Source of the DNA: a virus
Lineage: Duplodnaviria; Heunggongvirae; Uroviricota; Caudoviricetes
IMG/VR virus record: IMGVR_UViG_2740892423_000028
Location: 1 to 16,955 of that record
Reading direction: 5' to 3' (one strand)
Length of the DNA stretch: 16,955 bases
In this document: one piece after another, positions 1-16,955 of the stretch
Layout of the letters: each line of letters starts with the position of its first letter
Position numbering within the stretch: the stretch's first letter is position 1
The notes under the pieces: model-generated
Database searches by the model: none
What the model was told of the DNA's origin: nothing
What the model saw: only the letters and a program-made list of their open reading frames with translations
Program-made: the position numbers and the translations under genes

Positions 1-798
1 TTAATGAACATTCGTCGCCGAAAACGAGTCTGTATCATTAGCGTGATGCAGTCTCTGCAAAGGATCTTGTTGATAAAATTGACAGAAACGTTGCCACAAT
101 GAAGGGAAACGAGGAGCAAAAAGTTCTGGGGCGCTAAAGAAATATTCAGAAAGTACGGCAAAACATTCAGCAGGATCACTGGCAGCATAAGCATCAATGC
201 TCGCCGCATTCTCACCAACTAATTCGATTTCTTCCTGAATGTTGTTCATTGCAGCATGAAGATCGTGTTCCCAGCCAGCAACCTCACGCAACGAAATAAA
301 GGGAACTCCGCTGGCGCGATCGCCGTTACGGGTGTCCAGCTTATGAGCGACTTCATGAATAATCAGGTTAAAACCAGATGCATCAAAAGAATCTTGTATA
401 TCCAACCAGTTCAAAACGATAGGCCCTTGCTGCCAGCTCTGACCTGACTGAACAATACGTTGGTTATGCACCAGACCGATATCGTCTTCCCATTCATCAT
501 CGACCACAAATGGCGCAGGATAAATTAAGACTTCATGAAAACCATCCAGCCATTCCAGTCCTAACTCCAGAACGGGTAGGCAAAATAGAAGTGCTATCCG
601 GCAGCTTCTTAATGAATCCAGTTCAAAGCCCTGTAAAGGAACAAGCCGCTTTTGCTGTAAAAAACGTTCGGCAAGAGTGACTAATTTGCTTTGTTCCTGT
701 TCCGTCAGACCCGTTAAAAGGGGGATCGATAGTGCTTCCTGCCAGGGAAGGGCAGTTTGATGTGCTGATTCTTGTACTTTCCAGGGCCACTTAATCAT
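1..798 (-). CDS. mtfA: Mlc titration factor A (zinc-dependent peptidase MtfA), complete
   Basis: Translation from the internal Met reads [14 protein letters not shown]... with an HEVAH zinc-binding motif, 265 aa; the ATG was located as revcomp of cat at 796-798. The ORF-track entry 1..837 over-extends the N terminus by 13 codons. Stop TAA at 1-3 on the reverse strand. Confidence 0.9.
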
Positions 799-891
799 CG
801 TTTTGCTCGCAAACTCGTCACTTGAACAAAATTGCACGGACAGGGACTGTTAAAATGCCAAATTTCCTGACATCATGGCAACCATCTGAAC

Positions 892-981
892 GGAGAGATG
901 CCGGAGCGGCTGAACGGACCGGTCTCGAAAACCGGAGTGGGGGCAACTCCACCGGGGGTTCAAATCCCCCTCTCTCCGCCA
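892..981 (+). tRNA. serU: tRNA-Ser, anticodon CGA
   Basis: 90-nt sequence GGAGAGATGCCGGAGCGGCTGAACGG...CCGCCA with a long variable arm, anticodon loop CU-CGA-AA and 3' CCA; matches my recall of E. coli serU. The integrase lies immediately downstream. Confidence 0.9.
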
Positions 982-1026
982 AAATTCAATCACTTATACA
1001 TCATTAAGTCAGTGACAAAAATCACA

Positions 1027-1057
1027 CTTGGAATTACTTGGAATATTTTCTTGGAAT
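1027..1057 (+). repeat. Three direct repeats CTTGGAAT at 1027, 1037 and 1050; candidate arm-type integrase binding sites
   Basis: Seen directly; spacing 10 and 13 nt, between the tRNA 3' end and overlapping the integrase stop codon (the tandem copy also encodes the last residues of Int). Confidence 0.35.
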
Positions 1058-2059
1058 ATTTTCAGGTAACGGGACATCAAGTGTCGGTGAAACTTTAACC
1101 TTCCTGTCATAGATTAGCACTTGCCCCTCGGTTTTGTGACCAGAGAAAAGTTGCTTATCCCGACTGCTTCCTTCATAGTCTGAAATTCCTTTCGCCTTCA
1201 GATCATGAAAGGTGAAGTCGGTTAAAATACCTGAAATTTTGCCTGCGCGATTTCTTGCTTCTACCCACATTTCGTTAAAGCCTTTGTACATATATCGGTT
1301 GCCGTATTGATTGCTGATTACATAGGCGGATTTTGGTAACTGTTTTGCTTTTTCGATCGCCGCCTGTAATCGTGGACTCCATGCTTTTATCTGTTTTTTT
1401 CCTGTTTTCCCTTGCTGGATAAAGATCCCGTCGTTTCCAATCTGCTCCCATTTCAGCGATAACACATCGGAAACCCTCGCTGCACACAGATAGGCAATTT
1501 CCATTGCGATAAAAACAGGAAGAGGTGCAACGCTTAATACTGCCTGGTATTCTTTGTCGGTTACATATCGTTCGCGGTTTTTGGCCTTGAATTTACTTAC
1601 ACCTGCACATGGGTTAGCCTTCACGAACCCTCGCTCATACCCCCAACTGTAAACACGGGACATACTGCTTTTTTCATGGTTGGCTTGCGTTTTACTCTGT
1701 TCCCCTCTTTTGTCCATGTATCGACGGATGTGTTCTGGTTTTATGGAATCCGCTGGTACTTTACCGAATACGGCAAGCAACTTTTTTTGATGTTGCAGAT
1801 AATCTTTTTGTGTTCTTGGACTGAGGTCACTGTAATAGGCGCTGGCGAGGAATTTTTCCCACAAGCGACCGAATGTCATTGCACGATCGCGATTATTTAC
1901 AGTTTCCTCATACTTTTTCCATAAAGCAGCTAAACCATCCTTGATGGCGGTTAGTGTGACAGATTCTCTGGATGTTGGTTTCCATACATAACTATATTTA
2001 TTTGGGTATACATTTGGAGGTAATTTTTCGTGTTCAGGATTTTTCCTTCGTCTTCCCAT
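1034..2059 (-). CDS. Phage tyrosine integrase (site-specific recombinase)
   Basis: 341-aa ORF next to the tRNA, facing it; C-terminal H..R / H..Y-type catalytic region (FHDLKAKG ... SGHKTEGQVLIYDRK); start ATG overlaps the upstream gene stop by 1 nt. Confidence 0.9.
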   Translation of the reverse strand: MGRRRKNPEHEKLPPNVYPNKYSYVWKPTSRESVTLTAIKDGLAALWKKYEETVNNRDRAMTFGRLWEKFLASAYYSDLSPRTQKDYLQHQKKLLAVFGKVPADSIKPEHIRRYMDKRGEQSKTQANHEKSSMSRVYSWGYERGFVKANPCAGVSKFKAKNRERYVTDKEYQAVLSVAPLPVFIAMEIAYLCAARVSDVLSLKWEQIGNDGIFIQQGKTGKKQIKAWSPRLQAAIEKAKQLPKSAYVISNQYGNRYMYKGFNEMWVEARNRAGKISGILTDFTFHDLKAKGISDYEGSSRDKQLFSGHKTEGQVLIYDRKVKVSPTLDVPLPENIPRKYSK

Positions 2060-2262
2060 CAGATCGCACCAAAATTCGGCTCTACCTCGCGTGGTGGTAA
2101 AGTTTTATTGCAGGTAAATAGATCCCGGCTGACAATCGGTTTGCCACTACGATTGGTATAGAACGGAAGCCCGTTTTCCATTAACCATTTTCGCTGGTGG
2201 CTTGCATATTTGCAGCCCGTTAATATTAGCAATTCATCTTCGGTTAAAAATAAGCTGCTCAT
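2059..2262 (-). CDS. Excisionase-like small protein (possibly DUF4224-like)
   Basis: 67-aa ORF immediately upstream of and translationally coupled to int (TGATG overlap); the function is inferred from position only. Confidence 0.5.
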   Translation of the reverse strand: MSSLFLTEDELLILTGCKYASHQRKWLMENGLPFYTNRSGKPIVSRDLFTCNKTLPPREVEPNFGAI

Positions 2263-2320
2263 AGCTATATCTCATAACCGCCGCTAACTATATGCGGTTA
2301 GCGGCGATCAGGGTTGAACA

Positions 2321-4783
2321 TTAAAAATCAGCCTGATTCGGGATCAGTTTTTGCCAGATTGCTGAAACGTATTTTGCCTGGTGACGGGCGTCATCAAGTG
2401 CATTGTGGCGCACGCCTTCGAATGGAATAACGGTTCTGGCATCAAAGTCGATTGTTTTTCCCAGCTCAACGATTGTGCGTACATCGCGATCGTTGTGGTA
2501 GCGCCACGGGCAGGGGATGTCCAGACGTTCGTATGAGATGCGCAAAATTGCGTTATCGAAAGTTGCACCATTACCCCATACCTGAACGAATTTTTCATCT
2601 GAGTATTCGTTGATGAACTCCCGAAACTGCGAAAGGGCATCCTTCAGTTTTACCTGGTCTGTTAAAATGGCAGCTCTGGCTTCACTGGACTGCTTCAGCC
2701 ACCATTCGATGGTTCCACCGTCAGGAACAGCCCCTGTATTCATTGCGTCAGTCAGACTGATAACGATATAAAATACTGGCCCGATTTCCCCTGTTTGTGG
2801 GGCGAAGAAAACCGCACCAATAACCACGATGGGCGCATTGGTGTTGGTTCCCATTGTTTCAATGTCGATCATCAGGTGGTACCACACTCTGCTGGTGGAT
2901 GTGATAACGTGATGACCGTTCACCGCAATTAAGGGATCTGCCGTCCCGCCAGTTTCATTATCGCTGGCGTGGTCCTGAGCGCTGCCAGCATTCTCCTTGT
3001 GTGGATGTTCAGCGCCTTCCATTTCCTTCGGATCATTTTCCTGAACTTCAACCTGATTCTCTTCATCGAATGTTTCCTGGTATGTTGCGTCGCCCATCAC
3101 CGCGCCACAATCAGGGCAGTTGCCGCCACCGCTCTGACCGCAGGCGGTGCAGACTTTTTCCGCTTCCTGTTGCGCTACTGGCTCAGGTTGTTTCGTTTCT
3201 GGCTCGTTTTGTAACGCATTTTGGCTGTTTTGTTCCGCTTTCTGGTCGTTCTGTTCCGTTTCTTGCTGGTTCTGATTCACTGAATCGCGGGTTTCAATCC
3301 CCTTCACCCATTTCGGATCATTCGGGTCGCTAATCCCTGCAACAAATTCACCACGTGATACAGCAAGCAACTTATTGGCATCAGGCTGGTTGATATTGGC
3401 TGCCTGCATAATTTTGTTTACTTCGTCAGCGGTAACTTTTACCTGATTAACCGGATCTATCTGCGCCTGAGTATCCAGCGATTGCGTGTCCTGGCGATGT
3501 TCAGTTGTATCCGGCTCCATTGCTTCAGTCGTTGCCTGTTCATCTGCCATTGCGTCAGACGGTTGTGATTTTTCCTCATTATTTTTTTCTTCTTCTGTTT
3601 CGTGTTTAGCAGCAGCCAGTTCGCGGTTAACTTCTTCCAGGATATCTTTTTCCGGTGTATGTCGTGCAGCAGCGAGAGTTTCCTCGGTAGGATTCTCGTG
3701 ATCAGTCTCCGTTAAATTGGCGTTGATATACCCCTGAAGGCGTCCCGGGTAATGATAAAACTCAGGGTGTGCGCTCCGGATAAGTGCAAAAATAGCGGCA
3801 CGGGAATAATCCAGGATACCCGGGATTGCGCGAAGTGCTGCGGACCATTCTTTGAACGGACTTTCTTTCTTCCGGACGACTTCTTTTGCGCGACGATAAA
3901 CGCTGCCCGGAATTTCATAAATATTAAAATCCATCGGAAGTGTGGCTGCTGCAATCTCCACATCCAGCGTATCGAAGGTGTGTACTAAATTCGGATTGCG
4001 ATCGGTTTTGTTCCCGCCGCCAGCATTAGCACCGGAAGCCGTGCGGGTGATACGTGAAACACGATTTCCCTTCATCCACTCTTTTGTAAGCAGACCTCGA
4101 TCGGTGTAGTCAGCGCCCAGGTATGCTTCGAAAAAAGCGGTCATCAGTCCCAGGTCTGAATTACCAGGATTAGGGAAAACTTTGTCAGTGTCGCGTACCA
4201 GTTTGTGGAGATCGCGAATTTCCAGTGGTTCGAGTTGCGCTGCTTTATTTGAGATGGCCAGCGCGGTAACGGCGGGAAGTTTTTCATCCTGTGCGTTATG
4301 TAATGCGCGCAGTTCGTCCCGCGAAACGTGCGTGATCGGTTTTTCGCTGTTGTGTTGCGCCAGCCATCGAACAGGCAGAATCTGACCTGAAACTGGCAGG
4401 AGCATATTCTCCTCAATCTCAGTCATGTCTTCACCGTTGACGTTGGTATTGTCAGTGCTGGCTGGTTTGTCCTGAACAGAGGGCGCGATAAGTACCATTG
4501 TGATACCATCTTCCCCGCCTTTTTCGTATCGGTTGCAGAATTCGGTATCAAACACGCCTTCCGGAGGAAGGTCATTCACAACGGGTAAATGGACGCGAAC
4601 AGGTTTTTTAAAATCCTCTTCGTCAAATCCGGCATCGTCCATTGCGACAACACCGCGTGATATTGCAATCGATAATTTTTTTGCTGTGCGCCAGTAAAAA
4701 CCGCCTTTAATCCCAAGGCGTTTTCTGACTTTGTCATTTTTGGCTTCGTAATATAGTGCAATTTCTTCTTTATCAGCGCTCAT
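2321..4783 (-). CDS. Large phage exonuclease protein (YdfE / exodeoxyribonuclease VIII-like) with a C-terminal DEDDh 3'-5' exonuclease domain
   Basis: 820 aa; C terminus carries the Exo I-III motifs [20 protein letters not shown] and [13 protein letters not shown]; central CxxC...CxxC zinc ribbon ([16 protein letters not shown]); acidic/Gln-rich low-complexity middle; GAGG RBS 8 nt upstream of the ATG at 4783. Confidence 0.85.
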
Positions 4784-4860
4784 TGATAAACCTCGTAACT
4801 ATTTTTAGGGTGAACAAATCCCTGCCATTGCTGGCATATAAAAATGAAACCGGATATTAA

Positions 4861-5064
4861 TTACGGTGCTGTTTTAAGTCCTGCCGGGATTTCGTTATTG
4901 TCCATGCGAATAACTTTATCAACCGGATAACAGTTGCCGGGAATTTTCTGTTCCGCTGCGGCAGCCATGCATTCTTTCATTGAGTCATGTATACCAATAA
5001 CAAGATCGACTGGTTCGCCTGTATTAAGAAAAACTGTCAGAACGAGTGCAAATGCTGTATTCAT
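4861..5064 (-). CDS. YdfD-like small protein (position of the Qin lysis protein YdfD)
   Basis: 67 aa from the internal Met MNTAFALVLTVFL... with a hydrophobic N terminus; AAGGA RBS; start lies 2 nt after the dicB stop (TGAcaATG). The ORF-track entry 4861..5118 over-extends it. Confidence 0.55.
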   Translation of the reverse strand: MNTAFALVLTVFLNTGEPVDLVIGIHDSMKECMAAAAEQKIPGNCYPVDKVIRMDNNEIPAGLKTAP

Positions 5065-5066
5065 TG

Positions 5067-5249
5067 TCAGCGTCCTTTTTGCATCAGGCGTAAACGGGCC
5101 AGCATTGAAACAATGCATATTTGATTTAATAGCTCCCGTTCGTGTTTTCTCTTATTAATGGCATCTTCAGTAAATACAGGGTTACTGATTCTGACACCAA
5201 TTTCAAAACAACCTTCAGACGTATTAACGTTTGGTAATAACGTTTCCAT
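5067..5249 (-). CDS. dicB: Cell-division inhibitor DicB
   Basis: 60-aa product METLLPNVNTSEGCFEIGVRISNPVFTEDAINKRKHERELLNQICIVSMLARLRLMQKGR closely matches my recall of E. coli DicB; GAGGA RBS 7 nt upstream of the ATG at 5249. The ORF-track entry 5067..5345 is over-extended. Confidence 0.8.
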   Translation of the reverse strand: METLLPNVNTSEGCFEIGVRISNPVFTEDAINKRKHERELLNQICIVSMLARLRLMQKGR

Positions 5250-5266
5250 TATCGCGTCCTCAACAA

Positions 5267-5428
5267 TGAATTTTGTGATGCGGTGCCTGGTGCCTCCAGG
5301 TGACGTTAACCAGTTAACAATTAACGCCGGATACAGAGAACCCACCCATAAGAACCAATACGGAAGTCAACTGGCCTTTTTAACTGTTCCGCGTGCGCTG
5401 AGCCGCATTCACCGCATCACAAAATTCA
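5267..5428. repeat. Perfect 19-bp inverted repeat, arms 5267-5285 and 5410-5428, 124 bp apart
   Basis: Seen directly: TGAATTTTGTGATGCGGTG at 5267-5285 and its exact reverse complement CACCGCATCACAAAATTCA at 5410-5428; it lies between the DicF-like terminator and the dicB RBS. Confidence 0.7.
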
Positions 5429-5432
5429 CTTT

Positions 5433-5488
5433 AAAAAGGGCGGACATCAGCCAGCAATGAAACTGATGCCGCCAAAAGGTAATCAACA
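5433..5488 (-). ncRNA. dicF: DicF-like small RNA with intrinsic terminator
   Basis: Minus-strand sequence ...UUGAUUACCUUUUGGCGGCAUCAGUUUCAUUGCUGGCUGAUGUCCGCCCUUUUU: GC-rich hairpin (stem 5438-5473) followed by a U5 tract (5433-5437), just upstream of dicB as in Qin; it resembles my recalled DicF sequence (UUUGGCGG-AUCAGUUU...CCGCCCUUUUU). The 5' end is approximate. Confidence 0.5.
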
Positions 5489-5812
5489 TGGGTTGTTGCA
5501 GCGGGGTTGTCACTCAGGCGTATGGCCAACCTGACAACCCGGTGTTATCTCGAGGAAAGGATAGCCTCGCCATACTTACCGCCGCGCCATTTCGCGGATT
5601 GCCACAACCGGAAGCGCACGGTCGAAGATGCCGGTGGCACGCAACAGAGGGAGAAATAACTTCGCCGTGCGCTTTCGCGTTATGCCCTGATTTTTCAGGG
5701 ATATATCCTTTCAGTAAACTGTCAGTGCCGAATTCTTATCCGTGTCCGGCGCACGACCACACGTGACAGCGTGTTGGTCTCCATTTTTAACCGCATCTCA
5801 ATGGAGGATAAA

Positions 5813-6055
5813 ATGCCAACAAAACTATGCCCAGCCTGTAATTCTTCGTCTGATTTTTCAGAGAAGAATGGTTATTATATTTTTGATTGCCCGAAACACG
5901 GTGTATTCCATATATCAAAACTTGATGGGATATTTGTGAAACCAAGTCAGTATCAGGCTGACAAGTTAAATAAAATTCTCAATGCCAAAAGAGCGTCAGG
6001 CTATACGGGACCTATAGAGGTTTTACCGCGTCCTCGTCTTGTGGAACTGGATTAA
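5813..6055 (+). CDS. Hypothetical small zinc-ribbon protein (CPAC...CPKH), AT-rich, antisense to the dicB operon
   Basis: 81 aa from the ATG at 5813 with a GGAGG RBS 5 nt upstream; the ORF-track entry starts earlier at GTG 5771. Its 3' end overlaps the convergent gene 6012..6572 by 44 nt. Coding status unverified. Confidence 0.45.
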   Translation: MPTKLCPACNSSSDFSEKNGYYIFDCPKHGVFHISKLDGIFVKPSQYQADKLNKILNAKRASGYTGPIEVLPRPRLVELD

Positions 6056-6572
6056 ACCAGTGCTCCTGAATCGCTCGTATTTTTACCCTCGGATGATTGC
6101 CGGGGGTGATTATTAATTCTGGCGGACATGGTTCTCCATTATGACAAATTGCGCTATAAGTGAAATCAGCCAGAGCAGTGCCGGTCATTATTATTCCGAA
6201 CTTATCAAGCAGCGAGAGCAAATCACGCAAACAGGAGTTATCAGTTTTTTCGTTATAAAATGAATCCCCTGATGCAGAGAGCATTTCACCTCGCTCTGCG
6301 ATGCGTTTGGCCATTTTCCAGAATTCTTTTTTTGAATACTTTTCCTCGACATAAAAACCCATCGCCGAGGCAATCCGCTTTGCAGCTTCTTCAGTATCCT
6401 GGTTGTTTGTTACCGAAACAGAGTACAATCCGATAAACGCATCGCGCACATTACGAGCCATATTATCAGTGTCTTTTTTCGTTACCGATTCCAATGCAAG
6501 TTCGTTCAGGTGTTGACGGAGTGTCTGTGCTGCAATCTCCTGGATTGATAGTGGTAAATCTTTAAATTCCAT
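6012..6572 (-). CDS. Hypothetical 186-aa soluble protein, uncharacterised cargo in the YdfC position of the dicB operon
   Basis: Full-length ORF with a G-rich RBS; no recognisable catalytic motif and no transmembrane segment by eye; appears AT-rich relative to its flanks. Confidence 0.6.
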   Translation of the reverse strand: MEFKDLPLSIQEIAAQTLRQHLNELALESVTKKDTDNMARNVRDAFIGLYSVSVTNNQDTEEAAKRIASAMGFYVEEKYSKKEFWKMAKRIAERGEMLSASGDSFYNEKTDNSCLRDLLSLLDKFGIIMTGTALADFTYSAICHNGEPCPPELIITPGNHPRVKIRAIQEHWFNPVPQDEDAVKPL

Positions 6573-6583
6573 CTTTAACCCCG

Positions 6584-6712
6584 TTAGCCGTTAGATTTTG
6601 CCGAACTGGAAAGCGCCTGTTTAAACTCACTGAAGCTGAGAGCTTCTTCGCCTTCGGCAAGGCCTTCGAAGTATTCTTCGTAAGCCTTTTCCATGATTGC
6701 GTCGAAATCCAT
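6584..6712 (-). CDS. YdfB/YdaG-like 42-aa protein
   Basis: 42-codon ORF MDFDAIMEKAYEEYFEGLAEGEEALSFSEFKQALSSSAKSNG, not in the ORF track (below the size cut-off); its ATG lies 1 nt after the upstream stop (TGAtATG). Size and position match ydfB of Qin. Confidence 0.45.
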   Translation of the reverse strand: MDFDAIMEKAYEEYFEGLAEGEEALSFSEFKQALSSSAKSNG

Positions 6713-6713
6713 A

Positions 6714-6869
6714 TCACTCACCTGAATTTCTTTCCAGCCAGCGACGCGCGCCAGATTCGGTTTTAAACGTTTTGCTTTTGGTATATGTCATCGCGGTGAA
6801 CGTACCGTCCTGGTTGGGGAACACGCCACATACCAGAGATTCGCTGTTGCCAAGATCGATAGTATCCAT
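6714..6869 (-). CDS. YdfA/YdaF-like (DUF1391-like) 51-aa protein
   Basis: Internal Met MDTIDLGNSESLVCGVFPNQDGTFTAMTYTKSKTFKTESGARRWLERNSGE with a GAGG RBS 5 nt upstream; the ORF-track entry 6714..6950 (78 aa) is an alternative longer start. Confidence 0.55.
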   Translation of the reverse strand: MDTIDLGNSESLVCGVFPNQDGTFTAMTYTKSKTFKTESGARRWLERNSGE

Positions 6870-7046
6870 GCTGACCTCATTTCCCCTTAACGCCGGGGTA
6901 GCGGAACAAAAACCTGCTGCATAGTTATTAAAGTTGAACCCTGCCGTCATGTTCTTACGCCTCGGGCTGGCTACTTAACCCCTGACCACTGCCTGGTAAC
7001 TCGAAGTATTGCCCTGCGTTCTGTGGGACGGGGTGGGTTGGTTGAT

Positions 7047-7110
7047 ATGATGTACTTTTTGTTCACTAATGTAAAGTACTTTTAGTACATTTTATGAGAA
7101 ATAAAGTACC
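7047..7110. promoter_or_regulatory. Cluster of four GTAC-centred operator-like motifs with a candidate leftward promoter (pL / dicB-promoter analogue)
   Basis: GTAC cores at 7052, 7076, 7085 and 7106, including the perfect palindrome AAAGTACTTT at 7073-7082; on the minus strand a -35 TTTACA (7070-7075), 17-nt spacer and a weak -10 CATCAT (7047-7052). Confidence 0.4.
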
Positions 7111-7163
7111 AGGAGGGGGGGAGGAGCATAAACCCGGAGGGAAGTTACCGGATTTATGCAGAT

Positions 7164-7583
7164 TCAGGAGGCTTTTTGTTTTTTCTTTCGCGCTAATTCT
7201 TCATAAATTGCGTTGTACTTCTGTTTTTTCTCCTCAAGAGTTTTTAAAAGTTCATCAGTTTCACTGTCAGGGAGTTCATCAAGAAGTTCAATGATGATTT
7301 TTTGCCTCGGACTTAACTCCTGATAGAAACGCAGGCTTCCGCTTTCTTCAGTGTCCTCCCCCAGAAGGTAAGTTGGTGTTGTTCCGATAAGTGCTGCCAA
7401 TTCTTTCAGTTTCTCTCGACGGGGAATTGTCTCTCCATTAAACCATTTACTAACCGCTTTGGGTGTTAGCTTCATTCGACGGGCAATTTCTGCCTGCCTT
7501 CCGTGTTGTTCAAAACCAGCATTATCACAGGCTAGCGCAAGCCTGCTGGCGAACTCTTTACGCGCTTCATCTTCATGAACCAT
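7164..7583 (-). CDS. DicA/RacR-like HTH (XRE family) prophage repressor
   Basis: 139 aa; N-terminal HTH (QAEIARRMKLTPKAVSKWFNG); the C-terminal part (LSPRQKIIIELLDELPDSETDELL...) resembles my recall of DicA; divergent from the cro-like gene; no S24 peptidase domain. Confidence 0.85.
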   Translation of the reverse strand: MVHEDEARKEFASRLALACDNAGFEQHGRQAEIARRMKLTPKAVSKWFNGETIPRREKLKELAALIGTTPTYLLGEDTEESGSLRFYQELSPRQKIIIELLDELPDSETDELLKTLEEKKQKYNAIYEELARKKKQKAS

Positions 7584-7662
7584 AAGTTCAATGATATTTA
7601 CTATTGAATGTACTGTCAGTTCTGTTATATTGTGTACTCAAGGTTCACATTGTGAGGGTGAT
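7584..7662. promoter_or_regulatory. Divergent immunity promoters and operators between the repressor and cro-like genes
   Basis: Rightward -35 TTGAAT (7604-7609), 16-nt spacer, -10 TATATT (7626-7631). Leftward -35 CTGACA (revcomp of 7614-7619), 17-nt spacer, -10 TATCAT (revcomp of 7591-7596) ending 7 nt before the repressor ATG with no Shine-Dalgarno. Palindromes TTGTGTACTCAA (7630-7641) and TCACA-T-TGTGA (7645-7655); GTAC core at 7610. Confidence 0.5.
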
Positions 7663-7929
7663 ATGAGCCATACAACACTTGCAGATGTAATCAAAGCAGT
7701 TCGCGTTTCTGTTGTAGCCGATGTTTGCGGTGTCAGCCAAAGAGCAATCTACAAATGGATGAATAATGGAAAATTACCGCGCACAGAATATACAGGCGAA
7801 ACAAATTACGCTGAAAAAATTGCTCTGGCATCAAACGGATTATTTTCTGCTGATGCGGTTTTGACTATTGGCAGGATTAAGCCTACAGCGAATGAATCAC
7901 TGGCGGTGAACAATGATATTCACTCCTGA
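7663..7929 (+). CDS. Cro-like / YdaS-like HTH protein
   Basis: 88 aa from the ATG at 7663 with a GAGGG RBS; HTH segment VCGVSQRAIYKWMNNGKLP; divergent from the repressor. Confidence 0.75.
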   Translation: MSHTTLADVIKAVRVSVVADVCGVSQRAIYKWMNNGKLPRTEYTGETNYAEKIALASNGLFSADAVLTIGRIKPTANESLAVNNDIHS

Positions 7930-8464
7930 GCAGGCTCGCGAGGCTCTGGATGCCTGGGTATGCCGACCAGGAATGACGCAGGAGCAGGCGACGATATTAA
8001 TCACGGAAGCATTCTGGGCTCTGAAAGAACGCCCGAACATCGATGTTCATCGCGTCACGTTTGATGATGGCGCGGTTGATCAACGGGCGCTGGGCGTTAA
8101 CAGGGTGAAGATATTCGAACGCTGGAAAGCTATCGACACCAGGGATAAGCGTGAAAAATTCACGGCGCTGATTCCGGCAATTATGGAGGCTATCCGGATC
8201 AGCGATTTCAGGTTGTATTGTGAAATTACTGACGGAAAAAGCATTACGTACATGATCGCCGGGTTAAACAAAGAATATGGCGATGTGGTGGAGTCCGGGC
8301 TGCTTTTTGCGGATCCAGCTGTTGTGGAACGTGAGACTGACGAGCTTATAGAAAAAGCCATTGCTTTCAAGCGTGCGTATCGTCAGCAATACCAATATTA
8401 CTTTGCAGATAAACAAATGTCTGCCAGGGGTTCGTATGAGTATCGATGCACTACGATGGGCTAA
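7913..8464 (+). CDS. CII-like / YdaT-like protein
   Basis: 183-aa ORF overlapping the cro-like gene end; positional analogue of Rac ydaT and lambda cII. Confidence 0.6.
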   Translation: MIFTPEQAREALDAWVCRPGMTQEQATILITEAFWALKERPNIDVHRVTFDDGAVDQRALGVNRVKIFERWKAIDTRDKREKFTALIPAIMEAIRISDFRLYCEITDGKSITYMIAGLNKEYGDVVESGLLFADPAVVERETDELIEKAIAFKRAYRQQYQYYFADKQMSARGSYEYRCTTMG

Positions 8465-9890
8465 AAAGGTGAAAACCGGCAGTTCATCCAGTAAGTCAGT
8501 ATTGACCTGGCTTGCTGATATGTGCGGTGCCGATTTGTGTGCATACCCGTCTGTATCTGCACTGGCAGAAGTAACGGAGCTGAACAAAAAGACTGTGCAG
8601 GACAGCTTACGACACCTGATGGAGATTGGGTTAATTGTTGATACCGGTGAGAGAAAAGGCCGAACAAAGCAAATCGTAGTGTACCGACTTATCGGTGTAG
8701 AAGAAAGCGTTGCCGAGCCTGAATACACCCAAAAACGGGAGTCTTTAAAGGTGGGTAAAATTGGTACTGTTAATAAAAACAGTACCGAAAATGGTTATGT
8801 TTCAGCACAAAACAGCCCCAAAAACGGAACTCTTAGCTGCATGGAAAATAACCAAAGACACCCAAATTTTCCATCAAAGACACCCAAAAACGGATCACGG
8901 AACCCAAAGGAACCCAAAGATCTAAACCCCACACATAATGCACGCGAGAGTGCTCCGACCAGTGAGCAGGAAGTTTTGTCGTTACAGGCAGTGCCACCCG
9001 TATTCCTGGATGGCCTGAGCGAACCCATCGGAAAATTTCCGATGACCGATAGCTGGCATCCGTCACGGGATTTTCGACGACGGGCTGCGGTGTGGGGGAT
9101 GGCTTTGCCGGAGCCGGAATTTACACCTGCTGAACTTGCCGCCTTCCGGGACTACTGGGCAGCGGAGGGGAAAGTATTTACGCAGGTTCAGTGGGAGCAG
9201 AAATTCGCCCGTCACGTAAATCACGTCAGGGCGCAGGTTAAACCAGTCAGCAAGGGGGTGAGCCATGCAGCCGCACCAGGTGGCACCGCATCACGGGCAG
9301 TTCAGGAAATTCGGGCAGCACGTGAGCAGTGGGAACGTGAAAATGGATTTATCAGCGACGGAAACGGCGTGGAAGCTGTGGGAACTCATGGGGGAGGTTT
9401 ATTCGAACCGCTGGACCCAGAAGAACGGGGCCGCACCTNNNNNNNNNNGCTGGTCTGCCGCCAGTGCATGGACCGTTGCAGGGCAGGTGAAACATGGCCT
9501 CCGGACTTGGCTGAGTTTGTGGCGCTGATTTCGGAGAGCGGGGCAAATCCATTTGGTCTGACGGTGGATAACGTGATGGAGGAGTACCGACGCTGGCGCA
9601 ACGAGTCCTGGCGATACGACGGAAGCGATAAATACCCGTGGTCTCAGCCTGTGCTGTATCACATTTGTCTCGAGATGCGTTCAAAGGGGATTGAGCGCCA
9701 GATGACCGAAGGGGAGTTAAAACGGCTTGCAGAACGGCAACTGGCGAAATGGGCAAAGCATGTTGGTAACGGACTGAGTGTTCCACCCGTCCGTAGGCAA
9801 CTGGCAGCACCCATACGTCCTGCGGGACCAACGCCAATTGAGTTGCTGAAACAGGAATATGAACGCAGGAAAGCGGCAGGTTTTGTTTGA
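8436..9890 (+). CDS. Replication initiation / replisome organizer protein (N-terminal HTH, DnaT-like C-terminal region); interrupted by an assembly gap
   Basis: Starts at the ATG at 8436 overlapping the upstream stop (MSIDALRWAKKVKTG...); contains the N run 9439-9448, so the true length and frame continuity are unknown. Confidence 0.75.
   Translation: MSIDALRWAKKVKTGSSSSKSVLTWLADMCGADLCAYPSVSALAEVTELNKKTVQDSLRHLMEIGLIVDTGERKGRTKQIVVYRLIGVEESVAEPEYTQKRESLKVGKIGTVNKNSTENGYVSAQNSPKNGTLSCMENNQRHPNFPSKTPKNGSRNPKEPKDLNPTHNARESAPTSEQEVLSLQAVPPVFLDGLSEPIGKFPMTDSWHPSRDFRRRAAVWGMALPEPEFTPAELAAFRDYWAAEGKVFTQVQWEQKFARHVNHVRAQVKPVSKGVSHAAAPGGTASRAVQEIRAAREQWERENGFISDGNGVEAVGTHGGGLFEPLDPEERGRTXXXXLVCRQCMDRCRAGETWPPDLAEFVALISESGANPFGLTVDNVMEEYRRWRNESWRYDGSDKYPWSQPVLYHICLEMRSKGIERQMTEGELKRLAERQLAKWAKHVGNGLSVPPVRRQLAAPIRPAGPTPIELLKQEYERRKAAGFV
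9439..9448. other. Assembly gap (10 N)
   Basis: Run of exactly 10 n inside the replication gene. Confidence 0.95.
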
Positions 9891-9919
9891 GTTGATAAGT
9901 AATTTTACCGGGAGGGTTT

Positions 9920-10315
9920 ATGGCGAAACCTTTTACACCCGAACAGCGGGAAGAGCTGAAGGCACGAATTATCGGATTGGTACGCAAAAATGGACGCATG
10001 ACGATGTCGCAACTGGAGAGAGCGACGGGAGCAGGCTGGCATTCGGTCCGACGCTGCCTTGTGGATGTACTGGCTTGTGGTGATTTATACATGTCCGGGG
10101 AATACGGTGTTTTTGCATCAGAGCAGGCGTATCGTGAATGGCGTAAGACACCGGAGAAAACAACTGACCAGACGCTGATTCGGAAGTTACCAGACGGAGA
10201 GATACGCCGCTACGACAGGAGCCAGAACATAATCTGTCGCGAGTGCCGGAAGAGTGAGGTTATGCAGCGAGTGCTGGCGTTTTATCGGGGAAACTTTCAG
10301 GAGGTGATGGGGTGA
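9920..10315 (+). CDS. Hypothetical protein, possible winged-helix N-terminal domain
   Basis: 131-aa ORF with a GGGAGGG RBS; first gene of a translationally coupled block. Confidence 0.55.
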   Translation: MAKPFTPEQREELKARIIGLVRKNGRMTMSQLERATGAGWHSVRRCLVDVLACGDLYMSGEYGVFASEQAYREWRKTPEKTTDQTLIRKLPDGEIRRYDRSQNIICRECRKSEVMQRVLAFYRGNFQEVMG

Positions 10316-10611
10316 GGGTGAGAGTCTATATCGCCGGTCCAATGACCGGGTATAAAAATTTCAACCGTGAGGCGTTCCACAATGCGGAAGAGGAACTGAA
10401 ACGGGAAGGGCATACAGTCTTAAGCCCGGCAGTACTTCCGGACGGGCTGACACAGCCACACTACATGGATATTTGCATGGCAATGATTCGTTGTGTGGAT
10501 GCGATTTACATGCTGAAAGGCTGGCAGCGGTCAGCAGGTGCTAAGGCAGAACTGGCACTGGCGGAGAAACTGGGGCATGCAGTTATTTTCCAGGAGGCAA
10601 ACAGTGAGTAA
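10312..10611 (+). CDS. DUF4406-like / nucleoside 2-deoxyribosyltransferase-like small protein
   Basis: 99 aa starting MRVRVYIAGPMTGY...; GTG start overlapping the upstream stop (GTGA), CAGGAGG RBS; the YIAGPM-type N terminus is typical of the deoxyribosyltransferase-like fold. Confidence 0.6.
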   Translation: MRVRVYIAGPMTGYKNFNREAFHNAEEELKREGHTVLSPAVLPDGLTQPHYMDICMAMIRCVDAIYMLKGWQRSAGAKAELALAEKLGHAVIFQEANSE

Positions 10612-11068
10612 CCAATGGCGACCAGATATTTGTCCTATAACCGGACGTGCATTTTTCATGTGGATTGAGCATCCGAAATTGGGCAATGTGCCGACGTATG
10701 GCGGCCCATTAGACAGTTACACCATTCCAACAAAGGACAGCGATGGTGAGTTTTCGTGTGAGCGTTACGATCATGATTTCGGTGGCTGGGTAGAAAGCGA
10801 ATGTCTTGGGTTATATCTGATTGATGATAAAGAACAATGCAGAGTCTACGAACTCGAGGAACGCATTAAAGAGCTGGAAGCGCGGGAAGTTCATTTGCCG
10901 ACTCGCTACGGCCTTCGATATGGACATCCGATAAATGATGATGAGCGCCACGTCATGATACCTAAAGAAAATGGCTGCTGGCTTTATCTGGCTGACTTAG
11001 AACATGAACTACGTGTTGCTGGCATTCATATCAAAGGAGAGGAGTATGGAAATAAAACCAGAAGATGA
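10604..11068 (+). CDS. Hypothetical phage protein
   Basis: GTG at 10604 with an AGGAGG RBS 6 nt upstream; overlaps the previous gene by 8 nt; the ORF-track start at 10538 is probably too far upstream. Confidence 0.5.
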   Translation: MSNQWRPDICPITGRAFFMWIEHPKLGNVPTYGGPLDSYTIPTKDSDGEFSCERYDHDFGGWVESECLGLYLIDDKEQCRVYELEERIKELEAREVHLPTRYGLRYGHPINDDERHVMIPKENGCWLYLADLEHELRVAGIHIKGEEYGNKTRR

Positions 11069-11402
11069 GTTAAGTAATATTGTTTTATTTCCGGCAAAAG
11101 AGGATGACCCACGTAATCAGGTTAATTTTCTTTATGAGCCATCGGAAAGACCATATTGCCATCACGCCTCTGTCCGGGTTGACGAAAAAGAGCGTCAGGT
11201 CCGCTGTAAAATCTGCGGTGCAGTTGTGGAGCCGTTTGACTGGATGCTCTCAGTGGCGAAAAGAGAAACCAGACTGGCAGATGATGTAAGGCTATTGCGC
11301 CAGGAGGAACAGGAAAGACGGAAAAATATAGAAAAGTTAATTCAGATTGAGCGTAACGCGAAAGCGCGGATACGCAGGGCGACAAAATCCAGAACTGAAT
11401 AA
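11046..11402 (+). CDS. Hypothetical zinc-ribbon protein with a basic coiled-coil tail
   Basis: ATG at 11046 with a GGAG RBS; CHH...CKIC motif; the ORF-track entry starts at 11004. Confidence 0.55.
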   Translation: MEIKPEDELSNIVLFPAKEDDPRNQVNFLYEPSERPYCHHASVRVDEKERQVRCKICGAVVEPFDWMLSVAKRETRLADDVRLLRQEEQERRKNIEKLIQIERNAKARIRRATKSRTE

Positions 11403-11452
11403 ATAAATTTAGCACTGTAAATAAAATCAAATCCTTAACTGGAGGTATATCT

Positions 11453-11665
11453 ATGTTAAATACACAGAAAACCATTAATGCGGAAAAATATAACGAGTGG
11501 GTGAGGAAATTTTCTGAGCAGATTTTTAAAATTACTGGCGACGAGAATGCGGCAAAAAATGAATTAGAGCCGTGGACACCTGAAGGAGCCGACCCAAATT
11601 ATTGCTGGTGGGATGTTGATCCAGTTGATGCTGCAAATGAAGCTATGAGTTATCACAACGATTAA
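11453..11665 (+). CDS. Hypothetical small protein
   Basis: 70-aa ORF with a GGAGG RBS. Confidence 0.5.
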   Translation: MLNTQKTINAEKYNEWVRKFSEQIFKITGDENAAKNELEPWTPEGADPNYCWWDVDPVDAANEAMSYHND

Positions 11666-11697
11666 TGTCAGGGGGCCGCCCGAAAGGGCGGTAAGAA

Positions 11698-11916
11698 ATG
11701 ACTACATTATTCAGAAAAAAATATCCGCGAAAAAGTAGAGCGACAGAATTTCTGTTTCTCATTCTGTTTATCGTATTGATGATACCGATATCCCCTTTAA
11801 TTCTGGTATGGGGAATCGGAAAAGTAATTGAGCCCGTTATTGAATTGTATAACGACGTTGTATGGGCCCCGTTCAACGCACTGCACAATAAAATTAATCC
11901 ATATAAGGAAAACTGA
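11698..11916 (+). CDS. Hypothetical small membrane protein
   Basis: 72 aa with one strongly hydrophobic segment (FLFLILFIVLMIPISPLILVWGIG). Confidence 0.5.
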   Translation: MTTLFRKKYPRKSRATEFLFLILFIVLMIPISPLILVWGIGKVIEPVIELYNDVVWAPFNALHNKINPYKEN

Positions 11917-11917
11917 A

Positions 11918-12295
11918 ATGACCATTACCACAAAAGAGCAGCAGAGATACAGTAAACAAGATTTAGGAGACGCTCTGGATTTTTATCTTTTTGAAGGTGA
12001 TTTTGGTGCGCCATTCGATATTGAGTTATCGAATAAAATCGTTACCTCTCGCGGTGAATATACATGCCACATATGCGCCGGAAAAATCTCAAAGGGTGAA
12101 ATACACCGCAGCACAACATGGAAATTTGATGGCGAGCTTATGTCCTATAGATGCTGCAATGAGTGCTGTGTAGCGATGGTTAAAAGCGTCAATTATGAAT
12201 ATGAAGACAAAGACCCGGTAGAAGCACGTTATGCGCTTGGGGGAGAGCGCAGGAGAGCAAAACCGCTGGAAAAATCACTGTTATATGCGCACTAA
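11918..12295 (+). CDS. Hypothetical Cys-rich (zinc-finger-like) protein
   Basis: ATG at 11918 directly after the upstream stop; CHIC...CCNECC motifs; the ORF-track entry starts at 11828. Confidence 0.55.
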   Translation: MTITTKEQQRYSKQDLGDALDFYLFEGDFGAPFDIELSNKIVTSRGEYTCHICAGKISKGEIHRSTTWKFDGELMSYRCCNECCVAMVKSVNYEYEDKDPVEARYALGGERRRAKPLEKSLLYAH

Positions 12296-12306
12296 AGGAG
12301 ACTGAT

Positions 12307-12516
12307 ATGGCTATTGCCGCAAGTTACACCATGCATCTCTATTGTGACTGCCGCCAGTGTACGGAAGGTGTATATCCAGTGCCAGACTTCGGTGAGTATA
12401 TCGGTACGTCATGGTCTGGTTGTGCAAAAGAAGCCCGTAAAGACGGGTGGCGAATAAGTAAAGACAAAACACGTGCTTTTGCGCCCGGGCATAAAGTTTT
12501 GAGGATTAACAAATGA
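12307..12516 (+). CDS. Hypothetical small Cys-containing protein
   Basis: 69-aa ORF with an AAGGAG RBS. Confidence 0.5.
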   Translation: MAIAASYTMHLYCDCRQCTEGVYPVPDFGEYIGTSWSGCAKEARKDGWRISKDKTRAFAPGHKVLRINK

Positions 12517-12935
12517 CCACTACTACCAGAGAAAACGCGGAAATTAAATCATTCATCACTGGTTTCCTGAGCGACCCGGCGCACGATAACCAATCTTCAA
12601 GCAGCCTGCTTGCCAATGTGTTTCGTATCGCGCTGGCATCGCTGGAAGCAGAACCAGTTGCATGGACTGATGACGAGGAACTGCGAGATGTTGAGCAAAT
12701 TGGTTTAGGTTATTTATTACCTTGTCCTCCAGATAAATACGCAGACCCGCGTCGTGTAATTCCGCTGTATCGTGTGCCGCCAGCTCCCACAGTGCAGGCA
12801 CAGGGAATTGAGATCGCAATAAACGAACTGGTGTCTCTGTCCCCACAGCTGGATAAACGAGCGGTGGAAACTCTTTCTATGGCTGTGGCACATCTACGTA
12901 AACTGGTTAAGAAGCAGTTGCAGGTTAAGGAATGA
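12513..12935 (+). CDS. Hypothetical protein sharing an N-terminal module with the next gene
   Basis: 140 aa; contains RIALASLEAEPVAW ... PLYxxPPA; start overlaps the upstream stop (ATGA). Confidence 0.55.
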   Translation: MTTTTRENAEIKSFITGFLSDPAHDNQSSSSLLANVFRIALASLEAEPVAWTDDEELRDVEQIGLGYLLPCPPDKYADPRRVIPLYRVPPAPTVQAQGIEIAINELVSLSPQLDKRAVETLSMAVAHLRKLVKKQLQVKE

Positions 12936-12938
12936 CAC

Positions 12939-13682
12939 ATGAACGCTATCACCAAAGAACGTATTGAATTGTTCATTAAAAATCCGCTTGAAAACGGGCT
13001 TACTCGTAGCGAACAAATGGAAGTGGCACGGATTGCTCTGGCATCACTGGAAGCAGAGCCAGTGGCGTGGAAGGCAACCTTCACGCAAATTGACAATGAA
13101 TATAATACGTTCACTGCTCTGTATTCTGACAAAGTAGAAGCCGAACGGTGGGTGCGACTGCATGAAATAGGTGACTTTCGGGCAGAAATAACACCACTTT
13201 ACGCAGCGCCGCCAGCACAAGTGTTACCGAACGATGGGGTTGAGCTACTGGAAGAATTCGTCTGGACTGGTGAGGAATGGAGCGTGCCATTAACTGGCTC
13301 TGAACCAGAGGATGATGTCCCTGAATCGTTCTCTGCGAGTATCAGTGTTAGTTGTGCTGATGATGTTGAGGTGTGGGTATCAGTGCCGCCGTATATGATA
13401 ATTCCCTACATTGAAGGTGATCAGGATGAGGATTTATTTGATACGTGTGCTGGAGCATTACGTATATCGTTTCTGGATTTGCTAAAGGCGTATACAAGTT
13501 CGTGCATCAGAGAGGATGCGGGGGATGGTGTTTTATACATGGCTAATTTTTTCGAGAGAATGTCGAAAAGTCTTCGTAAATTTTATGGCACCCTTCCACA
13601 GGAGGAAATAGCTGCTGCGAAGGTGGATGTTGATCTGGTCATCCCGTGGGAGCGGGGAGGTCATGAGGAGGGGGATAAGTGA
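12939..13682 (+). CDS. Hypothetical protein with the same N-terminal module and an acidic C-terminal extension
   Basis: 247 aa; contains RIALASLEAEPVAW ... PLYAAPPA; AAGGAA RBS. Confidence 0.6.
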   Translation: MNAITKERIELFIKNPLENGLTRSEQMEVARIALASLEAEPVAWKATFTQIDNEYNTFTALYSDKVEAERWVRLHEIGDFRAEITPLYAAPPAQVLPNDGVELLEEFVWTGEEWSVPLTGSEPEDDVPESFSASISVSCADDVEVWVSVPPYMIIPYIEGDQDEDLFDTCAGALRISFLDLLKAYTSSCIREDAGDGVLYMANFFERMSKSLRKFYGTLPQEEIAAAKVDVDLVIPWERGGHEEGDK

Positions 13683-13972
13683 GCTGGCCTGAAGCATTCA
13701 CAACGGTAGGAATTGCGATGGCGGTGGCGCTGGTGGTGTATTCGATTTGCCGATGGGGATAAAAACGGTTTGCGGGAAAAGGAGAGTTAAGTAGAATTGC
13801 TGCGGGTGCTTGAGGCTATCTGCCTCAGGCATGAACACCAAAAGGCAGATAGAGAAAAGCCCCAGTTAACATTACGCGTCCTGCAAGACGCTTAACATTA
13901 ATCTGAGGCCAATCCATGCTGAACACATGTAGGTTAGCCTCTTACGTGCCGAAAGGCAAGGAGAAGCAGGCT

Positions 13973-14102
13973 ATGAAGCAGCAAAAGGCGATGTTAATCG
14001 CCCTGATTGTCATCTGTTTAACCGTCATAGTGACGGCACTGGTAACGAGGAAAGACCTCTGTGAGGTACGAATCCGAACCGGCCAGACGGAGGTCGCTGT
14101 CT
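13973..14102 (+). CDS. hok: Hok/Gef-family type I toxin (HokD-like), 3' end lost in an assembly gap
   Basis: MKQQKAMLIALIVICLTVIVTALVTRKDLCEVRIRTGQTEVAV... matches my recall of HokD/RelF; AAGGAG RBS; the last ~9 codons fall in the N run 14103-14112. The ORF-track read-through to 14143 is an artefact. Confidence 0.8.
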
Positions 14103-14112
14103 NNNNNNNNNN
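14103..14112. other. Assembly gap (10 N)
   Basis: Run of exactly 10 n inside the hok gene. Confidence 0.95.
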
Positions 14113-14174
14113 AGGCGAGGGAGAAATCCCTCGCCACCTCTGATGAGTCAGGCATCCTCAACGCACCCGCACTT

Positions 14175-14201
14175 AACCCGCTTCGGCGGGTTTTGTTTTT
14201 T
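14175..14201 (+). terminator. Intrinsic terminator at the 3' end of the hok transcript
   Basis: AACCCGC-TTCG-GCGGGTT hairpin followed by TTTGTTTTTT; preceded by a perfect 9-bp GAAA-loop hairpin at 14114-14135. Confidence 0.6.
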
Positions 14202-14273
14202 CCTGGCATTCTGGTTTACAATTCGCACGTCAGCCTGAACACCTGACACCTGCTGCGCCAGCAGAGAAAACAG

Positions 14274-14546
14274 ATGGCGCACAAAACCAAATTTCACAAT
14301 TCTGATACCGACCTTGCCATCCGGCATGGGCGGCGTTCACACGCATTCAAATATGACTGGTATCAGCACGATCCCTGCACTGAAGAACAGGCCGAATGGC
14401 TGATTCAGAACTACCGCAGACGTGGGTATGAGTTTAGGAAAGCCCTCAGCCTCGATTATCGTCACTGGATAATCTACGTCAGACTCCCTTATTCCGAACG
14501 CCCACCGCGTCCGTCCCGCACATTCCAGCAACGCATCTGGAGGTAA
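14274..14546 (+). CDS. Hypothetical protein in the position of Qin rem
   Basis: 90-aa ORF whose stop lies immediately before the DUF968 gene start; weak RBS. Confidence 0.45.
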   Translation: MAHKTKFHNSDTDLAIRHGRRSHAFKYDWYQHDPCTEEQAEWLIQNYRRRGYEFRKALSLDYRHWIIYVRLPYSERPPRPSRTFQQRIWR

Positions 14547-14547
14547 C

Positions 14548-15597
14548 GTGCGGGTATTGCTTCGACCTGTTCCGGTACCGGAACTTGGGGTGGTTATCGT
14601 TAAGCCAGGTCGTGAATCCATGCAGGTATTCCATAACGGCAGAGTGCTGGTTGAACCGGAGCCAAAAAGCATGCGCGGTCTGCCGTCCGGAGTCGTTCCT
14701 GCCGTTCGCCAGCCGCTGGCGGAAGATAAATCATTACTGCCATTTTTCAGCAACGAACGGGTGATTCGTGCTGCTGGCGGCGCTGGTGCACTGTCTGACT
14801 GGCTGTTGCGTCATGTCAAATCCTGCCAGTGGCCTCATGGCGACTACCATCACAGTGAAACCGTCATACATCGTTACGGTACCGGCGCGATGGTGTTGTG
14901 CTGGCACTGCGACAACCAGCTGCGTGACCAGACATCCGAATCACTCGAGCAACTTGCTCATCAAAACCTGTCAGCATGGATGATTGACGTCATCGGTCAC
15001 GCAATAAGCGGTACGCAGGAGCGTGAATTATCTCTGGCTGAATTATCCTGGTGGGCGGTCCGCAATCAGCTGGCGGACGCGCTACCGGAGGCAGTATTAC
15101 GTCGTTCTCTGGGGTTACGTGCGGAAAAAATCCGCTCGGTGTACCGCGAAAGCGACATCATACCGGGAGAGCAGACCGCCACCAGCATACTGAAGCAGCG
15201 CACAAAAAATCTTGCGCCGTTGCCTCACATCCACCAGCAACAGAACGCACCACAGGAAAAGACGGTGGTCAGCATTGCCGTAGATCCGGAGTCTCCGGAA
15301 TCTTTCATGAAGCGACCTAAACGTCGCCGTTGGATAAATGAGAAATACACGCGCTGGGTGAAGACACAGCCGTGTGCGTGTTGTGGTAAGCCAGCCGACG
15401 ATCCCCATCACCTGATTGGTCATGGTCAGGGCGGAATGGGGACAAAATCCCACGATATTTTCACGCTACCGCTGTGCCGGGAGCATCACAACGAACTTCA
15501 TGCGGATCCGCTGGCGTTCGAAGAAAAGCATGGTTCTCAGGTTGATTTAATTTTTCGTTTTCTTGATCACGCCTTTGCAACCGGTGTGCTCGGGTAA
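14548..15597 (+). CDS. DUF968 (YdfU-like) protein with a C-terminal HNH-like Cys/His motif
   Basis: 349 aa; GTG start with a GGAGG RBS; CACCGKPADDPHHLIGHG...CREHHNELH. Confidence 0.75.
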   Translation: MRVLLRPVPVPELGVVIVKPGRESMQVFHNGRVLVEPEPKSMRGLPSGVVPAVRQPLAEDKSLLPFFSNERVIRAAGGAGALSDWLLRHVKSCQWPHGDYHHSETVIHRYGTGAMVLCWHCDNQLRDQTSESLEQLAHQNLSAWMIDVIGHAISGTQERELSLAELSWWAVRNQLADALPEAVLRRSLGLRAEKIRSVYRESDIIPGEQTATSILKQRTKNLAPLPHIHQQQNAPQEKTVVSIAVDPESPESFMKRPKRRRWINEKYTRWVKTQPCACCGKPADDPHHLIGHGQGGMGTKSHDIFTLPLCREHHNELHADPLAFEEKHGSQVDLIFRFLDHAFATGVLG

Positions 15598-15609
15598 AAG
15601 AGGTTACTG

Positions 15610-15969
15610 ATGCGTATAGAGTTTGTTTTGCCTTACCCGCCGACGGTGAACACCTACTGGCGTCGTCGTGGCAGCACATATTTTGTATCAAAAGCCGGTG
15701 AGCGTTATCGCCGGGATGTGGCACTTATTGTTCGCCAGCAGCGACTGAAATTAAACCTGTCCGGAAGGCTGGCGATAAAGATCATTGCAGAGCCGCCGGA
15801 TAAGCGCCGTCGTGACCTGGACAATATTCTGAAAGCACCACTGGATGCACTGACACATGCGCGGTTGCTTATCGACGACGAGCAGTTTGATGAAATCAAT
15901 ATTGTGCGCGGTCAGGTCGTTCCTGGTGGTCGGTTGGGCGTGAAGATTTACAAAATTGAAAGTGAGTGA
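15610..15969 (+). CDS. rusA: Holliday-junction resolvase RusA
   Basis: 119 aa; PYPPTVNTYWRRRG ... DKRRRDLDNILKAPLDALTHARLLIDDEQ matches the RusA family signature; AAGAGG RBS. Confidence 0.9.
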   Translation: MRIEFVLPYPPTVNTYWRRRGSTYFVSKAGERYRRDVALIVRQQRLKLNLSGRLAIKIIAEPPDKRRRDLDNILKAPLDALTHARLLIDDEQFDEINIVRGQVVPGGRLGVKIYKIESE

Positions 15970-15977
15970 GCGTAAAT

Positions 15978-16532
15978 ATGATATACCCGGAAATTACAGG
16001 CAAAAGCGGTGAGCATTTACGCCTGAAAACGCTGGAAAGTGTCTGGCTCCAGGGAAAACTGCGTATGTGGGGGCGTTGGTCGTATATTGGCGGCGGTAAG
16101 ACGGGAAATATGTTCAACCAATTACTGACCTCTAAAAAGCTGACAAAAACGGCAATTAACGAGGCGCTCCGGAGGATGAAAAAAGCGGGTCTGGACAAAC
16201 CTGAACTTGAGGCTTTTTTGCGAGAGATGATCAATGGTAAGCAAAAGAGCTGGCTGGCGCATTGTACCGATTCAGAGGCGTTAATAATCGACAGGGTTAT
16301 TGGTGAAGCCCTGGCCGGTTATCCCGGGCTGCTCAATGTCCTGAGTCAGCGTTATGTGGGGCGGGGGATGACTAAGCGCAAAATGGCTGAACTGCTGAAT
16401 GATGCACACCCGGAATGGAGTTTAAGAACCTGTGAAAGACGCATTGAGCATTGGCTAAAGGTGGCAGAATTTATTTTGTACAAACCAATGGTTATGGCTT
16501 TTGGTATAGAGAAAAAAGTTATTGCTTTTTGA
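15978..16532 (+). CDS. Q-like late antitermination protein
   Basis: Position downstream of rusA and upstream of a strong terminator; WGRWSYIGGGKTGNMFNQLL segment recalled from Q-family proteins. Alternative GTG start at 15966 overlaps the rusA stop. Confidence 0.6.
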   Translation: MIYPEITGKSGEHLRLKTLESVWLQGKLRMWGRWSYIGGGKTGNMFNQLLTSKKLTKTAINEALRRMKKAGLDKPELEAFLREMINGKQKSWLAHCTDSEALIIDRVIGEALAGYPGLLNVLSQRYVGRGMTKRKMAELLNDAHPEWSLRTCERRIEHWLKVAEFILYKPMVMAFGIEKKVIAF

Positions 16533-16610
16533 CGTAAAAACTGCTTCAATGCCGGTACGCTTCGCAAAGCTGTACCGCGAGGCGAATAGCAGACATGGAC
16601 ATTTGAAAGA

Positions 16611-16634
16611 GCCCGCTTTTTGCGGGTTTTTTTT
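16611..16634 (+). terminator. tR'-like intrinsic terminator downstream of Q
   Basis: CCCGC-TTTTT-GCGGG hairpin followed by T8 (16627-16634). Confidence 0.75.
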
Positions 16635-16757
16635 ATGCCTGAAAAACGGTACAGGACGTTAAACGCGCTGATGGTTGCGAATACCGGTCTTTCAGCTTGC
16701 TGGCTTTTTCGACAAGAGCTATTGGTATGTCACGTTAACCAGAAAAGGGAAAAAGAC

Positions 16758-16955
16758 ATGCTAAAACAGCAGGATATGACCGAAACTGCCAGAGTGGTGT
16801 TTAATGAATTAAGCGTCACCGAACCGGCGACCGTCGGGGAAATTGCGCAGAATACGTACCTTTCACGCGAACGCTGCCAGTTAATACTGACTCAGCTTGT
16901 TATGGCGGGTCTGGCAGATTATCAGTTCGGTTGTTACAGACGCCTTCCGCAGTGA
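16758..16955 (+). CDS. Hypothetical small DNA-binding-like protein (possible winged helix)
   Basis: 65 aa from the ATG at 16758; stop at the window edge; the ORF-track entry 16620..16955 probably over-extends it across the terminator. Confidence 0.4.
   Translation: MLKQQDMTETARVVFNELSVTEPATVGEIAQNTYLSRERCQLILTQLVMAGLADYQFGCYRRLPQ

Follow-up and report, generated by a model that had tools for sequence, protein, structure and literature searches.

Two convergent genes with overlapping 3' ends, encoding a 186-aa protein and an 80-aa putative zinc-ribbon protein, occupy an exchangeable segment of the dicB-type operon in the window (the whole stretch of phage DNA analysed here, 16,955 nucleotides). 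Both ORFs are genuine genes under purifying selection. As real genes which stand at the position of sieB and are inherited as a pair, they represent a reasonable candidate for a new exclusion/self-immunity module. The functional label is still a hypothesis, since neither protein shows homology to a known defence or toxin-antitoxin family and the window offers no convincing plus-strand promoter.

Two overlapping genes in a dicB-type operon

The larger gene, listed among the ORFs of the window at positions 6012-6572 of the minus strand, encodes 186 aa, and the smaller one occupies 5813-6055 of the plus strand. A preliminary description of this DNA had given the smaller product as 81 aa; the figure holds for the codons, but these include the stop, so that the protein is 80 aa long. 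The 3' ends overlap by 44 nt (6012-6055, both strands), as had been described, and the strong GGAGG ribosome-binding site ascribed to the plus-strand ORF is present at 5803-5807 (+), 5 nt ahead of the ATG as read from the sequence; in alignments, it is kept across every E. coli cassette type. The pair had also been called AT-rich compared with its flanks. GC content is 39.1% for the small ORF, 43.5% for the large ORF and 42.3% for the whole cassette (5756-6585), against 52.4% in the left flank (5346-5755), 49.6% in the right flank (6586-7000) and 47.7% over the window; the AT bias is real but modest.

The large gene is the third of a repressor-controlled early-left operon of the dicB type and starts 11 nt past the ydfB stop. 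The order is repressor, then DUF1391-ydfB-186-aa gene-DicF-DicB-DUF1482-exonuclease. On the minus strand, an HTH repressor (7164-7583), the DUF1391/YdfA gene (6714-6950) and YdfB (6584-6721) precede the cassette, and a DicF-like RNA (5438-5488) and DicB (5067-5345; PF05358 by Pfam) lie downstream of it in the same operon. The DicF-like RNA matches RF00039 with 34.1 bits (E = 3.7e-5), a score below the Rfam gathering score of 48 for this family, and a scan with Rfam over 5200-7200 returned no family except DicF and STnc100. Between the repressor and DUF1391 genes, a pattern scan located a promoter-like sequence, TTTACA-17-CATCAT (7047-7075, minus strand), which by analogy is likely the equivalent of dicBp, driving the operon with the 186-aa gene. 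In K-12, dicBp is repressed by DicA (PMC10448788).

For the small ORF, dN/dS is 0.08, 0.10 and 0.15 in comparisons with homologues 97%, 89% and 67% identical, as computed on codons 1-66 only, i.e. on the part outside the overlap with the large gene, and the two other frames over the same codons give 0.5-2.9. For the large gene, dN/dS is 0.17-0.26, and 1.1-1.6 in the off-frames. Inside the 44-nt overlap, the constrained frame is that of the small gene: substitutions in large-gene codons 172-186 are non-synonymous in 5/5 and 2/2 cases in two comparisons, and the tail of the small protein, RPRLVELD, is identical in both. These data bear on the reading of the plus-strand ORF as a spurious open frame, which could be invited by its treatment in annotation (PGAP leaves it without annotation in several genomes and elsewhere assigns varying starts, giving 135-, 189- and 199-aa versions) and by a protein search which recovered merely 2-4 clusters at 90% identity. 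Low dN/dS values are, however, obtained solely in the correct frame, including the conserved frame within the overlap; the ORF stays open in homologues of 44-99% identity with invariant Cys and His ligands; the Shine-Dalgarno sequence and ATG are conserved; and a PHROG family is matched at 1e-27. The substitution pattern effectively refutes a spurious ORF already, and we leave this reading a negligible chance.

Upstream of the small gene, alignments and folding delineate a conserved leader (5756-5812, plus strand) with a hairpin, CCACACG-loop-CGTGTTGG. This leader is common to cassette types with unrelated small ORFs and is not found in K-12 Qin; hundreds of genomes with other cassette types share its first 60-70 nt, counted from position 5756, at 85-93% identity. 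No sigma-70 promoter of fair quality was found upstream of the small gene in the window, the scan giving only a site which overlaps the ribosome-binding site; the best candidate by eye, TTTTCA-N17-TAAACT at 5692-5720, agrees at 8/12 positions and is weak. Downstream, a pattern scan identified a terminator-like hairpin (6083-6109, plus strand) with a 10-bp stem, a moderately T-rich tail and a fold z of -2.4. Located inside the large gene, 28 nt past the stop of the small gene, it is possibly the 3' end of the small mRNA; covariation lends it no support, as the ITPGNHPRV motif of the large protein is encoded over the same stretch. A candidate anti-Shine-Dalgarno hairpin, CTCCATT...AATGGAG, was dropped as it lies outside both the minimum-energy and the centroid folds.

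Domains of the two proteins

The plus-strand ORF had been described as a zinc ribbon, a call with which its invariant CPxC...CPxH signature agrees: C6, C9, C26 and H29, within CPAC (6-9) and CPKH (26-29), are unchanged in homologues of 44-99% identity. The best Pfam hint, PF13453 (Zn_ribbon_TFIIB), is sub-threshold (E = 0.02; 14.7 bits against a cut-off of 22). In the AlphaFold2 model (pLDDT 73.7), strands within residues 3-35 and a helix at 46-61 depict a putative beta zinc ribbon followed by a helix. The protein belongs to phrog_10133 (1.1e-27), annotated 'unknown function', and contains no hydrophobic segment (top 19-residue Kyte-Doolittle average of 0.42). Nothing significant was returned by Pfam, NCBIfam or PADLOC, a profile search against PDB sequences gave noise only, and tblastn against deposited phage genomes found no match; scans of metagenome and viral contigs recovered close relatives only.

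The 186-aa protein is predicted to be soluble, with a top 19-residue Kyte-Doolittle average of 1.27 and no transmembrane segment. It had been said to carry no recognisable motif, and scans of Pfam, NCBIfam and PADLOC indeed gave nothing significant. It nevertheless divides into two domains. The N-terminal domain (6408-6572, minus strand), of about 55 aa with the pattern MEFKDLP..Q.IAA..L...AR.V..AF..LY, is predicted to form a helical hairpin and also occurs in proteins with unrelated C-termini and in stand-alone proteins of 50-70 aa. Accordingly, the PHROG families 1363, 2151, 9419, 6937 and 33007 cover just residues 1 to ~60-100; the large protein matches phrog_1363 at 5.8e-33 and phrog_2151 at 1.7e-32, both annotated 'unknown function'. 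An exhaustive HMMER search retrieved 89 proteins at E<=0.001, nearly all aligning over residues 1 to ~60 only. The domain is without a Pfam family and, with about 85 clusters at 50% identity, is an uncurated phage family worth describing.

The C-terminal domain (residues ~78-178; 6039-6341, minus strand) is both a near-orphan and the most constrained part of the protein: dN is 0.035-0.077, against 0.18-0.24 for the N-terminal domain. Beyond close relatives, its only matches among 1.84 billion representatives are a stand-alone protein (P0113), to which it is 36% identical, and a fragment. Profile searches of PDB sequences with the large protein and with the N-terminal domain family produced noise only, and for neither protein of the pair was a function-assigning match obtained among Pfam, NCBIfam, PADLOC, PDB and folds. 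The AlphaFold2 model of the 186-aa protein, built with 11 homologues, reached a pLDDT of 45.8 and was discarded as too poor for a fold search. The PGAP name 'RNA-binding protein', attached to one single-residue variant, was considered uninformative, as no source model or paper could be traced.

Cassette exchange and co-inheritance

The assignment of the large gene to the ydfC slot of the dicB operon is shown by alignment with K-12 Qin, in which similarity is lost just past the ydfB stop and returns at about position 5755. An 830-bp cassette (5756-6585) holding both genes thus replaces ydfC exactly. The 72-aa YdfC of K-12 Qin is encoded at the same place of the dicB operon as the large protein, after ydfB and before dicF, but BLASTP gives no alignment between YdfC and the large protein, and the K-12-type ydfC cassette is without any opposite-strand gene. 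Among 5426 complete E. coli genomes, the slot is of the K-12 ydfC type in 3065 (56%) and of another cassette type in 594; the exact core of the window's cassette is rare, with ~25 of the 5426. Both this frequency and the lower GC content of the swapped cassette fit the proposal that the pair is acquired cargo and not invariant core.

An N-domain gene facing a convergent small ORF, abutting or overlapping, is the arrangement of at least seven cassette types. Type A is the window's own (186 aa + 80 aa); type B pairs a 212-aa protein (Ybl81 in one source) with a 69-aa ORF, and type C a 112-aa protein with a 64-aa ORF; the further types are L115, L114, L012 (Xenorhabdus) and L112. The small ORFs differ by type, so that each C-terminus comes with a different opposite-strand ORF. 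Two of the small ORFs, in L114 and in Xenorhabdus L012, are homologues of each other (E = 5e-10). In type B, the small ORF has a dN/dS of 0.23, and at four loci it is truncated while the large gene is intact; in this type at least, a silent prophage can do without the small protein. No literature on these genes was found under locus tags, ybl81 or DUF1391.

The particular pair of the window is known from only three independent lineages: A1, the window's own allele of type A; A2, a sister allele ~67% identical; and L093, a distant prophage. The loci of A1 and A2 come from E. coli, Salmonella and metagenomes. At every zinc-ribbon locus recovered in these lineages, the C-terminal domain is encoded convergently to the zinc-ribbon gene. 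In L093, it constitutes a stand-alone protein (36% identical) without the N-terminal domain, and its partner is a 91-aa zinc-ribbon homologue (44% identical), convergent with a 71-nt overlap. The L093 pair directly follows the repressor, and its neighbouring genes differ from those of the window. Some 45 nt ahead of the ATG of its zinc-ribbon gene lies a good promoter of the extended -10 kind, TTGCCA-N15-TGATATACT. Another informative locus, L008 of Salmonella, joins an A2-like N-terminal domain to an A1 C-terminal domain and an A1 small gene, with dN from the window of 0.24 in the N-terminal and 0.035 in the C-terminal domain. As judged from these sequences, recombination is shown to split the N-terminal from the C-terminal domain, and not the C-terminal domain from the small gene. 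The convergent overlap is retained while its length shifts (20, 44 and 71 nt), and divergence proceeds in step for both genes (67%/67% between A1 and A2; 44%/36%, zinc-ribbon and C-terminal domain, between the window and L093).

The sieB position and possible functions

The region near immunity genes had been proposed as a slot typical of exclusion genes, and the small gene is found exactly at the position of sieB in Rac and lambda. In Rac, the order is recE-racC-ydaE-kilR-kilS-[sieB, opposite strand]-ydaF(DUF1391)-ydaG-racR; the gene order of the window is that of Rac, with the small gene instead of sieB. Like the small gene, Rac sieB lies between the DUF1391 block and the sRNA and division-inhibitor genes. 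In both Rac and lambda, sieB is similarly an opposite-strand gene embedded in the early-left operon, where it converges with the early gene before it: sieB and ydaF overlap by 4 nt in Rac, and N and sieB of lambda abut (gap 0). The proteins themselves are distinct. PF14163 recognises SieB of Rac (109 bits) and of lambda (104 bits), but has no match in the small protein at E<=0.1, and BLASTP against Rac SieB gave no alignment. SieB is a membrane-associated protein of about 160-190 aa (measured lengths 162-184 aa), in contrast to the 80-aa small protein, which is predicted to be soluble. The SieB/Esc system of P22 requires an antisense RNA, sas, which comes from the opposite strand and switches translation within sieB; the cognate phage factor Esc confers self-immunity (PMC12197685, PMC7067206). 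Whereas Esc is made in frame from sieB itself, the putative partner in the window is a separate convergent gene.

By analogy with SieB/Esc-sas, we tentatively propose that the pair works as a prophage-state-dependent exclusion/self-immunity module, a reading which we consider plausible, if somewhat short of probable. In the scheme that we infer for expression timing, antisense effect, physical interaction and exclusion phenotype, the 186-aa gene would be transcribed together with the other genes of the repressor-controlled early-left operon, and, because of this location, its protein would appear only upon derepression of the prophage or infection by such a phage. The zinc-ribbon gene would constitute a separate opposite-strand unit with its own ribosome-binding site and leader, the entire mRNA being antisense to the operon transcript, and would supply a lysogen-expressed, moron-type product, with the C-terminal domain of the 186-aa protein as its phage-cycle partner. 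Upon firing of the operon, the small gene would be silenced through convergent transcription and antisense pairing, and the zinc-ribbon protein would perhaps be neutralised by the C-terminal domain. The net result would be exclusion or interference in the lysogen, from which the phage's own lytic growth would be relieved. Besides the sieB position and the P22 precedent, we count in favour of this scheme the selection on both genes, their joint transmission, the recurring cassette architecture, the promoter of the L093 zinc-ribbon gene and the joint damage to both genes in prophage Sp4 (see below). Against it stand the weak promoter candidates in the window, the small number of lineages with this pair, the lack of resemblance to known defence, exclusion, toxin or antitoxin families, the truncated small ORFs of type B, the contrast with membrane-associated SieB and the K-12-type cassettes without an opposite-strand gene.

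Adjacent genes of a mosaic phage region can be co-inherited through linkage alone. The two genes could hence be unrelated neighbours, an early-left accessory protein and an independent moron in the sieB slot, co-varying between shared recombination anchors, one being the coding sequence of the N-terminal domain and the other the conserved leader. The variable part of each cassette is one contiguous block between conserved sequences, for which linkage alone predicts a one-to-one pairing, and the order of genes in phages tends to be conserved; K-12-type cassettes are without a small gene, and at some type B loci only the large gene remains. Since L093 retains the pair in the absence of both anchors and among other flanking genes, and since parallel divergence and a retained overlap, whatever its length, are observed as well, we regard mere neighbourhood as rather unlikely. 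Another interpretation, in which the two genes do belong together, would make the 186-aa protein a host-damaging effector of the lytic phase, with the lysogen-made zinc-ribbon protein neutralising its leaky expression. DicB, DicF and the DUF1482/YdfD lysis protein are the operon neighbours cited for this possibility. The dicB-type operon carries toxic genes under layered control and fires spontaneously in a cell subpopulation (PMC10448788), the C-terminal domain and the small protein co-vary and co-occur, and both genes are damaged together in prophage Sp4 of O157 Sakai, where the large gene is frameshifted and codon 62 of the small one has become a stop. We nonetheless judge a toxin with its antidote to be improbable, given that neither protein resembles a toxin or antitoxin family in Pfam, NCBIfam or PADLOC and that some type B loci keep the large gene intact beside a truncated small ORF. 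The architecture also departs from known systems: type II toxin-antitoxin genes form co-directional bicistronic operons, unlike this convergent, 3'-overlapping pair with its large gene in a longer operon, and type I systems associate a hydrophobic peptide with a non-coding antisense RNA, in contrast to two selected protein-coding genes without a hydrophobic segment.

Plus-strand transcription might instead be what matters, polymerase collision and cleavage of sense-antisense RNA duplexes by RNase III damping the leak of early-left transcription into the toxic dicF-dicB genes, with the proteins secondary. The 60-nt leader conserved over cassette types with unrelated ORFs would fit such an insulator, as would the location of an opposite-strand gene immediately upstream of sRNA and division-inhibitor genes, here and in Rac, and the participation of RNase III in DicF maturation (PMC10448788). 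The small ORFs are, however, under purifying selection at the protein level (dN/dS 0.08-0.23), which implies that the proteins themselves matter; moreover, no good promoter was found, and most E. coli dicB operons, being of the ydfC type, are without an opposite-strand gene. We therefore consider an insulator highly improbable.

The exclusion/self-immunity reading can be placed among other exchangeable systems. In P2-like phages and P4-like satellites, hotspots serve as a reservoir for anti-phage systems (PMC9122126); they similarly offer a fixed slot with conserved flanks and alternative, lower-GC cassettes according to the strain, in another type of phage and at another slot. In contrast to these hotspots, the conserved flanks here reach into the N-domain coding sequence and the leader, so that exchange yields a chimeric protein. 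PADLOC-DB v2 gave no significant match for the proteins of type A, B, C or L093. Polymorphic effector/immunity pairs likewise show a conserved N-terminus, swappable C-termini and an adjacent small gene which changes along with them. In those systems, however, the partner is co-directional, whereas here it is convergent, and the proteins are small and cytoplasmic, with no secretion or delivery domain and no recognisable toxin domain; the resemblance is one of architecture only. A broader proposal, speculative and in our estimation unlikely, would hold the N-domain genes and their convergent partners to be undescribed hypervariable two-component prophage modules in the sieB slot of Enterobacterales. 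Each C-terminal domain would recognise its own small protein, the overlap would wire the pair to the lysogeny/lysis switch, and the whole would act as a polymorphic exclusion/self-immunity or effector/antidote system.

If exclusion with self-immunity is the function, a compact and soluble two-protein module would join the few prophage systems that come with an escape for the resident phage (SieB/Esc and similar), and the sieB position of Rac-, Qin- and lambda-type prophages would be a hotspot of diversity at which at least seven specificities can replace one another. Whatever the function, the pair provides a clean natural system for convergent, 3'-overlapping protein-coding genes. Directly upstream of dicF-dicB, it may also affect the leakiness of toxic division inhibitors in pathogenic E. 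coli; O157 has a decayed allele, and the window's allele is carried by porcine ETEC and edema-disease E. coli.

Gene content and position of the cassette

The window corresponds to the left arm of a prophage of the Qin/Rac type, which has integrated beside tRNA-Ser(CGA) (892-981, plus strand). This tRNA gene adjoins an integrase-size ORF (1034-2059, minus strand), and their junction region is probably the prophage attachment site. Leftward-oriented genes follow, encoding an 820-aa exonuclease (2321-4783), a DUF1482 protein (4861-5118) and DicB (5067-5345), then a DicF-like RNA (5438-5488, minus strand; Rfam 34.1 bits, below the gathering score of 48) and, further on, ydfB (6584-6721), a DUF1391/ydfA gene (6714-6950) and an HTH repressor gene (7164-7583), beyond which cro-like and YdaT genes run rightward. 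In its closest relatives (L001, L002 and L005, i.e., E. coli O141:H4, PEC422 and Sakai Sp4), a relBE toxin-antitoxin pair separates the DUF1391 gene from the repressor; this pair is missing from the window, whose repressor allele also differs. An assembly gap (20 N, 9439-9458) falls inside a 509-aa ORF (8361-9890).

The preliminary description had reported two convergent, AT-rich genes in this operon, and its observations are confirmed. The large gene (6012-6572, minus strand, 186 aa) and the small gene (5813-6055, plus strand; a putative zinc-ribbon protein of 80 aa, or 81 codons with the stop), which has a GGAGG (5803-5807) 5 nt before its ATG, overlap by 44 nt at their 3' ends, and GC content is 42.3% in the cassette holding both (5756-6585), against 52.4% and 49.6% in its flanks. 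The sequence aligns near-perfectly with K-12 Qin up to the ydfB stop codon, right after which similarity is lost, to be regained at ~5755, upstream of dicF. In the same interval, K-12 Qin carries an unrelated 72-aa ydfC and no opposite-strand gene. Of the 5426 complete E. coli genomes surveyed, 3065 contain the ydfC segment of K-12 and 594 another cassette, type B. The variable core of the window's cassette (5830-6400) is confined to 24-25 of them, for the most part porcine ETEC and edema-disease strains; roughly 385 further genomes carry a sister allele that has diverged to 73% DNA identity, as in the O157:H7 prophage Sp4 and its relatives. Being rare, with commoner alternatives, the cassette is therefore not invariant core content of Qin-like prophages.

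In lambda, sieB (34482-35036) runs rightward up to the end of the leftward gene N (35037-35438), with no gap between the two. Similarly, Rac shows the order recE-racC-ydaE-kilR-kilS (sRNA)-sieB-ydaF (DUF1391)-ydaG-racR, with sieB on the opposite strand and overlapping ydaF by 4 nt. The window reads exonuclease-DUF1482-dicB-DicF-like sRNA-zinc-ribbon gene (opposite strand)-186-aa gene-ydfB-DUF1391-repressor, which gives the small gene the position that sieB has in the other two. The earlier interpretation is partly supported, in that a swapped cassette in place of ydfC does represent acquired cargo in an exclusion-gene position. Homology of the small gene to sieB was ruled out: PF14163 is matched at 1e-30 by the SieB proteins of Rac and lambda but gives no hit with the small protein, for which BLASTP against Rac SieB gave no alignment either.

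Coding status and domains of the two proteins

Substitution patterns and conservation show that both ORFs are genes. Codons 1-66 of the small ORF lie outside the large gene and so provide a clean test: in their own frame, dN/dS is 0.08, 0.10 and 0.15 against three homologues whose amino-acid identity is 97%, 89% and 67%, respectively, versus 0.5-2.9 in the two other frames. The small ORF is intact in all loci examined that carry the window's own allele, A1 (E. coli, Salmonella, IMG/VR and metagenomes), its product matches phrog_10133 at 1e-27, and none of the residues C6, C9, C26 and H29 (CPAC...CPKH) changes in homologues as distant as 44% identity. For the large gene, dN/dS is 0.17-0.26. Within the 44-nt overlap, all substitutions are non-synonymous in the large gene and silent in the small gene; it is therefore the small-gene frame that is constrained in this stretch, which leaves the ~15 C-terminal residues of the large protein free to vary. 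Annotation pipelines omit the small gene or give it inconsistent starts (80, 135, 189 or 199 aa; seen at L003 3251-3658 and among protein clusters), and its conserved Shine-Dalgarno sequence and ATG support the 80-aa form.

Both proteins are already present in databases, as hypothetical proteins and PHROGs of unknown function. WP_432757426.1, a G48R variant of the large protein (L002 3615-4175; L117 1683-2243), bears the PGAP name 'RNA-binding protein', while the otherwise identical 186-aa protein is named 'hypothetical'; no HMM or paper accounting for the former name was found. Neither protein has a hydrophobic segment or a significant match in Pfam, NCBIfam, PADLOC or PDB sequences, and the AlphaFold2 model of the whole large protein was unusable (pLDDT 45.8). 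The latter protein consists of two parts. Its N-domain (residues 1 to ~55; MEFKDLP..Q.IAA..L...AR.V..AF..LY), a predicted helical hairpin, is the region found in almost all of the 89 proteins retrieved at E<=0.001 by an exhaustive HMMER search of 1.84 billion representatives. Many of these are stand-alone proteins of 50-70 aa, others have unrelated C-termini, and none belongs to a Pfam family. The C-domain (residues ~78-178) is nearly orphan: beyond close relatives, it matched only P0113 (119 aa) and one fragment among the same representatives.

Pairing of large and small genes across cassettes

A survey of 80 IMG/VR loci, found via the N-domain, revealed three cassette types which share a leader (...CTCAATGGAGGATAAAATG), each with its own opposite-strand small partner. 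In type A, that of the window, a 186- or 179-aa protein gene overlaps that of the 80-aa zinc ribbon by 44 or 20 nt; in type B, a 212-aa protein gene (Ybl81 in one source) abuts an unrelated 69-aa ORF (dN/dS 0.23); in type C, a 112-aa protein gene overlaps an unrelated 64-aa ORF by 12 nt. Distant N-domain proteins supplied four further types: L115 (125 aa with a 66-95-aa ORF, overlap 32 nt), L114 (65 aa with a 58-aa ORF, overlap 65 nt, same leader as types A, B and C), Xenorhabdus L012 (50 aa with a 60-aa ORF, overlap 4 nt) and L112 (198 aa with an uncalled 76-aa ORF, overlap 125 nt). The small proteins of L012 and L114 are homologous (E = 5e-10).

Within this larger pattern, the C-domain and zinc-ribbon genes appear to form a unit. 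P0113, the only distant C-domain homologue, is the most telling case: it lacks the N-domain, and its gene, located directly after the repressor in a prophage with KilR in place of DicB (L093), is convergent with a 91-aa zinc-ribbon gene (overlap 71 nt) whose product is 44% identical to the window's small protein. In Salmonella L008, an N-domain like that of A2, a sister allele ~67% identical to A1, is joined to an A1 C-domain and an A1 small gene; dN relative to the window is 0.24 for the N-domain but 0.035 for the C-domain. The N-domain is thus reshuffled by recombination, while the C-domain and zinc-ribbon gene stay together. Both genes are disrupted in Sakai Sp4 of O157, ECs_1063 by a frameshift that leaves 129 aa and ECs_1061 by a stop at codon 62.

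Several loci depart from these layouts. In L080 (type C), an 8-nt segment of the leader hairpin upstream of the small gene, TGACAGCG, is present as its reverse complement, CGCTGTCA, a small inversion within an otherwise conserved leader. The Stx2e phage phiP27 (L116, NC_003356, 5106-5285) has the same conserved leader before gene L09, followed after the conserved ATG by only a ~35-aa ORF and no N-domain gene, and may hold a module remnant in a functional phage. One human E. coli isolate carries a ~600-bp extra insertion between dicB and the small gene (L117 846-1358), annotated as a 170-aa hypothetical gene.

Possible role of the pair

The large gene starts 11 nt after ydfB, with no terminator behind it. 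This layout predicts that it is co-transcribed from the promoter under repressor control; a promoter-like site occurs at 7047-7075. The equivalent K-12 promoter, dicBp, is repressed by DicA, and the K-12 dicB operon, which is toxic, switches on spontaneously in a subpopulation of cells; RNase III and RNase E process its polycistronic RNA (PMC10448788). Over its whole length, an mRNA made from the small gene on the plus strand would be antisense to the operon transcript. The P22 antisense RNA sas acts as a switch of translation within sieB, and the cognate product Esc protects P22 against its own exclusion system (PMC12197685, PMC7067206). Based on this SieB/Esc/sas analogy and on the conserved pairing, we propose that the two genes form a state-dependent interference/self-immunity pair. 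The zinc-ribbon protein would be made in the lysogen; expression of the operon and of the C-domain protein would then shut it off, and it might also be bound. No convincing small-gene promoter was found in the window; the L093 homologue has one (TTGCCA-N15-TGATATACT). Two further points weaken the proposal: the type A pair occurs in only three independent lineages, and in some type B loci the large gene persists although the small ORF has been lost. No functional homology at all was found for either protein.

Other explanations have to be weighed against this proposal. Linkage alone of unrelated neighbours is a possible, if doubtful, reading. It is unlikely that the pair acts as a toxin/antidote-like guard against a host-damaging early protein, and somewhat less likely still that it is a transcriptional insulator against read-through into dicF-dicB. 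That the small ORF is spurious has virtually no chance of being correct, as its substitution pattern effectively refutes it. We regard the system as an accessory gene on the opposite strand of the early-left operon, paired with a putative cognate partner. In the literature, no description was found of the convergent N-domain/small-partner architecture or of the sieB-slot equivalence; the cassette pair makes a clearly delimited candidate that lends itself to testing, and is not in itself surprising.

RNA features were also detected elsewhere in the window. The 5' targeting region of the DicF-like RNA is unlike that of K-12 DicF, its terminator stem is closer to Rac KilS than to K-12 DicF, and its targets may differ from those of DicF. 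A sub-threshold Rfam STnc100 match (5217-5440, minus strand; 34 bits, gathering score 47, E = 3.5e-5) spans the dicB leader and 5' part. In the prophage right arm, a strong sok antisense RNA match (RF01794, 118.6 bits; 13804-13978, plus strand) indicates a hok/sok-type module.

Follow-up and report, generated by a model that had tools for sequence, protein, structure and literature searches.

Putative HK022-type operators flank a chimeric DicA-like repressor gene in a Qin-like lambdoid prophage of Escherichia coli

Genomic context of the immunity region

The window, i.e., the whole stretch of DNA that was analyzed, was 16,955 bp in length and represented a lambdoid prophage of E. coli. Strain ETEC1730 matched it with 99.7% identity, and phages Tritos and vB_EcoS-666R9 with about 88%. 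Among 5,426 complete E. coli genomes, about 1,040 (~19%) contained a prophage of this type; they included O157, O104:H4, and O111 strains.

The repressor gene (7164..7583, minus strand) encoded an HTH_3 protein of 139 aa. Two genes of the plus strand lay to the right of it: a cro-like gene (7663..7929, 88 aa), the product of which had 61% identity with HK022 Cro over 71 aa (E = 3e-33), and a YdaT/CII-like gene (7913–8464) with a product 90% identical to YdfX of Qin over 93 aa. To the left, a YdfA/DUF1391-like gene (6714..6950, minus strand; 94% identity with Qin YdfA, 64 aa aligned) was the first gene of a leftward operon. This gene order—repressor, divergent cro-like gene, and leftward operon led by ydfA—is shared with Qin, the cryptic prophage of E. 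coli K-12 that encodes DicA and DicC and carries the promoter dicBp. Judging from sequence comparison, the immunity switch belongs to a Qin/Rac-like lambdoid prophage, and the backbone outside the immunity module is Qin-like. The RefSeq annotation contained nothing at the operator sites described below, and no paper reporting these exact operator strings was found in our literature search.

The repressor

Residues 1–75 of the repressor formed an HTH domain of the HK022 CI type and, as a tblastn search revealed, were 60% identical to HK022 CI (E = 2e-32). The recognition helix was nearly unchanged: TPKAVSKWFNGE in the repressor versus TPKAISKWFNGE in HK022 CI. The motif TPKA[VI]SKWFNGE was invariant across the family of repressor domains. 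After the residues YLLG, the alignment left the homologues carrying the S24 peptidase (HK022, Raoultella, Edwardsiella) and followed the DicA-type tail, that is, a flexible linker and a helical C-terminal domain. The S24 peptidase domain was absent from the protein, and the Pfam scan of the repressor gave HTH families only. In the AlphaFold2 model, the HTH domain occupied residues 1–74, a disordered linker residues 78–88, and a helical hairpin residues 92–138, both domains being modeled with confidence. A Foldseek search of this model against the PDB yielded weak generic matches of the XRE/SinR-like kind, none of them at an E value of 0.001 or better.

The repressor and DicA shared 29% identity over 112 aa, and the C-terminal domains alone 36% over 50 aa. 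With the NCBIfam DicA model, the repressor scored 57.9 bits, which is below the subfamily cut-off of 101. Both proteins have the same architecture (short HTH_3 protein with a helical C-terminal domain); however, the recognition helix of DicA, SHVSVSQWERGD, differs from that of our repressor. The name "DicA-like", given to the repressor in the earlier note, is thus apt for the C-terminal half and the overall architecture but not for the DNA-binding domain, which, like the operators and Cro, is of the HK022 type. Taken at the level of sequence, the repressor is a chimera with the HK022 specificity on a DicA-type body. Since the S24 domain is absent, induction of the prophage via RecA-stimulated autocleavage is unlikely. 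The exchange of the C-terminal domain is the sole unusual point of the locus, which is otherwise a textbook lambdoid switch.

GTAC motifs in the intergenic regions

The tetranucleotide GTAC was found at positions 7052, 7076, 7085, and 7106 downstream of the repressor gene and at 7610 and 7634 between the repressor and cro-like genes, in agreement with the earlier note; the spacing of 24 bp, described there for the pairs 7052/7076 and 7610/7634, was correct in both cases. Over the entire window, GTAC showed no enrichment (39 copies against 34.7 expected). Locally, four GTAC were present in 7047–7110 against 0.48 expected (P = 0.0002, dinucleotide shuffles). Enrichment over shuffled sequence had been proposed as a check of the motif family, and it was indeed observed in the two intergenic regions taken together: six GTAC versus 1.6 expected (P = 0.0024, dinucleotide-preserving shuffles). 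A cluster of four GTAC within 64 bp was equalled in 3 of 300 shuffles of the whole window. The local enrichment together with the rarity of such a cluster in shuffles argues for more than chance, although only moderately.

Both intergenic regions were AT-rich (25–33% GC), and the cluster might be seen as a by-product of AT-rich promoter DNA arising by chance, which would fit the absence of enrichment window-wide. However, the P value of 0.0024 comes from local shuffles preserving dinucleotides, and the five motifs at the real sites are conserved across genera both in position and in sequence. As an explanation of the cluster, chance has a negligible probability, and for five of the six motifs it is already refuted. 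The GTAC at 7106 (7106..7109), by contrast, is best explained by chance; Tritos and 666R9 have AATG in its place and retain the other five motifs.

The 15-bp dyad and five putative operators

The sites were aligned on their common flank: ATGTACT, then four bases, then GTTCA. Each of the aligned GTACs had a partner 10 bp away; the repeated unit is therefore a dyad of 15 bp, TGWAC-N5-GTWCA. GTAC lies within the half-site of this dyad and not at the center of a palindrome, as had been supposed. Five of the ten half-sites contained GTAC, and the other five GAAC or GTTC. With at most one mismatch, six dyads occurred in 16,955 bp versus 1.67 expected, and five of these flanked the repressor gene, within regulatory DNA of about 110 bp on each side. 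The sixth (2583–2597) was located within a recE-like gene and is probably a chance occurrence.

Two of the five dyads lay to the left of the repressor gene: OL1 (7051..7065, TGTACtttttGTTCA, no mismatches) with the center at 7058 and OL2 (7075..7089, AGTACttttaGTACA, one mismatch) with the center at 7082. The half-sites of OL1 were conserved in Tritos and 666R9, while its spacer varied. Three more were found on the right: OR3 (7576..7590, TGAACcataaGTTCA, no mismatches, center at 7583), OR2 (7609..7623, TGTACtgtcaGTTCT, one mismatch, center at 7616), and OR1 (7633..7647, TGTACtcaagGTTCA, no mismatches, center at 7640). The centers of OL1 and OL2 were 24 bp apart, those of OR3 and OR2 33 bp, and those of OR2 and OR1 24 bp. 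The four left-hand motifs of the earlier note are accordingly reduced to two operators: OL2 contains two of the GTACs (7076 and 7085), one in each half-site, and that at 7106 is no site. The right-hand set comprises three members instead of two. OR3, the one missed, is a perfect dyad over the start codon of the repressor gene (7581–7583); it was overlooked because it contains no GTAC and overlaps the ATG. Five of the six GTAC motifs belong to a real family, which had been mis-defined and lacked one member; 7106 falls outside it, being not conserved and having no partner half-site. On the same grounds, the GTAC at 7106 was rejected as a fourth OL site or as OL3.

The model in which each GTAC centers its own short palindromic operator (four left-hand and two right-hand sites, every one occupied by a repressor dimer) has some features in its favor. 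The local enrichment of GTAC agrees with it, AAAGTACTTT (7073–7082) is a perfect palindrome of 10 bp, as claimed, and TTGTGTACTCAA and TGAatGTACtgTCA are partial palindromes. However, of the six sites, only 7076 had symmetry about GTAC beyond the core. TTGTGTACTCAA (7630–7641), described earlier as a palindrome, is not a perfect one: it matched in five of six pairs, with T opposite T at positions 4 and 9. The relatives with 88% identity have GCATGTACTCAA or GCATGTACTAAA in its place, so that the outer symmetry around 7634 is lost there. Two dimers could not be accommodated at the centers 7076 and 7085, which lie 9 bp from each other, and the GTAC at 7106 is not conserved. Moreover, OR3, which has the same sequence as OR1 and OR3 of HK022, is devoid of GTAC, and homologous loci alternate GTAC with GAAC or GTTC while keeping the 15-bp dyad. 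The GTAC-centered model is therefore highly improbable.

Conservation of the dyads in other loci

GTDB genomes were scanned with the alignment of the DNA-binding domain, and 17 loci were obtained from Shigella, Kluyvera, Enterobacter, Klebsiella, Escherichia, Salmonella, Pantoea, Arsenophonus, and a 1-kb contig deposited as Streptomyces. At 13 of the 17 loci (Shigella, Kluyvera, Enterobacter, Klebsiella, Escherichia, and the 1-kb contig under Streptomyces), dyads were present at each of the offsets 0, −33, and −57 from the repressor ATG. The other four (Salmonella, Pantoea, and Arsenophonus) had shifted offsets or two sites only. A dyad of the OR3 type at offset 0 was found at 15 of these 17 genome loci, and most of them also possessed a pair of dyads 24 bp apart downstream of the repressor gene.

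Phages of Klebsiella, Citrobacter, and Salmonella in which the domain was at least 62% identical had the same dyad pattern. Among the Enterobacterales loci and phages examined with a domain at least 59% identical, dyads occurred at the same offsets in nearly all. In Phi24B (933W-type) and Salmonella phage SI8, with domains 41–49% identical, only one or two partial dyad matches were detected.

The OR regions of 18 distinct loci could be stacked without gaps, and selection of motifs was not needed. A position weight matrix built from sites selected by pattern is partly circular, whereas the ungapped footprint is not. In the stack, half-sites were near-invariant (1.8–2.0 bits). The half-sites of OR1 were invariant across the 18 loci, and its spacer was variable (1.04 bits).

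Candidate promoters and RNA features

A consensus promoter scan of 6900–7700 revealed exactly three promoter-like sites, and the motif clusters overlapped all of them, as the earlier note had suggested for its candidate promoters. The pL-like promoter (7047..7075, minus strand) had a −35 hexamer TTTACA (7075–7070), a 17-bp spacer, and a −10 hexamer CATCAT (7052–7047) and would drive the leftward operon headed by the ydfA-like gene. In position it corresponds to dicBp of Qin and to HK022 pL, with the −10 and −35 placed as in X16093. OL1 filled the spacer of this promoter and touched its −10, and OL2 was located just upstream of the −35.

The PR-like promoter of cro (7604..7631, plus strand) consisted of −35 TTGAAT, a 16-bp spacer, and −10 TATATT and was placed as the annotated pR of HK022; its hexamers were conserved among the 18 loci. 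OR2 filled its spacer, and OR1 covered the start region.

The PRM-like promoter (7591..7619, minus strand) was composed of −35 CTGACA inside OR2, a 17-bp spacer, and −10 TATCAT abutting OR3. A TATNNT hexamer abutted OR3 at exactly this −10 position in all 18 distinct loci. The −35-like hexamer (CTGAYA) lay in the center of OR2, the spacer of which was unusually conserved (1.81 bits per position). The start of PRM is predicted at or beside the ATG, in which case OR3 would also cover it. A Shine–Dalgarno sequence was absent from the repressor mRNA, and the conserved −10 ended 7 bp before the ATG; the repressor mRNA is therefore probably leaderless or near-leaderless, like those of lambda cI and of paaR2 from CP-933P (PMC8630535).

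Directly 3' of the stop codon of the repressor gene, a hairpin of 12 bp was found (7127..7159, minus strand; −18.7 kcal/mol, z = −4.67). Its stem was conserved in relatives and its loop was variable; the hairpin probably serves the repressor transcript as a 3'-end or terminator element. The fold of the pL leader was insignificant (z = +0.65). The Rfam scan of the whole window identified only sok and a tRNA, none of them in the operator/repressor region.

Comparison with phage HK022

The annotation of HK022 in GenBank (X16093) includes five repressor-binding sites of 15 bp; the footprint details used here are those contained in this annotation and in PMC8053113. On the left, oL 2201–2215 (TGTACTTAAAGTTCA) was equivalent to OL1 in position and sequence, and oL 2225–2239 (AGTACCAATAGTACA) to OL2. 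On the right, oR 3000–3014 (TGAACCATAAGTTCA) was identical in sequence to OR3 of the window, while oR 3033–3047 (TGTACTATCAGTTCC) and oR 3057–3071 (TGAACCATAAGTTCA) were the equivalents of OR2 and OR1, respectively. The five sites thus corresponded one for one, with half-sites alike almost base for base and with equal spacings of 24, 33, and 24 bp. The overlap with the hexamers of pL and pR was also alike, and in both cases the third site overlapped the start codon of the repressor gene (cI in HK022).

Several differences were found as well. OR1 and OR3 are identical in HK022 but differ from each other in the window. The repressor of HK022 carries a LexA-like S24 peptidase, whereas that of the window has a short DicA-type helical hairpin. 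The place of cII is taken by the YdaT-like gene, and the left operon begins with nun in HK022 and with the ydfA-like gene in the window. The accessory operators of HK022, OL3 (TGAACTTTAAGGAAA, 53 bp from OL2) and OFR (TGTACTTTTAGTACC, downstream of cro), had no counterpart in the window: no dyad was detected in 7090–7213 at up to three mismatches or downstream of cro at up to two mismatches.

The correspondence with HK022 indicates that the five sites are very probably HK022-type operators and the region an ordinary lambdoid immunity switch. The suggestion of the earlier note that the motif clusters represent OL- and OR-type sets of operators serving the adjacent repressor is well supported by this comparison.

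Comparison with other prophage switches

The operator of DicA, Oc, has the sequence TTGTTAGTCATAACTAACAA (PMC3441716). An operator of this type (TTGTTAG-N6-CTAACAA) had no match anywhere in the window at up to three mismatches. CP-933P (PaaR2, YdaS, YdaT) and Rac (RacR, YdaS, YdaT) are lambdoid cryptic-prophage switches which, like that of the window, combine OR and OL sets with a repressor lacking S24, a YdaT-type analogue of CII, and a repressor gene that is leaderless (probably so in the window) (PMC8630535, PMC11879457). Their analogue of Cro is YdaS, an XRE-type HTH protein not similar to HK022 Cro. The operators of CP-933P are 18-bp repeats with the consensus GTTTAGTAA (PMC8630535). These PaaR2/YdaS repeats were considered as the operator family of our locus and rejected, their sequence being unrelated (PMC8630535).

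The switch of the window resembles that of lambda in the tripartite OR between divergent PR and PRM, in the paired sites about 24 bp apart, and in the OL set beyond the repressor gene. It differs in the operators, which have 17 bp and another sequence in lambda versus 15 bp here, in the distance between OR2 and OR3 (33 bp versus ~23 bp in lambda), and in the −35 of PRM, which lies inside OR2 here and beside OR2 in lambda.

Regulator recognizing the dyads

Cro and CI act on common operators in lambdoid switches; hence, Cro very probably binds the dyads too. A different proposal is that the dyads serve primarily Cro or another regulator, such as the YdaT-like analogue of CII, while the DicA-type repressor acts elsewhere. 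In most loci, an HK022-like cro indeed co-occurs with the sites. However, one locus without an HK022-like cro (L017) retains three OR dyads at the standard offsets, and two others without it (L026 and L028) retain two each, which shows that the sites track the repressor domain. The recognition helix of the repressor is essentially that of HK022 CI, which also speaks against Cro as the primary ligand. As for YdaT, its box TTGATTN6AATCAA (PMC9986795) was absent from the regulatory region, and the matches found, all at three mismatches, were at chance level. Besides the dyads, no other repeated motif was present in the two regulatory regions. We consider primary use of the dyads by Cro or another regulator to be improbable and regard them as operators of the adjacent repressor.

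Proposed mechanism and significance

According to the proposed mechanism, a dimer of the 139-aa repressor would recognize each dyad, with one helix-turn-helix per 5-bp half-site. Bound at OL1 in the spacer of pL and at OL2 upstream of its −35, the repressor would shut off the early-left operon starting with the ydfA-like gene. Binding to OR2 in the spacer of PR and to OR1 over its start would silence cro and the ydaT-like gene. OR3, located 33 bp further over the repressor ATG and the likely start of PRM, would be filled at high levels of the repressor, if the order of filling that we infer is correct, and would then mediate negative autoregulation; it is also the likely primary target of Cro.

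The spacing of 24 bp between centers within the pairs would suit pairwise cooperative binding, by analogy with HK022 and lambda. For HK022 CI, cooperative binding to adjacent OL and OR operators and looping between OL and OR are reported in PMC8053113 (citing Carlson and Little 1993). For the repressor of the window, cooperativity is an assumption: in HK022 CI it is mediated by the S24 domain, to which the C-terminal domain of our repressor bears no relation.

It is possible, although we hold it rather doubtful, that the combination of an HK022-type module (N-terminal domain, five operators, and Cro) with a non-cleavable DicA-type C-terminal domain has up to three consequences. Firstly, such prophages could provide SOS-independent immunity and cross-immunity to HK022-like phages. 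Secondly, pairwise cooperativity, as the strict conservation of the 24- and 33-bp geometry implies, could be supported even by the unrelated C-terminal domain. Thirdly, the repressor and region 4 of sigma might share the DNA of OR2 on opposite faces, which would apply to HK022 itself. Such occupancy is conceivable because the −35-like hexamer of PRM lies in the uncontacted center of OR2, in the highly conserved spacer. Lambda CII at PRE is a precedent for occupancy of opposite faces.

The by-eye reading of short palindromes, as this locus illustrates, can misplace the axis of a dyad. The present work provides a corrected operator map for an immunity type that roughly one in five complete genomes of E. 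coli carries. The chimeric structure of the repressor predicts cross-immunity with phages of the HK022 type and induction without RecA-mediated cleavage; these predictions bear on the stability of the prophages and on the control of toxic genes in dicB-like early-left operons.

Genomic Backbone and Accessory Elements

A YdaT-like protein (7913-8464), belonging to the PHROG 'CII-like activator', was 90% identical over 93 aa to YdfX of Qin, a cryptic prophage of E. coli K-12, and a YdfA-like protein (6714-6950) was 94% identical to Qin YdfA. These identities indicate a Qin-like prophage backbone, which, judged from its sequence, bears an HK022-type immunity module. DicF RNA was not detected within the window, in contrast to Tritos, a phage about 88% identical to the window, in which it was found.

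A tRNA-Ser(cga) gene (892-981) was adjoined by a 341-aa ORF (1034-2059, minus strand); if this ORF encodes the integrase, the tRNA-Ser(cga) site would be the attachment site. The immunity region of E. coli strain ETEC1730 is near-identical, but its prophage adjoins ompW. DnaT-like and lambda-P-like domains were encoded together in a single 509-aa ORF (8361-9890), whereas in ETEC1730 the two parts are separate genes; this may reflect a fusion or a frameshift difference. The late-early region contains a hok/sok module, marked by a match to the sok antisense RNA (13804-13978; Rfam RF01794, 118.6 bits).

Immunity Region

Regarding transcription from pL, the leader running from this promoter-like site to the ydfA-like gene (6951-7043) had about 92-99% identity across the listed genomes. 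Over 2,500 E. coli genomes matched the leader alone and no other part of the immunity region. Its 5' portion was C-rich and G-poor, and no significant fold was found in the leader (z = +0.65). The leader may be of a Rho-utilisation type, resembling that of the dicBF operon.

Directly 3' of the repressor stop codon, a 12-bp hairpin (7127-7159, minus strand; -18.7 kcal/mol, fold z = -4.67) was found, which pairs better on the repressor's strand, with G.U there versus C.A on the plus strand. In the phages Tritos and vB_EcoS-666R9, the stem was kept while the loop varied. Because the residues after the hairpin form a C-run in place of the expected U-run, it is not a canonical intrinsic terminator.

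Among 18 distinct operator regions stacked ungapped, the spacer of the predicted operator OR2 (7609-7623), in which the -35-like CTGAYA of the promoter-like site PRM sits, was conserved at 1.81 bits per position, compared with 1.04 for OR1. In all 18 loci, a TATNNT -10 (7591-7596) abutted OR3, a position implying that the repressor mRNA would be near-leaderless. OR3 itself (7576-7590) overlies repressor codons 1-3, and its dyad, TGAAC-ttATG-GTTCA, dictates the start Met-Val-(His/Gln); the N-terminus of the repressor is thus fixed by the operator sequence. The Met-Val start is nearly invariant family-wide, including repressors with the LexA-like S24 peptidase domain.

The DNA-binding domains of 933W/phi24B-type and SI8-type repressors were 41-49% identical to that of the window repressor. 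In both types a related dyad (CGTACTCATGGTTCA, CGAACTCATGGTTCA) nevertheless lies over the cI start codon; the matches concerned are at 300-314 of the phi24B locus (L011) and at 1438-1452 and 1494-1508 of the Salmonella phage SI8 locus (L010). The relatedness of these cI-start dyads suggests a common ancestry of the HK022 and 933W operator families.

Follow-up and report, generated by a model that had tools for sequence, protein, structure and literature searches.

Independently assorting accessory genes with overlapping ends in the ren/nin-equivalent stretch of a Rac-like Escherichia coli prophage

Closest described systems and the setting of the locus

In phage lambda, the part of the rightward delayed-early operon that runs from the replication genes to Q carries small accessory genes of mosaic character, the first of which after P is ren. 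Nine of the 10 junctions in O-P-ren-ninB...ninI-Q overlap, by 4 to 34 nt, and the O-to-Q genes that share such overlaps are functionally unrelated. The four genes described here (Table 1) lie in a window of 16,955 nt (the whole stretch of viral DNA that was analyzed, IMG/VR record IMGVR_UViG_2740892423_000028) and resemble the lambda region in their slot, in their small size and stop/start overlaps, in their accessory and mosaic nature, and in having a Ren-like gene directly after P. They differ from it in that none is homologous to a lambda nin gene, save for the Ren-like C-terminal motif of gene 1, and in that the replication module is of the Rac type (YdaS/YdaT, DnaT-like O) instead of lambda O. 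The host element is a Rac-like lambdoid prophage of E. coli, with the block placed in its rightward early operon, downstream of the DnaT-like O and then P and upstream of hok/sok, DUF968, RusA, and Q. The locus is an ordinary mosaic nin-type region.

For the product of gene 2, a DUF4406 protein, the closest described systems are enzymes of the nucleoside 2'-deoxyribosyltransferase (NDT) superfamily, for which a defining triad and a 5'-pocket logic, wherein a small residue admits a 5'-phosphate, have been set out (PMC12884076). With DNPH1/Rcl and MilB/BcmB, the gene 2 model shares a beta1-alpha1-beta2-alpha2-beta3-alpha3-beta4 Rossmann-like core, a tyrosine in strand 1, and an S-x-G-x3-E motif with a predicted Glu nucleophile and a Ser at the 5'-phosphate site, but there is no significant sequence similarity. 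Moreover, proteins of the gene 2 type lack the C-terminal helices and strand, since they comprise only ~95 to 100 aa compared with 130 to 175 aa in DNPH1 and MilB. The NDTs themselves (PF05014; T. brucei 2A0K and L. leichmannii NDT) are the best structural and profile matches, and the KIYIAGP strand-1 motif of the T. brucei enzyme is nearly identical to that of gene 2; however, gene 2 carries Ser in place of the 5'-OH-binding Asp and scores 13.4 bits against PF05014, below the cut-off of 28.8. A phage enzyme of this superfamily, DmtZ, acts on dAMP. It is an enzyme of Z-genome phages with a link to dutZ/purZ, in contrast to DUF4406, for which no neighbor is constant.

The relatives of gene 3 are the ead/Ea22-like proteins (PF13935), with whose C-terminal two-thirds it shares 71 to 93 % identity. 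In lambda, ea22 is located in the early-left/b region; gene 3, in contrast, lacks the PF13935 head and lies in the rightward operon.

Gene calls and identities of the four products

The sequence-only reading had recognized four open reading frames overlapping by 4, 8, and 23 nt. These coordinates hold, and the same four coding sequences are annotated by RefSeq in NZ_CP062204, which carries an E. coli prophage that is 98 % identical. At the three junctions, the TGA of gene 1 (10313-10315) overlaps the GTG of gene 2 (10312), the TAA of gene 2 (10609-10611) overlaps the GTG of gene 3 (10604), and the TGA of gene 3 (11066-11068) overlaps the ATG of gene 4 (11046). A Shine-Dalgarno sequence is found 6 to 8 nt 5' of each start (GGGAGGG, AGGAGG, AGGAGG, and AAGGAG for genes 1 to 4 in order). 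Gene 2 has a second candidate start, GTG at 10318, which would replace its 4-nt overlap with gene 1 by a 2-nt gap; this start fits the N terminus of most gene 2 homologues (MK[IV]YIAGP), although its Shine-Dalgarno spacing is worse. All four are genuine coding genes, with protein homologues known from other species.

Table 1. Coordinates, assignment, and supporting evidence for the four genes of the block
Gene	Coordinates	Strand	Length	Assignment	Evidence
1	9920..10315	+	131 aa	DUF977, Ren-like	Pfam, PHROG, BLASTP vs lambda Ren, position after P
2	10312..10611	+	99 aa	DUF4406, minimal NDT/DNPH1 superfamily member	PF14359, PHROG 355, AF2, Foldseek, profile alignment
3	10604..11068	+	154 aa	C-terminal body of ead/Ea22-like protein, polymorphic slot	Identity to ead/Ea22-like proteins
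4	11046..11402	+	118 aa	CHCC zinc ribbon + long basic helix	PHROG 1621, invariant columns, AF2 model

Divergent promoter-like sites were detected at 7591-7631, while inside the four-gene block the promoter scan returned no site above shuffle expectation, and promoter/terminator and Rfam scans of 9920-11402 gave no specific match. We propose that the four genes are co-transcribed from the cro-side promoter; their tight stop/start overlaps, combined with a ribosome-binding site for each gene, are the usual syntax of this operon.

Gene 1 matches the DUF977 family (PF06163, E 2.9e-65) as well as PHROG 142, "Ren-like exclusion protein" (E 6.6e-45), and BLASTP aligns it with the C terminus of lambda Ren over 39 residues (E 3e-7). 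It combines a winged-helix N terminus with a conserved C-terminal ECRxSxxMxRVLAxY motif, and it lies directly 3' of the replication gene P, which is the ren slot of lambda. Family profile, position, and C-terminal motif hence all agree with a DUF977/Ren-like protein, an identity that the earlier reading had overlooked. DUF977 is hardly named in the literature.

The assignment of gene 2 to DUF4406 was borne out by the profile search (PF14359; score 127.6 bits, cut-off 22, E 2.4e-37, profile positions 2 to 91 of 91), and the protein also matches PHROG 355. With 17,204 cluster representatives the family is very large; it is found in 310 phage genomes, in replication-gene neighborhoods. Literature on it consists of incidental mentions, and no functional work was found.

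Gene 3 is, by its alignments, a homologue of only the body of ead/Ea22-like proteins. It corresponds to residues ~115 to 259 of full-length proteins of 233 to 270 aa, and its start coincides exactly with the start of the variable body in these proteins. A Pfam search gave no match, including none to the N-terminal coiled-coil head PF13935. Homologues number 812, and gene 3 DNA is found within genes annotated as ead/Ea22-like, some of them on ~95-kb plasmids. That the block contains a headless ead/Ea22-like protein had likewise gone unnoticed.

For gene 4, the proposed zinc-ribbon protein with a basic tail was confirmed in alignment and model. The ribbon comprises C38, H40, C54, and C57, the alignment has invariant columns, and residues 63 to 117 form a basic, nearly invariant helix of ~55 residues in the alignment and the AF2 model. 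The protein matches PHROG 1621, which is labeled as of unknown function (E 1.7e-56), and has 150 homologues. Its match to the TFIIB Zn-ribbon Pfam family lies below the cut-off; a fold search with the model likewise yielded nothing significant, with a TFIIB zinc ribbon as the best match (E 0.36). The likely binding partner of the gene 4 product is nucleic acid or else a conserved protein of the host. Among the four proteins, PADLOC gave a chance-level match for gene 4 only, and NCBIfam gave no match for any of them.

Distribution of the four genes

Prevalence was counted over 5,426 complete genomes of E. coli. The commonest is gene 1, present in 2,940 of these, gene 4 in 1,679 (~31 %), gene 2 in 1,223 (~23 %), and gene 3 in 332, of which 77 carry it at full length. 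Genes 2 to 4 occur together in 75 genomes and the entire block in just 12. EDL933, strain 05-3629, and CFT073 carry the four genes in different combinations, with DUF4406 found without genes 3 and 4 in the first two. A near-identical gene 4 with sufficient DNA upstream of it is present in 74 IMG/VR prophage contigs; DUF4406 lies nearby in 22 of them, and in most of the 74 DUF977 lies immediately upstream of gene 4.

The same pattern extends beyond E. coli. Across 65 DUF4406 loci taken at species level, gene 1 was found in 3 and genes 3 and 4 in 2 each, one such locus being an E. coli-like contig; in the 64 other loci, the counts are 2, 1, and 1. Immediate neighbors of the species-level loci formed 93 clusters out of 116, and the neighbor analysis of the 64 loci revealed no recurrent Pfam partner near DUF4406. 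These data show that the four genes assort independently and are not a co-inherited unit.

The earlier proposal of one co-translated module had rested on the overlaps, and it had itself named the lack of co-occurrence elsewhere as the finding that would count against it. That lack is largely what we observed: the block is rare, the prevalences of its members differ widely, and beyond E. coli-like DNA co-occurrence is almost nil. As for the overlaps, they are real, but they are the operon norm. Overlapping junctions account for 7 of the 17 annotated in the same rightward operon, so that their frequency in the four-gene block is not above local background, and identical syntax connects unrelated genes in lambda.

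A functional module, for example in nucleotide processing or counter-defense, with translational coupling setting the stoichiometry of interacting proteins, could also draw on the order DUF4406 ... gene 4 with a variable middle gene, which we estimate to occur in 700 to 750 E. coli records. By an estimate from a spread of records, gene 4 lies within 1.1 to 1.5 kb of DUF4406 in ~2/3 of the DUF4406-bearing E. coli records; at DNA identities of at least 90 %, this linkage can be explained by shared descent, and gene 4 itself mostly occurs without DUF4406. Rare fused open reading frames (DUF4406 with gene 3, the Ea22 head with gene 4, and gene 4 with DUF977) might likewise be cited in favor of a module, but they are represented by one or two member sequences or by four contigs and resemble frameshift or deletion derivatives. 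We therefore consider a module very improbable, its case being already largely refuted by the distribution of the genes. It is instead likely that the locus is best explained as four independent mosaic accessory genes in a ren/nin-equivalent stretch, with the gene-wise assignments given above, wherein each slot would be exchanged independently through recombination at gene boundaries. The lesson is mostly a negative one, namely, that stop/start overlap in phage early operons is no evidence for a functional module. What remains of interest are DUF4406, with a Ser-Gly-Glu site pointing to nucleotide N-glycosidase chemistry, and gene 4, with its nearly invariant basic helix. Both are very common, and either product could yet be found to act on the nucleotide pool or in host takeover.

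Predicted active site and function of the DUF4406 protein

The deoxyribosyltransferase-related fold suggested for gene 2 by the sequence-only reading was recovered in the AF2 model (pLDDT 87, pTM 0.81), which shows the Rossmann-like fold of the NDT superfamily. In a Foldseek search of the PDB, the top 29 matches are all NDTs, DNPH1/Rcl, MilB/BcmB, or a related E. faecalis protein, at TM scores of about 0.65 to 0.75. Sequence comparison is less sensitive: searches of PDB chains gave no match with the single sequence and chance matches only with a shallow profile, while a more diverse profile reached T. brucei NDT (E 0.002) and MilB. Since hhalign of the shallow profile against single sequences of DNPH1 (validated) and L. 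leichmannii NDT (approximate) found no meaningful alignment, the residue equivalences given below depend on a single, weak profile alignment together with motif inspection.

In that alignment, kiYiaGP of DUF4406 is placed opposite KIYIAGP of T. brucei NDT, and S-a-G-a-r-a-E opposite D-C-G-T-A-F-E of NDT and S-P-G-T-H-V-E of MilB. A set of 53 sequences, with identities as low as 33 %, shows no variation at S74, G76, and E80 (Ser-x-Gly-x3-Glu). E80, which is also invariant in a set of 30, aligns with the Glu of DCGTAFE and SPGTHVE and is thus the candidate catalytic Glu of a (D/S)xGxxxE motif, which in the superfamily lies where helix 3 begins. The Tyr of KIYIAGP in 2A0K has its counterpart in Y6 (VYIAGP), which never varies in the enterobacterial DUF4406 set, whereas a few distant members have F or M there. 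In the superfamily, this strand-1 Tyr orients the Glu and keeps out ribo-substrates. S74, a small uncharged residue at the putative 5' pocket, takes the position of the 5'-OH-binding Asp of NDTs and is matched in MilB by the Ser of SPGTHVE, and its spacing to E80 is that of S98-x5-E104 in human DNPH1, the sequence of which was validated against PDB chains. A candidate for the third triad residue, which is an Asp or Asn of helix 2 in the superfamily, is D53 (YMDIC), which is invariant in enterobacterial members but not family-wide and lies two residues off the T. brucei Asn in the profile alignment.

On the evidence of motifs and model, gene 2 most likely encodes a stand-alone deoxynucleotide N-glycosidase. 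From a Ser at position 74, as in the nucleotide hydrolases, together with E80 and Tyr6, we infer that it would cleave the N-glycosidic bond of 2'-deoxynucleoside 5'-monophosphates or transfer deoxyribose-5-phosphate. E80 would act as the nucleophile on the sugar C1', positioned by Tyr6, and S74 would sit where MilB and DNPH1 carry the small residue that makes room for the 5'-phosphate. With such an activity, the protein may remodel or sanitize nucleotide pools while the phage replicates its DNA. Against an enzyme stand the restriction of invariant D53 to enterobacterial members and the absence, at 95 to 100 aa, of the C-terminal active-site elements that NDTs supply from a neighboring subunit.

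Alternatively, DUF4406 could be a true NDT that exchanges bases between deoxynucleosides for salvage, as the name used by PHROG 355 and many GenBank phage records implies. NDTs are indeed its best fold and profile matches, and its sequence has both the triad Tyr and the triad Glu. Yet the position of the Asp is held by an invariant Ser, as in MilB and DNPH1, the PF05014 score is below the cut-off, and the database names have been transferred by homology, with other records reading "MazG-like" or "dCMP deaminase". We regard a true NDT as unlikely. Another scenario would have DUF4406 hydrolyze or sponge an immune or redox nucleotide (NAD+, ADP-ribose-derived, or other signals) as a counter-defense or exclusion factor. 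Its place as an accessory early-operon gene beside a Ren-like gene and its membership in a very large, phage-borne family would suit such a role. Some retrons, moreover, have NDT-like effectors that act on NAD+. Phage T5, for its part, evades the Kongming system by depleting dAMP, a proven escape, though one achieved by the Dmp phosphatase. This scenario seems quite improbable to us: PADLOC returned no match for DUF4406, the 65 DUF4406 loci show no association with defense or anti-defense genes, no literature on such a role was found, and the invariant Glu favors catalysis over a sponge.

The preferred N-glycosidase could be joined with counter-defense in a wider proposal, to which we give little credence, that DUF4406 is a widespread, unrecognized nucleotide-pool tool of phages, a minimal DNPH1-like N-glycosidase of ~95 aa that blunts nucleotide-based defenses, with gene 4 as a second, independent host-targeting factor. 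If this were true, DUF4406 would break down certain dNMPs, or else nucleotides that are damaged, modified, or precursors of immune signals, in analogy to T5 Dmp, which blunts Kongming through the removal of dAMP. DUF4406 of a lysogen could instead exclude superinfecting phages.

Two ideas were set aside. An NDT-type anti-Kongming factor was considered and dropped, as the published factor is the T5 Dmp phosphatase. Domain fusions were also considered for DUF4406; 20 long members (214 to 358 aa) contain no second Pfam domain, and the phage records labeled "MazG-like" or "dCMP deaminase" describe ~120-aa proteins that stand alone and are inconsistently named.

Overlaps and operon context

The window comprises the left half of a Rac-type lambdoid prophage of E. 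coli, and its four-gene block is an ordinary mosaic accessory stretch of the ren/nin type. The sequence-only reading had taken the overlaps between these genes to imply one co-translated functional module, a view that our data do not support, as overlaps are the norm in such operons and the genes assort separately. The four ORFs and their overlaps of 4, 8, and 23 nt are exactly as claimed, with identical coordinates in RefSeq, where the family labels of the genes are already present, and all four genes are genuine, since each has protein-level homologs elsewhere. Each start codon has a good Shine-Dalgarno sequence of its own. Within the block, there were no promoter- or terminator-like sites above shuffle expectation and no Rfam matches.

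E. coli C311 (NZ_CP062204) carries a 98% identical prophage; of the 17 junctions in its copy of this operon, 7 show overlaps, among them YdaS/YdaT, YdaT/O, O/P, and RusA/Q. From O to Q in phage lambda, the junctions overlap by 4, 4, 4, 4, 34, 4, 11, 4, 23, and 4 nt, the sole gap being ren/ninB, and the products include a replication initiator, a helicase loader, Ren, a recombination mediator, a PAPS-reductase-like protein, a junction endonuclease, and a Ser/Thr phosphatase. Since other junctions of the C311 operon and functionally unrelated lambda genes overlap likewise, overlap is operon packing syntax and no mark of common function; in the block, the overlaps are real yet not special.

Features of the window and of the four-gene block
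Feature	Position	Strand	Remark
tRNA-Ser(CGA)	892-981	+	Adjoins ORF in integrase position
Integrase-position ORF	1034-2059	-	341 aa
Exonuclease/dicB-type arm	After integrase-position ORF	Leftward	
Divergent promoter-like sites	7591-7631		Between minus-strand HTH repressor ORF and rightward genes
DnaT-domain/P ORF	8361-9890		509 aa
N run (10 N)	9439-9448		Masked
Gene 1	9920-10315	+	131 aa
Gene 2	10312-10611	+	99 aa
Gene 3	10604-11068	+	154 aa
28-nt stretch	11018-11045		3' end of gene 3; includes Shine-Dalgarno sequence
Gene 4	11046-11402	+	118 aa
Paired ORFs	12513-12935, 12939-13682		Adjacent, downstream of block
sok antitoxin RNA	13804-13978	+	Rfam, 118.6 bits; overlaps Hok/Gef-type toxin ORF
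Hok/Gef-type toxin ORF	13916-14143		
N run (10 N)	14103-14112		Masked; breaks hok ORF

As the tRNA gene lies directly beside the ORF in integrase position, probably the attachment end of the prophage, we place the prophage/chromosome junction at the window start. The rightward operon opens with a cro-like regulator, followed by a YdaT-like protein, a DnaT-domain replication protein, P, and genes 1 to 4, and continues through several small genes to hok/sok, DUF968, RusA, and a Q-type antiterminator; the RefSeq annotation of the C311 prophage shows the same layout. Two masked runs interrupt the window, and owing to the first, the DnaT-domain protein and P read as a single ORF; in the C311 prophage, they are two genes with an 8-nt overlap. 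The nin-equivalent region holds a hok/sok type I toxin-antitoxin locus.

Separate assortment of the four genes

A megablast search of 5,426 complete E. coli genomes found gene 1 in 2,940 (475 at ≥80% of gene length), gene 2 in 1,223, gene 3 in 332 (77 full length), and gene 4 in 1,679. Genes 2 to 4 occur jointly in 75 genomes and the whole block, at ≥80% coverage, in only 12, so the four do not travel together. Extrapolating from evenly spaced rows of the search with genes 2 to 4, we estimate that DUF4406 (gene 2) and gene 4 flank another Ea22-like allele in ~670 records, that DUF4406 lacks gene 4 in ~370, and that gene 4 lacks DUF4406 in ~900. This shuffling is directly visible in individual loci: EDL933 has P, DUF1627, a 106-aa HTH protein, DUF4406, DUF4752, and onwards; strain 05-3629 has an HTH protein, DUF4406, and DUF7167; and in CFT073, gene 4 directly follows DUF977. 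Among 74 IMG/VR prophage contigs with a near-identical gene 4 and sufficient upstream DNA, DUF977 lies immediately upstream of gene 4 in most and DUF4406 is present in 22.

Across species, a search of one genome per species placed DUF4406 relatives at 65 loci (Enterobacterales, Vibrio, Aeromonas, Shewanella, Thalassospira, Alicyclobacillus, Actinomycetes, and others), with gene 1 nearby in 3, gene 3 in 2, and gene 4 in 2, one of these loci being an E. coli-like contig within a mis-binned MAG. The 116 immediate neighbors sort into 93 clusters, and their Pfam families, a mixture of nin-type and phage replication genes, include no recurring partner.

In the E. coli search, many matches to the 300-nt DUF4406 gene stop at base 286, and those to gene 4 begin 28 nt ahead of its ATG; such boundaries, falling at gene boundaries, are the classical signature of lambdoid mosaicism. 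Functional linkage might be read from rare ORFs in other genomes that fuse DUF4406 to gene 3, an Ea22 head to gene 4, or the N-terminal part of gene 4 to DUF977. However, each is confined to one or two member sequences or a few contigs, and the junctions look like frameshift or deletion products of the same region; we therefore do not take them as linkage. The 28-nt stretch before gene 4 accompanies it where gene 3 is absent, is intergenic in CFT073, and looks like a conserved boundary or linker for mosaic recombination.

DUF4406 as a predicted nucleotide enzyme

The sole forward-looking point of the block is DUF4406, predicted to be a stand-alone dNMP N-glycosidase-like enzyme. The family assigned to gene 2 in the sequence-only reading proved secure by profile search, and the AlphaFold model (pLDDT 87; beta-alpha-beta-alpha-beta-alpha-beta core) best matches nucleoside 2'-deoxyribosyltransferases (NDTs), DNPH1/Rcl, and the CMP N-glycosidases MilB and BcmB in the PDB. 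Single-sequence and shallow-profile searches reached no relatives among PDB sequences; a diverse 53-member family profile reached T. brucei NDT (E 0.002), the DUF1937 protein 1T1J, L. mexicana NDT, and MilB/BcmB. In that alignment, Y6 pairs with the strand-1 Tyr, E80 with the catalytic Glu, and S74 with the Asp of NDTs and the Ser of MilB. The S-x5-E spacing is identical in human DNPH1 (sequence validated against PDB chains), and no family member down to 33% identity varies at G9, P10, F22, L68, W71, S74, G76, or E80. DUF4406 lacks C-terminal parts present in its relatives.

Members of the NDT superfamily share a defining Tyr/Asp(Asn)/Glu triad, and in nucleotide-specific ones small uncharged residues replace the Asp/Asn holding the 5'-OH (PMC12884076). 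By this rule, Ser at the NDT Asp position suggests that DUF4406 is a putative nucleotide (probably dNMP) N-glycosidase or phospho-deoxyribosyltransferase, the third triad residue being only insecurely placed. The nucleoside transferase label in many phage records is disfavored, as the Ser sits at the 5'-OH-binding Asp position. The family comprises 17,204 representatives of 50% clusters and occurs in 310 phage genomes from many hosts, usually among replication genes; phage records, long family members, and the 65 loci yielded no informative fusions or conserved neighbors. Homology-transferred names are inconsistent: in Arthrobacter and Pseudomonas phage GenBank records, a stand-alone DUF4406 of ~120 aa is labeled "MazG-like pyrophosphatase," "deoxycytidylate deaminase," or "nucleoside deoxyribosyltransferase."

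The remaining genes of the block

Gene 1 is a DUF977 protein (E 3e-65) whose PHROGs cluster is named "Ren-like exclusion protein." It fills the ren position, after P, and lambda Ren matches it at the C terminus (E 3e-7; motif ECRxSxxMxRVLAxY). Gene 3 has no Pfam domain and is 71 to 93% identical to residues ~115 to 259 of ead/Ea22-like proteins (233 to 270 aa) that bear an N-terminal PF13935 coiled coil; its start falls exactly on the boundary between head and body, making it a headless Ea22-like protein. Its slot holds many alleles, and its non-full-length matches lie mostly inside genes annotated ead/Ea22-like, some on ~95-kb plasmids.

Gene 4 belongs to PHROG 1621, a function-unknown group. 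Its proposed zinc ribbon with a basic helical tail is borne out by invariant C38, H40, C54, and C57 and by an AlphaFold model with a small beta-hairpin ribbon and a single 55-residue helix, for which no significant fold match was found. The basic helix (LRxEExxRRxNIEKLIQIERNAKARIRR) is almost invariant in homologs down to 44% identity; it is the strongest constraint within the block and is accounted for by no fold or family. Possibly, gene 4 binds nucleic acid or a host protein. The C-terminal helix NIEKLIQIERNAKARIRR is near-invariant among homologs otherwise 44 to 60% identical, from Serratia, Erwinia, Yersinia, and Pluralibacter.

Downstream of the block, the paired ORFs share the N-terminal motif IALASLEAEPVAW; these are related or duplicated heads with differing bodies, a further sign of modular small proteins.

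Follow-up and report, generated by a model that had tools for sequence, protein, structure and literature searches.

The window analysed here, a stretch of 16,955 nucleotides, begins with mtfA and a tRNA-Ser gene, both matching E. coli chromosomes at 100% identity, followed by an integrase, an exonuclease VIII-like gene, dicB, a cI-like repressor, YdaT, and DnaT-like and P-like replication genes. Genes for DUF977, DUF4406 and DUF4014 proteins come next, then a hok locus, an ORF of 90 aa, and genes encoding DUF968, RusA and a Q-type antiterminator. By this gene order, the window belongs to a lambdoid prophage that occupies the mtfA/tRNA-Ser site of E. coli and has hok in its nin region; hok is oriented in the same direction as the early-right replication, nin and Q genes. 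The neighbourhood of small ORFs, hokD, DUF968, RusA and Q recurs in many E. coli prophages. Homology to Rem was considered for the 90-aa ORF downstream of hok and discarded, the tblastn search having returned a weak match elsewhere in the window (E = 0.039).

A first-pass annotation of this DNA had proposed a hok-like ORF starting at 13973 behind a strong ribosome binding site, and both features were borne out. The translation, MKQQKAMLIALIVICLTVIVTALVTRKDLCEVRIRTGQTEVAV, is visible from this ATG through 14102, and is preceded by the Shine-Dalgarno (SD) sequence AAGGAG at 13958-13963, with a spacer of 9 nt. Residues 1-43, those that are visible, were identical to K-12 HokD at 43 of 43 positions (tblastn E = 4.6e-24), and the peptide matched the Pfam family PF01848, HOK_GEF, with an E-value of 2.1e-20 (cutoff 22 bits).

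The toxin ORF runs into a placeholder of 10 Ns, where relatives carry 32 nt, TCACAGCTTACGAACCTGAGGAGTAAGAGACC, corresponding to FTAYEPEE, a stop codon and 5 further nt. This count was obtained from alignments with five E. coli chromosomes (including that of ETEC1746) and two phages, with all chromosomal and phage relatives in agreement. Codons 44-51 and the stop of hok fall inside the gap, as the first-pass annotation had stated of the last codons; the stretch concealed by these 10 Ns is 32 nt long in relatives, rather than 10. As the window lacks the 3' end of the frame (8 codons and the stop) and 5 nt beyond it, an intact hok frame is assumed from these relatives, in all of which the frame is intact at this position; ETEC1746, for instance, has a leader 100% identical to that of the window and a complete hokD. 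Read without interruption, hok across the gap would be TTCACAGCTTACGAACCTGAGGAGTAA, and the interval 14050-14160 would then measure approximately 133 bp (111 bp seen, less 10 Ns, plus 32).

A second run of 10 Ns, at 9439-9448, corresponds to about 50 nt in a relative of 99.8% identity, in which two separate genes are annotated (DnaT-like and replication protein P) where the window has a single ORF, 8361-9890, fused across the Ns. Length-preserving masking was thereby ruled out for both runs; as 10 Ns stand for 32 nt in one case and about 50 nt in the other, the Ns are placeholders of unspecified length. Genomes had a median of 2 places matching the hok segment, with a maximum of 11, and up to 5 places matching the replication segment around the 9439 gap. 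It is plausible that repeated hok copies broke the assembly and so produced the gap, and the location of both gaps in modules present several times per genome fits this idea. A window-specific 39-mer immediately 3' of the hok gap had 0 exact matches in a scan of genome contigs.

Upstream of the toxin ORF, the window matched the Rfam family RF01794 on the plus strand at 13804-13978, with 118.6 bits (gathering score 59), an E-value of 5.5e-27 and the full model covered (positions 1-157 of 157). Despite the family name, 'sok antitoxin', the model describes the sense-strand hok mRNA leader, and the match ends at the hok AUG. Based on the start of this model and on alignment to the 5' end of the R1 hok mRNA, GGCGCUUGAGG, the 5' end of the transcript was set near 13804, which gives a leader of 169 nt. 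A leader of approximately 290 nt, as initially described, was thus overstated: a leader filling the whole of 13683-13972 was rejected, as about the first 120 nt of this interval are occupied by a 27-codon ORF and the putative promoter. The -10 hexamer of the latter, TAGAAT, ends 6 nt upstream of the predicted +1 and matches the position of TATGAT relative to the 5' end of the R1 hok mRNA, whilst the copies on IncY plasmids have TACAAT there.

The 27-codon ORF has a GTG start that shares bases with the preceding gene's stop codon. An ATG start following the ribosome binding site GGAGGTGA or GAAGGTGA is found instead in PCN033, 933W and pAR-0430, and other variants include an in-frame 6-nt deletion in P13-6 and loss of the start codon in phage 689R5. 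The ORF accompanies the hok module in prophages and is absent from plasmid copies, in which homology begins at 13792; it had no Pfam match and was unannotated in this frame among the records examined.

Table 1. Features of the hok locus, with positions given in window coordinates.
Feature	Position	Strand	Basis or detail
27-codon hydrophobic ORF, V/MSWPEAFTTVGIAMAVALVVYSICRWG	13679-13762	+	conserved in relatives
Putative hok promoter	13769-13797	+	-35 TTTGCG 13769-13774, 17-nt spacer, -10 TAGAAT 13792-13797
Predicted full-length hok mRNA, about 420 nt with 32 nt restored	13804-14201	+	RF01794 start, R1 alignment, terminator T-run
tac element GGGUGCUUGAGG, at mRNA 5' end	13804-13815	+	pairs with 14156-14168 in full-length fold
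Candidate Sok antisense RNA, 70 nt	13855-13924	-	positional counterpart of sokW in 933W
ucb / anti-SD box (AAGCCCCAG region)	13856-13864	+	pairs with mok SD region in full-length MFE
mok initiation region	13905-13918	+	SD GAGG 13905-13908, ATG 13916-13918
Putative Sok promoter	13931-13959	-	-35 TTGCCT 13959-13954, 17-nt spacer, -10 TAACCT 13936-13931
hok (hokD-type) toxin CDS, codons 1-43	13973-14102	+	HokD identity, Pfam PF01848
10-N placeholder gap	14103-14112		alignments with relatives
3' UTR hairpin, 9-bp stem, GAAA loop	14114-14135	+	sequence, MFE
fbi element CCUCAACGCACCC	14156-14168	+	helix with 13804-13815
Intrinsic terminator, stem AACCCGC/GCGGGTT, TTCG loop, T-run	14175-14201	+	terminator scan

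Within the leader, the mok ORF (13916-14143) is open in frame through hok, such that its extension, MLNTCRLASYVPKGKEKQA, lies N-terminal to Hok; the whole product still matches HOK_GEF, and the in-frame mok/hok arrangement also occurs in relatives. We take this to be the gef/hokC-type arrangement, in which MokC is presumably an in-frame N-terminal extension of HokC that starts MLNTCR, the corresponding residues of the window being MLNTCRLASYV. The hokC (gef)/mokC pair differs in forming a separate chromosomal locus outside a prophage, the K-12 copy of which is disrupted downstream by an insertion sequence.

The closest annotated counterpart was found in the 933W record (AF125520.1), in which mokW, hokW and sokW are annotated on a segment 94.8% identical to 13680-14102. 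When the coordinates of this record were mapped allowing two 1-nt indels, the mokW CDS start fell at 13916, the hok start at 13973 and Sok at 13855-13924 on the minus strand. A minus-strand, sok-like RNA had been suggested as a check on the locus, and the candidate so located differs from the 'SokW antisense RNA' misc_RNA of 933W by 1 substitution and 1 indel. It is predicted to fold into a long hairpin that is preceded by 14 unpaired nt at the 5' end and followed by UUUU (-28.7 kcal/mol, z = -5.15). Both the SD and the AUG of mok lie within 13855-13924 and are complementary to the candidate, and this region ranks among the most conserved stretches of the locus.

The putative -10 hexamer of Sok, TAACCT, ends 7 nt before 13924, where a start agrees with the sokW annotation in 933W. 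A generic sigma-70 scan of 13600-14300 returned 0 promoters on either strand, and thus passed over these weak hexamers as well as those of hok; as both promoters fall below the threshold of the scan, they were assigned purely by positional homology, and both are weak matches to the consensus. TTGCCT and TAACCT align with a stretch of R1 that holds TTGCGC and TATCCT, which we take to be the Sok promoter of R1. That promoter is active, and its hexamers are no nearer to the consensus than those of the window.

These observations bear on the possibility that the toxin gene alone is functional, as a phage lysis helper within the early-right (nin) operon and with no Sok RNA. Such a role would accord with the co-orientation of hok with the replication, nin and Q genes and with the lack of a consensus promoter on either strand in the generic scan, and HokW does aid lysis and phage release upon induction (PMC8621323). 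However, a near-identical sokW RNA was seen on a northern blot, and mutants of its promoter were toxic (PMC8621323). The Sok region is moreover among the most conserved of the locus, and the fold of the candidate is typical of an antisense RNA that has a terminator. The R1 Sok promoter, too, is active despite hexamers no closer to the consensus. We therefore regard a lone lysis gene as extremely unlikely, and favour a locus that also encodes an antitoxin RNA.

Downstream of the gap, the perfect 9-bp hairpin with a GAAA loop and the intrinsic terminator, both of which had been noted from the sequence, were recovered. The hairpin stem (GGCGAGGGA / TCCCTCGCC) is probably the protective 3' stem-loop of the processed mRNA, and mutation of the last stem-loop of the truncated hok mRNA of R1 abolishes toxicity (PMC9841398). 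The terminator, with its stem-loop at 14175-14192 and T-run to 14201, was the sole terminator-like site that the scan detected between 13600 and 14300, and K-12 hokD has an identical one. The fbi element between these two structures is kept in 6 of the 6 relatives that retain the 3' UTR.

Several K-12 hok genes, namely hokA, hokC and hokE, are disrupted copies. The gap could likewise conceal damage to hok, whether by frameshift, by truncation or by an insertion sequence about 1.3 kb long, in which case the locus would be a dead relic. The Ns are of unspecified length, replacing at least 32 nt here and about 50 nt at the second run; insertion sequences are repeats that break short-read assemblies, and K-12 hokD is itself rearranged and without a leader. 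Furthermore, IncY and IncHI1B plasmid copies of the same hok hold the end of an IS186-family element (IS421) within the 3' hairpin, with loss of fbi and the terminator. In the window, however, plain hok sequence flanks the Ns on both sides with no IS terminus, and the G-rich hairpin, the insertion site in the plasmid copies, is intact and perfect immediately after the gap; on these two grounds an insertion sequence in the gap was judged unlikely. The remaining regulatory elements are also intact, with the leader matching at 100% identity that of a genome with a complete hokD, and exactly 32 nt are found at the gap in all aligned chromosomal and phage relatives. A relic is thus very unlikely, and the reading of an intact toxin gene within a complete locus is preferred.

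The folding of the mRNA had also been proposed as a check, to look for pairing between its 5' and 3' ends, and such pairing was predicted. For these folds 32 nt were borrowed from the relatives, the tac and fbi partners both lying outside the gap. The repaired 420-nt mRNA had an MFE of -173.7 kcal/mol (z = -7.64 against 100 dinucleotide shuffles), and a tac-fbi helix of 12 bp with one bulged C was present in both the MFE and the centroid structures, with pair probabilities of 0.97-1.00. Both the match to the hok mRNA family (RF01794, E = 5.5e-27) and the fold (z = -7.64) are far beyond chance. The closed full-length MFE has the mok SD region (13904-13909) occupied by pairing with 13859-13864. 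In the predicted MFE of 13804-14155, from which fbi is removed, tac moves to 13857-13863 and the mok SD is mostly unpaired. The leader alone folds like this truncated form, and both agree with the RF01794 consensus structure. The predicted switch of the window from tac/fbi to tac/ucb pairing is that described for R1 (PMC9841398).

Covariation was sought for the tac-fbi helix among eight close relatives, in which the helix was invariant wherever the 3' UTR is homologous. As it never varies in close relatives, the comparison with R1 is the sole source of covariation-type support for this helix: R1 has GGCGCUU/AAGCGCC where the window has GGGUGCUU/AA(C)GCACCC, a compensated difference. Compensated pairs among the relatives themselves were found in the first leader hairpin (C-G to U-A) and in a hairpin within the hok CDS (G-C to A-U). 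The 3' hairpin is a further site of compensated change: its fifth pair is A-U in the window, G.U in P13-6, K-12 and ETEC1746, and G-C in 933W. Apparent 'double changes' in helices 14 and 15 were disregarded, since in the 933W-type and plasmid rows of the alignment the downstream sequence that produced them is not homologous.

Comparison with named systems showed the greatest resemblance to hokW-sokW (933W and Sakai Sp5), which has in common with the window the 27-codon ORF, the leader, an in-frame mok, the Sok region, the 3' hairpin and fbi, and which is likewise located in lambdoid prophages. The two differ in that the 933W sequence departs just 3' of fbi, without the terminator of the window, and in that the 933W locus lies near the genome end by late/accessory genes, whereas that of the window is in the nin region 5' of DUF968, RusA and Q. 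The toxin C-terminus also separates the types, being FTAYEPEE in hokD-type relatives and FVDYESEK in HokW, with that of the window hidden by the gap. In Sp5, HokW is toxic, and the 71-nt sokW was shown to be its antitoxin, with an effect partly dependent on RNase III and Hfq (PMC8621323). The sokW RNA was seen by northern blot, and mutations of its promoter unleashed toxicity; following mitomycin C treatment, sokW was lost and HokW was produced, and phage release was doubled with the hokW-sokW locus present, HokW aiding lysis on induction (PMC8621323).

The R1 comparison utilized the R1-type locus of pAPEC-O2-R, which is 100% identical over 332 nt to the R1 hok sequence. The order of elements was the same in R1 and the window, running from tac, the first hairpin, the Sok-target hairpin and the mok SD and AUG to the Sok promoter region, the hok SD, hok, the 3' stem-loop, fbi and the terminal hairpin. 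Both loci belong to the same Rfam family and have the same predicted closed and open folds (PMC9841398). They differ in that R1 mok overlaps hok out of frame whilst mok of the window is in frame, and in that R1 hok/sok is a plasmid locus and that of the window is in a prophage. As our figure for divergence of the toxin from that of R1, we utilize the approximately 44% identity between HokW and R1 Hok (PMC8621323).

The first-pass annotation had contrasted the locus with the relBE-hokD arrangement of the Qin prophage of K-12, and this contrast was upheld. In K-12, relB and relE sit directly upstream of hokD (relF), with relE ending 71 nt before it, whereas the window has no relBE and retains the whole leader. 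No relB or relE was identified in the window by tblastn with K-12 RelB, K-12 RelE and a second RelB (best E = 0.62), nor were RelE/ParE or RelB domains identified by Pfam in the candidate-gene ORFs of the window of at least 60 aa. The toxins are identical over the 43 visible residues, and the SD, 3' hairpin, fbi and terminator are nearly identical. Downstream of hokD, Qin carries rem, ydfU (DUF968) and ydfT (Q), of which DUF968 and Q are common to the window. Given that homology to K-12 begins just 17 nt before the hok ATG, K-12 hokD has lost the promoter, tac, mok and Sok.

The leader (13800-13958, at least 80% coverage) was found in 4257 of 5426 complete E. coli genomes (approximately 78%), the median copy number being 2 and the maximum 8, and no annotated feature lay over it in any genome among the matches listed. 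The free-standing hok/sok is thus the common form, and the relBE-hokD of K-12 is the exception. A survey has also found hok genes to be enriched in prophages (10.1101/2025.08.07.668861).

Taken together, the presence of the leader, mok, the Sok region, tac and fbi, the 3' hairpin and the terminator agrees with the initial suggestion of a free-standing type I locus, and we consider it very probable that the lambdoid prophage of the window carries, in its nin region, a complete type I toxin-antitoxin cassette that belongs to the hok/sok family and, within it, to the hokD/hokW-sokW subtype. Its mechanism may be proposed from homology with R1 hok/sok and Sp5 hokW-sokW. The weak promoter would give rise to a stable mRNA of about 420 nt (13804-14201), in which tac at the 5' end would pair with fbi and hold the molecule in a closed fold, with the mok RBS held by the upstream anti-SD box, so that both ribosomes and Sok would be blocked. 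Slow trimming from the 3' end would then take off fbi, whereupon tac would pair with the anti-SD box and expose the mok SD and AUG. Translation of mok, in frame with hok, would lead to production of a 51-aa membrane toxin, the last eight codons being presumed from relatives. The short-lived Sok of about 70 nt (13924 to 13855, minus strand) would bind the exposed mok initiation region, forming a duplex that would block translation and be targeted by RNase III. Toxin would consequently arise only once Sok synthesis stops, as when the element is lost, transcription is shut off or the prophage is induced. For the window copy, we infer Hok toxicity, neutralization by Sok and cleavage by RNase III by analogy with these systems. 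In a passage citing earlier work, a preprint relates that tested chromosomal hok loci gave no post-segregational killing (10.1101/2025.08.07.668861), and activity of the window copy would therefore not be guaranteed.

A more direct link to prophage induction, in which antiterminated early-right read-through crosses the hok locus and activates the toxin, was also considered and appears unlikely. The cassette lies within the delayed-early (replication-nin-Q) transcription unit of this prophage and is co-oriented with it. If true, read-through could run into the convergent Sok promoter and shut it down, and could also yield 5'-extended hok transcripts unable to form the tac/fbi lock. The 27-codon ORF, encoding a membrane peptide, might belong to such an induction-linked unit.

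The locus is of an already known kind and is effectively an already known member of it, as hok/sok of lambdoid prophages has been annotated in 933W (AF125520.1), was the subject of experiments in 2021 (PMC8621323) and is covered by a large-scale survey posted as a 2025-2026 preprint (10.1101/2025.08.07.668861). Nonetheless, automatic annotation marks 'hokD' alone, leaving the Sok RNA, mok and the leader unlabelled, and the K-12 relBE-hokD that often serves as the reference is a truncated exception. For annotation of the assembly, it matters that the two 10-N placeholders cut hok short and fuse replication genes into one false ORF.

According to one preprint, the mRNAs in which TadA edits a tyrosine codon include that of hokD (10.1101/2025.08.07.668861). 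The sole tyrosine codon of hokD in the relatives, TAC in GCTTACGAA, sits within the stretch hidden by the gap, and would presumably be the edited codon.

The Rfam model RF01794, which carries the name ‘sok antitoxin’, matched the hok-sense strand of the window (13804-13978, +), and the consensus of this model stops at the hok AUG. Because the match lies in the hok sense and the consensus ends at this codon, RF01794 is a model of the hok mRNA leader and not of the antisense RNA, and the strand of the match should not be taken for that of Sok, the putative antisense RNA. At the other end of the locus, two plasmid copies of the hokD-type locus (L007, IncY; L008, IncHI1B) were found to carry an end of IS421, an IS186-family element, within the G-rich 3' GAAA hairpin, at a point equivalent to approximately position 14120 of the window, and both had lost the fold-back inhibitory element (fbi) and the terminator through this insertion. 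The hok loci of K-12 are disrupted by IS elements in a similar manner, immediately downstream, and the 3' GAAA hairpin of the hokD-type locus looks like an insertion hot spot. The segment 13680-14194 was also 97.8% identical to PP818812.1 (Actinobacillus phage vB_Apl-pPE4, H79), the host label of which, Actinobacillus pleuropneumoniae, is unexpected for so near a match to an E. coli lambdoid segment.

Open reading frames flanked the hok locus on both sides (see table). The conserved hydrophobic ORF of 27 codons, which overlaps the stop codon of the preceding gene, accompanies the hok module in prophages, and its versions in relatives possess a Shine-Dalgarno sequence and an ATG; in strain P13-6 it differs by a 6-nt in-frame indel. 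It had no Pfam match, and annotation in its frame was absent from all records examined. This ORF may encode a real small membrane protein.

Features of the window outside the hok coding region.
Feature	Coordinates	Strand	Remarks
tRNA-Ser	892-978		
Integrase gene	1034-2059	-	immediately beside tRNA-Ser
Single 509-aa ORF	8361-9890		spans Ns at 9439-9448
Conserved hydrophobic ORF, 27 codons	13679-13762	+	V/MSWPEAFTTVGIAMAVALVVYSICRWG
59-aa ORF	14148-14327	-	overlaps hok 3' UTR and start of next gene
Conserved 90-aa ORF	14274-14546	+	directly after hok terminator

Downstream, neither the 59-aa nor the 90-aa ORF had a Pfam match. The former, designated a ‘hypothetical protein’ in RefSeq genomes and a ‘mobile element protein’ in some phage records, is probably a spurious call. 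The latter was located between hokD and a DUF968 gene in every relative examined, and is labelled ‘toxin to Rem’ in one phage record despite lacking homology to K-12 Rem.

Another N run, of exactly 10 Ns, interrupts the replication region. In RM10740, which at 99.8% identity is the nearest of the complete genomes, approximately 50 nt stand in its place and two distinct genes are present, one DnaT-like and the other for replication protein P; because of this, the 509-aa ORF of the window is a fusion artefact, its reading passing through the Ns.

The insertion site of the prophage adjoins mtfA and tRNA-Ser (window 1-2059), and close relatives of these prophage modules occupy other sites, for instance ompW in RM10740.
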